DNA from: Chitinophagaceae bacterium
Lineage (GTDB): Bacteria > Bacteroidota > Bacteroidia > Chitinophagales > Chitinophagaceae
Assembly: GCA_044353325.1 (NCBI GenBank)
Contig: JBILCF010000008.1
Location: forward strand, 1 to 30,326
Length of the DNA stretch: 30,326 nt
Reading direction: 5' to 3'
In this document: one piece after another, positions 1 through 30,326 of the stretch
Numbering within the stretch: position 1 is the stretch's first letter
Layout: each line of letters starts with the position of its first letter
The notes under the pieces: generated by a model
Seen by the model: only the letters and a program-made list of their open reading frames with translations
The model's database searches: none
What the model was told of the DNA's origin: nothing
Position numbers and translations under genes: made by a program

Positions 1-1
1 T

Positions 2-691
2 AAACATGTTATAGAAGCTTGCCACGAAGCTTTGACGCGTTTACAAGTTGATTATTTAGATCTTTATTTTTGTCATAGACCCGATAAGCAAACACCAATT
101 GAGGAAACTGTATTGGCTATGAATACGCTGATACAACAAGGTAAAATATTGTATTGGGGTACGAGCGAATGGAGTGGTGTAGAAATCATGGAAGCCCATC
201 GCGTAGCGGAAAAATACCGTATCATAGGTCCTACGATGGAACAACCGCAGTATAATTTATTTACTCGCGAAAAAGTAGAAAATGAATATCTCAGCATCTA
301 TGAATCTGTAGGTCTCGGTACCACCATTTGGAGTCCATTGGCTACTGGTTTGCTGTCTGGCAAATACAATGATGACAAATCGCCCAAAGGTTCTCGCTTA
401 GGCATGAAAGGATTTGAGTGGCTTGCTGAACGTTGGCTTACTAAAGATAAATTGGATAAGGTAAAAAAATTAGCTGCCGTAGCTGATGATTTGTCCATTA
501 CGATGGCACAATTGAGTATAGCTTGGTGTCTCAAAAATCCACATGTATCTACTGTTATTTTAGGCGCTACGCAAAAAAATCAATTGGTTGACAATTTGGG
601 TTCAATGGATGCTTTAGAAAAATTGACACCAGAAGTAATGGCCAAAATCGAAAAAATAGTAGCTACCAAACCTATATTACCTGCTTTTTAA
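2..691 (+). CDS. Aldo/keto reductase, Kv-beta (potassium channel beta subunit)-like; 5' end lies outside the window
   Basis: The frame is open from base 2, and the track's start at 32 is an internal TTG. The translation (DYLDLYFCHRPD, YWGTSEWS, AIAWCL...VSTVILGA) closely resembles Kv-beta2/AKR6-type aldo-keto reductases. Stop codon TAA at 689-691. Confidence 0.85.
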   Translation, partial: KHVIEACHEALTRLQVDYLDLYFCHRPDKQTPIEETVLAMNTLIQQGKILYWGTSEWSGVEIMEAHRVAEKYRIIGPTMEQPQYNLFTREKVENEYLSIYESVGLGTTIWSPLATGLLSGKYNDDKSPKGSRLGMKGFEWLAERWLTKDKLDKVKKLAAVADDLSITMAQLSIAWCLKNPHVSTVILGATQKNQLVDNLGSMDALEKLTPEVMAKIEKIVATKPILPAF

Positions 692-1420
692 TTAACTCAA
701 CACAGCGTGTAATACTTCGGGACTTTTGAGCTCGCTCATATGTGGTATATGCAAGCGAAGATATTGAATACAATATGCAAGAATATTTTTGCGCTGTATA
801 TGATTGAGTTGTATGGAATCGTGCAATGAAGAATCGATATATGTTGCCAATATTTCAGAAGTCGGTTCATCAATAAATGTACTATGTGTCATAGGTATAT
901 GAGGTACAAATTTGCCAAGACTCAAATCAAAAAAAAGATCTGCTTCATGGTCTTTTCGCTGCATACCAAATCCTAATCGATCAGAAAGTTCTATGGTAAA
1001 CTGAATTGGAAAGTCTGCAAGTGCCGAATCATCTTGTTGGTCGACATGCTTGAAACAATCATCAAAGAAATCAAACAATTCAATGTTGCTTTCTGGTTCA
1101 GTAATCGTCTTGGCTATAAGTTCGGCCATGTATATTGCAATGGCGTTTTTGACTATACTTCGTTGCACATGTTGATACAAATAATATACTCGTGCTTCTT
1201 TGATGCGTTGCAAATTTTTGTTGGGATGGTGATAAACGATTAAATCCAATAATGTTGCCGACTGATAAATATTGGCTTTCGTAGAAGATTTTTTATCTGT
1301 ACGTACACCATTGACCAAATAACTTTGTAATCCAAATATAGCAGTGTATATATGAACTATAATGCTGGTATCGCCATATTTGATGGAGCGAAGTACAATA
1401 CCTTTGGTAGAATGTAGCAT
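692..1420 (-). CDS. recO: DNA repair protein RecO
   Basis: 242 aa with an ATG start. The N-terminus MLHSTKGIVLRSIKYGDTSIIV matches the typical RecO OB-fold start, and the length is typical. It is convergent with the AKR gene with zero spacer. Confidence 0.85.
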   Translation of the reverse strand: MLHSTKGIVLRSIKYGDTSIIVHIYTAIFGLQSYLVNGVRTDKKSSTKANIYQSATLLDLIVYHHPNKNLQRIKEARVYYLYQHVQRSIVKNAIAIYMAELIAKTITEPESNIELFDFFDDCFKHVDQQDDSALADFPIQFTIELSDRLGFGMQRKDHEADLFFDLSLGKFVPHIPMTHSTFIDEPTSEILATYIDSSLHDSIQLNHIQRKNILAYCIQYLRLHIPHMSELKSPEVLHAVLS

Positions 1421-1441
1421 GGGGTTGTGTTGTGAAAAATG

Positions 1442-3727
1442 TTATTCGTTAAACACAAATTTACCAGCTTTAGCTTCGCTACCATCTGTGTTGGTCACAA
1501 ACACATAATACACTCCAGTGCTAGGTCGTTTACCAGTATAGGTTTCGCCATTCCAAGTAGCTTGTCCACCTGTTGCAATGGTTCTATATACTAATTGTCC
1601 ATTGACATCTGTAATACGTACATCAGCATTTTCTACCAAACCTTTGATCGCTATCATACCATTGTAAGCACTTGGTACGGGGTTAGGAAATACAAGCAGT
1701 TCATCATTATTTTTACTTCCTTCAGTTGCATTTCCTCTGTACGAAATTAAACCTGCATTGGTGGCAATAAAGACTTCACCTGTAGTAGGATGTACTACAA
1801 TCTTATTGATTTCATTGCTTGGCAATGGGCTGTTATCTTTATTAAATTGATGTATAATTTTTTCAGCATCATCGCTGATAAGCCATATACCATTGTTGGT
1901 TCCAATCCATTTATTGTTGGCACCATCTACTGCAATTGTTTTAACTGCTTCACGCTGAAAAAGTAGGCCTGCATTTAAGTCATATTTTACGATTTTCAAT
2001 TCGGCATCGCAGCCAGATTGTGTGAAAACACTTTCGGGACAATTAAATATTCCAATACCATCTGAAGTACCAACCCATAGTTTACCATTTTTATCTTTTG
2101 TGATGCAATAAATTTCATTGTTGGGTAAATTGCCATAGCCAACTCCTGTAGTCAGTTTTTTAGTTTTGTCATCGTTTTTATTATCAATTGTACCATTATC
2201 GTCGAGCACATACAATCCTATACCACGTGGCGCTACCATCCATTTGTGGTTAGCATTGTCTATTTCTATTTGACTCGCTGCTCGCTCACTTGCTGCGTAT
2301 TGAAAAGAGAATTTTTGCCATGAGCCATCTTTCTTTTTGACCACCAATTGATCTGACGCACCATAATTGCTCATCCACAAATTTTGTTGATCATCAAATT
2401 TTAAATCTACCAATCGAAATGCATTCGGATCACCAATTGTAGGTTGTATGTAAGGAGTATTTTTGTAAACTGTGGCCTGGTTGTTAGACATATTGAGTTC
2501 CACCAACCCGCCGCCAAACGAAGCAGCAAAAGCATGTCCTGTAACGGGGTCTATGGCTACGTCCAATATATCGAGTACAGTATCCATACTTGCCGTATTG
2601 TTGTAGCGGTTAAACGACTTCCATTGTCCGGCTTTTAGTCTTGAAAACCCTGATGAGCTGAAAGTATAAATCCAGTCGCGTTCTGCACCGCCAGAAACAT
2701 ACAATTCGTTGTTATAGATACTTAAATTATAGATTGTATTGTCAAAGATAGAGTTTGGACTAATTAATTGTCGTTCATTATAATTTGTGACACGAGTCAT
2801 ACCTTGCCAAAAGTCTGCAACCCAAACCTGATTAGGTGAATATTCGACTACATCAAATGGATTGACTTGAACAATCGAATCAAGCAATACACCATTAGTG
2901 CCAAATATGCGGATGCCGCGTTGGTCCTTGTCCGATTCGCAAATGTAGAATTTCGTAGCACCTGTACGACATCGAACTATCTCCGATTGGCTTGCATAAA
3001 TCGGTATTGTATTAGCTCCATCAATATGAAATAACGTATCGGTAGAAGCGCAATAAAGTTTGTTGTCGAAAGAAAATACATAGTCCAAACCTCCATTGGT
3101 TGATTTGGTCCAGTTTGCAAAGTTTTGTAAAACAGGATTGTTGATATCTGCAGTATACAATCCATCACTTGTAGCGGCTACAAAGTTATCGTTGTATAGT
3201 GTCAAATCTTTAACCTTAAGAATTTCATTGGCTGCTTGCAGCGTATAAGTTTCTTTGATTTCACGTTTGATAGGGTCCAATACCACAATACCAAAGTCAG
3301 TAGAGAGGTAAACAAGCTTCCCTTTGAAGAACACATTATTGATAAGCTTACTGCCTGTTATATTCAGGTTTTTTATATCTGGAATATTGTAGAAAACTTG
3401 ATCTTTGAGCAAGTCAATATTACTATTTTGGTATATGATAACCATAAACCCAGTAGCTTCATCATATCGGATTTGCCGAATACCTACATCGCTCAGTCCA
3501 TTGACTTTTGAATACGTTGTAAATTCATTGCCACCTATAGAAAAGACATAAATATGATTACCTCCTGCAAATATACGATCGCCCACTTTTTCAATCGTAT
3601 TGACAGAGGTATATGAAAAATGAGTTTGCCAACTGCCTATAGGTACCTGCTGTGCTGAAGCTGGAAAAATTAGTGCTGTGAGGATGAACAGGATTGACAG
3701 CGTTTTCATTTTTTTCAAAAAAATCAT
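1442..3727 (-). CDS. Secreted two-propeller protein with a T9SS C-terminal sorting domain; PorZ-like
   Basis: 761 aa. It has a signal peptide (MKTLSILFILTALIFPASAQQ; an alternative ATG start lies at 3709) and repeated beta-propeller-type segments. The C-terminal ~80 aa (LLVFPNPV...GVYYVFV...GKFVFNE) match the Por/T9SS CTD pattern. Size and architecture fit PorZ, but that name is inferred rather than demonstrated. Confidence 0.7.
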   Translation of the reverse strand: MIFLKKMKTLSILFILTALIFPASAQQVPIGSWQTHFSYTSVNTIEKVGDRIFAGGNHIYVFSIGGNEFTTYSKVNGLSDVGIRQIRYDEATGFMVIIYQNSNIDLLKDQVFYNIPDIKNLNITGSKLINNVFFKGKLVYLSTDFGIVVLDPIKREIKETYTLQAANEILKVKDLTLYNDNFVAATSDGLYTADINNPVLQNFANWTKSTNGGLDYVFSFDNKLYCASTDTLFHIDGANTIPIYASQSEIVRCRTGATKFYICESDKDQRGIRIFGTNGVLLDSIVQVNPFDVVEYSPNQVWVADFWQGMTRVTNYNERQLISPNSIFDNTIYNLSIYNNELYVSGGAERDWIYTFSSSGFSRLKAGQWKSFNRYNNTASMDTVLDILDVAIDPVTGHAFAASFGGGLVELNMSNNQATVYKNTPYIQPTIGDPNAFRLVDLKFDDQQNLWMSNYGASDQLVVKKKDGSWQKFSFQYAASERAASQIEIDNANHKWMVAPRGIGLYVLDDNGTIDNKNDDKTKKLTTGVGYGNLPNNEIYCITKDKNGKLWVGTSDGIGIFNCPESVFTQSGCDAELKIVKYDLNAGLLFQREAVKTIAVDGANNKWIGTNNGIWLISDDAEKIIHQFNKDNSPLPSNEINKIVVHPTTGEVFIATNAGLISYRGNATEGSKNNDELLVFPNPVPSAYNGMIAIKGLVENADVRITDVNGQLVYRTIATGGQATWNGETYTGKRPSTGVYYVFVTNTDGSEAKAGKFVFNE

Positions 3728-3815
3728 AATGTGTTTATAAACGTCTAAAATTAAAGAATATTATCGATTCTGCTATAAAATTTGCGTAAGGTGCTAGCAT
3801 TCCACACGTATGTGG

Positions 3816-3823
3816 TATATTTG
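3816..3823 (+). promoter_or_regulatory. Candidate Bacteroidota -7 promoter box (TATATTTG, matches TAnnTTTG)
   Basis: Exact match to the TAnnTTTG consensus, with 8 nt between the box and the ATG at 3832. It is flanked by a 9-bp direct repeat, CGTATGTGG. Confidence 0.3.
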
Positions 3824-3831
3824 GCCTCCGT

Positions 3832-6141
3832 ATGTGGCATCATTTATCCGTATTTATTTTACGTTTTCGAATTCCTGTTTTAGCCGTTTTGCTATTACTG
3901 ACCCTTGTCATGGGCTTTTTTGCTTCAAAAGTCAAAATGAGTTATGAAATGGCAAGTGCCATTCCTACCGACAATCCCAAATATGTTGAATACCAAAATT
4001 TTAAAAAAATGTTTGGTGAAGATGGCTCGATGTTAGCTATCGGCTTCGACCGCAAAGATGTATTTCAGCCTGCATTTTTTAAAGCATTTACAGAGTGGCA
4101 AAAAAACTTAAAAAACGTGGATGGCGTTGACAATATGCTCAGCGTACCAACCGCTATTACAATTACAAAAGTGGAACAAGACAGCAGTTCAAAATTACGC
4201 ACAACTGCAATATTTGATGGACCTGACTTTGATTCCAATGTTGCTACCTTTTTAAACTTACCTTTTTACCGCAACTTATTGTATAATCCAGAAACGGGTT
4301 CATACCTCACGGCAGTGTACATTAAAAAAGAACATTTGTTTTCAGAAAAAAGGGTCAAAGTGGTGCAAGATATTGTTGCACTCACTGACTCATTTGCTCA
4401 AGCAAATCAAATGGAAGCCCATTATTCAGGTTTACCATTTATTCGTACACAGTTTGCCGAAAGTGTCAAATATGAGATGCGTCTTATCTTGCTTGTATCG
4501 TTGTTATTGACCTCAATCATTTTATTTTTATTTTTCAGGTCATTTAGTTCGGTGCTTTTCTCGATGTTGATTGTCATTGCAGGTGTAGTTTGGGCGTTGG
4601 GCTTCTTAGGATTATTTCAGTTTAAAATTACGATATTATCAGCCCTTATAGCGCCATTGTTGGTCGTGATAGGATTGCCCAATTGTATTTACTTTTTAAA
4701 TAAATACCATACACAGTTTGCGATATATAAAGATAAAAAAATGGCCCTAACAGCCATGGTCGATCGAATGGGTGTTGTTACATTATTTACAAATCTCACT
4801 GCTGCTATTGGGTTTGGGGTATTTTATTTTACTAAAAGTCAAGTCTTAAAAGAGTTTGGTTTAGTATCTGGCTTAAGTATTATGGCTGTGTTTGTGATTT
4901 CCCTTTTTGCTATTCCAGCCATTTTTAGTTTTTTACAAGCACCGCAAGAAAAACATACACGTTACCTAGAAAACAAGACCTTGACCAGCATTTTGCTTAA
5001 GTTTGAACATTGGGTATTTAATCATCGTAAGATGGTGTATTTATTCTGGACACTACTCATTGTCGTTTCGGGTATCGGTATGTTGAACCTCCATTCGGAG
5101 GGGCATATCGTGGATGATTTACCCAAGAAAAATAAAATTTATACTGATTTAAAGTATTTTGAAAAAAACTTCAACGGGGTAATGCCTTTAGAAATCGTTA
5201 TTGATACACGCAAAAAACAAGGTGCAATCAACTTAGGTACAATAGCCAAAATAGATGAACTGACTTCGATGCTACGCGAATTTAAAGAGATGTCCAAGCC
5301 ATTGTCTATGGTAGAAGCCATCAAATTTGCACGCCAGGCTTATTACGATGGCGATAGCTCCAGCTATGGTGTTCCCAATAGTTTTGATATTGCATTTTTA
5401 TTGCCTTATCTCAAAATGAAATCTGACGGGAAACAAACTCAAATGAGTAAAATAACGAGTTCATTTACAGATAGTACCAAACGATATGCACGTGTCAGTG
5501 TAAGTATGGCCGATATAGGCAGTGTGAAATTGCCTATCCTCTTAGACAGTATCAATAAACGTGCTGTCGAAATTTTTGACACTTCACGCTATTCGATTTC
5601 GTATACAGGAACAGGTGTTGTATTTCTCGAAGGGAGCAAATTCATTATCAGTAGCCTTACAGAAAGTGTTTTATTAGCGTTGTTGATGATTATTGTTTGT
5701 ATGGCATTTTTATTTCGATCATGGCGAATTGTGGTTATTTCTATCGTTACTAACTTGATTCCATTGGTCATTACAGCAGGCGTCATGGGCTTTTTTGGTA
5801 TACCTTTAAAACCTTCAACTGTATTGGTATTCAGTATTGCCTTAGGTATTGCAATCGATGTCACGATTCGATTTTTGGTCAACTACAAACAAGATTTACC
5901 GAAAAACAATTACGATATTCAAGAAACGGTCAAACAAACAATCCAAGAAACTGGAATTAGCATTATCTATACGTCGCTCATTTTAGCAGCAGGTTTTGTC
6001 GTATTTTTAGTGTCTCAGTTTGATGGTACCAAAGCATTAGGTTACTTAACAGCATTAACCTTGTTTATGGCTATGATTACCAACTTAACCATCTTGCCAG
6101 CGCTTTTAGTTTGGTTTGACAAGCAGAAGAAAAAAGGGTAA
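3832..6141 (+). CDS. RND-superfamily / MMPL-type (sterol-sensing-domain-like) membrane transporter
   Basis: 769 aa. There are two hydrophobic blocks of multiple TM helices (about aa 215-370 and 610-760), each preceded by a large soluble loop, which is typical of predicted RND/MMPL exporters. Confidence 0.8.
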   Translation: MWHHLSVFILRFRIPVLAVLLLLTLVMGFFASKVKMSYEMASAIPTDNPKYVEYQNFKKMFGEDGSMLAIGFDRKDVFQPAFFKAFTEWQKNLKNVDGVDNMLSVPTAITITKVEQDSSSKLRTTAIFDGPDFDSNVATFLNLPFYRNLLYNPETGSYLTAVYIKKEHLFSEKRVKVVQDIVALTDSFAQANQMEAHYSGLPFIRTQFAESVKYEMRLILLVSLLLTSIILFLFFRSFSSVLFSMLIVIAGVVWALGFLGLFQFKITILSALIAPLLVVIGLPNCIYFLNKYHTQFAIYKDKKMALTAMVDRMGVVTLFTNLTAAIGFGVFYFTKSQVLKEFGLVSGLSIMAVFVISLFAIPAIFSFLQAPQEKHTRYLENKTLTSILLKFEHWVFNHRKMVYLFWTLLIVVSGIGMLNLHSEGHIVDDLPKKNKIYTDLKYFEKNFNGVMPLEIVIDTRKKQGAINLGTIAKIDELTSMLREFKEMSKPLSMVEAIKFARQAYYDGDSSSYGVPNSFDIAFLLPYLKMKSDGKQTQMSKITSSFTDSTKRYARVSVSMADIGSVKLPILLDSINKRAVEIFDTSRYSISYTGTGVVFLEGSKFIISSLTESVLLALLMIIVCMAFLFRSWRIVVISIVTNLIPLVITAGVMGFFGIPLKPSTVLVFSIALGIAIDVTIRFLVNYKQDLPKNNYDIQETVKQTIQETGISIIYTSLILAAGFVVFLVSQFDGTKALGYLTALTLFMAMITNLTILPALLVWFDKQKKKG

Positions 6142-6149
6142 TTTAAATT

Positions 6150-6590
6150 CTAAAATCTCAGTGTGCGTTTTAGATCGCGTTCAGCATCTTTGGCTTTAAT
6201 GCTATCACGTTTGTCATGCACTTTTTTACCTCTAGCCAAGGCTATTTCTAGTTTGGCATAGCCACTTTCACTTAAAAAAATACGAAGCGGGATAATCGTA
6301 AAACCTTTCTCTTTGGTTTTGGCTTCAAGCTTGCGCAATTCCTTTTTGGTCATCAACAGTTTTCGATCACGGATCGGATTATGATTGTTGGCTGTACCAA
6401 ATGAGTATTCTGCAATATGTAAGCTTTTAATCCACAATTCGCCTTGCTGCAAAAAACAATAACTGTCGTTAAAACTGGTTTTGCCTTGTCGCATCGATTT
6501 GATTTCGGTGCCAAGCAATACCATTCCAGCCGTAAAACGTTGTTCTATGGCATAATGAAAAGTAGCTGATCTGTTTGAAATTTCCTTCAT
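6150..6590 (-). CDS. smpB: SsrA-binding protein SmpB
   Basis: The translation (ATFHYAIEQRFTAGMVLLGTEIKS...WIKSLHIAEY...RDRKLLMTKKEL) is classic SmpB. I chose the ATG at 6590 (MKEISNR) over the track's TTG at 6602, because a TAnnTTTG box overlaps the TTG. Confidence 0.9.
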   Translation of the reverse strand: MKEISNRSATFHYAIEQRFTAGMVLLGTEIKSMRQGKTSFNDSYCFLQQGELWIKSLHIAEYSFGTANNHNPIRDRKLLMTKKELRKLEAKTKEKGFTIIPLRIFLSESGYAKLEIALARGKKVHDKRDSIKAKDAERDLKRTLRF

Positions 6591-6599
6591 GTCGTAGTG

Positions 6600-6607
6600 C
6601 AAATGTA
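6600..6607 (-). promoter_or_regulatory. Candidate -7 promoter box for smpB (TACATTTG on the minus strand)
   Basis: The reverse complement of 6600-6607 is TACATTTG, which matches TAnnTTTG. It lies 9 nt upstream of the ATG at 6590. Confidence 0.3.
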
Positions 6608-6844
6608 CTACCTTTTTGTGAAGCGTTCAATGCAACAAATTCCAATTTAAAAAAGTAGTTTATACCAATGTGAAATGGCTCGCAGACCATTTCTTACAGT
6701 GGTAAATGCCGATACTACATGAATATAGTACAATGAGTCCTAAGACGAAATTGGACTATTTATAAATGTGTAATCGGTATTAGCTTTCTGAATGTGCAAA
6801 ATTCTATTTTTTAAAGTACTTTCATGCCCTGAAAATAATTTTGG

Positions 6845-8338
6845 ATGACAGAAGCACATTTTTTACCGTATCGACAAGCTACTATTGGCCACGACCAAAC
6901 CTTTCCTTCTCCTTTTGGCGAACAAAAAATGATTTATGCCGATTGGATAGCAAGTGGTCGATTATATGCTCCAATAGAAAAAACGCTATTGGAGGATGTA
7001 TTTCCTTTTTGTGGCAATACACATACCGAAACTTCAATTACAGGAACCCTGATGACCAATGCCTACCACGAGGCCAAAGAGTATATCAAAAAACAAGTCA
7101 ATGCGCATACAAGTGATGCTTTGATTTTTTCAGGAACTGGCATGACGGATTCAATCAATAAATTGCAACGGATACTAGGTCTTCGCCTACCCGATACGAG
7201 CCGTCTGTACATACCAGATTTTAAAGCCAAATGCCATATCGAAGAATCTAAACGACCTGTGGTATTTGTGACCCATATGGAACATCATTCCAACCACACT
7301 TCATGGTTAGAAACCATTGCTGATGTCGAAATTATTAATCCCGACGAACATGGTCATGTCGATTTAAACCATTTTGAAACCTTGTTGAAACAATATCAAC
7401 ATAGACCACTCAAAATAGCATCCGTCACAGCAGCATCAAACGTGACAGGCTTGATAACTCCATACTACACCATAGCAGAAATGATTCATCAAATTGGTGG
7501 TTTGTGCTTTGTCGATTTTGCATGTTCAGGTCCGTATGTCGATATAGATATGCATCCTGCTAATGAAGGTAAATGCCTCGATGCCATATTTATTTCGCCT
7601 CACAAATTTTTAGGCGGACCAGCTACGCCTGGTATCATGATACTTAATACTGCTTTGTGTCAAAATACAATTCCAGATCATTCAGGAGGTGGTACAGTGC
7701 GTTTTACTACACCTTGGAAAACACATGAATACTATGCCAATGTAGAAGATCGTGAAGATGGTGGCACGCCTGGTTTTTTGCAAGGCATTAAAGCATCATT
7801 GTGTTTCAAACTGAAAAAAGAAATGGGTGTAGCACAAATACTACATCGCGAAATGCTGATGTTGAAAAAAGTATTTCAACAACTCAAAACGATTCCAAAT
7901 TTACATATTCTTGCTTCAGAAGTAGAACATCGAATTGGTGCAATTTCATTTTATGTTGATGGTTTACATTTCAATTTAGGCGTAAAACTGCTCAACGATT
8001 ATTTTGGCATACAAGTGCGTGGTGGATGCGCTTGCGCTGGTACCTATGGTCACTATCTACTCAATATCAACCGTGAAGAATCTAAGGCTATTTTAGAGCA
8101 AATCAATCAAGGCAATTTGTTTGTTCGTCCGGGTTGGATACGCTTATCTATACATCCAACGATGACCGATTTAGAGTTGGATACGATATTGAATGCTATC
8201 GCATACGTAGCCGAACATTTTGAAGAAATGGGCAAGGATTACACTTATTTACCTAAGAAAAATATTTTTAAACACAATACTTTCGAATCTTCGTTTGAAA
8301 CAAACTTCTTACATAATTTGTACGAAAAACCGTTTTAA
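6845..8338 (+). CDS. Aminotransferase class V-fold PLP-dependent enzyme (cysteine desulfurase / selenocysteine lyase-like)
   Basis: 497 aa with an ATG start. The HMEHHSN and SPHKFLGGP motifs fit the S-x-H-K PLP-lysine motif, and overall it resembles the class V fold. Confidence 0.8.
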   Translation: MTEAHFLPYRQATIGHDQTFPSPFGEQKMIYADWIASGRLYAPIEKTLLEDVFPFCGNTHTETSITGTLMTNAYHEAKEYIKKQVNAHTSDALIFSGTGMTDSINKLQRILGLRLPDTSRLYIPDFKAKCHIEESKRPVVFVTHMEHHSNHTSWLETIADVEIINPDEHGHVDLNHFETLLKQYQHRPLKIASVTAASNVTGLITPYYTIAEMIHQIGGLCFVDFACSGPYVDIDMHPANEGKCLDAIFISPHKFLGGPATPGIMILNTALCQNTIPDHSGGGTVRFTTPWKTHEYYANVEDREDGGTPGFLQGIKASLCFKLKKEMGVAQILHREMLMLKKVFQQLKTIPNLHILASEVEHRIGAISFYVDGLHFNLGVKLLNDYFGIQVRGGCACAGTYGHYLLNINREESKAILEQINQGNLFVRPGWIRLSIHPTMTDLELDTILNAIAYVAEHFEEMGKDYTYLPKKNIFKHNTFESSFETNFLHNLYEKPF

Positions 8339-9477
8339 CTTACACTTTCAATTGCTTGAATATAAATATCATTCAATTGCTTACCTACAGCATCATAACT
8401 GTATAGTTGCGAAGCAGTCTCAGCTATCTGTTTGTTCGAATATCGTGCATAGTTATCTATCATATCCTGCATAGCTTTTGTGAGTAATGCAACATCGTTG
8501 GGAGGAACAAGTATACCATTGGTATCATCAATCAACTCTTTGACACCACCGACTGCCGAAGTGATCACAGGCAAGCCGCAACATAGCCATTCGAGTACTG
8601 CACAGGACTGGGTTTCGTTGAAACTAAACAGAATTCCTGCATGGGCGACTTGCACTTGTTTGGCGACTTCGGCATAGGTCATTTCCGGTAGAAAATGAAC
8701 ACGATTCATTGCCCATTTTTTACCTTCTATGAGTTTGGTATTTTTCTTTGATGTATTGCCTACAATGACAAGCTCCACATGTTGTCGTTCTTTGGCTAGT
8801 TTGGCAAAGGCTTGCAGTATGCCAGGTATATTTTTGATATCATCGCCATTGGAGACATGTATAAATCTAAACCGGTCTTGCGTCTTATTTTCCTTATGAA
8901 AAAACAAGGATGTGTTTACCACATTGGGAACTACCGTAAAAGCTTTTTCGCAAACATGCGTATTCATATCGTTGCCTAAGCTTATACTTACAGGCAGTAG
9001 GTTTAAAGCTTGTTGGAGAATACGCTTCGTGAAAAACTTAAAAAAATAATTGCGCTGACTATAGCGATCCTTGACTTCGTTGTTGTAAATACCATAATGT
9101 TCAGTAACCAAGAAAGGAAGTTTATATATTCGTTTCCATCGAAGTGCAATGAGGCCACTTTTGATAGGTATGTGTACATGAATCAAATCGGGCTTGCCTT
9201 TGCGGCTAAAATAATCATTGATAAAGGATTCATGCAATTGAAAAAAATCCTTCAAACGAATAATTTTATGCACCGCTTTACTGTGATAAATGGTTTCGCA
9301 CAAGTGAGCATTGGGATGCGTAATGACACATTTATCCTCCTGCGCATCTACAATATGCACCACTTCGATATCGGCATACCGCGAAGCTGCAAGCGCCTGA
9401 CGCTGTATAAAATCGCCAGTGAACCGATCGATTTCGTTCGGATACCAACTACACAGCCAAATGATTTTCTTGCGCAT
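8335..9477 (-). CDS. Glycosyltransferase family 4 (GT-B)
   Basis: 380 aa with an ATG start. The C-terminal half carries the GT4/GT1 signature (E-x7-E-like region: NETQSCAVLEWLCCGLPVITSAVGGVKELI). Its stop overlaps the stop of the convergent gene by 2 nt. Confidence 0.8.
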   Translation of the reverse strand: MRKKIIWLCSWYPNEIDRFTGDFIQRQALAASRYADIEVVHIVDAQEDKCVITHPNAHLCETIYHSKAVHKIIRLKDFFQLHESFINDYFSRKGKPDLIHVHIPIKSGLIALRWKRIYKLPFLVTEHYGIYNNEVKDRYSQRNYFFKFFTKRILQQALNLLPVSISLGNDMNTHVCEKAFTVVPNVVNTSLFFHKENKTQDRFRFIHVSNGDDIKNIPGILQAFAKLAKERQHVELVIVGNTSKKNTKLIEGKKWAMNRVHFLPEMTYAEVAKQVQVAHAGILFSFNETQSCAVLEWLCCGLPVITSAVGGVKELIDDTNGILVPPNDVALLTKAMQDMIDNYARYSNKQIAETASQLYSYDAVGKQLNDIYIQAIESVS

Positions 9478-9770
9478 TCTGTATGTGAAAGTAAGAAAAA
9501 AAGAAGATATGCAAACATCAAATGAGGAAGAAAAATATTGGAGCCAAGCTTTGACTTACGATTCAACTGCTTCTCGCTGCTAGCAGCGCACTGCACTTGC
9601 TTACATCGAGGCTATCCTTCAGGAACATATACTTTATTGGGCAGAGTCAATGCAGAACTTTTTTTTCATTACAATACTAAATCGGTTCGGAAAAACTTTT
9701 TGATTTGCGCTTCGGGATGCCGCAAAGCCGAACATCCCAAAGTACTTGATAAGTTATACATCTGATGCAT

Positions 9771-9813
9771 ATGTTTGAATCACGGATGATGATGATGACA
9801 CGGATTGCACTGA
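9771..9813. repeat. Inverted repeat arm A-left
   Basis: The reverse complement of ATGTTTGAATCACGGATGATGATGATGACACGGATTGCACTGA matches 10258-10300. Confidence 0.85.
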
Positions 9814-9830
9814 TTTTGATAAATTCATTT

Positions 9831-10205
9831 TCATAATACTAAACGTTTAAATTGTAAACTTTTACTACCAAAGTTAATTAATAATCCAACTTCTATTTTA
9901 TATGCTCGTAAATAATTTAATAGTTGTGCAGTATGCACTTCTTCCATATTTATTATTGCTTTTAATTCAACCAGTACTTTGCCCTCTACCAAAAAATCTG
10001 CTCGACGTGTTCCTATCGGCTCTGTCAGTTCTTTGTAATAAATAGGCTGTTCTATTTCTCTTGAAAATGATAGTCCCTTTTTACTCATTTCGAATGCTAA
10101 GGCTCTTTGATATATAACCTCTTGGAAGCCATTTCCTAAAAAAGAATGGACTTCAAATGATGCACCTATAATCTTTTCTGTAATATCTTTATGTTTTAGT
10201 TCCAT
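9831..10205 (-). CDS. GxxExxY protein (PD-(D/E)XK nuclease fold, PDDEXK_3 / TIGR04256-like)
   Basis: 124 aa with an ATG start. It has the GFQEVIY motif (GxxExxY), D...ELK nuclease-type residues (RRADFLV...VELK) and the family-typical C-terminus GLLINFG...FKRLVL. Confidence 0.85.
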   Translation of the reverse strand: MELKHKDITEKIIGASFEVHSFLGNGFQEVIYQRALAFEMSKKGLSFSREIEQPIYYKELTEPIGTRRADFLVEGKVLVELKAIINMEEVHTAQLLNYLRAYKIEVGLLINFGSKSLQFKRLVL

Positions 10206-10257
10206 TAGCTCAAAATGTATTCTTTATAATCTTAGCATTCATATAAATCCGTGTAAC

Positions 10258-10300
10258 TCAGTGCAATCCGTGTCATCTTCAAAATCTGTGATTCAGACAT
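10258..10300. repeat. Inverted repeat arm A-right
   Basis: TCAGTGCAATCCGTGTCATCTTCAAAATCTGTGATTCAGACAT. An extra AATCCGTGT word sits just inside, at 10247-10255. Confidence 0.85.
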
Positions 10301-10494
10301 TCCATCCTCGCATAGTCTCTTGCTTCGAGGACTCTGCGACTTGAGATACGAAATGCAGTTTTGCCAAGTTTATGATGAATGCACACATGTTTTATTTATT
10401 CCATACCAAAGCTAACATTTTTCATATTCAATCTAAAATGAAAATAATAAAAAGAATATTCACTTTTCTGCAAGAAGTTTTTCCTTCTTACCAC

Positions 10495-10527
10495 AAAAAA
10501 AGGAGACTCTCTAGAATCTCCTTTTTA
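10495..10527 (-). terminator. Rho-independent terminator downstream of dnaA
   Basis: Stem AGGAGA (10501-10506) pairs with TCTCCT (10517-10522). An A-run lies upstream on the plus strand, which gives a U-run after the stem on the minus-strand RNA. The structure is ~20 nt past the dnaA stop. Confidence 0.65.
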
Positions 10528-10544
10528 ATATTTAAAGCATTGAC

Positions 10545-11981
10545 TTAAATCGCCGCCAATTGTACTTTTTGTTGCAATTCTTTGACTTGCTCGCGTATCA
10601 TCACATCGGTATCCATCAGGTCCTTCACCGTTTGACAGCTATGTATTACCGTAGTATGATCTCGTCCGCCAAAGTGGTCGCCAATGTTTTTCAAGGAGTT
10701 TTTGGTAAATTGTTTAGCCAAAAACATTGAAATTTGACGTGCTTGAACTATTTCGCGTTTACGTGTTTTCGCTTGTAATTTATCGTATGGTATTTCATAA
10801 AAATCACAAACCATTTTTTGTATCGTATCGATTGTAATTTCTTTAGACGATGTTTTAACAATGTTTCGCAATACCTTTTTGGCTAAATCTAAATCGATTT
10901 CTTTTTTGACCAAAGATGAATGTGCCAACAATGAAATCAAGGCACCTTCCATTTCGCGGATATTGTTTTGCACGTTGTAAGCCAAATACTTCACCACTTC
11001 TGCCGGAAGATCTAAACCATCGTTGCGCATTTTGTGATCGAGGATAGCCATACGTGTTTCAAAATCGGGTGCTTGCAAATCGGCACTCAATCCCCATCTG
11101 AAACGCGATAGTAAACGCTCTTGCATACCATCCAAGTCTTTAGGTGGCTTATCGCTAGTAAGTATCAATTGTTTGCCATTTTGGTGCAAATGATTGAAGA
11201 TAGAGAAAAATGCATCCTGCGATTTGATTGCTGGCGCAAAATAATGGATATCGTCAATGATCAACACATCAATCAATTGGTAGAAATTGATAAAATCATT
11301 GATCTCATGATTTTTTGAATGTTCTATAAACTGATGTATAAATTTCTCAGCACTAACGTACAATACAGTTTTGTTGGGATGCAAACGCTTGGTTTCATTG
11401 CCTATGGCATGTATCAAGTGGGTTTTGCCTAGTCCTGACGAACTGTATACCACCAATGGATTAAACGATGTACCACCGGGTTTTTGTGCCACGGCCATAC
11501 CTGCACTTCGCGCTAATCGGTTGCATTCGCCTTCTACAAATGAATCGAAAGTATAATTAGGATTTAATTGCGGATCTATTTGCGAGCGTTTGAGGCCTGG
11601 TATTACAAATGGATTTTTGATACCGCTATCGTTGCCTACATGTACATCGACATAGTTGTTGCTCAATTGTGCTTGCGAGTGGCTACTTGCAGGCATACGA
11701 ATCGATGCTGGATTTTTCTTATTTTGGTTTTCCATCAAAATGCGGTACTCCAATTGTGCATCTTTGCCCAATTCGCGTTTGATAGTTTTTGCAATCAATT
11801 CGACATAATGTTCTTCAAGCCATTCATAAAAAAATTGACTTGGTACTTCGATCACCAATACATTGTTTTCTAACGAGACTGGTTTGATTGGTTCAAACCA
11901 TGTTTTGTATGATTGCCAGCTAATGTTATCTTTAATTACCTTTAAACAATTCTCCCATATTTTATCTAAGGTTTTTGTCAT
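10545..11981 (-). CDS. dnaA: Chromosomal replication initiator protein DnaA
   Basis: 478 aa. It has Walker A (SSGLGKTHL), AAA+ motifs (LIIDDIH) and the domain IV DNA-binding signature (GGRDHTTVIHSCQTV). Confidence 0.95.
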   Translation of the reverse strand: MTKTLDKIWENCLKVIKDNISWQSYKTWFEPIKPVSLENNVLVIEVPSQFFYEWLEEHYVELIAKTIKRELGKDAQLEYRILMENQNKKNPASIRMPASSHSQAQLSNNYVDVHVGNDSGIKNPFVIPGLKRSQIDPQLNPNYTFDSFVEGECNRLARSAGMAVAQKPGGTSFNPLVVYSSSGLGKTHLIHAIGNETKRLHPNKTVLYVSAEKFIHQFIEHSKNHEINDFINFYQLIDVLIIDDIHYFAPAIKSQDAFFSIFNHLHQNGKQLILTSDKPPKDLDGMQERLLSRFRWGLSADLQAPDFETRMAILDHKMRNDGLDLPAEVVKYLAYNVQNNIREMEGALISLLAHSSLVKKEIDLDLAKKVLRNIVKTSSKEITIDTIQKMVCDFYEIPYDKLQAKTRKREIVQARQISMFLAKQFTKNSLKNIGDHFGGRDHTTVIHSCQTVKDLMDTDVMIREQVKELQQKVQLAAI

Positions 11982-12108
11982 TTTTCTTCACCTAATTTTT
12001 AGATATTATTAAATAATTCGTTTATTCTTTTTTACTTATTAAGATAGTGTTTATAAAAATCTCTAACGAGCAACGAAAGTGGTAATTTTTTGTTGAAAAA
12101 AAAAATTT

Positions 12109-13065
12109 TTAAACGCTTGTTTCTTTCACATCCAACACAGTAAAATTTGAAACGTAGTCGTAGTGCTTTTTATGATTAAAAAAAATATTTATCCTACCTA
12201 GCTGTAAGCCTGCCCATCCAACCTGATTAACAATTACATCTTGATTATTCCGATTTTTTACACTAAGGGGTTTCTCTAAAAATGTATGTGTATGTCCACC
12301 TAAAATACAATCAATATGCGCTGATGATTTCGCAAAAATTTGGTCAGAAATTTTAGCATCTTTGTATTCAAATCCAAGGTGAGATAAACAGATGACATAG
12401 TCACATTTTTTCTTCACTTTGAGGAAGTGAGCAGTCTCATTGGCATAGACTATTGGATCACGATAAATGATATTGCCATACAATCGATCAGGAACTAATC
12501 CATTCAACTCAATTCCTACTCCTAATATGCCAATTTTAAGCCTTCCTTTCCGAAGAATAGTATAGGGTTTTATACGGTATTCAAGTGGTGTATTTGTAAA
12601 GTCGTAATTGCAATTGACAAAATCAAAATGGGCACATTCGAGTTGTTTGACCAAACCATCTATTCCATTATCAAAATCATGATTACCCAATGTAGCCGCA
12701 TCATAGCGAAGCATACTCATGACTTGCATTTCAGGCTTGCCTTTGTAAAAATTAAAGTAAGGTGTGCCCTGAAAAATATCGCCAGCATCCAATAGTAATA
12801 CTTGTGAATCTTCACTTCGAATGTTACGAATTAGTTTTTCGCGCGCCAATACTCCGCCCATACCTTGATACTTGCTTCCATCCATCGGAAAAGGATCGAG
12901 CCTACTATGTACATCGTTGGTGTGTAAGATAGTTAGTTGTTCATCATAGTTATCGGTAGGTTTGGCCAAAGCGTCAAACGGAAATTGACTCGTAGCTAAA
13001 AGGCCACCTACCAAGGCTGTTTGGCTTACAAACTTTCTTCTACTTTGATTATATGGTTTGTTCAT
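12109..13065 (-). CDS. Metallophosphoesterase, equivalent to the 5'-nucleotidase/UshA N-terminal catalytic domain, with a Tat-type signal
   Basis: 318 aa. It has a twin-arginine-like leader (SRRKFVSQTALVGGLLA) and calcineurin-like motifs (HTNDVHS, GDIFQG, GNHDF, GGHTH). Confidence 0.8.
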   Translation of the reverse strand: MNKPYNQSRRKFVSQTALVGGLLATSQFPFDALAKPTDNYDEQLTILHTNDVHSRLDPFPMDGSKYQGMGGVLAREKLIRNIRSEDSQVLLLDAGDIFQGTPYFNFYKGKPEMQVMSMLRYDAATLGNHDFDNGIDGLVKQLECAHFDFVNCNYDFTNTPLEYRIKPYTILRKGRLKIGILGVGIELNGLVPDRLYGNIIYRDPIVYANETAHFLKVKKKCDYVICLSHLGFEYKDAKISDQIFAKSSAHIDCILGGHTHTFLEKPLSVKNRNNQDVIVNQVGWAGLQLGRINIFFNHKKHYDYVSNFTVLDVKETSV

Positions 13066-13071
13066 GATGTT

Positions 13072-13860
13072 TTATTTTACGATATGTACACGTTGGGTTG
13101 GATTTGGAAAACAGTTTGAATGGGTTTGAATATACTCAATCATGACATCTCGAATCAATAATCCAGTATTGATACGTTTACAAGTTTTCAAAAAATCACA
13201 TTGATCGCCCCCATTTGCAATATAATCATTGGTAGTAATAGTGTAAATTACATTATCTGCAAGAGGCGAAAACGTTATGATTGTATCTTTTGAAGTCGCA
13301 GTTTGTGGATCAAAAACAGTAAACTTTTCCGTATAAGCTAGAGCTTGTTTCAACTTAGGTAAATTCATAGGTAAATAGGTTGCAACGGGCCATCCATCGG
13401 ACTTTGCCATGACTTCAATCCATTGTGTGAGTTGTTTCCCGTTGACTTCTAGTATCACTAATTCGTTTTCAAAAGGTAACAGTTCAAATATTTTACCTCG
13501 GGTAATATTTCCTTGTTGTATTTCATTAATACGAATACCACCATAGTTGCATATTGCATTTTGTGTGGCTGGGTTAATCGTTTTGGCTTTCGACAGCATC
13601 GCATCAGCGACAAAATTGCCAAGACTACCTCCTGGTTTCTCTTTTTTAAAATTACCCTTAGATTGACCTATTACCTCGTTCATGATAAGGCTCAGACTAT
13701 CCCTGTATGGCTTCAACAATTTGGCTATTTCAGAGGCTGAATCTGCTTCAGTATGCGAAATTTTGTATACGTTAGTTTCATTGCTCGAAACCATATACAT
13801 TGGTTTGCAAGCACTTAAGAGCATAATGAGGACCAATAACATGCGATGTGTATAAATCAT
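13072..13860 (-). CDS. 5'-nucleotidase C-terminal (substrate-binding) domain lipoprotein
   Basis: 262 aa. It has a lipobox-like LLSAC and 5'-nucleotidase_C-type segments (GNFVADAM, GGIRINE, TNDYIANGGD). It sits directly upstream of the metallophosphatase gene. Confidence 0.7.
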   Translation of the reverse strand: MIYTHRMLLVLIMLLSACKPMYMVSSNETNVYKISHTEADSASEIAKLLKPYRDSLSLIMNEVIGQSKGNFKKEKPGGSLGNFVADAMLSKAKTINPATQNAICNYGGIRINEIQQGNITRGKIFELLPFENELVILEVNGKQLTQWIEVMAKSDGWPVATYLPMNLPKLKQALAYTEKFTVFDPQTATSKDTIITFSPLADNVIYTITTNDYIANGGDQCDFLKTCKRINTGLLIRDVMIEYIQTHSNCFPNPTQRVHIVK

Positions 13861-13930
13861 AAGGCAAATATTCCTAAAAATACAAAAAGAATTTATCTTC
13901 GTGTTTTAAATTTTAAACAATAATTTTTTT

Positions 13931-14326
13931 ATGGCATCTTTTGAAATCTTCGGTAATCTCAAAGTCAAACAAGACACACAAGTTGTAAGCGACAAATTCT
14001 CAAAACGTGAATTTGTATTGACAACAGACACATCAACGCAATACCCTCAGTATATTTCCCTACAACTTACACAAGATAAATGTAGCCTTTTGGACAGTTT
14101 CAATGTAGGTGAAGAACTTAAAGTATCGTTCAATTTGCGTGGCCGTGAATGGAATAATCCTAATAAAGGCGTACAATACTTCAATTCTTTAGAAGCTTGG
14201 CGAATAGAGCGTGCTAGCAATGCTGCACCAGCACCACAAGCGGCTCCTTCACATGTAGCAACACCTTCTAACTCAGCTTCGGACGTTATTTCTTCTACTC
14301 CGGTAGTAGACGATCTTCCGTTCTAA
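13931..14326 (+). CDS. DUF3127 domain protein with a disordered tail ending in an SSB-like tip (DDLPF)
   Basis: 131 aa. The core (YPQYISLQL...VGEELKVSFNLRGREW...YFNSLEAWRIE) matches my recollection of DUF3127. The C-terminal ~35 aa are a low-complexity Ala/Pro/Ser stretch ending VVDDLPF. Confidence 0.75.
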   Translation: MASFEIFGNLKVKQDTQVVSDKFSKREFVLTTDTSTQYPQYISLQLTQDKCSLLDSFNVGEELKVSFNLRGREWNNPNKGVQYFNSLEAWRIERASNAAPAPQAAPSHVATPSNSASDVISSTPVVDDLPF

Positions 14327-14346
14327 TCAAAATAACGTATTAAAAC

Positions 14347-14379
14347 AAAAAACGCATTTCATTTGAAATGCGTTTTTTT
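14347..14379. terminator. Bidirectional rho-independent terminator
   Basis: A perfect 10-bp stem (ACGCATTTCA at 14352-14361, TGAAATGCGT at 14364-14373) with a 2-nt loop. An A-run lies on one side and a T-run on the other. It sits between convergent genes. Confidence 0.8.
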
Positions 14380-14405
14380 GTTATATGAAGATTTTTAAGT
14401 TGGGT

Positions 14406-15521
14406 TTAATATTGACTCATACCGCTGATTGTAGCATGGATGCCGTTTGAAAGGTCGTCAACAACTGGCGAACTTTGGGTATTACCATTCATGAATTGCT
14501 TCCAAATGGTACGACCATCACGAACATCAACACAGTATAGGTAACGATCGTAAGAACAGAAATAAACATAATTGCCAAATACCACAGGTGAGGTTTTGAT
14601 TAAACTACCTGCAGGGTATTTCCAACGTAAAGTACCTGACACATGGTCGATGCAATACAAATTGAAGTCATAACTACCTATCAAAACTGAATTTGTAAAC
14701 TCATGTATAGCAGGAGAAGATTTAACGCGTTCAAGTGTAGCATAGGTCCAACGTTCTAAACCAGTTGTAGTATCAATACAATGTATTTTAAAGTCGTCAC
14801 TTCCAATTATACACATACCGCCATACACTGTAGGTGAAGAAGAAACTTTGTCGCCTGTTGTGTAATTCCATTTTGGTGAGCCATCAGATTCATTAATTGC
14901 ATACACTTTTGAATCTTCACAGCCATAATAGACTACGCCATTGCTAACTTTCAACGAAGAAAAGACTGCATTAGGCGCTGTAGGCGAAATCCAAATGCCA
15001 ATACCATTGTTGGCATTTACACAATGTATTGAGTTGTCATTGATGCTAAAAAACACTTTATCATTAACTACTTGAGGTGAACTTTGACAAGGCATAGAAG
15101 CTGCATAATACGTCCAAAGCTTGTTACCATTGATATCATAACAATAGAGACTATCTGCAGCAATATAGATTTTATCGTTTGCAATGGCTAAACTGTTGCT
15201 TGTACTTGTTGGTGTATATTTCATCCAATTGGTATCGCCTTTTACAACATCAATAGAGTATAAATAACCCGTTTGGGTCAAAGCAAACAGTTTTTCTTTA
15301 TAAAAAGCAGGAGAACCTGCTACAATTCCTTTGGTCGTGATTTCCCAAAGTTTATTGCCGTTGTTGGCATCATAACTGATAATTGTATTGTTGTCATTTG
15401 CTATAAAAACAGCTTCTTTTCTGATTTTATCCAATGGATTATCACTACTTTTTGTTTTTCCGCAGGAAGCAAGAAATAGAACAGCACCGAAGACAATCAA
15501 GGGTAAAAATAATTTATTCAT
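14406..15521 (-). CDS. PQQ-like beta-propeller repeat lipoprotein (BamB-family-like)
   Basis: 371 aa. It has a lipoprotein signal (LFLASCGK) and about 8 repeats of the motif G..(L/R)W.Y with Y(C/A)(I/V)D/N segments, typical of PQQ/BamB propellers. Confidence 0.75.
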   Translation of the reverse strand: MNKLFLPLIVFGAVLFLASCGKTKSSDNPLDKIRKEAVFIANDNNTIISYDANNGNKLWEITTKGIVAGSPAFYKEKLFALTQTGYLYSIDVVKGDTNWMKYTPTSTSNSLAIANDKIYIAADSLYCYDINGNKLWTYYAASMPCQSSPQVVNDKVFFSINDNSIHCVNANNGIGIWISPTAPNAVFSSLKVSNGVVYYGCEDSKVYAINESDGSPKWNYTTGDKVSSSPTVYGGMCIIGSDDFKIHCIDTTTGLERWTYATLERVKSSPAIHEFTNSVLIGSYDFNLYCIDHVSGTLRWKYPAGSLIKTSPVVFGNYVYFCSYDRYLYCVDVRDGRTIWKQFMNGNTQSSPVVDDLSNGIHATISGMSQY

Positions 15522-15729
15522 TGCGTATAAATACTAAGTTCGAAAACAAATATAGACGAAATACTTGAACAATCAGGAATACTTCTTTGAAAAAATAAAC
15601 AATTCTGCCATAAATTTGAATGCTGATAATCAGATCGATTTACAAAAAGGCATAATGACTGCTTCTGTGAAAGGTGTGTTAAACTATTGTAGCTTACGTA
15701 TTTTAACTTCTCTTCAATATTGATTTTTG

Positions 15730-15737
15730 TACTTTTG
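15730..15737 (+). promoter_or_regulatory. Candidate -7 promoter box for uppS (TACTTTTG)
   Basis: Matches TAnnTTTG, with 19 nt between the box and the ATG at 15757. Confidence 0.35.
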
Positions 15738-15756
15738 TCAGCTTCTGAAACAAAAA

Positions 15757-16491
15757 ATGAAAGATTTAATAGACAAACAAAAACTGCCAAAGCATGTCGC
15801 CATCATCATGGATGGCAATGGACGTTGGGCAAAAGAGCGTGGCAAAGACCGTCTATTTGGTCATCAGCATGGCGTTATCAGTGTGCGAGAGGTCGTAGAA
15901 GGTTGCGCTGAGATTGGGATTAAATTCGTGACTTTATATGCTTTTTCGACCGAAAACTGGAACAGACCTGAAAGTGAAGTGAATGGATTAATGGAACTTT
16001 TAGTAGCCACTATTCGTGCCGAAGCCGAGTCTTTAAACAAAAATGGTGTCAGATTGCACGTAATTGGCGATTTTTCTACACTTCCTCCGTCTTGCATCAA
16101 CGAACTACATGAGGCCATGAAACTAACCGAAACGAATACAACGTTAAATCTAGTATTGGCACTAAGCTATAGTTCCAAATGGGAAATAGTCGAAGCTACA
16201 CGCAAAATTGCAGCTAAAGTAGCCCATCACGAGCTTTCTGTAGACGATATCAATGAAGAAACATTTAAGCAACATCTAAGTACAAAAGATTTTCCAGATC
16301 CAGAATTGATGATTCGCACCAGTGGTGAACATCGTATCAGTAATTTTTTATTGTACCAATTGGCTTATGCCGAATTGTATTTTACCCATACACATTGGCC
16401 CGATTTCCGAAAAGAAAATCTCTATGAAGCCCTCCTCAACTATCAAAACCGTGAACGCCGATTTGGCAAAATAAGCGAACAACTTAAGTAA
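15757..16491 (+). CDS. uppS: Isoprenyl transferase / undecaprenyl diphosphate synthase
   Basis: Signature motifs HVAIIMDGNGRWA, TLYAFSTENWNRP, IRTSGEHRISNFLLYQ and RERRFG. I chose the ATG at 15757 (MKDLIDK) rather than the track's TTG at 15727. Confidence 0.93.
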   Translation: MKDLIDKQKLPKHVAIIMDGNGRWAKERGKDRLFGHQHGVISVREVVEGCAEIGIKFVTLYAFSTENWNRPESEVNGLMELLVATIRAEAESLNKNGVRLHVIGDFSTLPPSCINELHEAMKLTETNTTLNLVLALSYSSKWEIVEATRKIAAKVAHHELSVDDINEETFKQHLSTKDFPDPELMIRTSGEHRISNFLLYQLAYAELYFTHTHWPDFRKENLYEALLNYQNRERRFGKISEQLK

Positions 16492-16494
16492 AGC

Positions 16495-19116
16495 ATGAAA
16501 TTTATTACCTATCCTTTTAGTATACTATTCGTATTCAGTCTATTCCTTTGCATACAAAGTGAAGCACAAATAGGACTAAAACAAAAAAAAGAGAAAACTA
16601 AAGCACTCAATACGACCAATGAATATGTTGTAGGTGGTGTTTCTGTTTCAGGTTCAAAGTACTTAGACGAAGAGTTGTTGATTTCTATTGCAGGCATTTC
16701 GCCAGGCGATAAAATCAAACTGCCTAACGATGCAGCCATTTCTAAAGCAATTCAAAACCTTTGGAAACAAAATTTATTTGCAAACGTTGAAATCAATGCT
16801 GACCATTACCAAGGCGATAAAGTGTTTTTAGACATCCATATTGAAGAACGACCACGATTGTCTAAGTATAACTTTAAAGGCATCAAAGACAATGATGCCA
16901 AAGAAATCAAAGAAAAAATTGGCTTAGTTAAATCAAAAGTAATCACAGAGGCAACTAAGCAAAATGCCGTTGTGCGTATTAAAAAATTCTACACAGATAA
17001 AGGCTATACCAATGTCAATGTAGATGTGATTGAAAAATCAGACACTGCACTTTTGAACACCGCTATTTTAACATTCATAATAGATAAAGGGCAAAAAGTT
17101 AAAATCAATCAAATCAATATTTTCGGCAATGATAATGCGTCCTCATTAAAGTTGAAGAAAAGCATGAAAGGGAGCAAAGAAATGGCTCGTATTTCGTTGT
17201 ATAGCGCTGACAAAGAGAGTGTTTATGGTAAAAATGAATCTACGTTTCAAGATTACTTAAAGGGTAAAGGATTCTTATCAATTTCAAAAACAGCGAATCT
17301 CATTCAACCTTATATTCGTTATGGTATTTTTTCGGCTTCAAAGTTTAATGATAAAAAATTCAGTGAAGACAAACAAAGTATCGTAGAGTATTATAACTCA
17401 ATTGGATTTAGAGATGCTGCCATTGAAGCTGACACAACCTATCCTGCTAGCAATGGTCATCTAAATATTGATCTTAAAATAGCAGAAGGTCATCGCTATT
17501 ACTTTGGTAATATCGAATGGAAAGGTAATACGAAATATACTGCAGACGAGTTGACGAAAATGACTGGCATCAAGAAAGGTGACATTTATAATCAAGATTT
17601 ACTGAACCAACGCGTTGGTAAAATACCTACAGCTGAAGGCGATGACATTGGATCCTTATATCTTGATGATGGTTACTTAGCTTTTAACACAGACATAGCA
17701 GAAAAGTCCATTATAGATGATACCATTAACTTTGAAGTTAGACTTGTAGAAGGTGAACAATATGTGCTTCGCAATATCAATATTTCTGGTAATGACAAAA
17801 CGCATGAACACGTTATCCGTCGTGAATTGCGCACATTACCTGGCAATAAATTTAGCCGTGCAGACATCATTCGTTCTCAACGAGAAATTGCAAATCTTGG
17901 CTTTTTTGATGCTGAAAAAATTGGCATTCAACCTACACCACATAATGATGGAACAGTAGATATTGACTATACATTGACCGAAAAATCTGCTGATCAATTG
18001 GAATTGCAAGCAGGCTTTGGTGGCGGACTAGGTATTACAGGAACATTGGGTGTTTCATTCAATAATTTTGCTTTGAAAAACATAGGTAAACCTAGTGAAT
18101 GGGATCCATTACCTATGGGAGATGCACAAAAATTATCAATCCGTGGTCAAGCCAACGGTAGATGGTATAATTCTATCACAGCAGGTTTTACCGAACCATG
18201 GCTAGGCGGAAAAAAACCGAACGCATTGTCTGTCAATTTATATAGAACTTATTTTGCCGGGGCATTTGGTTCAACAACGACTGGTCATATGACAACAATA
18301 GGTGCAGGTGCAACATTGAGTAAACGTTTACGTTGGCCCGATGACAATTTCGTACTTTCTTACGGCTTAAACTATCAATTATACAATATCAAAGATTACC
18401 AGTTTTTTGAAGGTTTCTCTAATGGACAGGCTAACAATTTGAGTTTAAAAATCAATTTAGGTCGTTACTCTATCGATCAACCTTTATTTCCACGTAGTGG
18501 ATCAAATATTTCAATGAGTATGCAGTTTACTGCGCCATATTCATTGATTAGTGGTAAGGATTATTCTTCTGTTCCTACATCAGAAAAATATAAATGGATT
18601 GAATACCACAAATACAGATTTACTGCGGAATGGTATCAACGATTGAAAGGGAATTTAATTCTAAAATTATCGACCAAACATGGTTACTTAGGTTACTATA
18701 ATTCAAACCTTCAATCACCATTTGAACGTTTCCAAGTAGGTGGCGATGGTTTATCAGGCTTTACGATTTATGGACGAGACATCGTATCGCATCGTGGATA
18801 CGAAATTTACTCTAATACAGCTGGAGCTACCATTTTCAATAAGTATTCAGCTGAGGTTCGTTACCCTTTCTCACTTAATCCGTCATCTACAATTTATGGT
18901 CTAGCCTTTTTTGATGCAGCCAATGCATGGGATAATTTTAAAAGTTTTAATCCGTTTCAACTCAGACGATCTGCTGGTTTAGGTATACGTATTTTCTTAC
19001 CTATGTTTGGTCTATTGGGATTAGATTATGGACTTGGGTTTGACAGACTTACACCGGGTACAAAATTTGGTCAAGCAACCAAAATAACCTTTATGCTAGG
19101 CTTCGAGCCAGATTGA
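16495..19116 (+). CDS. bamA: Outer membrane protein assembly factor BamA
   Basis: 873 aa. It has a signal peptide, POTRA-like repeats (e.g. IRRELRTLPGNKFSRADIIRSQREIANLGFF) and a C-terminal Omp85 barrel ending in an aromatic-rich strand. It lies 3 nt after uppS, which is the canonical synteny. Confidence 0.92.
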   Translation: MKFITYPFSILFVFSLFLCIQSEAQIGLKQKKEKTKALNTTNEYVVGGVSVSGSKYLDEELLISIAGISPGDKIKLPNDAAISKAIQNLWKQNLFANVEINADHYQGDKVFLDIHIEERPRLSKYNFKGIKDNDAKEIKEKIGLVKSKVITEATKQNAVVRIKKFYTDKGYTNVNVDVIEKSDTALLNTAILTFIIDKGQKVKINQINIFGNDNASSLKLKKSMKGSKEMARISLYSADKESVYGKNESTFQDYLKGKGFLSISKTANLIQPYIRYGIFSASKFNDKKFSEDKQSIVEYYNSIGFRDAAIEADTTYPASNGHLNIDLKIAEGHRYYFGNIEWKGNTKYTADELTKMTGIKKGDIYNQDLLNQRVGKIPTAEGDDIGSLYLDDGYLAFNTDIAEKSIIDDTINFEVRLVEGEQYVLRNINISGNDKTHEHVIRRELRTLPGNKFSRADIIRSQREIANLGFFDAEKIGIQPTPHNDGTVDIDYTLTEKSADQLELQAGFGGGLGITGTLGVSFNNFALKNIGKPSEWDPLPMGDAQKLSIRGQANGRWYNSITAGFTEPWLGGKKPNALSVNLYRTYFAGAFGSTTTGHMTTIGAGATLSKRLRWPDDNFVLSYGLNYQLYNIKDYQFFEGFSNGQANNLSLKINLGRYSIDQPLFPRSGSNISMSMQFTAPYSLISGKDYSSVPTSEKYKWIEYHKYRFTAEWYQRLKGNLILKLSTKHGYLGYYNSNLQSPFERFQVGGDGLSGFTIYGRDIVSHRGYEIYSNTAGATIFNKYSAEVRYPFSLNPSSTIYGLAFFDAANAWDNFKSFNPFQLRRSAGLGIRIFLPMFGLLGLDYGLGFDRLTPGTKFGQATKITFMLGFEPD

Positions 19117-19200
19117 TGAAAATTATAAAATAACGTTAAACCATTAGTTGAGATTAAATCTTTTTAGTTCATTTGTGTCAAAGTAATAAATTTATAAAAT

Positions 19201-19725
19201 ATGAAAAAATTACTCGTCCTATTTACAGTCGTTTTGATTTCTGCACAAGTACATGCACAACGCTATTGTGTAGTAGACTCGAAATACATTCTTGAAAACT
19301 TACCAGAATACAAACAAGCCCAAACGAAACTTGACGAATCTTCTGCTACTTGGCAAAAAGAAATAGATGCTAAACTTCAAGATGTAGACAGAATGTACAA
19401 GGCCTATCAAGCTGAACAAGTGATGCTAAGTGATGATATGCGCAAAAAACGTGAAGACGAAATCATCAAAAAAGAAAAAGAAGCAAAAGAACTTCAAAAG
19501 AAACGTTTCGGATTTGAAGGCGATTTATTTAAGAAGCGCCAAGAATTGGTGAAACCTGTTCAAGACAAAGTATATAATGCTGTACAAAAAATGGCTTCTT
19601 CCAAAGCATATGATATAATATATGACAAATCAGCTGACTTAAGCGTTTTCTATGCTGACCCTAAAATCGATAAAAGCGATGATATTTTAAAAGAACTTGG
19701 TGTAACGAACCCGACTAAAAAATAA
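19201..19725 (+). CDS. OmpH/Skp family periplasmic chaperone
   Basis: 174 aa. It has a signal peptide and a Lys/Glu/Gln-rich coiled-coil core, and sits directly downstream of bamA. Confidence 0.85.
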   Translation: MKKLLVLFTVVLISAQVHAQRYCVVDSKYILENLPEYKQAQTKLDESSATWQKEIDAKLQDVDRMYKAYQAEQVMLSDDMRKKREDEIIKKEKEAKELQKKRFGFEGDLFKKRQELVKPVQDKVYNAVQKMASSKAYDIIYDKSADLSVFYADPKIDKSDDILKELGVTNPTKK

Positions 19726-19798
19726 AACATAGTCATACTCAATTCCACACACTTTATTCTATATTTGCACACTTAAAACATAAAACCATACCAAAAAA

Positions 19799-20338
19799 AT
19801 GAAAAAACTAATTATTGCCGTAGGAATTATTTTATCAACCTCAACGCTATTTGCACAACAAAAAATAGGATATATCAATTCGGATGAGCTATTAATGTCA
19901 ATGCCAGAAGCTAAAAAAGCAGATGCTGAAATTAGCGCTTATGCTAAAACATTTCAAGACCAATTGGGCCAAATGCAAAAAGAACTTGAAACTAAATACA
20001 AAGCCTATGAAGCTGGTGTAAAAACAATGACAGAAGCAATGAAAGATGTAAAAGAGAAGGAATTGCAAGATTTGCAAAACAGACTTCAATCAACACAACA
20101 ATCTGCTGAAGAAAAAGTATCAAACAAAAGACAAGAATTATTGAAACCTATTACTGAAAAAGCTGATGTAGCTATACAAGCAGTAGCAAAAGAAAAAGGA
20201 TACTCTTACATCTTCGATGCAAATGCAGGTGGAATTATCTATGCATTGCCTACAGATAACATTTTGCAAGATGTTAAAAACAAACTTGGCATTAAAGACG
20301 CTCCAGCTGGCGGCGGAACTGCACCAAAAGGTAAATAA
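19799..20338 (+). CDS. OmpH/Skp family periplasmic chaperone (second paralog)
   Basis: 179 aa. It has a signal peptide and a start like IGYINSDELLMSMPE that is typical of Skp, then a coiled-coil region. Confidence 0.85.
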   Translation: MKKLIIAVGIILSTSTLFAQQKIGYINSDELLMSMPEAKKADAEISAYAKTFQDQLGQMQKELETKYKAYEAGVKTMTEAMKDVKEKELQDLQNRLQSTQQSAEEKVSNKRQELLKPITEKADVAIQAVAKEKGYSYIFDANAGGIIYALPTDNILQDVKNKLGIKDAPAGGGTAPKGK

Positions 20339-20358
20339 TAGTAAAATTTCTATACAAT

Positions 20359-20389
20359 AAAAAAGCCGTTCTACTTGAACGGCTTTTTT
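20359..20389. terminator. Bidirectional rho-independent terminator
   Basis: Stem AGCCGTTC (20364-20371) pairs with GAACGGCT (20377-20384) around a 5-nt loop, flanked by an A-run and a T-run. It lies between the convergent skp and hemD genes. Confidence 0.8.
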
Positions 20390-20455
20390 AGTTTTGAAAA
20401 TGATTTATTACTTAATAAATATGCTTAGTATATTAAATTGAATAGAAAATAAAAA

Positions 20456-21268
20456 CTATTTCTTAGCCACGTGGCTAGAAAGAAATTGGTCTAAGGCAGC
20501 TACCATAGATGGCGCACCAGGCAATGGTGCTTTCAAATGTATTTTAAGACCTGCGTCTTCAACAGCTTTTGTTGTAATAGGACCGAAAGCACCGATTAAT
20601 GTTCCATTCTGTTTAAAATCTGGATCATTTTCAAACAATGACTTTACGCCTCCAGGTGTGAAAAATACAATCATATCAGGTTGTAGACTAAGCTCTTTTT
20701 TTACGTCATTGACCACAGTTTTATACAACATAATTTCAGCGTGTTGAAGATTATTTTTGTTTAAACATTCTAAAGTTTCAATGCGGCAAATGTCGTTGAC
20801 TGGTACTAAATATCTTTCTTTGGATTTATGTTTGGCAATTACCTCTAACATTTTGTTTACAGTTCCGTCCTCCCCATAAAATATTTTGCGTTTTCGGTAA
20901 ACTATAAATCGTTGTAAGTATAAAGCAATTGTTTCGGCAATACAGAAATATTTCATATCTGGCGAAATCTTTATCCTTAACTCATCACAAATACGAAAAA
21001 AATGATCAATAGCATTTCTACTATTAAATATTACGGCTGTATAATCTGTTATTTCTACTTTTTGTTTTCTAAAATCCTTAGCGGGAACGCCCTCTACCAA
21101 TATAAAAGGTTGAAAATCAAGCGTTACGTTATGCTTTTTCTCTAACTCAAAATAAGGCGATTTTTCAGAGTCGGGACGAGGTTGAGCAATTAACACCCTT
21201 TCTATTGGTTTAACTGCCAAGTTCTTGGTCGCGGATTTTGCCTCCTTGTTTTTTATAGCTTTGGCCAT
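20456..21268 (-). CDS. hemD: Uroporphyrinogen-III synthase (Bacteroidota HemD-type)
   Basis: 270 aa. Segments such as SPYFELEKKHNVTLDFQPFILVEGV, FNSRNAIDHFFRI and VFFTPGGVKSLF match the conserved Bacteroidota HemD-like family as I recall it. Confidence 0.75.
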   Translation of the reverse strand: MAKAIKNKEAKSATKNLAVKPIERVLIAQPRPDSEKSPYFELEKKHNVTLDFQPFILVEGVPAKDFRKQKVEITDYTAVIFNSRNAIDHFFRICDELRIKISPDMKYFCIAETIALYLQRFIVYRKRKIFYGEDGTVNKMLEVIAKHKSKERYLVPVNDICRIETLECLNKNNLQHAEIMLYKTVVNDVKKELSLQPDMIVFFTPGGVKSLFENDPDFKQNGTLIGAFGPITTKAVEDAGLKIHLKAPLPGAPSMVAALDQFLSSHVAKK

Positions 21269-21312
21269 GATAAAATCAAGTTTCGATGAGTTTTGAATAT
21301 AATTTTTACAAA

Positions 21313-22221
21313 CTAGATGGCATTGACAACTTTATATAAAACCGCCAAAGGTACTAATTCGAAGGCGCAAAGGTACAACAAAAAATGTACAAAATCTATT
21401 CTGAATAAATTTATCATATTCTTTAAATTTCGGACATATTTGTAAAGCCACAAAACGAGCATTACGACTATCGCAATTATAAGTAATACGGTGCGAAACT
21501 GCCCATTGGTCAATAACACTAAAATACTCAAAGGGAATAAAATCATACCTCCAAATTCATTGATAATGGCATTGTTAAAGGAATAATTTTTAGCATCAGT
21601 CTGTCGCTGGAATACCCATGCAAAAAACCATACCATTCCATTTTTGAGAAGCAAAGCTCCAGCAATGAGTAAAAAAGATACTAAAAAAGTTGAAAAACCT
21701 GCATATTGACTAGAAATTTTACCAAAATGTAGAATGACATTAAAAAGTATAAAACTCAATGAAAAAACATACAAAATATAGAAACCAAGAGATGCTCGAC
21801 CATCATTTTCGAGTTGTTCTTTATGTTGCTTTTTGGAAGAATTGAACGAAAATATAGAAAATAAATTACTGATATATTTAGGGAAAATGCGAATCAAAAA
21901 TGAAATGACAAATAATAAACAAATTGCAATTAAAAAAGGCCCCGTTTTGTTTGTGGAATTTCTTGGAATAGATCGAACTGTATTTATGTAGGTTTTATGC
22001 TCACTTAAAAGCGGGTGATGATTTAAGTCGGTCAAGTAGCTTTTTTGTTCAAAAATTGAATCAACAATATTATGTGTAGTCGAATTCTGTACATTAAATG
22101 ATGCTGGCTGGGCTATACATGAGAGCTTTACACAACAAAACAGACACAACAAAACTAATATTGACTTCACTTGACAAAAGTAACCTAGCTTAGGCATTGA
22201 AAATGAATATTTCTTCAACAT
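21313..22221 (-). CDS. Multi-pass membrane protein, DUF4271-like
   Basis: 302 aa with about 6 predicted TM segments in the C-terminal two thirds. The position immediately upstream of hemD matches the usual DUF4271-hemD pairing. The start codon is uncertain. Confidence 0.55.
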   Translation of the reverse strand: MLKKYSFSMPKLGYFCQVKSILVLLCLFCCVKLSCIAQPASFNVQNSTTHNIVDSIFEQKSYLTDLNHHPLLSEHKTYINTVRSIPRNSTNKTGPFLIAICLLFVISFLIRIFPKYISNLFSIFSFNSSKKQHKEQLENDGRASLGFYILYVFSLSFILFNVILHFGKISSQYAGFSTFLVSFLLIAGALLLKNGMVWFFAWVFQRQTDAKNYSFNNAIINEFGGMILFPLSILVLLTNGQFRTVLLIIAIVVMLVLWLYKYVRNLKNMINLFRIDFVHFLLYLCAFELVPLAVLYKVVNAI

Positions 22222-22289
22222 CGATGTTATTAACTATTTGATGTAATTATTTACGCAAGTAATTACATTTGCCTTAGAGCAGAAGAGTT

Positions 22290-24797
22290 ATGTCAGAAGA
22301 AATCAATTCACCCCAAACCAACCATGTTGGCGATATGTACCAAAACTGGTTTTTGGACTATGCTAGCTATGTTATACTTGAACGAGCAGTGCCAGCAGGA
22401 TTAGATGGACTAAAACCAGTGCAAAGAAGAATATTGCATGCACTGAAGGAAATGGATGATGGTCGGTTTAACAAAGTAGCCAATGTAATAGGTCAAACCA
22501 TGCAATATCACCCTCATGGTGATGCAAGTATTGGTGAAGCCATAATCAACATTGGTCAAAAAGACATCATGTTGGATACGCAAGGAAACTGGGGTGATGT
22601 CCGTACTGGCGATAGTGCAGCTGCACCACGTTATATCGAAACTCGTCTTTCAAAATTTGCCCTTGATGTAGCTTTCAATAACAAAATTACAGAATGGCAA
22701 CTCAGTTATGACGGTCGAAAAAACGAACCTGTCAATTTACCTATGAAGTTTCCATTGCTTTTGGCCCAAGGAGCAGAAGGAATTGCAGTAGGCCTTTCTA
22801 CAAAAATATTACCGCATAATTTTTGCGAATTAATAGATGCGTCCATTAAATATCTTAAAGGAAAAAAGTTTGAATTATTTCCAGATTTCCAAACAGAAGG
22901 AATGGTGGATGTTACCAACTACAACGATGGGAAACGTGGTGGGAAGGTGCGCGTAAGAGCACATATTGAAAAAATTGACAGTAAAACTGTCCATATCAAA
23001 GATGTACCTTTTGGGGTGACAGTTCCATCTTTGATTGAAAGTATAGTCAAAGCAAATGACACTGGTAAATTAAAAATTAAAAAAGTAACTGACAACACCG
23101 CCGCAATAGTAGAAATCGAAGTTCAATTGGCAACAGGCGTAACTCCCGATCAAACCATTGATGCATTGTATGCATTTACCAATTGTGAGGTGTCGATTTC
23201 GCCCAATATCTGTGTAATTGTAGATGACAAACCTCGATTTATTACTGCTACAGAATTACTTAAAATTTCGACCGATCAAACCAAAGATTTATTGCGTCAA
23301 GAATTAGAACTCAAACTAAGAGAACTTGAAGACGATTGGCATTATTCATCGCTCGAGAAAATATTTATAGAAAAAAGAATTTACCGCGACATTGAAGAAG
23401 AAGAAACATGGGAAGGTGTTATTCAAGCAATAGACAAAGGATTACAACCCTATAAAAAATTGTTTAGAAGAGCAGTAACAACAGAAGACATCACTCGTTT
23501 GACCGAAATTAAAATCAAACGTATTTCAAAATTTGATTCATTTAAAGCTGACGAACATATAAGAGGTGTAGAAAAAAGCATAGAAGATACCAAACATCAC
23601 TTAGCACATTTAACAGAGTATGCCATTGCGTATTACGATAATTTATTAAAAAAATATGGTAAAGGGCGTGAACGCAAAACCGAAATAAAAGTATTTGATA
23701 CCATACAGGTTTCAGAAATTGCAATTGCCAATACAAAACTTTACATCAATCGCGATGAAGGTTTTATAGGAACTTCATTGAAAAAAGATGAACTCCTATG
23801 TGAATGCTCTGATGTAGATTCTATCATTGCATTTACTCGCGAAGGCAAAATGAAAGTGGTGAAAGTAGCAGATAAAATTTTTATAGGAAAAGATATCCTT
23901 CATGCTGAAATATTTAAAAAACTAGATGATAGAACAACCTACAACCTAGTCTATATTGACGGCAAAACCGGCATCACCTATGCTAAACGTTTTAATGTAA
24001 CCGGTATTACCCGCGATAAAGAATATGACTTAACCAAGGGTAGCCCTAAAAGTAAAGTACTATATTTTACATCAAACCCAAATGGCGAAAGTGAAATTAT
24101 TGGTATATCACTTACAGCTGCTTGCAAGGCAAAAATTAAAACTTTTGAATTTGATTTTGCAGAATTAGCCATAAAAGGTCGAAGTAGTATGGGTAACCAA
24201 GTAACGAAATATCCCGTCAAAGGTGTAAAATTTAAGTCGAAAGGAACTTCAACTTTAGGTGGTAAAAAAGTATGGTATGACGATGTAGTTGGTCGATTAA
24301 ATGTCGATGAAAAAGGTATGTACCTTGGTAGCTTTGGCGAAGAAGACAAAATTATTACAATGTACAACGATGGTACGTATACCTTGTGTACGACTGAATT
24401 AACGAATCGATTTGATGCAGACAAAGTGATTTTAATAGAAAAGTTCAAACCACAATCAGTTCTTACAGCTGTTTACTATGATTCCGACAAGCAACAATTT
24501 AATGTGAAACGATTTAAGATTGAAACCTTAACGTTGAACACTAAGTTCCAATTTATAAAAGATGGCGAGGGGAATTATCTTGAATGGATTACAAGTGTAG
24601 CTTCTCCTGTGATTAAATTGAAAACAGGTAAAAAGAAATTTTTACCAAGCGAACAAATTGTAAATCTCGAAGAGACAGTTGATGTGATGGGTTGGAAGGC
24701 CATAGGAAGCAAACTGTGTGAAAAAGATTTATTGGAAATTAGTCTATTAAATGAAGATGGCGAAGAAGATAGTAAACAAGGCGCTTTGTTTGAGTAG
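22290..24797 (+). CDS. parC: DNA topoisomerase IV subunit A (type IIA topoisomerase A subunit, ParC-like)
   Basis: 835 aa. It has the N-terminal GyrA/ParC signature (LDYASYVILERAVP...DGLKPVQRRIL...HPHGD) and the active-site Tyr context AAPRYIETRL. It lacks the GyrA box and is shorter than GyrA, so it fits ParC better. Confidence 0.85.
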   Translation: MSEEINSPQTNHVGDMYQNWFLDYASYVILERAVPAGLDGLKPVQRRILHALKEMDDGRFNKVANVIGQTMQYHPHGDASIGEAIINIGQKDIMLDTQGNWGDVRTGDSAAAPRYIETRLSKFALDVAFNNKITEWQLSYDGRKNEPVNLPMKFPLLLAQGAEGIAVGLSTKILPHNFCELIDASIKYLKGKKFELFPDFQTEGMVDVTNYNDGKRGGKVRVRAHIEKIDSKTVHIKDVPFGVTVPSLIESIVKANDTGKLKIKKVTDNTAAIVEIEVQLATGVTPDQTIDALYAFTNCEVSISPNICVIVDDKPRFITATELLKISTDQTKDLLRQELELKLRELEDDWHYSSLEKIFIEKRIYRDIEEEETWEGVIQAIDKGLQPYKKLFRRAVTTEDITRLTEIKIKRISKFDSFKADEHIRGVEKSIEDTKHHLAHLTEYAIAYYDNLLKKYGKGRERKTEIKVFDTIQVSEIAIANTKLYINRDEGFIGTSLKKDELLCECSDVDSIIAFTREGKMKVVKVADKIFIGKDILHAEIFKKLDDRTTYNLVYIDGKTGITYAKRFNVTGITRDKEYDLTKGSPKSKVLYFTSNPNGESEIIGISLTAACKAKIKTFEFDFAELAIKGRSSMGNQVTKYPVKGVKFKSKGTSTLGGKKVWYDDVVGRLNVDEKGMYLGSFGEEDKIITMYNDGTYTLCTTELTNRFDADKVILIEKFKPQSVLTAVYYDSDKQQFNVKRFKIETLTLNTKFQFIKDGEGNYLEWITSVASPVIKLKTGKKKFLPSEQIVNLEETVDVMGWKAIGSKLCEKDLLEISLLNEDGEEDSKQGALFE

Positions 24798-24800
24798 ACT

Positions 24801-25679
24801 TTAATATTTCGCTCCACTTACACCAATATTTTCTATTGGGTGCCAAGTCGTTTTAATTTCTTGCAAATCCATAATCAAGTATGGATTTTCATTTTCAGCT
24901 TTTGTCCAGTCTTTTTGCCACATAAAACTACGCTTTACATTTAAAGATGAAAGCTCAGCAATTGTCTTTGCTTCTTCCATATTTTCTCTGCAATAAACTA
25001 TAGCATTTACATCCATGTGCGATGCAAAATGTGTATGCAATTCTTTACTTTTTCCTGTTAAAATATTGACAACACCGCCCGGCAAATCAGATGTAGCTAA
25101 TACCTCTGCAAAGGTTATACTACACAATGGTTTTGTTTCTGATGCTAAAACCACACATGTATTACCACCTGCAATGACAGGCATGATAACAGAAACCAAT
25201 CCTAACAATGAAGAATGTTCATCTGCTATTACACTGACAACGCCAGTTGGTTCGGGTACAGAAAAATTGAAATGAGATGTAGCCACTGGGTTTACAGTTC
25301 CAAACAATTGCTGATACTTGTCACACCAACCACTGTAATAAACGCATCTATCAATAGCTAATCGAACTTCTTTTTCAGCACTTGCTTTCGTTGAACCTTG
25401 TATCATTAATTCTTCTATAAATTGCGCTTTTCTTCCTTCAAGCATTTCTGCTATTCTGTAAAGGATTTGTCCGCGATTAAATGCCGCACGCCCGCTCCAA
25501 CCTTCAAATGCTTTTCGTGCAGCAACTACAGCGTTGCGAAAATCTTTTCGAGAGGAAAGGCACATGTTTGCAATAACCTCTTTCTTATTATTTTCCAATT
25601 TATAAAATCGACCACTTTCAGTTCGAGGGAAAGCTCCACCGATGTATAGTTTGTATGTTTTTAAAATTTCTAATTGCAT
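24801..25679 (-). CDS. Truncated aldehyde dehydrogenase family paralog (NAD-binding portion only; no catalytic Cys/Glu motifs seen)
   Basis: 292 aa. The N-terminus is ALDH-like (YKLYIGG..., W....A..R..IL.R.AE) and a GGVVNILTG segment is present, but there is no ELGGK or GQxC motif. It ends 3 nt from the parC stop. Confidence 0.7.
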   Translation of the reverse strand: MQLEILKTYKLYIGGAFPRTESGRFYKLENNKKEVIANMCLSSRKDFRNAVVAARKAFEGWSGRAAFNRGQILYRIAEMLEGRKAQFIEELMIQGSTKASAEKEVRLAIDRCVYYSGWCDKYQQLFGTVNPVATSHFNFSVPEPTGVVSVIADEHSSLLGLVSVIMPVIAGGNTCVVLASETKPLCSITFAEVLATSDLPGGVVNILTGKSKELHTHFASHMDVNAIVYCRENMEEAKTIAELSSLNVKRSFMWQKDWTKAENENPYLIMDLQEIKTTWHPIENIGVSGAKY

Positions 25680-25690
25680 AGTTTTTATTT

Positions 25691-25778
25691 TTTACCACAG
25701 AGATACCAGAGTTAATATACAGAGTTATCTGAGGATTTATTTTTTATTTAAAGAGGTTTTTGAGAGTTAATTGAGACA
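25691..25778. repeat. Inverted repeat arm B-left (overlaps the 3' end of the GxxExxY ORF)
   Basis: TTTACCACAGAGATACCAGAGTTAATATACAGAG...TTTTTGAGAGTTAATTGAGACA aligns with the reverse complement of the tandem unit (TTAACCACAGAGAAAGCAGAGGCTAATCACAGAG...TTTTTCAGAGTTAAATGAGAGA). That is about 24/34 and 19/22 matches in the two segments I aligned by hand. Confidence 0.7.
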
Positions 25779-26170
25779 TAGTTTAAATCTTTATAAAATT
25801 TATTAATTAATCTTTTAATTCCATTTTTCAAGAGTGGAACATTAAAATTAATTAATAGTCCAATTTTATTATTATTTAATTTTAAATAAGTTAATAATTG
25901 AGCAATATGAACATCATTAAATTCTTCTATAGTTTTTAATTCTACAATTATTTTATCTTCAACTAATAAATCAATTTTATGACCTACATCTAACTTTATT
26001 TCTTCATAGATTAACGGTAATGATTTTTGTCTTTCTACTTTTAATCCTAGTTTATTTAATTCATAAAATAAACAAGCTTCATAACTTGATTCTAATAAAC
26101 CTGGACCAAGTGCAGAATGGACTTTTATAGCACATCCAATTATTAATTCTGTCAGTTCATTTTCTTGCAT
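25748..26170 (-). CDS. GxxExxY protein (PD-(D/E)XK fold)
   Basis: 140 aa with an ATG start. It has GLLESSY (GxxExxY), IDLLV...VELK and GLLINF...GIKRLIN. The last ~17 aa (KFYKDLNYVSINSQKPL) are read from the flanking repeat arm. Confidence 0.85.
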   Translation of the reverse strand: MQENELTELIIGCAIKVHSALGPGLLESSYEACLFYELNKLGLKVERQKSLPLIYEEIKLDVGHKIDLLVEDKIIVELKTIEEFNDVHIAQLLTYLKLNNNKIGLLINFNVPLLKNGIKRLINKFYKDLNYVSINSQKPL

Positions 26171-26267
26171 TTCGTTTGTTATTTTTTACATCAAACTTAA
26201 CCTCTATTTTCTCTAATTTCTCTCAATATTTCAATACGTTTCCTATGTGTCAGAACTCCGTTCTCTT

Positions 26268-26520
26268 TGTGGTTAATAAATCTTTGATTTTTCTCATTTA
26301 ACTCTGAAATATTTTTTGTTTTCTCTGTAATTAGCTTCTGCTTTCTCTGTGGTTAACAAATCTTTGATTTCTCTCATTTAACTCTGAAAAATTTAACTTT
26401 GTTTTCTCTGTGATTAACCTCTGCTTTCTTTGTGGTTAACAAATCTTTGATTTCTCTCATTTAACTCTGAAAAATTTAACTTTGTTCTCTCTGTGATTAG
26501 CCTCTGCTTTCTCTGTGGTC
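26268..26520. repeat. Tandem repeat, about 3.1 copies of an 80-83 bp unit
   Basis: Copies start at 26268, 26348, 26431 and 26514 (the last is partial). Copies 2 and 3 are identical at 80/83 positions. The unit contains sub-words TCTCTGTGGTTAA, TCTCTGTGATTA and TCATTTAACTCTGAAA. More degenerate material lies at about 26200-26267. Confidence 0.9.
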
Positions 26521-26527
26521 AATCAAA

Positions 26528-27946
26528 CTAGAATTTCACATATGGCAATAACCCATGTACACCTCCTTCTCTTCCAAATCCACTTTCTTTGTAACCACCA
26601 AATGGAGAAGTTGGATCAAATTTATTGTAGGTATTTGCCCAAATTACACCTGCTCTCAATTTAGTCGTTAAGTTGAAAATTTTACTGCCTTTATCCGTCC
26701 ACACACCAGCACTTAAACCATATGGAATATTATTTGCTTTTTCTATGACTTCTTCTATAGTTCTAAAAGTTTGAATCGTTAAAACAGGACCGAAAATTTC
26801 TTCTTTCACAATTCGATGGCTTTGTGAAGTCCCTATAAATAACGTTGGTTTGCAGAAAAATCCATTCAATGGAATTGCACATTCCGGTTGAAATATTTCA
26901 GCGCCTTCTTTTTGTCCAAGTTTGATGTAATGGTTTATTTTATCTAATTGTTCTTTACTATTGATAGCACCTATGTCTGTATTTTTATCCATAGGATCGC
27001 CCACTATCAAAGTCTTCATTCTATCTTTCAATTTCTTGATGACTTTTTCAGCTACATTTTCTTGAATAAATAATCTTGAACCTGCACAACATACATGACC
27101 TTGATTAAAGAAAATGCCATTTACAATTCCTTCTATAGCTTGATCAATTGGCGCATCATCAAAAATAATATTGGCCGCTTTTCCTCCTAATTCTAAAGTT
27201 ACTTTTTTAGTGGTTCCTGCAACTGCCTTTTGAATATATTTTCCAACAGGCGTACTTCCTGTAAAGGCAATTTTATTGACTTGTGGATGATTTACCAAAG
27301 CAGCACCACAATCTCCAAATCCTGTTACTATATTTACAACACCATCAGGCAAACCACTTTCTTGAATAATTTCTGCTAATTTCAAAGCTGTTAATGGTGT
27401 GCTTTCAGCAGGTTTTAAAACAACAGTGTTTCCTGTTGCCAATGCTGGTGCTAATTTCCAAGCAGCCATCAACAAGGGGAAATTCCAAGGAATAATTTGA
27501 CCCGCTACACCAATTGGTTTTGGATTTCTATTTGGAAAAGCATATTCTAATTTATCAGCCCAACCTGCATAATAGAAAAAATGATTAGCAGCTAAAGGCA
27601 CATCAATATCTCTACTTTCACGAATCGATTTTCCACCATTCATAGTTTCAATGACAGCAAATTCTCTTGCTCGTTCTTGAATCATTCGTGCAATTCTATA
27701 AATATATTTTGCTCGTTCTTTTGGATCTGTTTTGCTCCATGATTCAAATGCTTTATTGGCTGCTTTTACTGCTACATCAATATCTTTTTCATTTCCTTTT
27801 GCAACCGTTGCAATTTTTTTTCCTGTGGCAGGATTAATGGTATCGTAGTATTCCTTGCTTAATGGCTTTACAAATTTTCCATTAATGAATAAATCATATT
27901 TCGATTTTAATTGAATATGATCTGATGATTCTGGAGCTGGAGCCAT
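26528..27946 (-). CDS. NAD(P)-dependent aldehyde dehydrogenase
   Basis: Catalytic motifs LELGGKA and FFNQGHVCCAGSRL, plus the NAD-binding segment GSTPVGK. I chose the start at the ATG at 27946 (MAPAPESS..., 472 aa). The track ORF extends to 28132, but only through the 39-bp tandem repeats. Confidence 0.88.
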   Translation of the reverse strand: MAPAPESSDHIQLKSKYDLFINGKFVKPLSKEYYDTINPATGKKIATVAKGNEKDIDVAVKAANKAFESWSKTDPKERAKYIYRIARMIQERAREFAVIETMNGGKSIRESRDIDVPLAANHFFYYAGWADKLEYAFPNRNPKPIGVAGQIIPWNFPLLMAAWKLAPALATGNTVVLKPAESTPLTALKLAEIIQESGLPDGVVNIVTGFGDCGAALVNHPQVNKIAFTGSTPVGKYIQKAVAGTTKKVTLELGGKAANIIFDDAPIDQAIEGIVNGIFFNQGHVCCAGSRLFIQENVAEKVIKKLKDRMKTLIVGDPMDKNTDIGAINSKEQLDKINHYIKLGQKEGAEIFQPECAIPLNGFFCKPTLFIGTSQSHRIVKEEIFGPVLTIQTFRTIEEVIEKANNIPYGLSAGVWTDKGSKIFNLTTKLRAGVIWANTYNKFDPTSPFGGYKESGFGREGGVHGLLPYVKF

Positions 27947-27971
27947 TGATGAAAATATCCCCACAGTTTTT

Positions 27972-28088
27972 TTAGCCACTGATGACTCAGATGACACAGA
28001 TGCGATACGTTTAGCCACTGATGACTTAGATGGCACAGATGCTATACGTTTAGCCACAGATGGTGGAGATTTCACAGATGTTTGACGC
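27972..28088. repeat. Tandem repeat, 3 x 39 bp
   Basis: Units at 27972-28010, 28011-28049 (36/39 identical to unit 1) and 28050-28088 (degenerate). The unit is TTAGCCACTGATGACTCAGATGACACAGATGCGATACGT. Confidence 0.9.
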
Positions 28089-28140
28089 TTTTCTTTAGTT
28101 ACTTGTTTTATTTTTGAAATTGATTTACTCATAAATATTT

Positions 28141-28569
28141 TTATAAAATGACTCTTTTAAATGTTAATTTATCTTCTCCAAAGTTGATGATTAAACCAAT
28201 AGGATTTTTTGATGCTGCTAAATAATTTATTGTTTGTTTAAAATGACTATCTATTACATCTTTTGTTGCTTTAATTTCTAAAATTATTTTATCAAAAACT
28301 ACAAAGTCTGCTCTATAACTATGTTGTAATACAATATCTTTATAATTAATTTGATAGCATTGTTCTCTGCTAAATGTAATGTTTTGTAATTGAAATTCGT
28401 GTTCTAATGCATCTTTATATACCACTTCTGCAAAGCCTCTGCCCAACTGATTATGTACCTCCATACAAGCACCAATAATTTTAAAAGTTTCTTGTTGCAA
28501 AGGAAATTTGATAGTAGAATATCCTACATATGATTCTTCAACAACATTCATATTTTCAAAACTATTCAT
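28141..28569 (-). CDS. GxxExxY protein (PD-(D/E)XK fold)
   Basis: It has GFAEVVY (GxxExxY), RADFVV...LEIK and GLIINFG...FKRVIL. I chose the ATG at 28569; the track start at 28572 is a TTG. An internal Met (MNVVEE) could also be the start. Confidence 0.85.
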   Translation of the reverse strand: MNSFENMNVVEESYVGYSTIKFPLQQETFKIIGACMEVHNQLGRGFAEVVYKDALEHEFQLQNITFSREQCYQINYKDIVLQHSYRADFVVFDKIILEIKATKDVIDSHFKQTINYLAASKNPIGLIINFGEDKLTFKRVIL

Positions 28570-28605
28570 CAATTTCTTTTTACTAAATTAAATTAATCGG
28601 CTGTT

Positions 28606-28636
28606 CATCTGTGCTATCTGAGTCATCTTTGGCTAG
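28606..28636. repeat. Inverted repeat arm C-right (overlaps the deoC stop codon)
   Basis: The reverse complement of CATCTGTGCTATCTGAGTCATCTTTGGCTAG is CTAGCCAAAGATGACTCAGATAGCACAGATG. This compares with TTAGCCACTGATGACTCAGATGACACAGATG in the 39-bp unit. Confidence 0.8.
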
Positions 28637-29520
28637 TCTTTACTTATATAATCTCCACTATAATAAACCCCCATTTTCTCTTTCCCCAATTGCAACAAAA
28701 TATCATTGGCTAGGCTACTAGCTCCAAATCGAAACCACTCATTCGTCATCCATTTTTCACCTAAAGTTTCATATAGCATGACTAAATATTGTAATGCTGA
28801 TTTTGATGTCGAAATTCCCCCAGCTGGTTTCATGCCTATCATGATACCAGTTTCATCATAATAATCTTTAATGGCTTGCAACATTACTAATGTCACTGGC
28901 ATAGTCGCAGCTGGTTGTATTTTACCTGTAGATGTTTTAATGAAATCAGCACCAGCAAAAATAGCAATATCACTTGCTTTTCGCACATTATCTAATGTCG
29001 ACAATTCGCCAGTTTCTAAAATGACTTTTAATCGAGCTACACCACATGCTTCTTTAATAGCAGCGATTTCATCATACACAAAATTATAATTTCCTGATAA
29101 AAATTCTCCCCTACTGATAACCATGTCAACTTCATCTGCACCACTATTGACTGCAATTTTTACATCTTCTAATTTTATTTTTCTCGATGAATTTCCACTA
29201 GGAAAAGCTGTGGCAACTGATGCTACTTTTACGTTTGAATTTTCTAAAGCTTTTTTGGCTGTTTTCACATGATTAGGATATACGCATACTGCCGCTACCG
29301 TTGGCAAGCCTTCAATATCGTCTGCTAAGTGCATCGCTTTGTAGCACATTTGTTTGACTTTTCCTGCGGTGTCTTTTCCTTCTAATGTAGTTAAATCAAT
29401 CATGTTTAAGGCTAATAACATGCCTTGAATTTTACTTTCTTTTTTAATACTTCGGGTATTGAACCTTGCCACTCGTTCTTCTACACCTACTTGATCTATA
29501 GTCACGTTTGAAAACTTCAT
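28633..29520 (-). CDS. deoC: Deoxyribose-phosphate aldolase (long DeoC type)
   Basis: 295 aa. It has a class I aldolase TIM barrel with the Schiff-base lysine context GADFIKTSTGK, plus VCVYP and EVDMVI segments. Confidence 0.85.
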   Translation of the reverse strand: MKFSNVTIDQVGVEERVARFNTRSIKKESKIQGMLLALNMIDLTTLEGKDTAGKVKQMCYKAMHLADDIEGLPTVAAVCVYPNHVKTAKKALENSNVKVASVATAFPSGNSSRKIKLEDVKIAVNSGADEVDMVISRGEFLSGNYNFVYDEIAAIKEACGVARLKVILETGELSTLDNVRKASDIAIFAGADFIKTSTGKIQPAATMPVTLVMLQAIKDYYDETGIMIGMKPAGGISTSKSALQYLVMLYETLGEKWMTNEWFRFGASSLANDILLQLGKEKMGVYYSGDYISKD

Positions 29521-29576
29521 ATCTCAAAAGTACACGATTTGTCACTTAGTTACAAAGCAAAAACTATTTTTAAGTG

Positions 29577-30326
29577 TTATTTTAATATATCCAAAATTTG
29601 AAACATACTAAGTTTTACTTCTTTGGGTTTGCATGTATAATCATTGATGATAAATGCAAAACATGCTTCAGTACTATCTTTCATTTTTATATACCCAGCA
29701 TAAGAACGTGTTCCGCCAATATAGCCACTCTTCATTCTCAATCCATTGATGGAGGGTAGACTTTCAAAAAAGGTAGGATAATAGGATTCTTTACTGTAAT
29801 GGTGTAAAAGCTGGGCCATAATACTGGTCGTAATTCTATTTTCTGGGGCTAGACCGCTTGCATCCAATAACTTAACGCTATTCATATTGATGTTTAGCGA
29901 TTTAGCATATGAAATCATAGCGTTAAGACCTGCTAACCAATTCCCTTTCACAAGCGTGCGTGGAAATAAATAAGGCGTATCTTGTTTACTTTTCAATGAC
30001 ATTGTTTTACAAAATGCTTCTGCATAGAGATTTAAACTTTTTTGGTTGCACCAATAAACAAGTTGTTTTAAAGTTGGCGAAAAATGGCTCACAACAGATA
30101 TTTGTTTAGCTTCAATTTGTTTTGACGAAGGCTCTAATTTGAATTCTTTTTGAAGGTATTCAGTCAATTCTTTTTGAAAATCTTGATCAGGATATAGTCT
30201 TGCTAATTGCATGTTGTTTACTTTTTCAGTATTTGACAATACACCCCTAATTACATATTTACAAGTTTTATCTTTTTCAACGAATGCATACGCTTCTTCT
30301 GTTGTAGCACCCTCTTTGTGTTTCAA
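29577..30326 (-). CDS. dacB: D-alanyl-D-alanine carboxypeptidase/endopeptidase (PBP4, peptidase S13); N-terminus lies outside the window
   Basis: 249 aa C-terminal fragment. It has a K(S/T)G-type motif (MKSGYIGGTRSYAGY) and an LDASGL segment typical of PBP4. The ORF is open to the window edge. Confidence 0.7.
   Translation of the reverse strand: MKHKEGATTEEAYAFVEKDKTCKYVIRGVLSNTEKVNNMQLARLYPDQDFQKELTEYLQKEFKLEPSSKQIEAKQISVVSHFSPTLKQLVYWCNQKSLNLYAEAFCKTMSLKSKQDTPYLFPRTLVKGNWLAGLNAMISYAKSLNINMNSVKLLDASGLAPENRITTSIMAQLLHHYSKESYYPTFFESLPSINGLRMKSGYIGGTRSYAGYIKMKDSTEACFAFIINDYTCKPKEVKLSMFQILDILK

Follow-up and report, generated by a model that had tools for sequence, protein, structure and literature searches.

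GxxExxY nuclease cassettes bounded by inverted repeats as candidate selfish inserts in a deoC–aldehyde dehydrogenase operon of Chitinophagaceae

Why do both junctions of a bacterial deoC-ALDH-short-ALDH operon hold a small nuclease gene enclosed by inverted repeats? The analyzed window, the whole stretch of 30,326 nucleotides from a Chitinophagaceae bacterium (contig JBILCF010000008.1), contains three GxxExxY genes (PF13366/TIGR04256), each bracketed by long inverted-repeat arms. Two of these cassettes (A and B) occupy the operon junctions, an arrangement that an earlier note had read from the letters and that ORF and profile calls together with an inverted-repeat scan confirmed. In the window-wide scan of inverted repeats up to 900 nt apart, the cassette arms took ranks 1–5 of 76 pairs and were the five longest inverted repeats. 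New relative to the earlier note are a third cassette (C), hairpin derivatives that lack an ORF, the substructure of short words within the arms, and polymorphism in arm copy number. All features described here lie on the minus strand.

The host gene upstream of cassette B is deoC, which encodes deoxyribose-phosphate aldolase (28633..29520; TIGR00126 E=1.4e-53). As previously claimed, the 5′ arm of cassette B (28606..28635; sense strand TAGCCAAAGATGACTCAGATAGCACAGATG) overlaps this gene, the deoC stop codon TAG (28633-28635) being the first three bases of the arm. The 30-nt arm pairs with 27973-28002 and 28012-28041 at 87% complementarity (inverted repeats I2/I3) and with 28051-28080 at 77%, and its partner in the predicted RNA fold is the outermost copy of the 3′ arm. 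GxxExxY-B (28141..28572) encodes a 143-aa minimal PD-(D/E)XK nuclease (PF13366 E=8.5e-36, TIGR04256 E=1.4e-40), whose true start may be an internal ATG because the domain begins only at residue 27 of the listed ORF. The 3′ arm is an array (27971..28087; direct-repeat family D2, 72–100% identity; inverted repeats I3, I4 and I7) of three tandem 39-bp copies at 27971-28009, 28010-28048, and 28049-28087. This array is contained, in frame, in the longest ORF (534 aa) of the next host gene, a full-length aldehyde dehydrogenase (ALDH; 26528..28132; PF00171 E=3.7e-165), in which it would encode three repeats of 13 aa (SVAKRIASVxSxS). An N-terminal comparison placed the start of the conserved ALDH core at ATG 27946. 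ALDH orthologues (80 loci at 67–89% identity) carry a Lys-rich N-terminal tail of 13–25 aa, and the window ALDH has such a tail only with the start at 28132. Judged from the sequence, the array of cassette B is probably translated as part of ALDH.

The arm array of cassette A is found on the 5′ side (26235..26522; direct-repeat family D1; inverted repeats I2, I5, I11, I17, and I18). Aligned with the reverse complement of the 3′ arm, it resolved into about four tandem copies of an 80–83-nt bipartite arm with the core TTRACCACAGAGAAAGCAGAGGYTAATCACAGAG and the inner sub-arm TTTTTCAGAGTTAAATGAGA. The region of the tandem ~83-nt unit spans 26235-26563 with about four copies, of which the outer one is only partly arm-like. 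On the opposite side, the 3′ arm (25688..25776) consists of a core (25688-25724), which pairs with 26323-26359 and 26489-26522 (34–37 nt, 73–74%), and an inner sub-arm (25757-25776), which pairs with 26372-26391 and 26455-26474 (20 nt, 90%). This second pairing implies that the whole ~83-nt tandem unit is the arm. In the RNA fold (z=-4.8), the 3′ arm pairs with the third 5′ arm copy. The outermost arm end (26522) abuts the ALDH stop codon (26528-26530) as had been described, but at a distance of 5 nt instead of the 7 nt then given, and the 3′ arm stops 8 nt short of the start codon ATG of the downstream host gene. The latter is a short ALDH-like gene of 292 aa (24801..25679; PF00171 E=1.1e-36) that matches only positions 7–211 of the 461 positions of the PF00171 profile, and its position is kept in most of the 80 orthologous loci according to the tblastn layout. 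GxxExxY-A (25748..26170; PF13366 E=2.3e-41, TIGR04256 E=6.8e-44) comprises 140 aa compared to ~125 aa in typical family members; its final codons read into its own 3′ arm, which is the source of the extra C-terminal residues. Its AlphaFold2 model (mean pLDDT 89) shows an alpha/beta core of the PD-(D/E)XK type. At least six other contigs carry a 99%-identical protein with the same surroundings.

Cassette C (9771-10300) is located downstream of dnaA and is preceded by a terminator-like hairpin after that gene. GxxExxY-C (9831..10205; 124 aa; PF13366 E=1e-36) lies between dnaA and a GT4 glycosyltransferase gene. The 5′ arm (10255..10300; sense strand ATGTCTGAATCACAGATTTTGAAGATGACACGGATTGCACTGAGTT) and the 3′ arm (9771..9816) are 46 nt long and 87% complementary, forming the longest inverted repeat of the window (I1), and the 5′ arm closes the predicted RNA fold (z=-5.25). 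The termini TCTGAATCACGGAT...ATCYGTGATTCAGA also flank 83–88%-identical proteins in two other genomic contexts.

The three GxxExxY proteins of the window are mutually 34–42% identical, and the G..E..Y and D...ExK positions show no variation in the family alignment. The arm word CACAGAGA occurs five times in the window (0.65 expected), always within cassettes, and CACAGATG six times (0.71 expected), with five of these occurrences within cassettes. The long RNA stems proposed earlier are borne out by the predicted folds, with z-scores from -3.5 to -5.3. A search of the minus strand between 24700 and 29700 yielded no terminator-like site, in agreement with the claim that the operon genes are not separated by a terminator.

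The operon occurs in conserved form in 80 genomes, and cassette-free gaps were the rule. The deoC-ALDH gap had a median of 90 nt and was ≤200 nt in 53 of 65 cases, and the ALDH-short-ALDH gap had a median of 56 nt and was ≤200 nt in 58 of 71 cases. The corresponding gaps of the closest relative (L001, 89% ALDH identity) measured 121 and 56 nt and contained no ORF. L003 and L004 are close relatives, yet the ALDH-short-ALDH gap contains a cassette in the former and measures 12 nt in the latter. From these sequence comparisons, we conclude that the window cassettes are insertions, because empty gaps are usual in orthologous operons, including that of the closest relative. The filled gaps in relatives held one GxxExxY gene, ten genes of the 23S-rRNA-IVS-protein family PF05635, ORF-less hairpins, REP/RAYT units, and one HNH gene (HNH_3+NUMOD4, in the ALDH-short-ALDH gap of L063). 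The PF05635 genes had word-array arms (L010 in both gaps, L012, L014, L015, L024, L028, L031, L034, and L040). Hairpins made of the same arms and with the same termini, but without an ORF, occur in L048, L004, L003, L028, L014, and L161. Among the loci L161-L170, which represent one strain population and have near-identical flanks, a PF05635 cassette was present in the Cyclase-YjbR gap, in the RuvC-HemN gap, or in neither. Comparison of near-isogenic filled and empty alleles showed that 12–23 nt of host spacer had been replaced, not split, and that insertion can replace even the final four codons of the preceding gene. These alleles displayed no target-site duplication.

Inverted-repeat scores were 11–28 for GxxExxY genes and 9–46 for PF05635 genes, compared to a mean of 8.2 and a maximum of 13 for control small ORFs (n = 166). 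Scores of at least 14 were reached by 27 of 63 metagenomic GxxExxY genes and, with a softer mismatch penalty, by 47 of 92 cassettes, while five of nine copies on viral contigs had arms of 41–66 nt. Thus, inverted repeats bracket GxxExxY genes much more often than they bracket control small ORFs. Together with the empty sites in relatives, this excess supports the suggestion of the earlier note that protein and repeats form a coupled module instead of a case of ancient synteny; neither of the two computational tests that the note had set against this idea went against it.

Across about 110 GxxExxY loci, the arms are arrays of three to four short words with a spacing mode of 9–10 nt. CRCNRAK words outnumbered their reverse complements upstream of the genes (224 vs 58), and the ratio was inverted downstream (51 vs 193). 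Word sequences differ completely between lineages; each protein subfamily has its own arm termini, which accompany the gene into unrelated genomic contexts. Variable word positions agreed in 84% of the within-cassette comparisons (62% in the null). The words of one arm were as alike to each other as to their partner words, a pattern that protein-binding sites or concerted evolution would explain as well as pairing. Most cassettes have a single arm per side; where arrays occur, they are amplified in tandem, with copy numbers differing among strains. At these GxxExxY loci, the arms occupy the whole gap from stop codon to following start codon, with medians of 9 nt from the upstream stop to the 5′ arm, 13 nt from the 3′ arm to the next ATG, and 530 nt for the element. 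The strand was shared with the upstream ORF in 69 of 79 cases and with the downstream ORF in 67 of 76; in 55 of 68, both neighbors were co-oriented. Some cassettes of relatives are not co-oriented with the neighboring genes.

Taken together, GxxExxY and PF05635 genes very probably share one family of insertion cassettes bounded by inverted repeats. For the cassettes as a whole, we lean slightly toward a selfish, IVS-like single-ORF element that is read through with its host operon. Such a cassette of ~0.45–0.85 kb consists of one ORF within terminal inverted arms of 30–90 nt, and the arms are the ends of the inserted DNA, reaching from within a few nucleotides of the upstream stop codon to shortly before the next start codon. 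The passenger ORF of the window cassettes encodes a minimal PD-(D/E)XK nuclease whose D-ExK site is intact, and that of the sister cassettes a four-helix-bundle 23S-rRNA-IVS/Avd-like protein. Co-transcription with the host operon is likely; the cassette would have no transcription unit of its own and would depend on read-through. In the transcript, the paired arms would form a long stem that loops out the passenger ORF and restores the normal spacing of the flanking cistrons. This stem may be a substrate of RNase III, as documented for 23S rRNA IVSs, although cleavage of the sense-strand stem is a tentative proposal made by analogy, for which we rate the chances somewhat below even. The nuclease would serve the spread or retention of the cassette and not deoxyribose or aldehyde metabolism. 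The three window cassettes would be copies of a very large and apparently undescribed class of selfish single-gene inserts.

Some observations count against this reading. If RNA pairing alone maintained the stem, G:U would be favored, and the lack of a wobble signature (G:U 49 vs A:C 42 among sense-strand arm mismatches, p = 0.53) therefore argues against it; in cassettes B and C of the window, the transition mismatches take the form A:C when read on the sense strand. The same holds for the orthologous ORF-less hairpins of L003 and L004, which differ by non-compensating changes. Cleavage in the 3′ arms of cassette B, which are probably part of the ALDH coding region, would sever the ALDH message. 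In L161, the 5′ arm takes in the stop codon of the preceding gene, 9–11 nt from the arm's edge, so that mid-stem cleavage would damage that message. Moreover, read-through is not universal, because a terminator-like hairpin stands on the dnaA side of cassette C and some relatives' cassettes are not co-oriented.

Arm mismatches without G:U bias would suit a transposon acting at the DNA level, with the arms as multi-site terminal inverted repeats, the GxxExxY nuclease as transposase or excisase, and the ORF-less hairpins as non-autonomous, MITE-like derivatives moved in trans. With three to four words in each arm, spaced by about one helical turn, the arms resemble multi-site transposon ends, and the outer termini (TTTAACCRCAGAG...CTCTGYGGTTAAA and TCTGAATCACGGAT...ATCYGTGATTCAGA) are kept within protein subfamilies across unrelated contexts. 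The word dialect particular to each cassette, the existence of copies without the ORF, and the invariant D-ExK residues point in the same direction. We nevertheless regard a DNA transposon as unlikely. Host spacer was replaced without target-site duplication, the PF05635 passenger shares the layout without a catalytic fold and is the strain-polymorphic one, the window holds no near-identical multi-copy arms with its proteins at 34–42% identity, and the words are wholly different among lineages.

Replacement of the host spacer and the last four upstream codons without duplication could also result from a free-standing homing endonuclease, which would cut the empty junction and let repair from a cassette copy convert the site and its flanking nucleotides. 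PD-(D/E)XK homing endonucleases exist, for example I-Ssp6803I, and the alleles with and without a cassette at fixed sites between conserved genes as well as the HNH_3+NUMOD4 gene of L063, a typical free-standing homing endonuclease, fit this model. Homing is nonetheless quite improbable here: it neither needs nor explains inverted arms, ORF-less hairpins and arm amplification, the PF05635 passengers are non-nucleases, and the occurrence of one protein subfamily at unrelated sites would require relaxed or rapidly changing target specificity. Tandem repeats adjoining the nuclease gene in both operon cassettes (3 x 39 nt and ~4 x 83 nt), arm arrays that vary among strains, and the purifying selection evident from 15,135 representative clusters at E≤1e-10 and the invariant catalytic residues might instead indicate a host-beneficial or addictive module. 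This could be a type III toxin-antitoxin-like system, in which the repeats would be processed into RNAs controlling the nuclease, or a domesticated RNA-processing site that sets the stoichiometry of the operon products. Such a module is very improbable, given that most cassettes have one arm per side, arrays occur on either side of the gene, defence and toxin-antitoxin models gave no matches except for weak Cas4-like core similarity, and most orthologous operons function without an insert. That nothing is mobile, the genes being old operon residents with chance or low-complexity repeats, is hardly credible despite the shared layout on at least six contigs, as most orthologous operons have empty sites, the cassette arms top the ranking of inverted repeats in the window, and control ORFs never scored above 13.

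Among known systems, the ORF-less word hairpins (L048, L004, L028, and L161) look like Correia/NEMIS and ERIC, short inverted-repeat elements that reside within operons, are co-transcribed and form hairpins, those of NEMIS being RNase III substrates. To our knowledge, no ORF-bearing parent exists for these elements, which form near-identical families of high copy number and, in the case of Correia, show a TA duplication, whereas the cassette arms are lineage-specific word arrays, show no duplication, and in many copies enclose a gene. A small gene between inverted repetitive sequences in intergenic DNA also recalls REPtrons, as had been suggested. This resemblance does not hold up: REPs are self-palindromic hairpins around a Y1/IS200-like RAYT transposase gene, while the cassette arms are not self-palindromic and the protein is a PD-(D/E)XK nuclease or helical bundle. 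True REP/RAYT units, found in the deoC-ALDH gap of L002 and L069, differ in design. The seg/mob-type phage homing genes are small nuclease genes between conserved genes, present or absent, that replace a short host stretch. They and PD-(D/E)XK homing genes resemble the cassettes in the inter-gene nuclease insert, its polymorphic presence, and the replacement of host sequence, but we know of no inverted arms in either. In the sister cassettes, the PF05635 proteins additionally match PF22296 bAvd and the PHROG family 'Avd protein of DGR', although no reverse transcriptase, template repeat, or variable repeat was found near any cassette examined.

The closest counterparts are the 23S rRNA IVSs of Leptospira and Coxiella burnetii (S23p, PF05635). 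These differ in that the cassettes sit in an mRNA spacer separating protein-coding genes instead of in helix 25 or 45 of 23S rRNA (no rRNA was found in the window and 40 related loci), that the window passenger is a PD-(D/E)XK nuclease and not a four-helix bundle, and that RNase III excision, documented for IVSs, is putative for the cassettes. The Coxiella IVS has a 28-bp terminal stem with the ORF in the loop and is cut mid-stem by RNase III (PMC4990558). ORF-bearing 23S rRNA IVSs of 428–760 nt are described in the literature, a range that includes the cassettes' median of 530 nt. Further shared features are a small ORF looped by a stem of ~28–50-nt terminal inverted repeats, a sporadic distribution, evidence of horizontal spread, and short ORF-less versions. 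The likeness to IVSs proposed in the earlier note is strengthened by PF05635 genes, the IVS ORF family itself, which sit at the same two operon junctions in relatives with an identical arm layout.

The operon is encoded on the minus strand as deoC (28633-29520), ALDH (26528-28132; longest ORF 534 aa) and a short ALDH-like gene (24801-25679; 292 aa). An S13 peptidase gene fragment (29577-30326) lies on the same strand, and the plus-strand gene for topoisomerase IV subunit A is convergent with the deoC-ALDH-short ALDH string. As the earlier note had described, both operon junctions hold a small ORF of the GxxExxY nuclease family bracketed by inverted repeats (arms), and our analysis added a third such cassette. 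At the deoC-ALDH junction, cassette B contains GxxExxY-B (28141-28572, minus strand, 143 aa; PF13366 E = 8.5e-36, TIGR04256 E = 1.4e-40), and its segment 28606-28635 is complementary to all three 39-bp tandem copies at 27971-28087 (87%, 87% and 77% over 30 nt). Cassette A, located between ALDH and the short ALDH gene, contains GxxExxY-A (25748-26170, minus strand, 140 aa; PF13366 E = 2.3e-41, TIGR04256 E = 6.8e-44). Here, 25688-25724 is complementary to the core (34-37 nt, 73-74%) of an 80-83-nt unit that occurs in ~4 copies at 26235-26563. Since the inner segment 25757-25776 pairs with the second part of this unit as well (20 nt, 90%), the unit represents a bipartite arm of ~85 nt. GxxExxY-A is ~15 residues longer than typical family members (25748-25790), because its frame continues into its own 3' arm, of which it reads the inner part. 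Cassette C (9771-10300) comprises the GxxExxY-C ORF (9831-10205; PF13366 E = 1e-36) and two 46-nt arms with 87% complementarity (9771-9816 and 10255-10300), which form the longest inverted repeat of the window. It is flanked by dnaA (10545-11981) and a GT4 glycosyltransferase gene (8335-9477), with an unassigned spacer of ~240-290 nt on either side.

The cassette arms occupied ranks 1-5 among the 76 inverted-repeat pairs found in the whole 30-kb window at distances of ≤900 nt. Because the top-ranked pair encloses GxxExxY-C, all three GxxExxY genes of the window are bracketed by arms. Two of the short repeated units inside the arms (words), CACAGAGA and CACAGATG, were 7-8 times over-represented in the window and almost limited to the cassettes. 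The claimed abutment on host stop codons is exact for cassette B, whose arm begins with the deoC stop codon as its first triplet, and was slightly off for cassette A, whose array ends 5 nt from the ALDH stop codon and not 7 nt.

All three window proteins scored 123-141 bits against PF13366 (cut-off 22), and GxxExxY-A and -B scored 138-149 bits against TIGR04256 (cut-off 35). Residues G24, E27, Y30, D67, E77 and K79, among them the GxxExxY motif and the D...ExK catalytic triad, were invariant in alignments of 6, 44 and 47 sequences that included the window proteins; further invariant columns of the family alignment were G22, E37, Y55 and Q91. An AlphaFold2 model (mean pLDDT 89) has helices and strands that fit a PD-(D/E)XK-type alpha/beta core. 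A sequence search of the PDB found no related entry, and a fold search gave weak matches, the best being lambda and alkaline exonucleases and Cas4 SSO0001 (TM ~0.45). As these matches are weak and generic for PD-(D/E)XK proteins, they do not indicate whether the substrate is DNA or RNA. The defence and phage libraries returned only a weak Cas4-like core (PADLOC), and an Avd match for PF05635. With a profile built from the 44-sequence alignment, the matching 50%-identity cluster representatives numbered 35,867 (E ≤ 1e-3) and 15,135 (E ≤ 1e-10). The searchable literature, which leaves most subscription journals outside its coverage, gives no function for GxxExxY proteins and no prior description of the cassettes. 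Some family members (library proteins P0121-P0135) are 250-295 aa long with two tandem GxxExxY domains, and could be true fusions or neighbouring cassettes merged by gene calling. Among the protein matches, P0055 points to Flavobacterium azooxidireducens as a culturable carrier.

Scanning the ALDH protein against one genome per species yielded 80 orthologous loci with 67-89% identity, which span Bacteroidota, Ignavibacteria, Balneolaceae, Planctomycetota, Verrucomicrobiota and others. The order deoC, ALDH, short ALDH is kept in nearly all of them. The median deoC-ALDH gap was 90 nt (n = 65), with 53 gaps of ≤200 nt and eight of >420 nt, compared to 500-686 nt in the window; for the ALDH-short ALDH gap the median was 56 nt (n = 71), with 58 gaps of ≤200 nt and 11 of >420 nt, compared to 848 nt in the window. 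In the closest relative (L001, 89% ALDH identity), the two gaps measure 121 and 56 nt and contain no ORF. The comparison with relatives that the earlier note had proposed thus identified empty junctions as the rule. Apparent 2.1-kb matches in some loci, which had the appearance of an insertion inside ALDH, were cross-matches of the query onto the adjacent short ALDH paralogue. The short ALDH itself (24801-25679) aligns to the Aldedh profile over the profile's N-terminal half alone; in full-length ALDHs, the absent half carries the catalytic residues. It directly follows the full-length ALDH in most of the 80 genomes, across several phyla, and looks like a stable truncated paralogue.

The passengers of the long gaps differed by lineage. 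A GxxExxY gene 63-68% identical to GxxExxY-A resides in the ALDH-short ALDH gap of L003, and its close relative L004 has a 12-nt spacer at the place of this 491-nt cassette. Ten gaps in nine loci (both gaps of L010, and L012, L014, L015, L024, L028, L031, L034 and L040) contained four-helix-bundle genes of the PF05635/TIGR02436 family, to which the proteins of 23S rRNA intervening sequences (IVSs) belong. Further passengers were REP/RAYT units (L002 and L069), a GNAT gene (L039), and a two-ORF insert without family match whose likeness to a RelE-type toxin-antitoxin pair was seen by eye only (L017). An HNH_3+NUMOD4 protein is encoded in a 1.4-kb insert of the ALDH-short ALDH gap of L063 (6565-7134) without a flanking inverted repeat; this architecture is typical of free-standing homing endonucleases. 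In the same gap of L018, tandem CTCATTAACTCATTT-type units (5820-5910) occur with neither an ORF nor a partner arm.

To quantify the arms, each small gene was given the score of its strongest ungapped inverted repeat with one arm in either 200-nt flank (+1 per match, -2 per mismatch). Control small ORFs from the same loci had a mean score of 8.2 and a maximum of 13 (n = 166). The six GxxExxY genes scored 18, 11, 28, 21, 11 and 11, and the ten PF05635 genes 25, 23, 19, 12, 19, 17, 9, 46, 13 and 10. In a metagenome scan (80 loci), 27 of the 63 usable GxxExxY genes reached a score of ≥14. Overall, GxxExxY genes are flanked by inverted repeats far more often than control small ORFs. A cross-locus control for the metagenome set gave a mean of 8.5 and a 99th percentile of 16, values that are inflated because the loci have words in common. 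With 250-nt flanks and -1.5 per mismatch, 47 of all 92 cassettes scored ≥14, and with 300-nt flanks at the same penalty, five of nine copies on viral contigs had arms of 41-66 nt.

In each arm, a short word occurs three to four times. For the cassette-A-like subfamily it is CRCNRAG (CACAGAG, CGCAAAG, CGCAGAG and similar), with a modal start-to-start spacing of 9-10 nt. The 150-nt upstream flanks contained 224 words versus 58 reverse complements, and the downstream flanks 51 versus 193. We rejected the polarity of these purine-rich words as a signal of ORF orientation; it stems from the inverted repeat as such, in which either strand reads word...reverse complement. At variable word positions, agreement was 84% within a cassette versus 62 ± 3% between cassettes. 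The outer termini were conserved within each protein subfamily (TTTAACCRCAGAG...CTCTGYGGTTAAA in cassette-A-like, TCTGAATCACGGAT...ATCYGTGATTCAGA in cassette-C-like elements, and TAGCCAMWGATG...CATCAGTGGCTA in cassette B). The PF05635 cassettes use other words (e.g., GGTTCAAAAG, AGTTTGGAG and GTGTTCAGT) in the same periodic inverted layout. Elements had a median length of 530 nt. Their 5' arm followed the upstream stop codon at a median distance of 9 nt, and a median of 13 nt separated the 3' arm from the following ATG. Of the passengers, 69 of 79 shared their strand with the upstream ORF, 67 of 76 with the downstream one and 55 of 68 with both neighbours. The outer arm termini TTAACCACA and TTAGCCACA (26268-26276, 26348-26356, 26431-26439 and 28050-28058) differ by one mismatch from TTATCCACA, the DnaA-box consensus. 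Around cassette C, the number of DnaA boxes was at chance level, as was that of near-matches across the window (11 versus 10.8 expected), and the likeness is probably a coincidence.

These self-contained arm-ORF-arm units occupy very short spacers between genes of the same direction, and their arms are the ends of the inserted DNA. They come and go, are swapped for one another and shrink to hairpins. The GxxExxY protein P0091, which has entries in 257 blocks of the assembly collection, was found between HemN and a cyclase gene in 10 of 10 places examined. In these strains, a PF05635 cassette occupies the cyclase-yjbR gap in L161, L162, L165, L168, L169 and L170 and the ruvC-hemN gap in L163 and L164, and is absent from both gaps in L166 and L167. 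The filled allele of L170 and the empty allele of L166 have flanking polymorphisms in common right up to the insert, which places ~500 nt in L170 where 23 nt of host sequence would be. The replaced stretch included the last four cyclase codons and the stop codon (...YKIEK), and the 5' arm provides a new end (...YSLE). There was no target-site duplication in L170 versus L166 or in L003 versus L004, where the 12-nt spacer was replaced, and no direct repeats flanked the inserts.

The ruvC-hemN spacer of L161 (1214-1275), as well as of L166 and L167, is a 62-nt two-arm word hairpin without an ORF (-19.9 kcal/mol). At this site, L163 and L164 instead have a complete PF05635 cassette, whose arm words are different. 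Because the arm words of the sister strains differ, the sequences suggest a cassette exchange here and not a simple deletion. ORF-less hairpins were also common in the gaps of the ALDH operon, with GxxExxY-type termini in L048 (TTAACCGCAGAG...CTCGGCGGTAAAA; z = -6.9), L004 and L003 and PF05635-type words in L028 and L014, and 12 of 51 mid-sized gaps folded at z < -3. Proteins 83-100% identical to GxxExxY-C occurred with unchanged arm termini in three unrelated contexts, namely between dnaA and the glycosyltransferase gene (window), between a cytidylyltransferase gene and secA, and at a site with both neighbours on the opposite strand. The arms themselves vary in copy number. Cassette-C-like arrays reach up to ~ten arm copies, a single 252-nt arm unit distinguishes L190 from L191 (2375-3200), and the upstream spacer of L185-L189 measures 154-510 nt with an array length that varies among strains (about 1490-2000). 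The window shows the same arm amplification in its 3 x 39 and ~4 x 83 arrays. Apart from its arm array, L189 contains seven tandem copies of a 21-nt unit (CTGTGCAAGAAGTAAAATAGG).

No terminator-like site was found on the minus strand in the operon region, in agreement with the earlier note, and the minimum-energy folds of the cassettes close on their arms (z = -5.25 for C, -3.5 for B and -4.8 for A). Read-through from the host operon would express the passenger gene, the arms would pair in the transcript, and this pairing would loop out the passenger so that the host cistrons regain their normal spacing. Cassette C may lack read-through from dnaA, since a terminator-like hairpin with a T run (AAAAAGGAGATTCTAGAGAGTCTCCTTTTTTT, minus strand, 10497-10526) lies 19 nt past the dnaA stop codon. 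A Bacteroidetes-type -7 motif (TAAGTTTG) is located at 26192-26199 on the minus strand, 21 nt upstream of the GxxExxY-A ATG; the motif TAnnTTTG is not enriched in the window (59 versus 48.5 expected).

Processing of the stem by RNase III is conceivable, and in our analysis it falls a little short of an even chance, because of a missing G:U bias, non-compensating changes, word homogenisation and arms in frame within ALDH. An RNA-paired stem should favour G:U mismatches. The transition mismatches on the sense strand of 47 arm pairs showed no wobble signal (49 G:U versus 42 A:C, p = 0.53), and those of cassettes B and C were all A:C. Between L003 and L004, the orthologous hairpins without an ORF differ by changes that are not compensatory, and the arms of the GxxExxY cassettes of L161-L170 are nearly invariant and thus uninformative in this respect. 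The homogenisation of words within a cassette would be accounted for by protein-binding sites or concerted evolution as well as by pairing. Finally, the start of ALDH is ambiguous (27946-28132), the long ORF, as in public assemblies, beginning 9 nt past the GxxExxY-B stop codon. Every ALDH orthologue has a Lys-rich tail of 13-25 aa ahead of the conserved APAPE segment, and the window ALDH has this tail (MSKSISKIKQ...) only with a start at 28132. The upstream start is therefore favoured, and it places the three 39-nt arm copies in frame within the coding region. The array period of cassette B (39) is a multiple of three, and that of the non-coding A array is 83. Given the start at 28132, cleavage in the cassette B stem would cut the ALDH message.

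The main rival explanation acts at the DNA level, with the arms as multi-site transposon ends and the nuclease as the recombinase. This explanation leaves unexplained why the same layout is found with a non-catalytic helical-bundle protein. A second rival, homing-type conversion by the nuclease, falls short at the same point, since the layout is common to the PF05635 passengers. A type III toxin-antitoxin (ToxIN-like) system was rejected because the tandem arrays are neither constant nor fixed-sided, being upstream in A and downstream in B, and most surveyed cassettes have a single arm on each side.

We read the cassettes as IVS-type hairpin cassettes in operon spacers with a PD-(D/E)XK passenger. 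The suggestion of a selfish coupled protein-plus-repeat module holds in light of the empty sites and the inverted-repeat excess. Two annotation dead-ends, GxxExxY and PF05635, become one testable system, as both families occupy the same kind of hairpin-armed cassette, compete for the same gaps, leave hairpins behind and vary among strains. This provides a concrete setting for a very large orphan family and a link to the origin of rRNA intervening sequences. For genome annotation, it follows that gene calls translate arms into host genes (534-aa ALDH call, TTG-extended Cyclase call) and that arm-array copy number differs between strains. The ORF of 23S rRNA IVSs has been an orphan for ~30 years. 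A tentative extension, as a whole less likely than not, would be that GxxExxY cassettes, PF05635 cassettes and ORF-less hairpins form one unnamed class of mobile elements, whose encoded protein (a minimal PD-(D/E)XK nuclease or an Avd-like multimer) recognises the word-array arms, which replaces short spacers without target duplication, and which was the source of the 23S rRNA IVSs.

Among known systems, the resemblance to REPtrons that had been proposed did not stand. REPtrons require a Y1 (IS200/IS605-like) tyrosine transposase, whereas the window ORFs are PD-(D/E)XK proteins, and their REPs are individually palindromic, whereas the window arms are direct word arrays without self-complementarity. 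True REPs were found in L002 and L069 (e.g., CCTCCGAATTCGG...CCGAATTTGGAGG), and the RAYT-like ORF of L002 partially matches NF047646. In these two loci, true REPtrons with a 225-aa RAYT-like gene lie in the deoC-ALDH gap (L002 5075-5926 and L069 5007-5928), their REP hairpins being self-palindromic (34-38 nt, 95-100% complementary); the ALDH-short ALDH gap of L002 has a solo REP of the L069 type. Cut-and-paste IS and MITEs share terminal inverted repeats with the cassettes, but the latter lack a target-site duplication and replace host spacer. A piggyBac-like TTAA target was rejected, as TTAA is not consistently present. Within the 30 kb of genome covered, the three copies share 34-42% identity and differ in their arms. 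In where they sit and how they fold, the ORF-less hairpins are like Correia/NEMIS and ERIC elements, from which they differ in sequence uniformity.

Rfam contained no match to the arms or cassettes in the window (gathering threshold or E ≤ 5) or in 40 related loci, and the rest of the window likewise lacks rRNA and any other Rfam match. Matches to 5_ureB_sRNA (108-118 bits) lie beside a cassette in L115 (2482-2767) and L119 (2483-2770). They were rejected as a cassette RNA, being unrelated and located on an opposite-strand upstream ORF, with no LSU rRNA there; this ORF is presumably ureB, since 5_ureB_sRNA is antisense to the 5' end of that gene. L081 has three CRISPR repeats (Rfam CRISPR-DR49; 4019-4216) ~640 nt downstream of its GxxExxY gene.

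According to a 2016 study, it was still unclear what IVSs do and where they come from (PMC4990558). These elements are located in helix 25 or 45 of the 23S rRNA, whereas the window cassettes are flanked by protein genes, and no rRNA was found beside a cassette in the window or in the 40 related loci. In both, terminal arms form an enclosing stem. The IVS of Coxiella is 428-444 nt long, with a 28-bp terminal stem that RNase III cuts at its middle and an S23p ORF in the loop (PMC4990558), and the window arms measure 30-46 nt (87%) or ~85 nt in the bipartite case (73-90%). The IVS geometry proposed in the earlier note was thus borne out for the stem-loop architecture. The IVS ORF belongs to S23p/PF05635 and the window ORFs to PF13366, but PF05635 genes occupy the same junctions in nine loci. 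With these genes in the same operon gaps and in the same arm design, the likeness to 23S rRNA IVSs goes beyond analogy.

Follow-up and report, generated by a model that had tools for sequence, protein, structure and literature searches.

A GxxExxY cassette bounded by inverted arms, the upstream one amplified, in an aldehyde dehydrogenase operon of a Chitinophagaceae bacterium

The ALDH1/ALDH2 spacer of a deoC-ALDH1-ALDH2 operon, in a 30,326-nucleotide stretch of a Chitinophagaceae bacterium (contig JBILCF010000008.1, hereafter the window), carries an insertion of ~830 bp (which we refer to as cassette B) that encodes a GxxExxY protein between inverted arms, the upstream arm being multiplied into a tandem array. 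GxxExxY cassettes built in the same way make up a very large class that crosses phyla, and they are gained or lost between close relatives; we regard cassette B as an ordinary member of this widespread, poorly described class of element. Its features and the neighbouring host genes are as follows.

24801 to 25679, minus strand: host gene ALDH2, a 292-aa ALDH-like protein (PF00171 positions 7-211 of 461).
25694 to 26527, minus strand: whole cassette B, placed by the empty sites in L092, L093, L094, L095 and L101 and by low GC; it runs from the ALDH1 stop to the ALDH2 leader, the ALDH1-side boundary being precise to about +/-8 nt.
25694 to 25724, minus strand: terminal block a' of the downstream arm, CTCTGT..TCTCTGTGGT on the coding strand, ending 14 nt before the ALDH2 ATG (25679).
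25748 to 26170, minus strand: cassette B open-reading frame, 140 aa, GxxExxY / PDDEXK_3 (PF13366 E 2.3e-41, TIGR04256 E 6.8e-44), the last ~12 codons reading through into arm b'.
25757 to 25776, minus strand: inner block b' of the downstream arm, complementary to block b of every unit and lying within the coding end.
26171 to 26234, minus strand: putative leader between the arms and the open-reading frame start, as read from the sequence.
26235 to 26281, minus strand: fourth, degenerate arm copy c0, a 73% copy and the positional orthologue of the single L091 arm.
26282 to 26361, minus strand: tandem unit 3 (blocks a+b, 80 nt), the copy to which the predicted RNA fold pairs the downstream arm.
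26362 to 26444, minus strand: tandem unit 2 (a+b, 83 nt).
26445 to 26527, minus strand: tandem unit 1, the outermost (a+b, 83 nt), beginning directly after the ALDH1 stop codon (26528-26530).
26528 to 28132, minus strand: host gene ALDH1, a full-length aldehyde dehydrogenase (PF00171 E 3.7e-165).

The closest relative, L092, whose ALDH proteins are 97-98% identical, has an ALDH1/ALDH2 spacer without cassette B, and in L092, L093, L094, L095 and L101 alike this spacer is just 50-60 nt long and contains neither an open-reading frame nor repeats. The ALDH2 leader common to these empty-site relatives, AAATAAAAA..ATG, restarts directly after the downstream arm TCTCTGTGGT. The empty spacers in close relatives thus identify cassette B as an insertion which ends at the arm termini. 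Windowed GC content falls to 0.19 over 25801-26100 and 0.29 over 26101-26400, whereas the ALDH genes on either side have 0.33-0.40, so that the impression of an earlier note, made by eye, that the cassette is AT-rich as an insertion would be, is upheld by both composition and empty sites. Compared with the empty site, about 35 nt of spacer was replaced, not duplicated, and comparison with the empty-site alleles revealed no target-site duplication at cassette B or at a second cassette in the window, cassette A (below). Divergence from L092 beside cassette B is raised at the ALDH1 3' end, but is mosaic. ALDH2 itself matches the N-terminal half of the ALDH fold only and is of equal length in 80 relatives. 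A permissive Rfam scan gave no rRNA or other Rfam match in 24500-29000, and a terminator scan found no terminator on the operon strand.

Upstream of the open-reading frame, Tandem Repeats Finder reported an array at 26264-26527 (period 83, 3.2 copies, 91% matches, score 428), whilst a repeat search resolved copies at 26235-26317 (73%), 26315-26397 (the reference), 26398-26480 (95%) and 26481-26527, the array extending over 26235-26527 when the degenerate copy is included. The ~3.1 tandem copies of 80-83 bp described in the earlier note are therefore three full units plus a degenerate fourth. Copies 2 and 3 are nearly identical, as had been claimed, at 95% (about 79/83) rather than the 80/83 given, and this level of identity fits the recent expansion or homogenisation that had been proposed. 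Downstream, alignment of 25685-25785 with the reverse-complemented units, a test set beforehand, scored 39 against 16.1 +/- 2.6 in 1000 shuffles (z 8.9), and just 12 in the direct orientation; the single inverted copy reported downstream is thus real, spans 25691-25776 and bears indels. Block a' is 73-74% complementary over 34-37 nt and block b' 90% over 20 nt, the two standing in unit order with ~19 additional bases between them. The overlap with the coding end, noted earlier as ~30 nt, is 31 nt (25748-25778), takes in all of b' and begins with the stop codon at 25748-25750. The arms are composed of purine-rich sub-repeats, ACCACAGAGA / GCAGAGG / CACAGAG, spaced 10-12 nt; allowing one mismatch or fewer, the window contains 8 occurrences of ACCACAGAGA where 0.95 are expected, and 7 of the 8 are inside cassette B. 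Like the CRCARAG arms of the class, which start (T)TAACCRCARAG, the window arms read GACCACAGAGAAAGCAGAGG..CACAGAG plus the inverse.

An orthologous cassette in L091, with a 90% identical protein and the same junction, possesses a single upstream a+b arm, and its open-reading frame is preceded by 140 nt where that of cassette B is preceded by 357 nt. The array is consequently specific to the cassette B lineage, and it was one arm that was amplified, as the earlier reading held. The L091 open-reading frame stops before arm b'; that of cassette B has lost its stop and reads 12 codons further into the arm, and the overlap of gene and arm is secondary. A three-copy array could in principle be produced by short-read assembly of a repeat, and amplified-arm cassettes do break short-read assemblies and create spurious open-reading frames: of the nine contigs which span the spacer, one (L009) is interrupted within the array by a gap of 100 N, and a tenth (L004) starts inside it. 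The other eight, independently assembled from metagenomes, contain an identical array within an identical 848-nt spacer, and the array copies carry distinguishing substitutions, which makes an artefact scarcely credible.

The cassette B protein scores 141.2 bits to PF13366 (cut-off 22) and 148.9 bits to TIGR04256 (cut-off 35). Across 31 aligned homologues G24-L-L-E27-S-S-Y30, D67, E77 and K79 are invariant, and the catalytic D..ExK residues are intact. An AF2 model (pLDDT 87, pTM 0.80, with a disordered tail at 132-140) displays a PD-(D/E)XK alpha/beta fold, and the best PDB fold matches from Foldseek are all PD-(D/E)XK nucleases, albeit weak ones (Cas4 SSO0001, E 2.7e-3, TM 0.47), with lambda exonuclease and tRNA-splicing endonuclease as other weak matches. 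A sequence-profile search against the PDB found no solved structure. We rejected the choice of a specific functional analogue from Foldseek, as the matches are weak and generic to PD-(D/E)XK, and did not accept the marginal PADLOC and PHROGs similarity (Cas4/endonuclease) as evidence for a defence system. The family, which comprises many thousands of proteins (at least 8000 candidates in a word-index search), was entered without an assigned function in a survey of PD-(D/E)XK proteins (PMC3424549). One might read the gene as an ordinary accessory gene serving the host, e.g. in defence or repair, with the array as an operator or promoter region for it or for ALDH2. The open-reading frame is intact and conserved, a weak Cas4-type nuclease similarity (E 4e-4) is present, and TAAGTTTG, in the leader upstream of the open-reading frame, resembles what we take to be the Bacteroidota -7 promoter element; sigma-70 promoter-like sites were not commoner than in shuffles, using a tool without Bacteroidota promoter models. 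However, there is no convincing PADLOC system match and there are no partner genes, the genomic neighbourhoods are unrelated housekeeping operons, and the array, missing from the orthologous cassette of L091, is not required. We consider this reading very unlikely.

Cassette A, 2 kb from cassette B, is its mirror image in that the downstream arm is amplified instead.

27971 to 28087, minus strand: cassette A downstream arm, 3 x 39 bp, in frame within the ALDH1 5' end.
28141 to 28572, minus strand: cassette A GxxExxY open-reading frame, 143 aa, 34% identical to the cassette B protein.
28606 to 28635, minus strand: the only upstream arm of cassette A, with 77-87% complementarity to the three downstream copies individually.

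Its protein scores 123.3 bits to PF13366 and 138.3 bits to TIGR04256, and its upstream arm starts with the deoC stop codon TAG. The arm is present in two copies in L093 and three in the window. The array seems to be translated as the ALDH1 N-terminus, which suggests that cassettes can be absorbed into host coding sequence. Contigs L009 and L010 of the same species, with flanks 99.3-99.7% identical, are missing cassette A, and the cassette appears to have been acquired together with diverged flanking sequence. As judged from these sequences, the diverged flanks point to homologous recombination from a cassette-bearing lineage, not to de novo insertion.

The anatomy recurs across the family. Inverted flank-to-flank matches with z >= 5 were found at 51 of 79 diverse GxxExxY loci (48 in a rerun) against 2 of 146 shifted controls, about one third of the surveyed loci having no detectable arms. 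Family arms begin TTAACCRCARAG and closely border the open-reading frame, and the strict double motif (181 loci) occurs almost only just upstream (+) or just downstream (-) of GxxExxY open-reading frames. At 14 sampled loci the spacers around cassettes are typically 35-80 nt and 26 of 28 neighbours are co-oriented (13/14 upstream, 13/14 downstream); cassettes A and B likewise lie co-directionally in operon spacers, with arms that reach up to the stop codon of one neighbour and the start codon of the next. Such strict co-orientation with host operons is equally expected of an RNA-level function. The match between the two arms exceeds what their common composition would give, with 76% of cells paired as opposed to 30-42% when the partners are slid, and double-change cells number 42 against 22 +/- 4 in shuffles (reached in 0/500), although the covarying sequences are related and represent two arm sub-types, which may mean that the covariation goes back to few independent events. 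Arms are amplified elsewhere too, for example in L011 (3 x 98 nt), L041 (2 x 47 nt), L060 (55 nt x 3.9 and 84 nt x 3.6) and L070 (105 nt x 3.1 and x 2.6), and the three-copy arm alone is a minor, recurrent variation. In old, vertically inherited insertions the arms are retained, as in the hemN-GxxExxY-cyclase context common to several Flavobacterium-type loci, amongst them L047 of Flavobacterium faecale WV33 (NZ_CP182943.1, around 1.8703-1.8757 Mb), whilst decay is seen in the inner arm pair of L047 and the downstream arm of L040. Repeat pairs without an open-reading frame occur in L070 and L131; amongst medium-sized empty spacers of relatives, such a scar was clear in one (L131) and absent from 9 others.

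In other lineages the same spacers are occupied by cassettes encoding the 23S-rRNA-IVS-protein (PF05635) or DUF559, each with arms of its own: PF05635 cassettes have GTTTAAGGG-type arms and DUF559 cassettes GGGGTGTGT/AGAGGGGA arms. The arms are specific to the encoded protein family. This bears on whether the arms are relics of a delivery event, now unused and kept alike by template switching or gene conversion, the array being neutral slippage. The imperfection of the arms (about 75% in cassette B), the armless third of loci, the decay in L047 and L040, mismatches without strand asymmetry and exact-protein look-ups that give no evidence of current mobility would all suit such a history. Against it, arms and the conserved terminal motif persist in insertions common to several species and in several phyla, and three unrelated protein families each retain their own arm type. 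Repeats of 40 nt lying 400 nt apart are also poor substrates for homologous gene conversion, given the minimal homology lengths. We hold a neutral relic to be improbable.

Several known systems share part of this anatomy. REP/REPIN-RAYT elements (PMC3116915) likewise consist of a single small gene between matching inverted short repeats, are mostly inherited vertically and have counterparts to the gene-less repeat pairs of L070 and L131, but RAYTs are Y1 (IS200/IS605-like) transposases whereas the cassette protein is PD-(D/E)XK with PF13366 only; moreover, the arm motif is not dispersed within the 30-kb window, and each of the many paralogous cassettes has an arm variant of its own. With MITEs and small IS-type transposons cassette B has in common that inverted repeats mark the two ends of the insertion, that it lies between genes and that the insertion is polymorphic, yet cassette B has no target-site duplication and no recognised transposase, and identical cassette copies are absent from other loci, the window's two proteins being only 34% identical. 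Free-standing homing endonuclease genes are also small nuclease genes present or absent at a fixed site between conserved genes, with empty alleles as in L092 and L093 (cassette B) and L009 and L010 (cassette A), and acquisition with diverged flanks is what gene conversion gives; they are, however, normally without structured inverted arms, and the nuclease activity of GxxExxY proteins is only predicted. Integron gene cassettes (attC) share a single promoter-less, co-directional open-reading frame with an imperfect inverted-repeat recombination site, but attC lies downstream of the open-reading frame only and requires an integrase and an attI platform, both absent at cassette B.

The closest described counterpart is the RNase III-processed intervening sequence (IVS) of 23S rRNA, known from Coxiella, Leptospira, Salmonella and others (PMC4990558). 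The Coxiella IVS is 428 nt long, with a PF05635 open-reading frame, a 28-bp terminal stem which RNase III cleaves in vitro, RACE-mapped ends inside that stem and strain-variable tandem heptamers, GACAGAT (PMC4990558). Common to both are a ~0.4-0.8 kb element with one small open-reading frame of 120-140 aa, terminal inverted repeats forming a ~30-bp stem that encloses the element, variable-number short tandem repeats beside the open-reading frame, presence/absence polymorphism, and the use of the same operon spacers in relatives by PF05635 genes of the IVS family. Unlike an IVS, cassette B sits between two ALDH genes of a protein-coding operon rather than in helix 25 or 45, its protein is a PF13366 PD-(D/E)XK rather than an S23p / PF05635 four-helix bundle, its arm motif is CRCARAG, and the whole 83-bp arm unit, not merely a heptamer, has been multiplied.

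This parallel raises the possibility that cassette B acts as an IVS-like RNA element, in which the arms form a stem round the open-reading frame in the read-through transcript, RNase III cuts it and frees the cassette RNA, and the host cistrons stay functional, with extra copies as alternative pairing partners. The predicted fold of an 856-nt transcript does enclose the open-reading frame, pairing a'+b' with unit 3 (z -4.8), and the cassette B mini-stem is -31.6 to -32.7 kcal/mol (z about -6.6 to -6.9), that of the cassette A arms -44 kcal/mol (z -12). Such a role would also agree with the covarying arms, the nearly constant co-orientation of spacer-filling cassettes with flanking genes, the operon's want of a terminator-like site, and the armed PF05635 cassettes in the same spacers. 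Selection for an RNA helix should, however, give an excess of G.U over A.C-type mismatches on the sense strand, and in small hand tallies there is none (18 vs 26, 23 vs 26), which we take as a sign of DNA-level rather than sense-RNA constraint. In addition, pairing alone does not require the sequence conservation that the terminal motif TTAACCRCARAG shows across phyla, there is no obvious reason why an mRNA spacer, in contrast to rRNA, should have to be excised, and Rfam gives no match. An RNA element of this kind is possible, and we are inclined to doubt it.

The reading we favour, tentatively and at slightly less than an even chance, is that cassette B is an arm-bounded GxxExxY insertion with lineage-specific multiplication of the upstream arm, whose arms are matched at the DNA level through a common binder, the array being a by-product and the RNA stem incidental. 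Both arms would be kept matched because the same factor binds both ends. The most plausible binder, a pure conjecture, would be the cassette's own nuclease, perhaps as a multimer touching the sub-repeats on one helix face. Binding would serve maintenance or spread, either as end recognition for excision and integration or through cleavage-stimulated copying into cassette-free alleles. Slippage during replication, or unequal recombination between arms that are repetitive within themselves, could have produced the 83-bp array, extra copies simply adding spare binding or pairing partners. In a transcript that reads through the operon, the arms must presumably also pair into an RNA stem of ~30 bp, comparable to those that RNase III processes in 23S rRNA IVSs, and this stem may limit harm to the host operon. 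Counting against this explanation, recent transposition was not detected, as the exact cassette B protein occurs at a single locus (23 contigs), as does the exact P0091 protein (24 contigs), and a 125-aa PD-(D/E)XK domain is, to our knowledge, not among the known transposases. The missing target-site duplication and the acquisition of cassette A with diverged flanks were also counted against it.

The term GxxExxY is rare in the searchable literature despite the size of the family, and a description of arms around GxxExxY, PF13366, PF05635 or DUF559 genes was not found there (subscription journals lay outside this search). A broader proposal, which we put forward as doubtful, is that GxxExxY, PF05635/Avd-like and DUF559 cassettes form one extremely abundant and hitherto unrecognised class of selfish elements living in operons, 'intervening sequences of mRNA operons'. 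In each family the cassette's own protein would recognise the family-specific arms, folded into a DNA hairpin or cruciform, and this would serve the spread and retention of the cassette; processing of the same arms as an RNA stem would make the insertion tolerable to the host operon. On this view the classical rRNA IVSs would be no more than a special case, cassettes that happened to enter rRNA. If true, such a unified class would answer the decades-old question of where rRNA IVSs came from. Taken together, the arms, the co-directional life in operon spacers and the shared spacers offer three 'orphan' families a model that can be tested, and the rRNA IVS a plausible origin.

Cassette B, the GxxExxY cassette at 25694-26527 between the aldehyde dehydrogenase genes ALDH1 (26528-28132) and ALDH2 (24801-25679), carries a tandem array upstream of its ORF and an inverted copy of the array unit downstream, with the minus strand as coding strand for every gene in the region. 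Over 26264-26527 Tandem Repeats Finder counted 3.2 copies with a period of 83 (91% matches, score 428), and a repeat search marked 26235-26317 (73% against the reference), 26315-26397, 26398-26480 (95%) and 26481-26527 as copies, bearing out the three-copy amplification of an 80-83 bp unit claimed in an earlier note, here as three full units and a degenerate fourth. The claimed inverted copy is real: 25685-25785 scored 39 against the reverse-complemented units, 12 against the units in direct orientation and 16.1 ± 2.6 in 1000 shuffles (z 8.9), a comparison with shuffled sequence fixed beforehand. This copy consists of two blocks in the order of the unit with ~19 extra bases between them, the second falling within the final codons of the ORF (25748-26170), as the earlier note had read it, and windowed GC was likewise as low as supposed, at 0.19-0.29 inside the cassette vs. 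0.33-0.40 in the flanks.

Arms of cassette B (blocks a and b make up the unit, a' and b' its inverted copy)
26445-26527, minus strand: full upstream unit 1, after the ALDH1 stop codon (26528-26530)
26362-26444, minus strand: full upstream unit 2
26282-26361, minus strand: full upstream unit 3
starting at 26281, minus strand: fourth, degenerate unit copy
25757-25776, minus strand: block b', 90% complementary
25694-25724, minus strand: block a'

Ten same-species metagenome contigs carry cassette B in identical form, and assemblies from short reads break at the 83-bp array: in scaffold L009 a gap of 100 N interrupts it (~2490-2590) and position 1 of contig L004 falls within it. That the array is itself an assembly artefact we regard as extremely improbable. 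More distant relatives, found through ALDH2 and then mapped by tblastn, often have an ALDH1/ALDH2 spacer of merely 50-60 nt (L092, L093, L094, L095, L101 and many others), the ALDH proteins of L092 being 97-98% identical to those of the window. The ALDH2 leader common to relatives, AAATAAAAA..ATG, resumes in the window directly after TCTCTGTGGT, and on the other side the cassette begins no more than 8 nt from the ALDH1 stop; because this comparison with empty sites places both cassette ends there, the segment that the earlier note had proposed as an insertion coincides almost exactly with the inserted DNA. No target-site duplication was seen against the empty spacers. Those of L092 (3942-3994) and L093 (3943-4000) hold a small hairpin, CCTCC-AAA-GGAGG (GCCTCCCTGCCCTCCAAAGGAGG), which is missing where the cassette sits, and therefore ~35 nt of spacer were replaced, not simply interrupted. 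An orthologous cassette in L091 occupies the same junction, with a protein 90% identical and a single a+b arm that aligns by position with the degenerate fourth copy and leader of the window, leaving the three 95%-similar units as extra. These alignments show the arm array to be lineage-specific, and cassette B to be a polymorphic insertion that carries a GxxExxY gene and has inverted arms at its ends. It lacks the target-site duplication, the transposase and the multiple copies that would mark a transposon, and it is not a RAYT system either.

The 140 aa product is a GxxExxY protein by sequence (Pfam PF13366 PDDEXK_3, E 2.3e-41; NCBIfam TIGR04256, E 6.8e-44) and agreed with the family in every feature tested. 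All 31 aligned homologues keep G24xxE27xxY30 and the nuclease triad D67...E77-x-K79, and secondary structure in the AlphaFold model (pLDDT 87) follows the PD-(D/E)XK nuclease order, alpha-alpha-beta-beta-beta-alpha-beta. A fold search of the PDB gave weak matches only, to Cas4, lambda exonuclease and tRNA-splicing endonuclease. Among the at least 8000 family matches listed, proteins are typically 123-128 aa; the 12 additional C-terminal residues here, disordered in the model, arose because the stop codon kept in L091 was lost and translation enters arm b'. The family is without assigned function in PMC3424549, and a host regulatory or defence module seems a quite improbable role for the cassette.

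A profile search of genome contigs with the GxxExxY alignment gave 80 diverse loci, mostly Bacteroidota, with others from Anaerolineae, Coleofasciculus, Opitutaceae, Acidobacteriota and Kryptoniota. When the 350 nt upstream of each ORF were compared with the reverse complement of the 350 nt downstream, inverted arms at z ≥ 5 were found in 51 of 79 loci (48 in a rerun) vs. 2 of 146 control positions displaced by 1.5 kb. Arms span 20-60 nt, as a rule lie 0-60 nt from the ORF, and comprise 2-4 CRCARAG sub-repeats at 9-12 nt spacing, typically starting TTAACCRCARAG; across 181 loci AACCRCARAG-N2-6-CRCARAG is almost confined to the plus strand just upstream and the minus strand just downstream of GxxExxY ORFs. 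Neighbours were co-oriented with the cassette at 13 of 14 sampled loci upstream and 13 of 14 downstream, with spacers typically of 35-80 nt. The sequence survey shows the arm architecture to be family-wide and the position of the cassettes, at the sampled loci, to be co-directional in operon spacers. Whole-arm amplification recurs, as 3 × 98 nt in L011, 2 × 47 nt in L041, and 55 nt × 3.9 upstream with 84 nt × 3.6 downstream in L060. L070 has tandem 105-nt units of forward arm plus reverse arm with no ORF between, in arrays on both sides of its GxxExxY gene (2118-2451, 3.1 copies; 3003-3285, 2.6 copies), which resemble MITE- or REPIN-type elements derived from the arms. Nested arms surround one GxxExxY ORF in L047 (2330-3100), an intact outer pair (TTTAACCGCAAAGCTCGCAAAGG... 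and its inverse) around a decayed inner pair, and look as if renewed or duplicated outward.

Other cassettes occupy the deoC/ALDH1 and ALDH1/ALDH2 spacers elsewhere: GxxExxY genes with CGCAAAG arms (L126, L149, L160), PF05635 '23S rRNA intervening sequence protein' genes (L131, L138, L144, L152, L156, L158, L159), DUF559 genes (L136, L141, L147) and one bPH_4 gene. The PF05635 and DUF559 cassettes each have inverted arms of their own type, GTTTAAGGG repeats or TCCCCTCT..AGAGGGGATTAAGGGGTGTGT, 20-45 nt long and 71-97% complementary. The ALDH1/ALDH2 spacer of L131 also holds an ORF-less inverted pair (3791-3903; 37-nt arms, 39 nt between) of a further arm type with GTGATAAT sub-repeats. At the ruvC-hemN-GxxExxY-cyclase-yjbR locus (L172-L181) the GxxExxY cassette is fixed throughout, and the PF05635/bAvd cassette lies in the cyclase/yjbR spacer in some strains, in ruvC/hemN in others and is absent from others, and so is apparently mobile among close strains.

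To score the facing arms, 13 Flavobacterium-type cassettes were aligned over a helix of 40 pairs. Standard pairs filled 76.1% of cells (30-42% with the partner slid), 18 of 40 pairs were changed on both sides (shuffles 13.5 ± 1.8; reached in 8 of 500), double-change cells numbered 42 (22.3 ± 3.9; 0 of 500) and the covariation score was 0.210 (0.133; 0 of 500), these representing few independent events because the 13 sequences are related and form two sub-types. CGCAAAG-type arms face CTTTGCG, CACAAAG-type arms face CTTTGTG, and the spacers between sub-repeats match too, showing at the level of alignment that the arms are matched to each other. That the arms are a neutral relic is rather improbable.

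In the main rival reading the selected feature would be an RNA stem, after the pattern of the 23S rRNA IVS, whose 28-bp terminal stem is cleaved by RNase III and whose tandem heptamers differ in copy number (PMC4990558); cassette B may work alike but differs in location and ORF family. In the predicted fold of the 856-nt transcript a'+b' pairs with unit 3, closing the ORF (-161 kcal/mol, z -4.8), and mini-stems are predicted at -31.6 and -32.7 kcal/mol in cassette B and -44 kcal/mol in cassette A, the second GxxExxY cassette of the window (z -6.6 to -12); a scan of the operon strand found no terminator-like site. We consider this explanation possible but unlikely, as hand tallies gave no excess of sense-RNA G.U wobbles over A.C-type mismatches, either in the 13-cassette alignment (18 vs. 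26) or in the gapless arm pairs of the family survey (23 vs. 26). Because of this parity, the conservation of the terminal motif across phyla and the specificity of arm types to protein family, constraint at the DNA level is favoured. Our tentatively preferred reading is that the arms would be ends recognised by the cassette's own putative nuclease, serving retention or spread, that slippage or unequal recombination between internally repetitive arms may have produced the array, and that operon read-through would necessarily form an RNA stem from the arms, with processing possible. Against it count the absence of any sign of recent transposition and of a target-site duplication.

Cassette A, between deoC and ALDH1, mirrors cassette B, with the downstream arm amplified and the upstream arm single; its ORF (28141-28572) encodes a protein 34% identical to that of cassette B.

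Arms of cassette A
28606-28635, minus strand: single upstream arm, opening with the deoC stop codon
27971-28087, minus strand: downstream arm, 3 × 39 bp

It is absent from same-species L009 and L010 (flanks 99.3-99.7% identical), where 120 nt (825-944) replace the 715 nt of the window (27922-28637) and the first ~50 nt of the ALDH1 coding sequence have diverged too, which suggests whole-allele exchange by homologous recombination. With the 120-nt segment ALDH1 gains another N-terminus, MTTTKKNNIKK..., and the segment itself holds a weak arm-like stretch, ACATCTGTTTTAACTGTTAAATCAGTG. ALDH2 (minus strand) is 292 aa long and covers no more of the aldehyde dehydrogenase fold than its N-terminal half (positions 7-211 of the 461 in the profile); its length is kept in all 80 relatives found (L092-L171), it follows a full-length ALDH1 wherever the upstream region is covered, and it looks like a conserved half-ALDH. 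In the window the 39-bp array is in frame with the 5' end of ALDH1 (27971-28132, minus strand), each unit of 13 codons encoding a repeated SVAKRIASVxSxS peptide. Cassette A of L093 has two 39-bp copies only (2370-2560), and since its ALDH1 has no internal Met, translation of that gene must begin at the ATG that follows the cassette stop by 8 nt, so that the arm array would be translated as an N-terminal extension. Mobile-element arms would thus have become host coding sequence of varying copy number.

The freely available literature searched held no description of GxxExxY arms or of these operon-spacer cassettes, and the three-copy arm of cassette B is routine variation within a widespread, poorly described class of elements.

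Follow-up and report, generated by a model that had tools for sequence, protein, structure and literature searches.

The described systems closest to the arrangement considered here differ widely in what they encode. In Coxiella, the IVS of 23S rRNA is a 428-nt element with a 28-bp terminal stem around an ORF, and it is cut by RNase III (PMC4990558). The seg and mob genes of T4-like phages are free-standing homing endonucleases, known for 'intronless homing' (PMC2988022), and six homing-endonuclease families are known, PD-(D/E)XK among them (PMC6083498). In REPtrons, a RAYT/TnpA-REP gene has inverted REP sequences on either side (PMC8266576, PMC3337134).

The locus examined here lies in a 30,326-nt stretch of DNA from a Chitinophagaceae bacterium, which we call the window. 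Cassette C sits between deoC and ALDH1 of a deoC-ALDH1-ALDH2 operon for sugar breakdown, in the same direction as the operon (Table 1). It is an insertion-like unit, with a nuclease-fold gene between arrays of CAC-N-R-AT units in inverted orientation, and it belongs to a large, widespread cassette class rather than being a local oddity; the class is not described in the literature covered by our full-text searches. On balance, we lean toward regarding it as selfish, a nuclease-gene cassette with horizontal spread, whose arms, as putative cis-sites, would in addition bring the host stop and start together.

Table 1. Features of cassette C and its host genes, in window coordinates
Feature	Position	Strand	Basis or remark
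deoC (deoxyribose-phosphate aldolase), upstream host gene	28633..29520	-	TIGR00126 E=1.4e-53, above cut-off
Upstream arm (single)	28606..28635	-	inverted repeat, 26/30 vs array copies
Spacer, upstream arm to cassette gene start	28573..28605	-	sequence reading
Cassette gene, GxxExxY / PDDEXK_3, 142 aa	28141..28569	-	PF13366, TIGR04256
ATG, first start codon of 534-aa ALDH ORF	28130..28132	-	8 nt past cassette gene stop
Downstream arm array, 3 x 39 nt	27971..28087	-	TRF and repeat search
Terminal GTG of last module, codon 52 of long ORF	27977..27979	-	candidate ALDH start
ALDH1 core (aldehyde dehydrogenase), downstream host gene	26528..27946	-	PF00171 E=3.7e-165
534-aa ALDH ORF	26528-28132	-	contains whole 39-bp array

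Like the 23S rRNA IVS of Coxiella burnetii and Leptospira (PMC4990558), cassette C is several hundred nucleotides long, has complementary ends of about 28-30 nt, holds a small ORF of undefined function co-oriented inside a transcribed host unit, and is sporadically distributed with signs of horizontal acquisition. However, it occupies an mRNA operon spacer between deoC and ALDH rather than a 23S rRNA helix, and its product has a PD-(D/E)XK fold rather than the four-helix bundle of S23p. At its ends, copies of a conserved 9-10-nt unit are joined by linkers that pair poorly, whereas the IVS has a near-perfect stem; unlike in the IVS, one of the ends has undergone tandem amplification and falls within a host reading frame; and the RNase III excision known for the IVS would in cassette C cut the ALDH message.

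With the homing genes of T4-like phages, cassette C shares the placement of a small nuclease gene precisely between conserved host genes and its presence or absence at the same site among relatives. It is also much less diverged than its flanks, as expected of a gene spread by homing-like recombination into cassette-less alleles. It differs in being chromosomal and bacterial rather than phage-borne, and in its flanking inverted repeat arrays, for which homing genes have no known need. The protein is a bare nuclease core, and its cleavage of an empty allele is putative.

A REPtron resembles cassette C as a single gene between short inverted repeats, thought to be recognised by the encoded protein, and as a long-term single-copy resident. 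Its enzyme is an HUH Y1 transposase, whereas cassette C encodes a PD-(D/E)XK fold, matching PF13366 and TIGR04256 only. REPs are individual GC-rich palindromes with hundreds of dispersed solo copies; the cassette units, in contrast, are non-palindromic, tandem, AT-rich and essentially limited to gene flanks. IS and MITE elements with TIRs have inverted ends and insertion-like presence/absence in common with cassette C, but the cassettes lack a transposase, evident target-site duplication and near-identical multiple copies, and their ends differ within a genome.

The first-pass annotation of the window had described a tandem 3 x 39-bp arm facing a single inverted arm of 31 bp that includes the deoC TAG. 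Repeat search and TRF bear out this layout; the coordinates were correct within 1-2 nt, the arm has 30 nt and not 31, and its last three bases are indeed the stop (28635-28633). The 39-nt copies (27971-28009, 28010-28048 and 28049-28087) are 100, 92 and 72% identical to the reference copy of the repeat search, and TRF reports a period of 39 with 2.4-2.8 copies (scores 156 and 136) and an internal 9-nt period at 27977-28002. Each 39-bp repeat is an entire arm module, three 9-nt units and a 12-nt linker, composed as CGT-xxx plus three units of the ATCTGTGNN type and ending in GTG GCT AAA. The sense strand of the upstream arm also carries three 9-nt units, UAG-CCAAAGAUGA-CUCAGAUAG-CACAGAUG, with TAGCC as the outer end, and is complementary to array copies 1 and 2 at 87% (26/30) and to copy 3 at 77%. 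The ungapped inverted-repeat score of cassette C is 18, compared with a median of 8, a 99th percentile of 11 and a maximum of 14 among 310 control flank pairs of random pseudo-genes from metagenome loci. Nothing stands out in a scan of the spacer for sigma-70-like promoters and terminators, Bacteroidota promoter types lying outside the scan's models, and an Rfam search of the whole window gave zero matches.

The ORF enclosed by the arms, left unnamed in the first-pass annotation, encodes a member of the GxxExxY family with a PD-(D/E)XK nuclease fold; its start is an ATG at 28569, with a TTG at 28572. PF13366 (E=8.5e-36, 123.3 bits against a cut-off of 22) and TIGR04256 (E=1.4e-40, 138.3 bits against a cut-off of 35) are the sole profile matches of the protein, in which a transposase or recombinase domain is absent. 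Residues G45, E48, Y51, D88, E98 and K100 are invariant in alignments of 8 and of 59 sequences, and D88, E98 and K100, invariant in the 59 homologues, make up the PD-(D/E)XK active site. The AlphaFold2 model (pLDDT 88.9) has an alpha-beta-beta-beta-alpha-beta core, and its nearest PDB folds are Cas4 SSO0001 and lambda-exonuclease/RecE; a sequence search of the PDB gave no match. PADLOC offered no convincing model, with weak Cas4 similarity (E about 4e-4 to 1e-2), and PADLOC and PHROGs together returned only weak Cas4-like or endonuclease similarities. The cassettes encode nuclease cores of 124-143 aa in which a DNA-binding extension is not recognisable. The window holds three GxxExxY cassettes with different arms and proteins 35-44% identical, and the subfamily of cassette C has 2448 homologues at E <= 1e-10.

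Relatives that lack the cassette are informative about the deoC end. In the closest of them, deoC ends in TAA and is followed by about 80-150 nt and ALDH1, free of any arm. Among loci whose DeoC is 78-88% identical to that of the window (L011-L016, L021), the arm sequence is absent after deoC; it is thus not native deoC-proximal sequence, the reading against which the annotation had wished its claim tested. The alignment of DeoC C-termini that it also proposed gives equal lengths with and without the cassette (..YYSNNYISKD* and ..YYSKDYISID* in relatives, ..YYSGDYISKD* in the window), so the insertion altered no residue. What differs is the stop, TAA in cassette-less relatives versus TAG within TAGCCAC in all cassette-bearing alleles of the lineage (context TAGCCACAGAT; TAGTCACAGAT in L171). 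An outer end TA[AG]-(N)-CAC is the upstream gene's stop codon in 19/50 related cassettes, which cover 8/28 independent host contexts. Since such ends serve as stops across related cassettes, an insertion that supplied the stop is preferable to the other option that had been offered, an arm constrained by the host gene end. Ancestral presence with several losses may be an alternative to insertion, cassette-less DeoC being 12-22% diverged.

At the other end, the claim that the repeat merges in frame into ALDH proved real. The array lies inside the long ORF, where its translation is RQTSVKSPPSVAK / RIASVPSKSSVAK / RIASVSSESSVAK, and alleles carrying anything from 1 to 4 modules, with ORFs of 508-540 aa, retain the frame with ALDH. 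The cause given had been a 39-bp period that is a multiple of 3; this does keep the frame, but the deeper reason is the 9-nt sub-unit. The ATCTGTGNN units are stop-free in one frame only, the terminal GTG GCT AAA matches the ALDH frame, and, the units being 9 nt long, all variants remain in frame; GTG GCT AA[AG] is in frame throughout the alleles examined. Of 51 cassettes, 28 have their terminal GTG in the reading frame of the downstream ORF, and many of these 28 share one host context. In other contexts the downstream ORF covers the arm in 2/43 cassettes; the in-frame embedding is peculiar to the deoC/ALDH lineage.

Copy number, which the first-pass annotation had suggested checking between strains, does vary: among more distant alleles, the downstream module is present in 1, 2, 3, about 3.8 or 4 copies. 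None of this polymorphism is seen in the window's own population: its 10 contigs match at 99.8-100% identity and carry no indels, which makes the array stable there. Amplification downstream of the ORF holds for cassette C but is not fixed, the upstream arm being single or double and doubled in several alleles. For alleles with two upstream arms, we rejected a nested 'outer/inner' pairing, as the inner copy matches the gene-proximal module no better than it matches others. In L177 and L178 the nuclease gene is frameshifted and the arms are still present and four-fold amplified; the arms can therefore outlive the gene.

In Table 1 the ALDH1 core is counted from the ATG at 27946-27944 (M63 of the long ORF), and the PF00171 domain begins at residue 90. 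Divergence between the window and L091 resumes exactly at M63 (ATG 27946), a point that at first favoured this codon. Further upstream, an ATG with the identical 8-nt spacing past the cassette stop is found in L091, L171, L172, L175 and L179-L186; L177 has an in-frame ATG upstream of the arm units at a different spacing. Change in the codons following MSKSISKIK is mostly non-synonymous. Directly after the terminal GTG, the VGIFSS codons show 6 synonymous and 0 non-synonymous variants, which suggests that ALDH translation starts upstream of M63. The terminal GTG is a candidate for a native-like ALDH start: initiation there would yield MAKKTVGIFSSMAPAPE, which is colinear with MSKIKKTFASYDAAPE in L011, a locus lacking the cassette. 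M63 as the sole start was rejected, because it is ATG in the window and L182 only and TTG in other alleles sharing the N-terminal tail, and because the six preceding codons show only synonymous changes.

The features of cassette C recur across the class. The inverted-repeat score exceeds the control 99th percentile in 83% of 65 metagenome cassettes, and 8/8 GxxExxY genes from the window and genome loci have cassette-specific inverted repeats. The arms consist of 2-4 units with the core CAC-N-R-AT, spaced 8-10 nt; per 150 nt, this core occurs 2.4 times upstream and 2.6 times downstream (reversed), versus a background of 0.10. The host operons are unrelated to one another (deoC/ALDH, cysD/cysN and many more). 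Flanks are coding in 63/65 related cassettes and non-coding in 2/65, and on that count an rRNA context was set aside for this subfamily; both neighbours are co-directional in 47/53, versus about 0.53 expected. The two arms co-vary within a cassette, with an own-pair score of 16.8 versus 10.2 across cassettes. Mismatches between paired arms reach 42% in linkers, 10-21% at the N/R positions and 0-5% at the following A-T-T positions, a pattern that would favour base-specific reading of the units over plain pairing. Viral-contig scans for the A and B subfamilies gave two loci only, too few for setting unit sequence against protein subfamily. As for solo arrays, related genome loci totalling 0.99 Mb yielded five weak two-unit clusters, and the window has none apart from its cassettes; REP-like or MITE-like solo arrays were rejected on this rarity.

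In MFE and centroid folds of the 731-nt sense RNA (dG -154.6 kcal/mol, z = -4.2), the upstream arm pairs with the ALDH-proximal module and this pair closes the cassette; the deoC UAG and the terminal GUG of the last module fall in the same predicted helix. One could read the cassette as an RNA element like the 23S rRNA IVS, with arms that pair in the polycistronic mRNA and a stem cut by RNase III, which would free a separate nuclease-gene mRNA and part the host cistrons; selection would then keep pairing, not sequence. The folds fit this reading, as do the co-direction of cassette gene and operon in 47 of the 53 cassettes, a geometry resembling that of the Coxiella IVS (PMC4990558) and the better fit of arms to their own partner than to the arms of other cassettes. 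Even so, we consider it unlikely. A G.U-wobble bias, tried as a sign of sense-RNA pairing, was rejected: it is absent, the tendency being rather opposite (11 mismatches sense-compatible, 29 antisense-compatible and 54 transversions). Plain dsRNA recognition needs neither the mismatch-rich linkers nor a core motif conserved across cassettes. A stem cut would sever the ALDH coding region, since the sequence past the last module appears to be translated, and Rfam matches are absent.

The upstream arm and spacer (28573-28635) are 61/63 identical to L091, against 65-73% at third positions of the host genes, and the 3' half of the cassette gene is 99-100% identical between lineages, against 84-92% for deoC and ALDH; the middle of the gene is mosaic. 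The cassette appears far less diverged than the surrounding host genes, which points to exchange independent of the flanks, and this low-divergence island could stem in part from metagenome assemblies collapsing a shared segment. Presence/absence polymorphism occurs at two spacers of the deoC-ALDH operon. Cassette B is absent in L091 and L172 and present in the window and L171; in L017 and L019, the deoC/ALDH spacer carries another small gene, one that lies between palindromes. In these metagenome assemblies the cassette thus shows what marks a free-standing homing gene, namely a precise between-gene site, presence/absence and exchange independent of flanks.

Presence/absence at two spacers of one operon, and the other small gene with palindromes in L017 and L019, would also suit a conventional transposable element, whose arms would be TIRs bound by a transposase and which would move to new sites by cut-and-paste or copy-and-paste. 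The ends of Tn7 and Mu are multi-site, and inverted ends made of several protein-site-like units resemble them. We nevertheless hold such an element to be very improbable. The differing arms and divergent proteins of the window's three cassettes indicate that there are no recent copies among them, about 1 Mb of related genomes contains few solo unit arrays, and a filled-versus-empty comparison for cassette B gave no clear target-site duplication. The sole protein is the small nuclease core described above, with no transposase or recombinase domain.

We also give little credence to a host-serving module, in which the nuclease-fold protein would act in regulation, defence or repair, with the arrays as its operator sites controlling the operon. 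The repeated, helically spaced, base-specific units do look operator- or iteron-like, and the weak Cas4 profile similarity from PADLOC could be taken in favour of such a module. However, PADLOC has no convincing match, the unrelated host operons suit a passenger better than a dedicated regulator, and the cassette is dispensable in close relatives. That the 39-bp repeat has no element function and is repetitive low-complexity coding sequence within a disordered tail at the N-terminus of ALDH, with incidental complementarity at deoC, is scarcely credible and already contradicted by the class-wide flank analysis: the array does lie within an open reading frame in all alleles, and relatives have Ser/Val/Ala/Lys-rich tails before a conserved APAPE motif, but inverted unit arrays flank 83% of the 65 related genes in unrelated host contexts, substitutions in the lead (8/11) and module (11/13) regions are mostly non-synonymous, cassette-less relatives lack the repeat, and the arm is non-coding elsewhere.

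To return to the selfish cassette, we imagine that its nuclease gene would be expressed via read-through of the operon and that the cassette would be swapped between lineages at the same operon spacer through homing-like recombination. To our knowledge, homing endonucleases do not need flanking repeats, so homing alone leaves the arms unexplained. The unit arrays would be cis-sites with base-specific recognition, most economically by the cassette's own protein. Arm pairing may bring the host stop (UAG) and the host start (GUG) to one stem base, and in this way the insertion could leave translation of the host genes coupled. Tandem expansion may arise through slipped-strand mispairing and would be tolerated since it is in frame.

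One can envision a bolder version, which we offer tentatively, with considerable doubt of our own: GxxExxY cassettes might be a distinct, undescribed class of selfish elements with self-recognised CAC-N-R-AT arrays, homing-like spread, supply of stop and start, and stem-coupled translation. A minimal PD-(D/E)XK nuclease would recognise its own inverted arrays, and the cassette would offset its cost by supplying an upstream stop and a downstream start, both at the foot of a long-range stem. On this view, ribosomes that terminate on one host gene would expose the start of the gene that follows, despite the 600-nt insertion between the two.

These findings bear on annotation and assembly. Arms of this kind create spurious ORFs or lengthen others (SVKSxPSVAK-type peptide repeats, the ALDH call of 534 aa), and their tandem copies may collapse in short-read assemblies. 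GxxExxY genes are themselves mislabelled, some homologues being annotated as 'NADH:ubiquinone oxidoreductase'. PF13366/TIGR04256 is a very abundant family of undefined function, on which full-text literature searches found almost nothing and which has three genes in this 30-kb window alone. The family now gains a genetic anatomy, with a conserved cis-motif, co-directional embedding in operons, embedding of stop codons, length-polymorphic arms and apparent host-independent exchange. What was a 'hypothetical protein' may thereby be turned into testable hypotheses: binding and cleavage of a defined unit of 8 nt, homing, and translational coupling over a long range.

In the window, the gene of cassette C lies between deoC and ALDH1 and is flanked by inverted arms, arrays of short units. 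A repeat search and TRF (period 39, scores 156 and 136, inner period 9 nt) agree on the three head-to-tail 39-nt copies claimed in the first-pass annotation, with identities of 100, 92, and 72%. Each copy, or module, is a complete arm, made up of three units of 9 nt and a linker of 12 nt. The single arm on the other side was likewise found, at 30 nt rather than the 31 originally given; read in reverse complement, it aligns with the opening 30 nt of every copy, agreeing at 26/30 positions with two of them and at 23/30 with the third. The ungapped inverted-repeat score is 18; for random flank pairs, the median was 8, with the 99th percentile at 11 and no pair above 14. As previously described, the amplified arm is downstream in cassette C and upstream in cassette B.

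Features of the window (plus-strand coordinates)
Feature	Coordinates	Strand	Remarks
deoC	28633-29520	minus	TAG stop 28635-28633
Cassette C single (upstream) arm	28606-28635		
Cassette C gene, GxxExxY/PDDEXK_3	28141-28569	minus	PF13366 E=8.5e-36; TIGR04256 E=1.4e-40
Cassette C downstream array	27971-28087	plus (as read)	
ALDH ORF, 534 aa	26528-28132	minus	residues 90-532 aldehyde dehydrogenase domain; contains array
Cassette B upstream array	26235-26563		83-bp tandem, ~3.2 copies; inverted versus single arm 25688-25776
Cassette B gene, GxxExxY	25748-26170	minus	cassette region 25688-26563
ALDH2, 292 aa	24801-25679	minus	aldehyde dehydrogenase profile positions 7-211 of 461
Cassette A gene, GxxExxY	9831-10205	minus	within cassette region 9771-10300

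Because deoC, on the minus strand, ends at 28633, the single arm has the deoC TAG as its outer three bases, an overlap already recognized in the first-pass annotation. We compared the cassette-bearing alleles, namely, the window and the related loci L091, L171, L172, L175, L177, and L179 to L186; in all of them deoC ends in TAG, which is inside TAGTCACAGAT in L171 and inside TAGCCACAGAT in the others. In the closest relatives (L011 to L016, DeoC 78 to 88%), there is no cassette at this site; DeoC ends at the same position (..YISKD, ..YISID, or ..YFSKD), but the stop is TAA, and an identical arm is absent, contrary to the idea that the arm is native deoC-proximal sequence shared with cassette-less relatives. 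The downstream modules terminate in the mirror image, GTGGCTAAA, which makes TA[AG] part of the arm consensus. More widely, the host stop is 0 to 1 nt ahead of the first CAC in 19/50 C-subfamily cassettes (TAA-CAC, TAG-C-CAC, or TAA-A-CAC), and stop-in-arm cassettes make up 8 of 28 independent upstream-gene contexts; we estimate that a stop falling anywhere in a 40-nt spacer would give about 1 to 2. Judged by sequence comparison, this coincidence across alleles and contexts argues that the arm supplies the stop codon, one of the options initially raised, and leaves the DeoC C terminus unchanged.

Scanning metagenomes with the C-subfamily yielded 80 loci, and the flanks were complete in 65. The inverted-flank score exceeded the control 99th percentile in 83% of these 65 (median, 18 versus 8). 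Arms consist of serial units sharing the core CAC-N-R-AT(T), most often spaced 9 nt apart, then 10, then 8; per 150 nt, there are 2.4 CAC-N-R-AT units forward upstream and 2.6 reversed downstream, against a background of 0.10. An RNase III-processed, IVS-like stem, resembling the intervening sequences of 23S rRNA, is one rival explanation. Arms do match their own partner better than those of other cassettes (16.8 versus 10.2). However, mismatches are concentrated in the linker (42%), with 10 to 21% at the N/R positions and 0 to 5% at the A-T-T positions; arm mismatches had no G·U bias in the sense RNA (11 versus 29, plus 54 transversions), and solo unit arrays were rare across 0.99 Mb of related genomes. 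Taken together, the survey points to a short unit that is read base specifically, on top of complementarity, unlike a plain double-stranded RNA stem. A TIR transposon is a second rival. As to position, both neighbors are codirectional in 47/53 cassettes (expected, 0.73 squared), and the median gaps are about 65 to 70 nt. A large cassette group (L118, L123, L125, L130, and related loci) lies upstream of a conserved gene starting (M)FKLILNTIPRP, which appears to take its start codon from the last GTG (GTG TTT AAA) of the downstream arm. In this group, the stop of the upstream gene is TAA-(A)-CAC, and a palindrome, GTTTAAAC, makes up the outer 8 bp at both ends.

The copy number of the downstream module varies among alleles, a polymorphism that the first-pass annotation had left to be checked: one in L172 and L175; two in L091, L179, L180, and L186; three in the window and L182; about 3.8 in L185, where one module is a short one of 30 nt; and four in L177/L178. 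The arrangement in L171 differs from this series. A single upstream arm is seen in the window, L091, L185, and L186, whereas L171, L172, L175, L177, L179, L180, and L182 have it doubled. The window contig itself recurs, at 99.8 to 100% identity and with zero indels, in 10 or more JGI metagenomes. The ALDH ORF is open in every module variant (508 to 540 aa), so the in-frame merging noted earlier holds; its cause is less the 39-bp period as a multiple of 3 than the 9-nt unit, the single stop-free frame of ATCTGTGNN units, and a terminal GTG GCT AA[AG] in the ALDH frame.

An incidental coding repeat is a third rival. Outside this host context, a downstream ORF covers the arm in 2/43 cassettes; in 28/51, many from one host context, the downstream gene shares its frame with the terminal GTG. 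M63 (ATG 27946) is TTG in other alleles sharing this N-terminal tail, and the six preceding codons, VGIFSS, have six synonymous and no nonsynonymous variants, indicating that they are translated. The lead (8/11 substitutions nonsynonymous) and first module (11/13) change mainly at nonsynonymous positions and are thus unconstrained. A candidate start at the terminal GTG (27979) would give MAKKTVGIFSSMAPAPE, colinear with MSKIKKTFASYDAAPE of cassette-less L011 and with the tails in L017 and L019 (M-[ST]-K-K). ATG 28132, 8 nt past the cassette gene stop, a spacing kept in most alleles, may start a longer isoform.

The GxxExxY protein family is named but functionally blank; in the full-text literature, we found only passing mentions. 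D88, E98, and K100, the D...ExK nuclease signature, and the GxxExxY motif are invariant among 59 homologues. A sequence search of solved structures gave no match, and an AlphaFold2 model (pLDDT 88.9) has a minimal PD-(D/E)XK core, nearest to Cas4 (4ic1 and 4r5q) and lambda-exonuclease/RecE, with modest TM scores of 0.45 to 0.5. A host regulator is the last rival. The three GxxExxY proteins of the window are 35 to 44% identical, and the arm sequences of their cassettes differ. Cassette A has a 46-nt inverted repeat (87% complementarity) with CACGGAT/CACTGAT/CACAGAT units, and cassette B has CACAGAG-type units. Cassette A, unlike B and C, is loosely placed, about 245 to 300 nt from either neighbor. 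Some homologues (P0070, P0089, and P0104) carry the NCBI name "NADH:ubiquinone oxidoreductase," probably an annotation error.

Movement relative to the host is consistent with the following comparisons. Between the window and L091, third-codon identity is 65% in deoC and 73% in the ALDH core, whereas 61/63 positions are identical in the upstream arm plus spacer and 145/147 from the gene 3′ end through the array. Against L179, L180, L182, and L186, the gene 3′ half is 100% identical and the flanks 84 to 92%. The window and the L171 lineage carry cassette B, with the upstream array in L171 running to about five modules of roughly 100 bp; L091 and L172 lack it, their spacers measuring 58 and 27 nt, respectively. 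This pattern fits recombinational, homing-like exchange, with assembly artifacts a possible alternative. The middle third of the cassette gene (28280-28380) is strongly diverged from L091, with both ends 95 to 99% identical; a mosaic of this kind suggests that cassette alleles or paralogues have recombined. In L177 (2501-2930) and L178 (407-846), the gene is frameshifted and called at 114 aa, its C-terminal part in another frame; the two independent assemblies agree, and the arms are retained, with a 4-fold downstream module.

The operon order is S13 peptidase, deoC, cassette C, ALDH1, cassette B, ALDH2, and deoC-ALDH1-ALDH2 is kept in nearly all of 80 Bacteroidota loci from a genome scan with DeoC. 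ALDH2 matches only the N-terminal half of the aldehyde dehydrogenase profile; because the short form (282 to 292 aa) is kept beside ALDH1 in most of these loci, it looks like a conserved truncated protein rather than a pseudogene. In L011 to L016, ALDH1 starts about 80 to 150 nt past the deoC stop. More distant loci (L022, L046, and L115) have a GxxExxY gene, 51 to 53% identical, in the deoC/ALDH1 spacer, and L017, L137, and the L171 lineage have one in the ALDH1/ALDH2 spacer. The deoC/ALDH1 spacer looks like a hot spot favored by small selfish genes. In L017 (7961-8635) and L019 (8023-8700), it holds a different gene (224 to 225 aa, FYHIYNH-like motif), preceded by palindromes in L019; its sole Pfam match is a weak, subthreshold one to IS200-like Y1 transposase (E=0.002). 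Cassette-less L014 (5782-5920) has a gene-less inverted repeat, TTAATGAATTATTGAGTT ... ACTCAGCAACTCATTAA, plus tandem GAGTTAGAGA units, and L011 (7871-7965) has tandem TTCAAATTA/CCAAATTA units directly before the ALDH1 ATG; both may be remnants of cassettes since lost. The cysD/cysN spacer holds GxxExxY cassettes in three lineages (L017, on the minus strand; L029; and L138). Both arms in L017 are ~100-nt modules, each present twice, and the L138 cysD stop is TAG-C-CAC.

Among known systems, cassette C comes closest to ORF-bearing 23S rRNA IVSs (PMC4990558), free-standing homing endonuclease genes (PMC2988022, PMC6083498), and REPtrons, RAYT genes flanked by inverted REP sequences (PMC8266576); for each, at least one defining feature is absent or unestablished in cassette C. 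We rate cassette C as a selfish small-gene cassette with inverted ends. Our favored reading is that its product is a nuclease, as fold and motif suggest, expressed through operon read-through, that the unit arrays are cis-sites, probably for the cassette's own protein, and that the cassette may be traded between lineages at the same spacer by homing. RNA folding predicts a long-range stem with the deoC UAG and the in-frame GUG within one helix. One can envision that a ribosome finishing deoC would melt this helix, which would keep translational coupling across the insertion.
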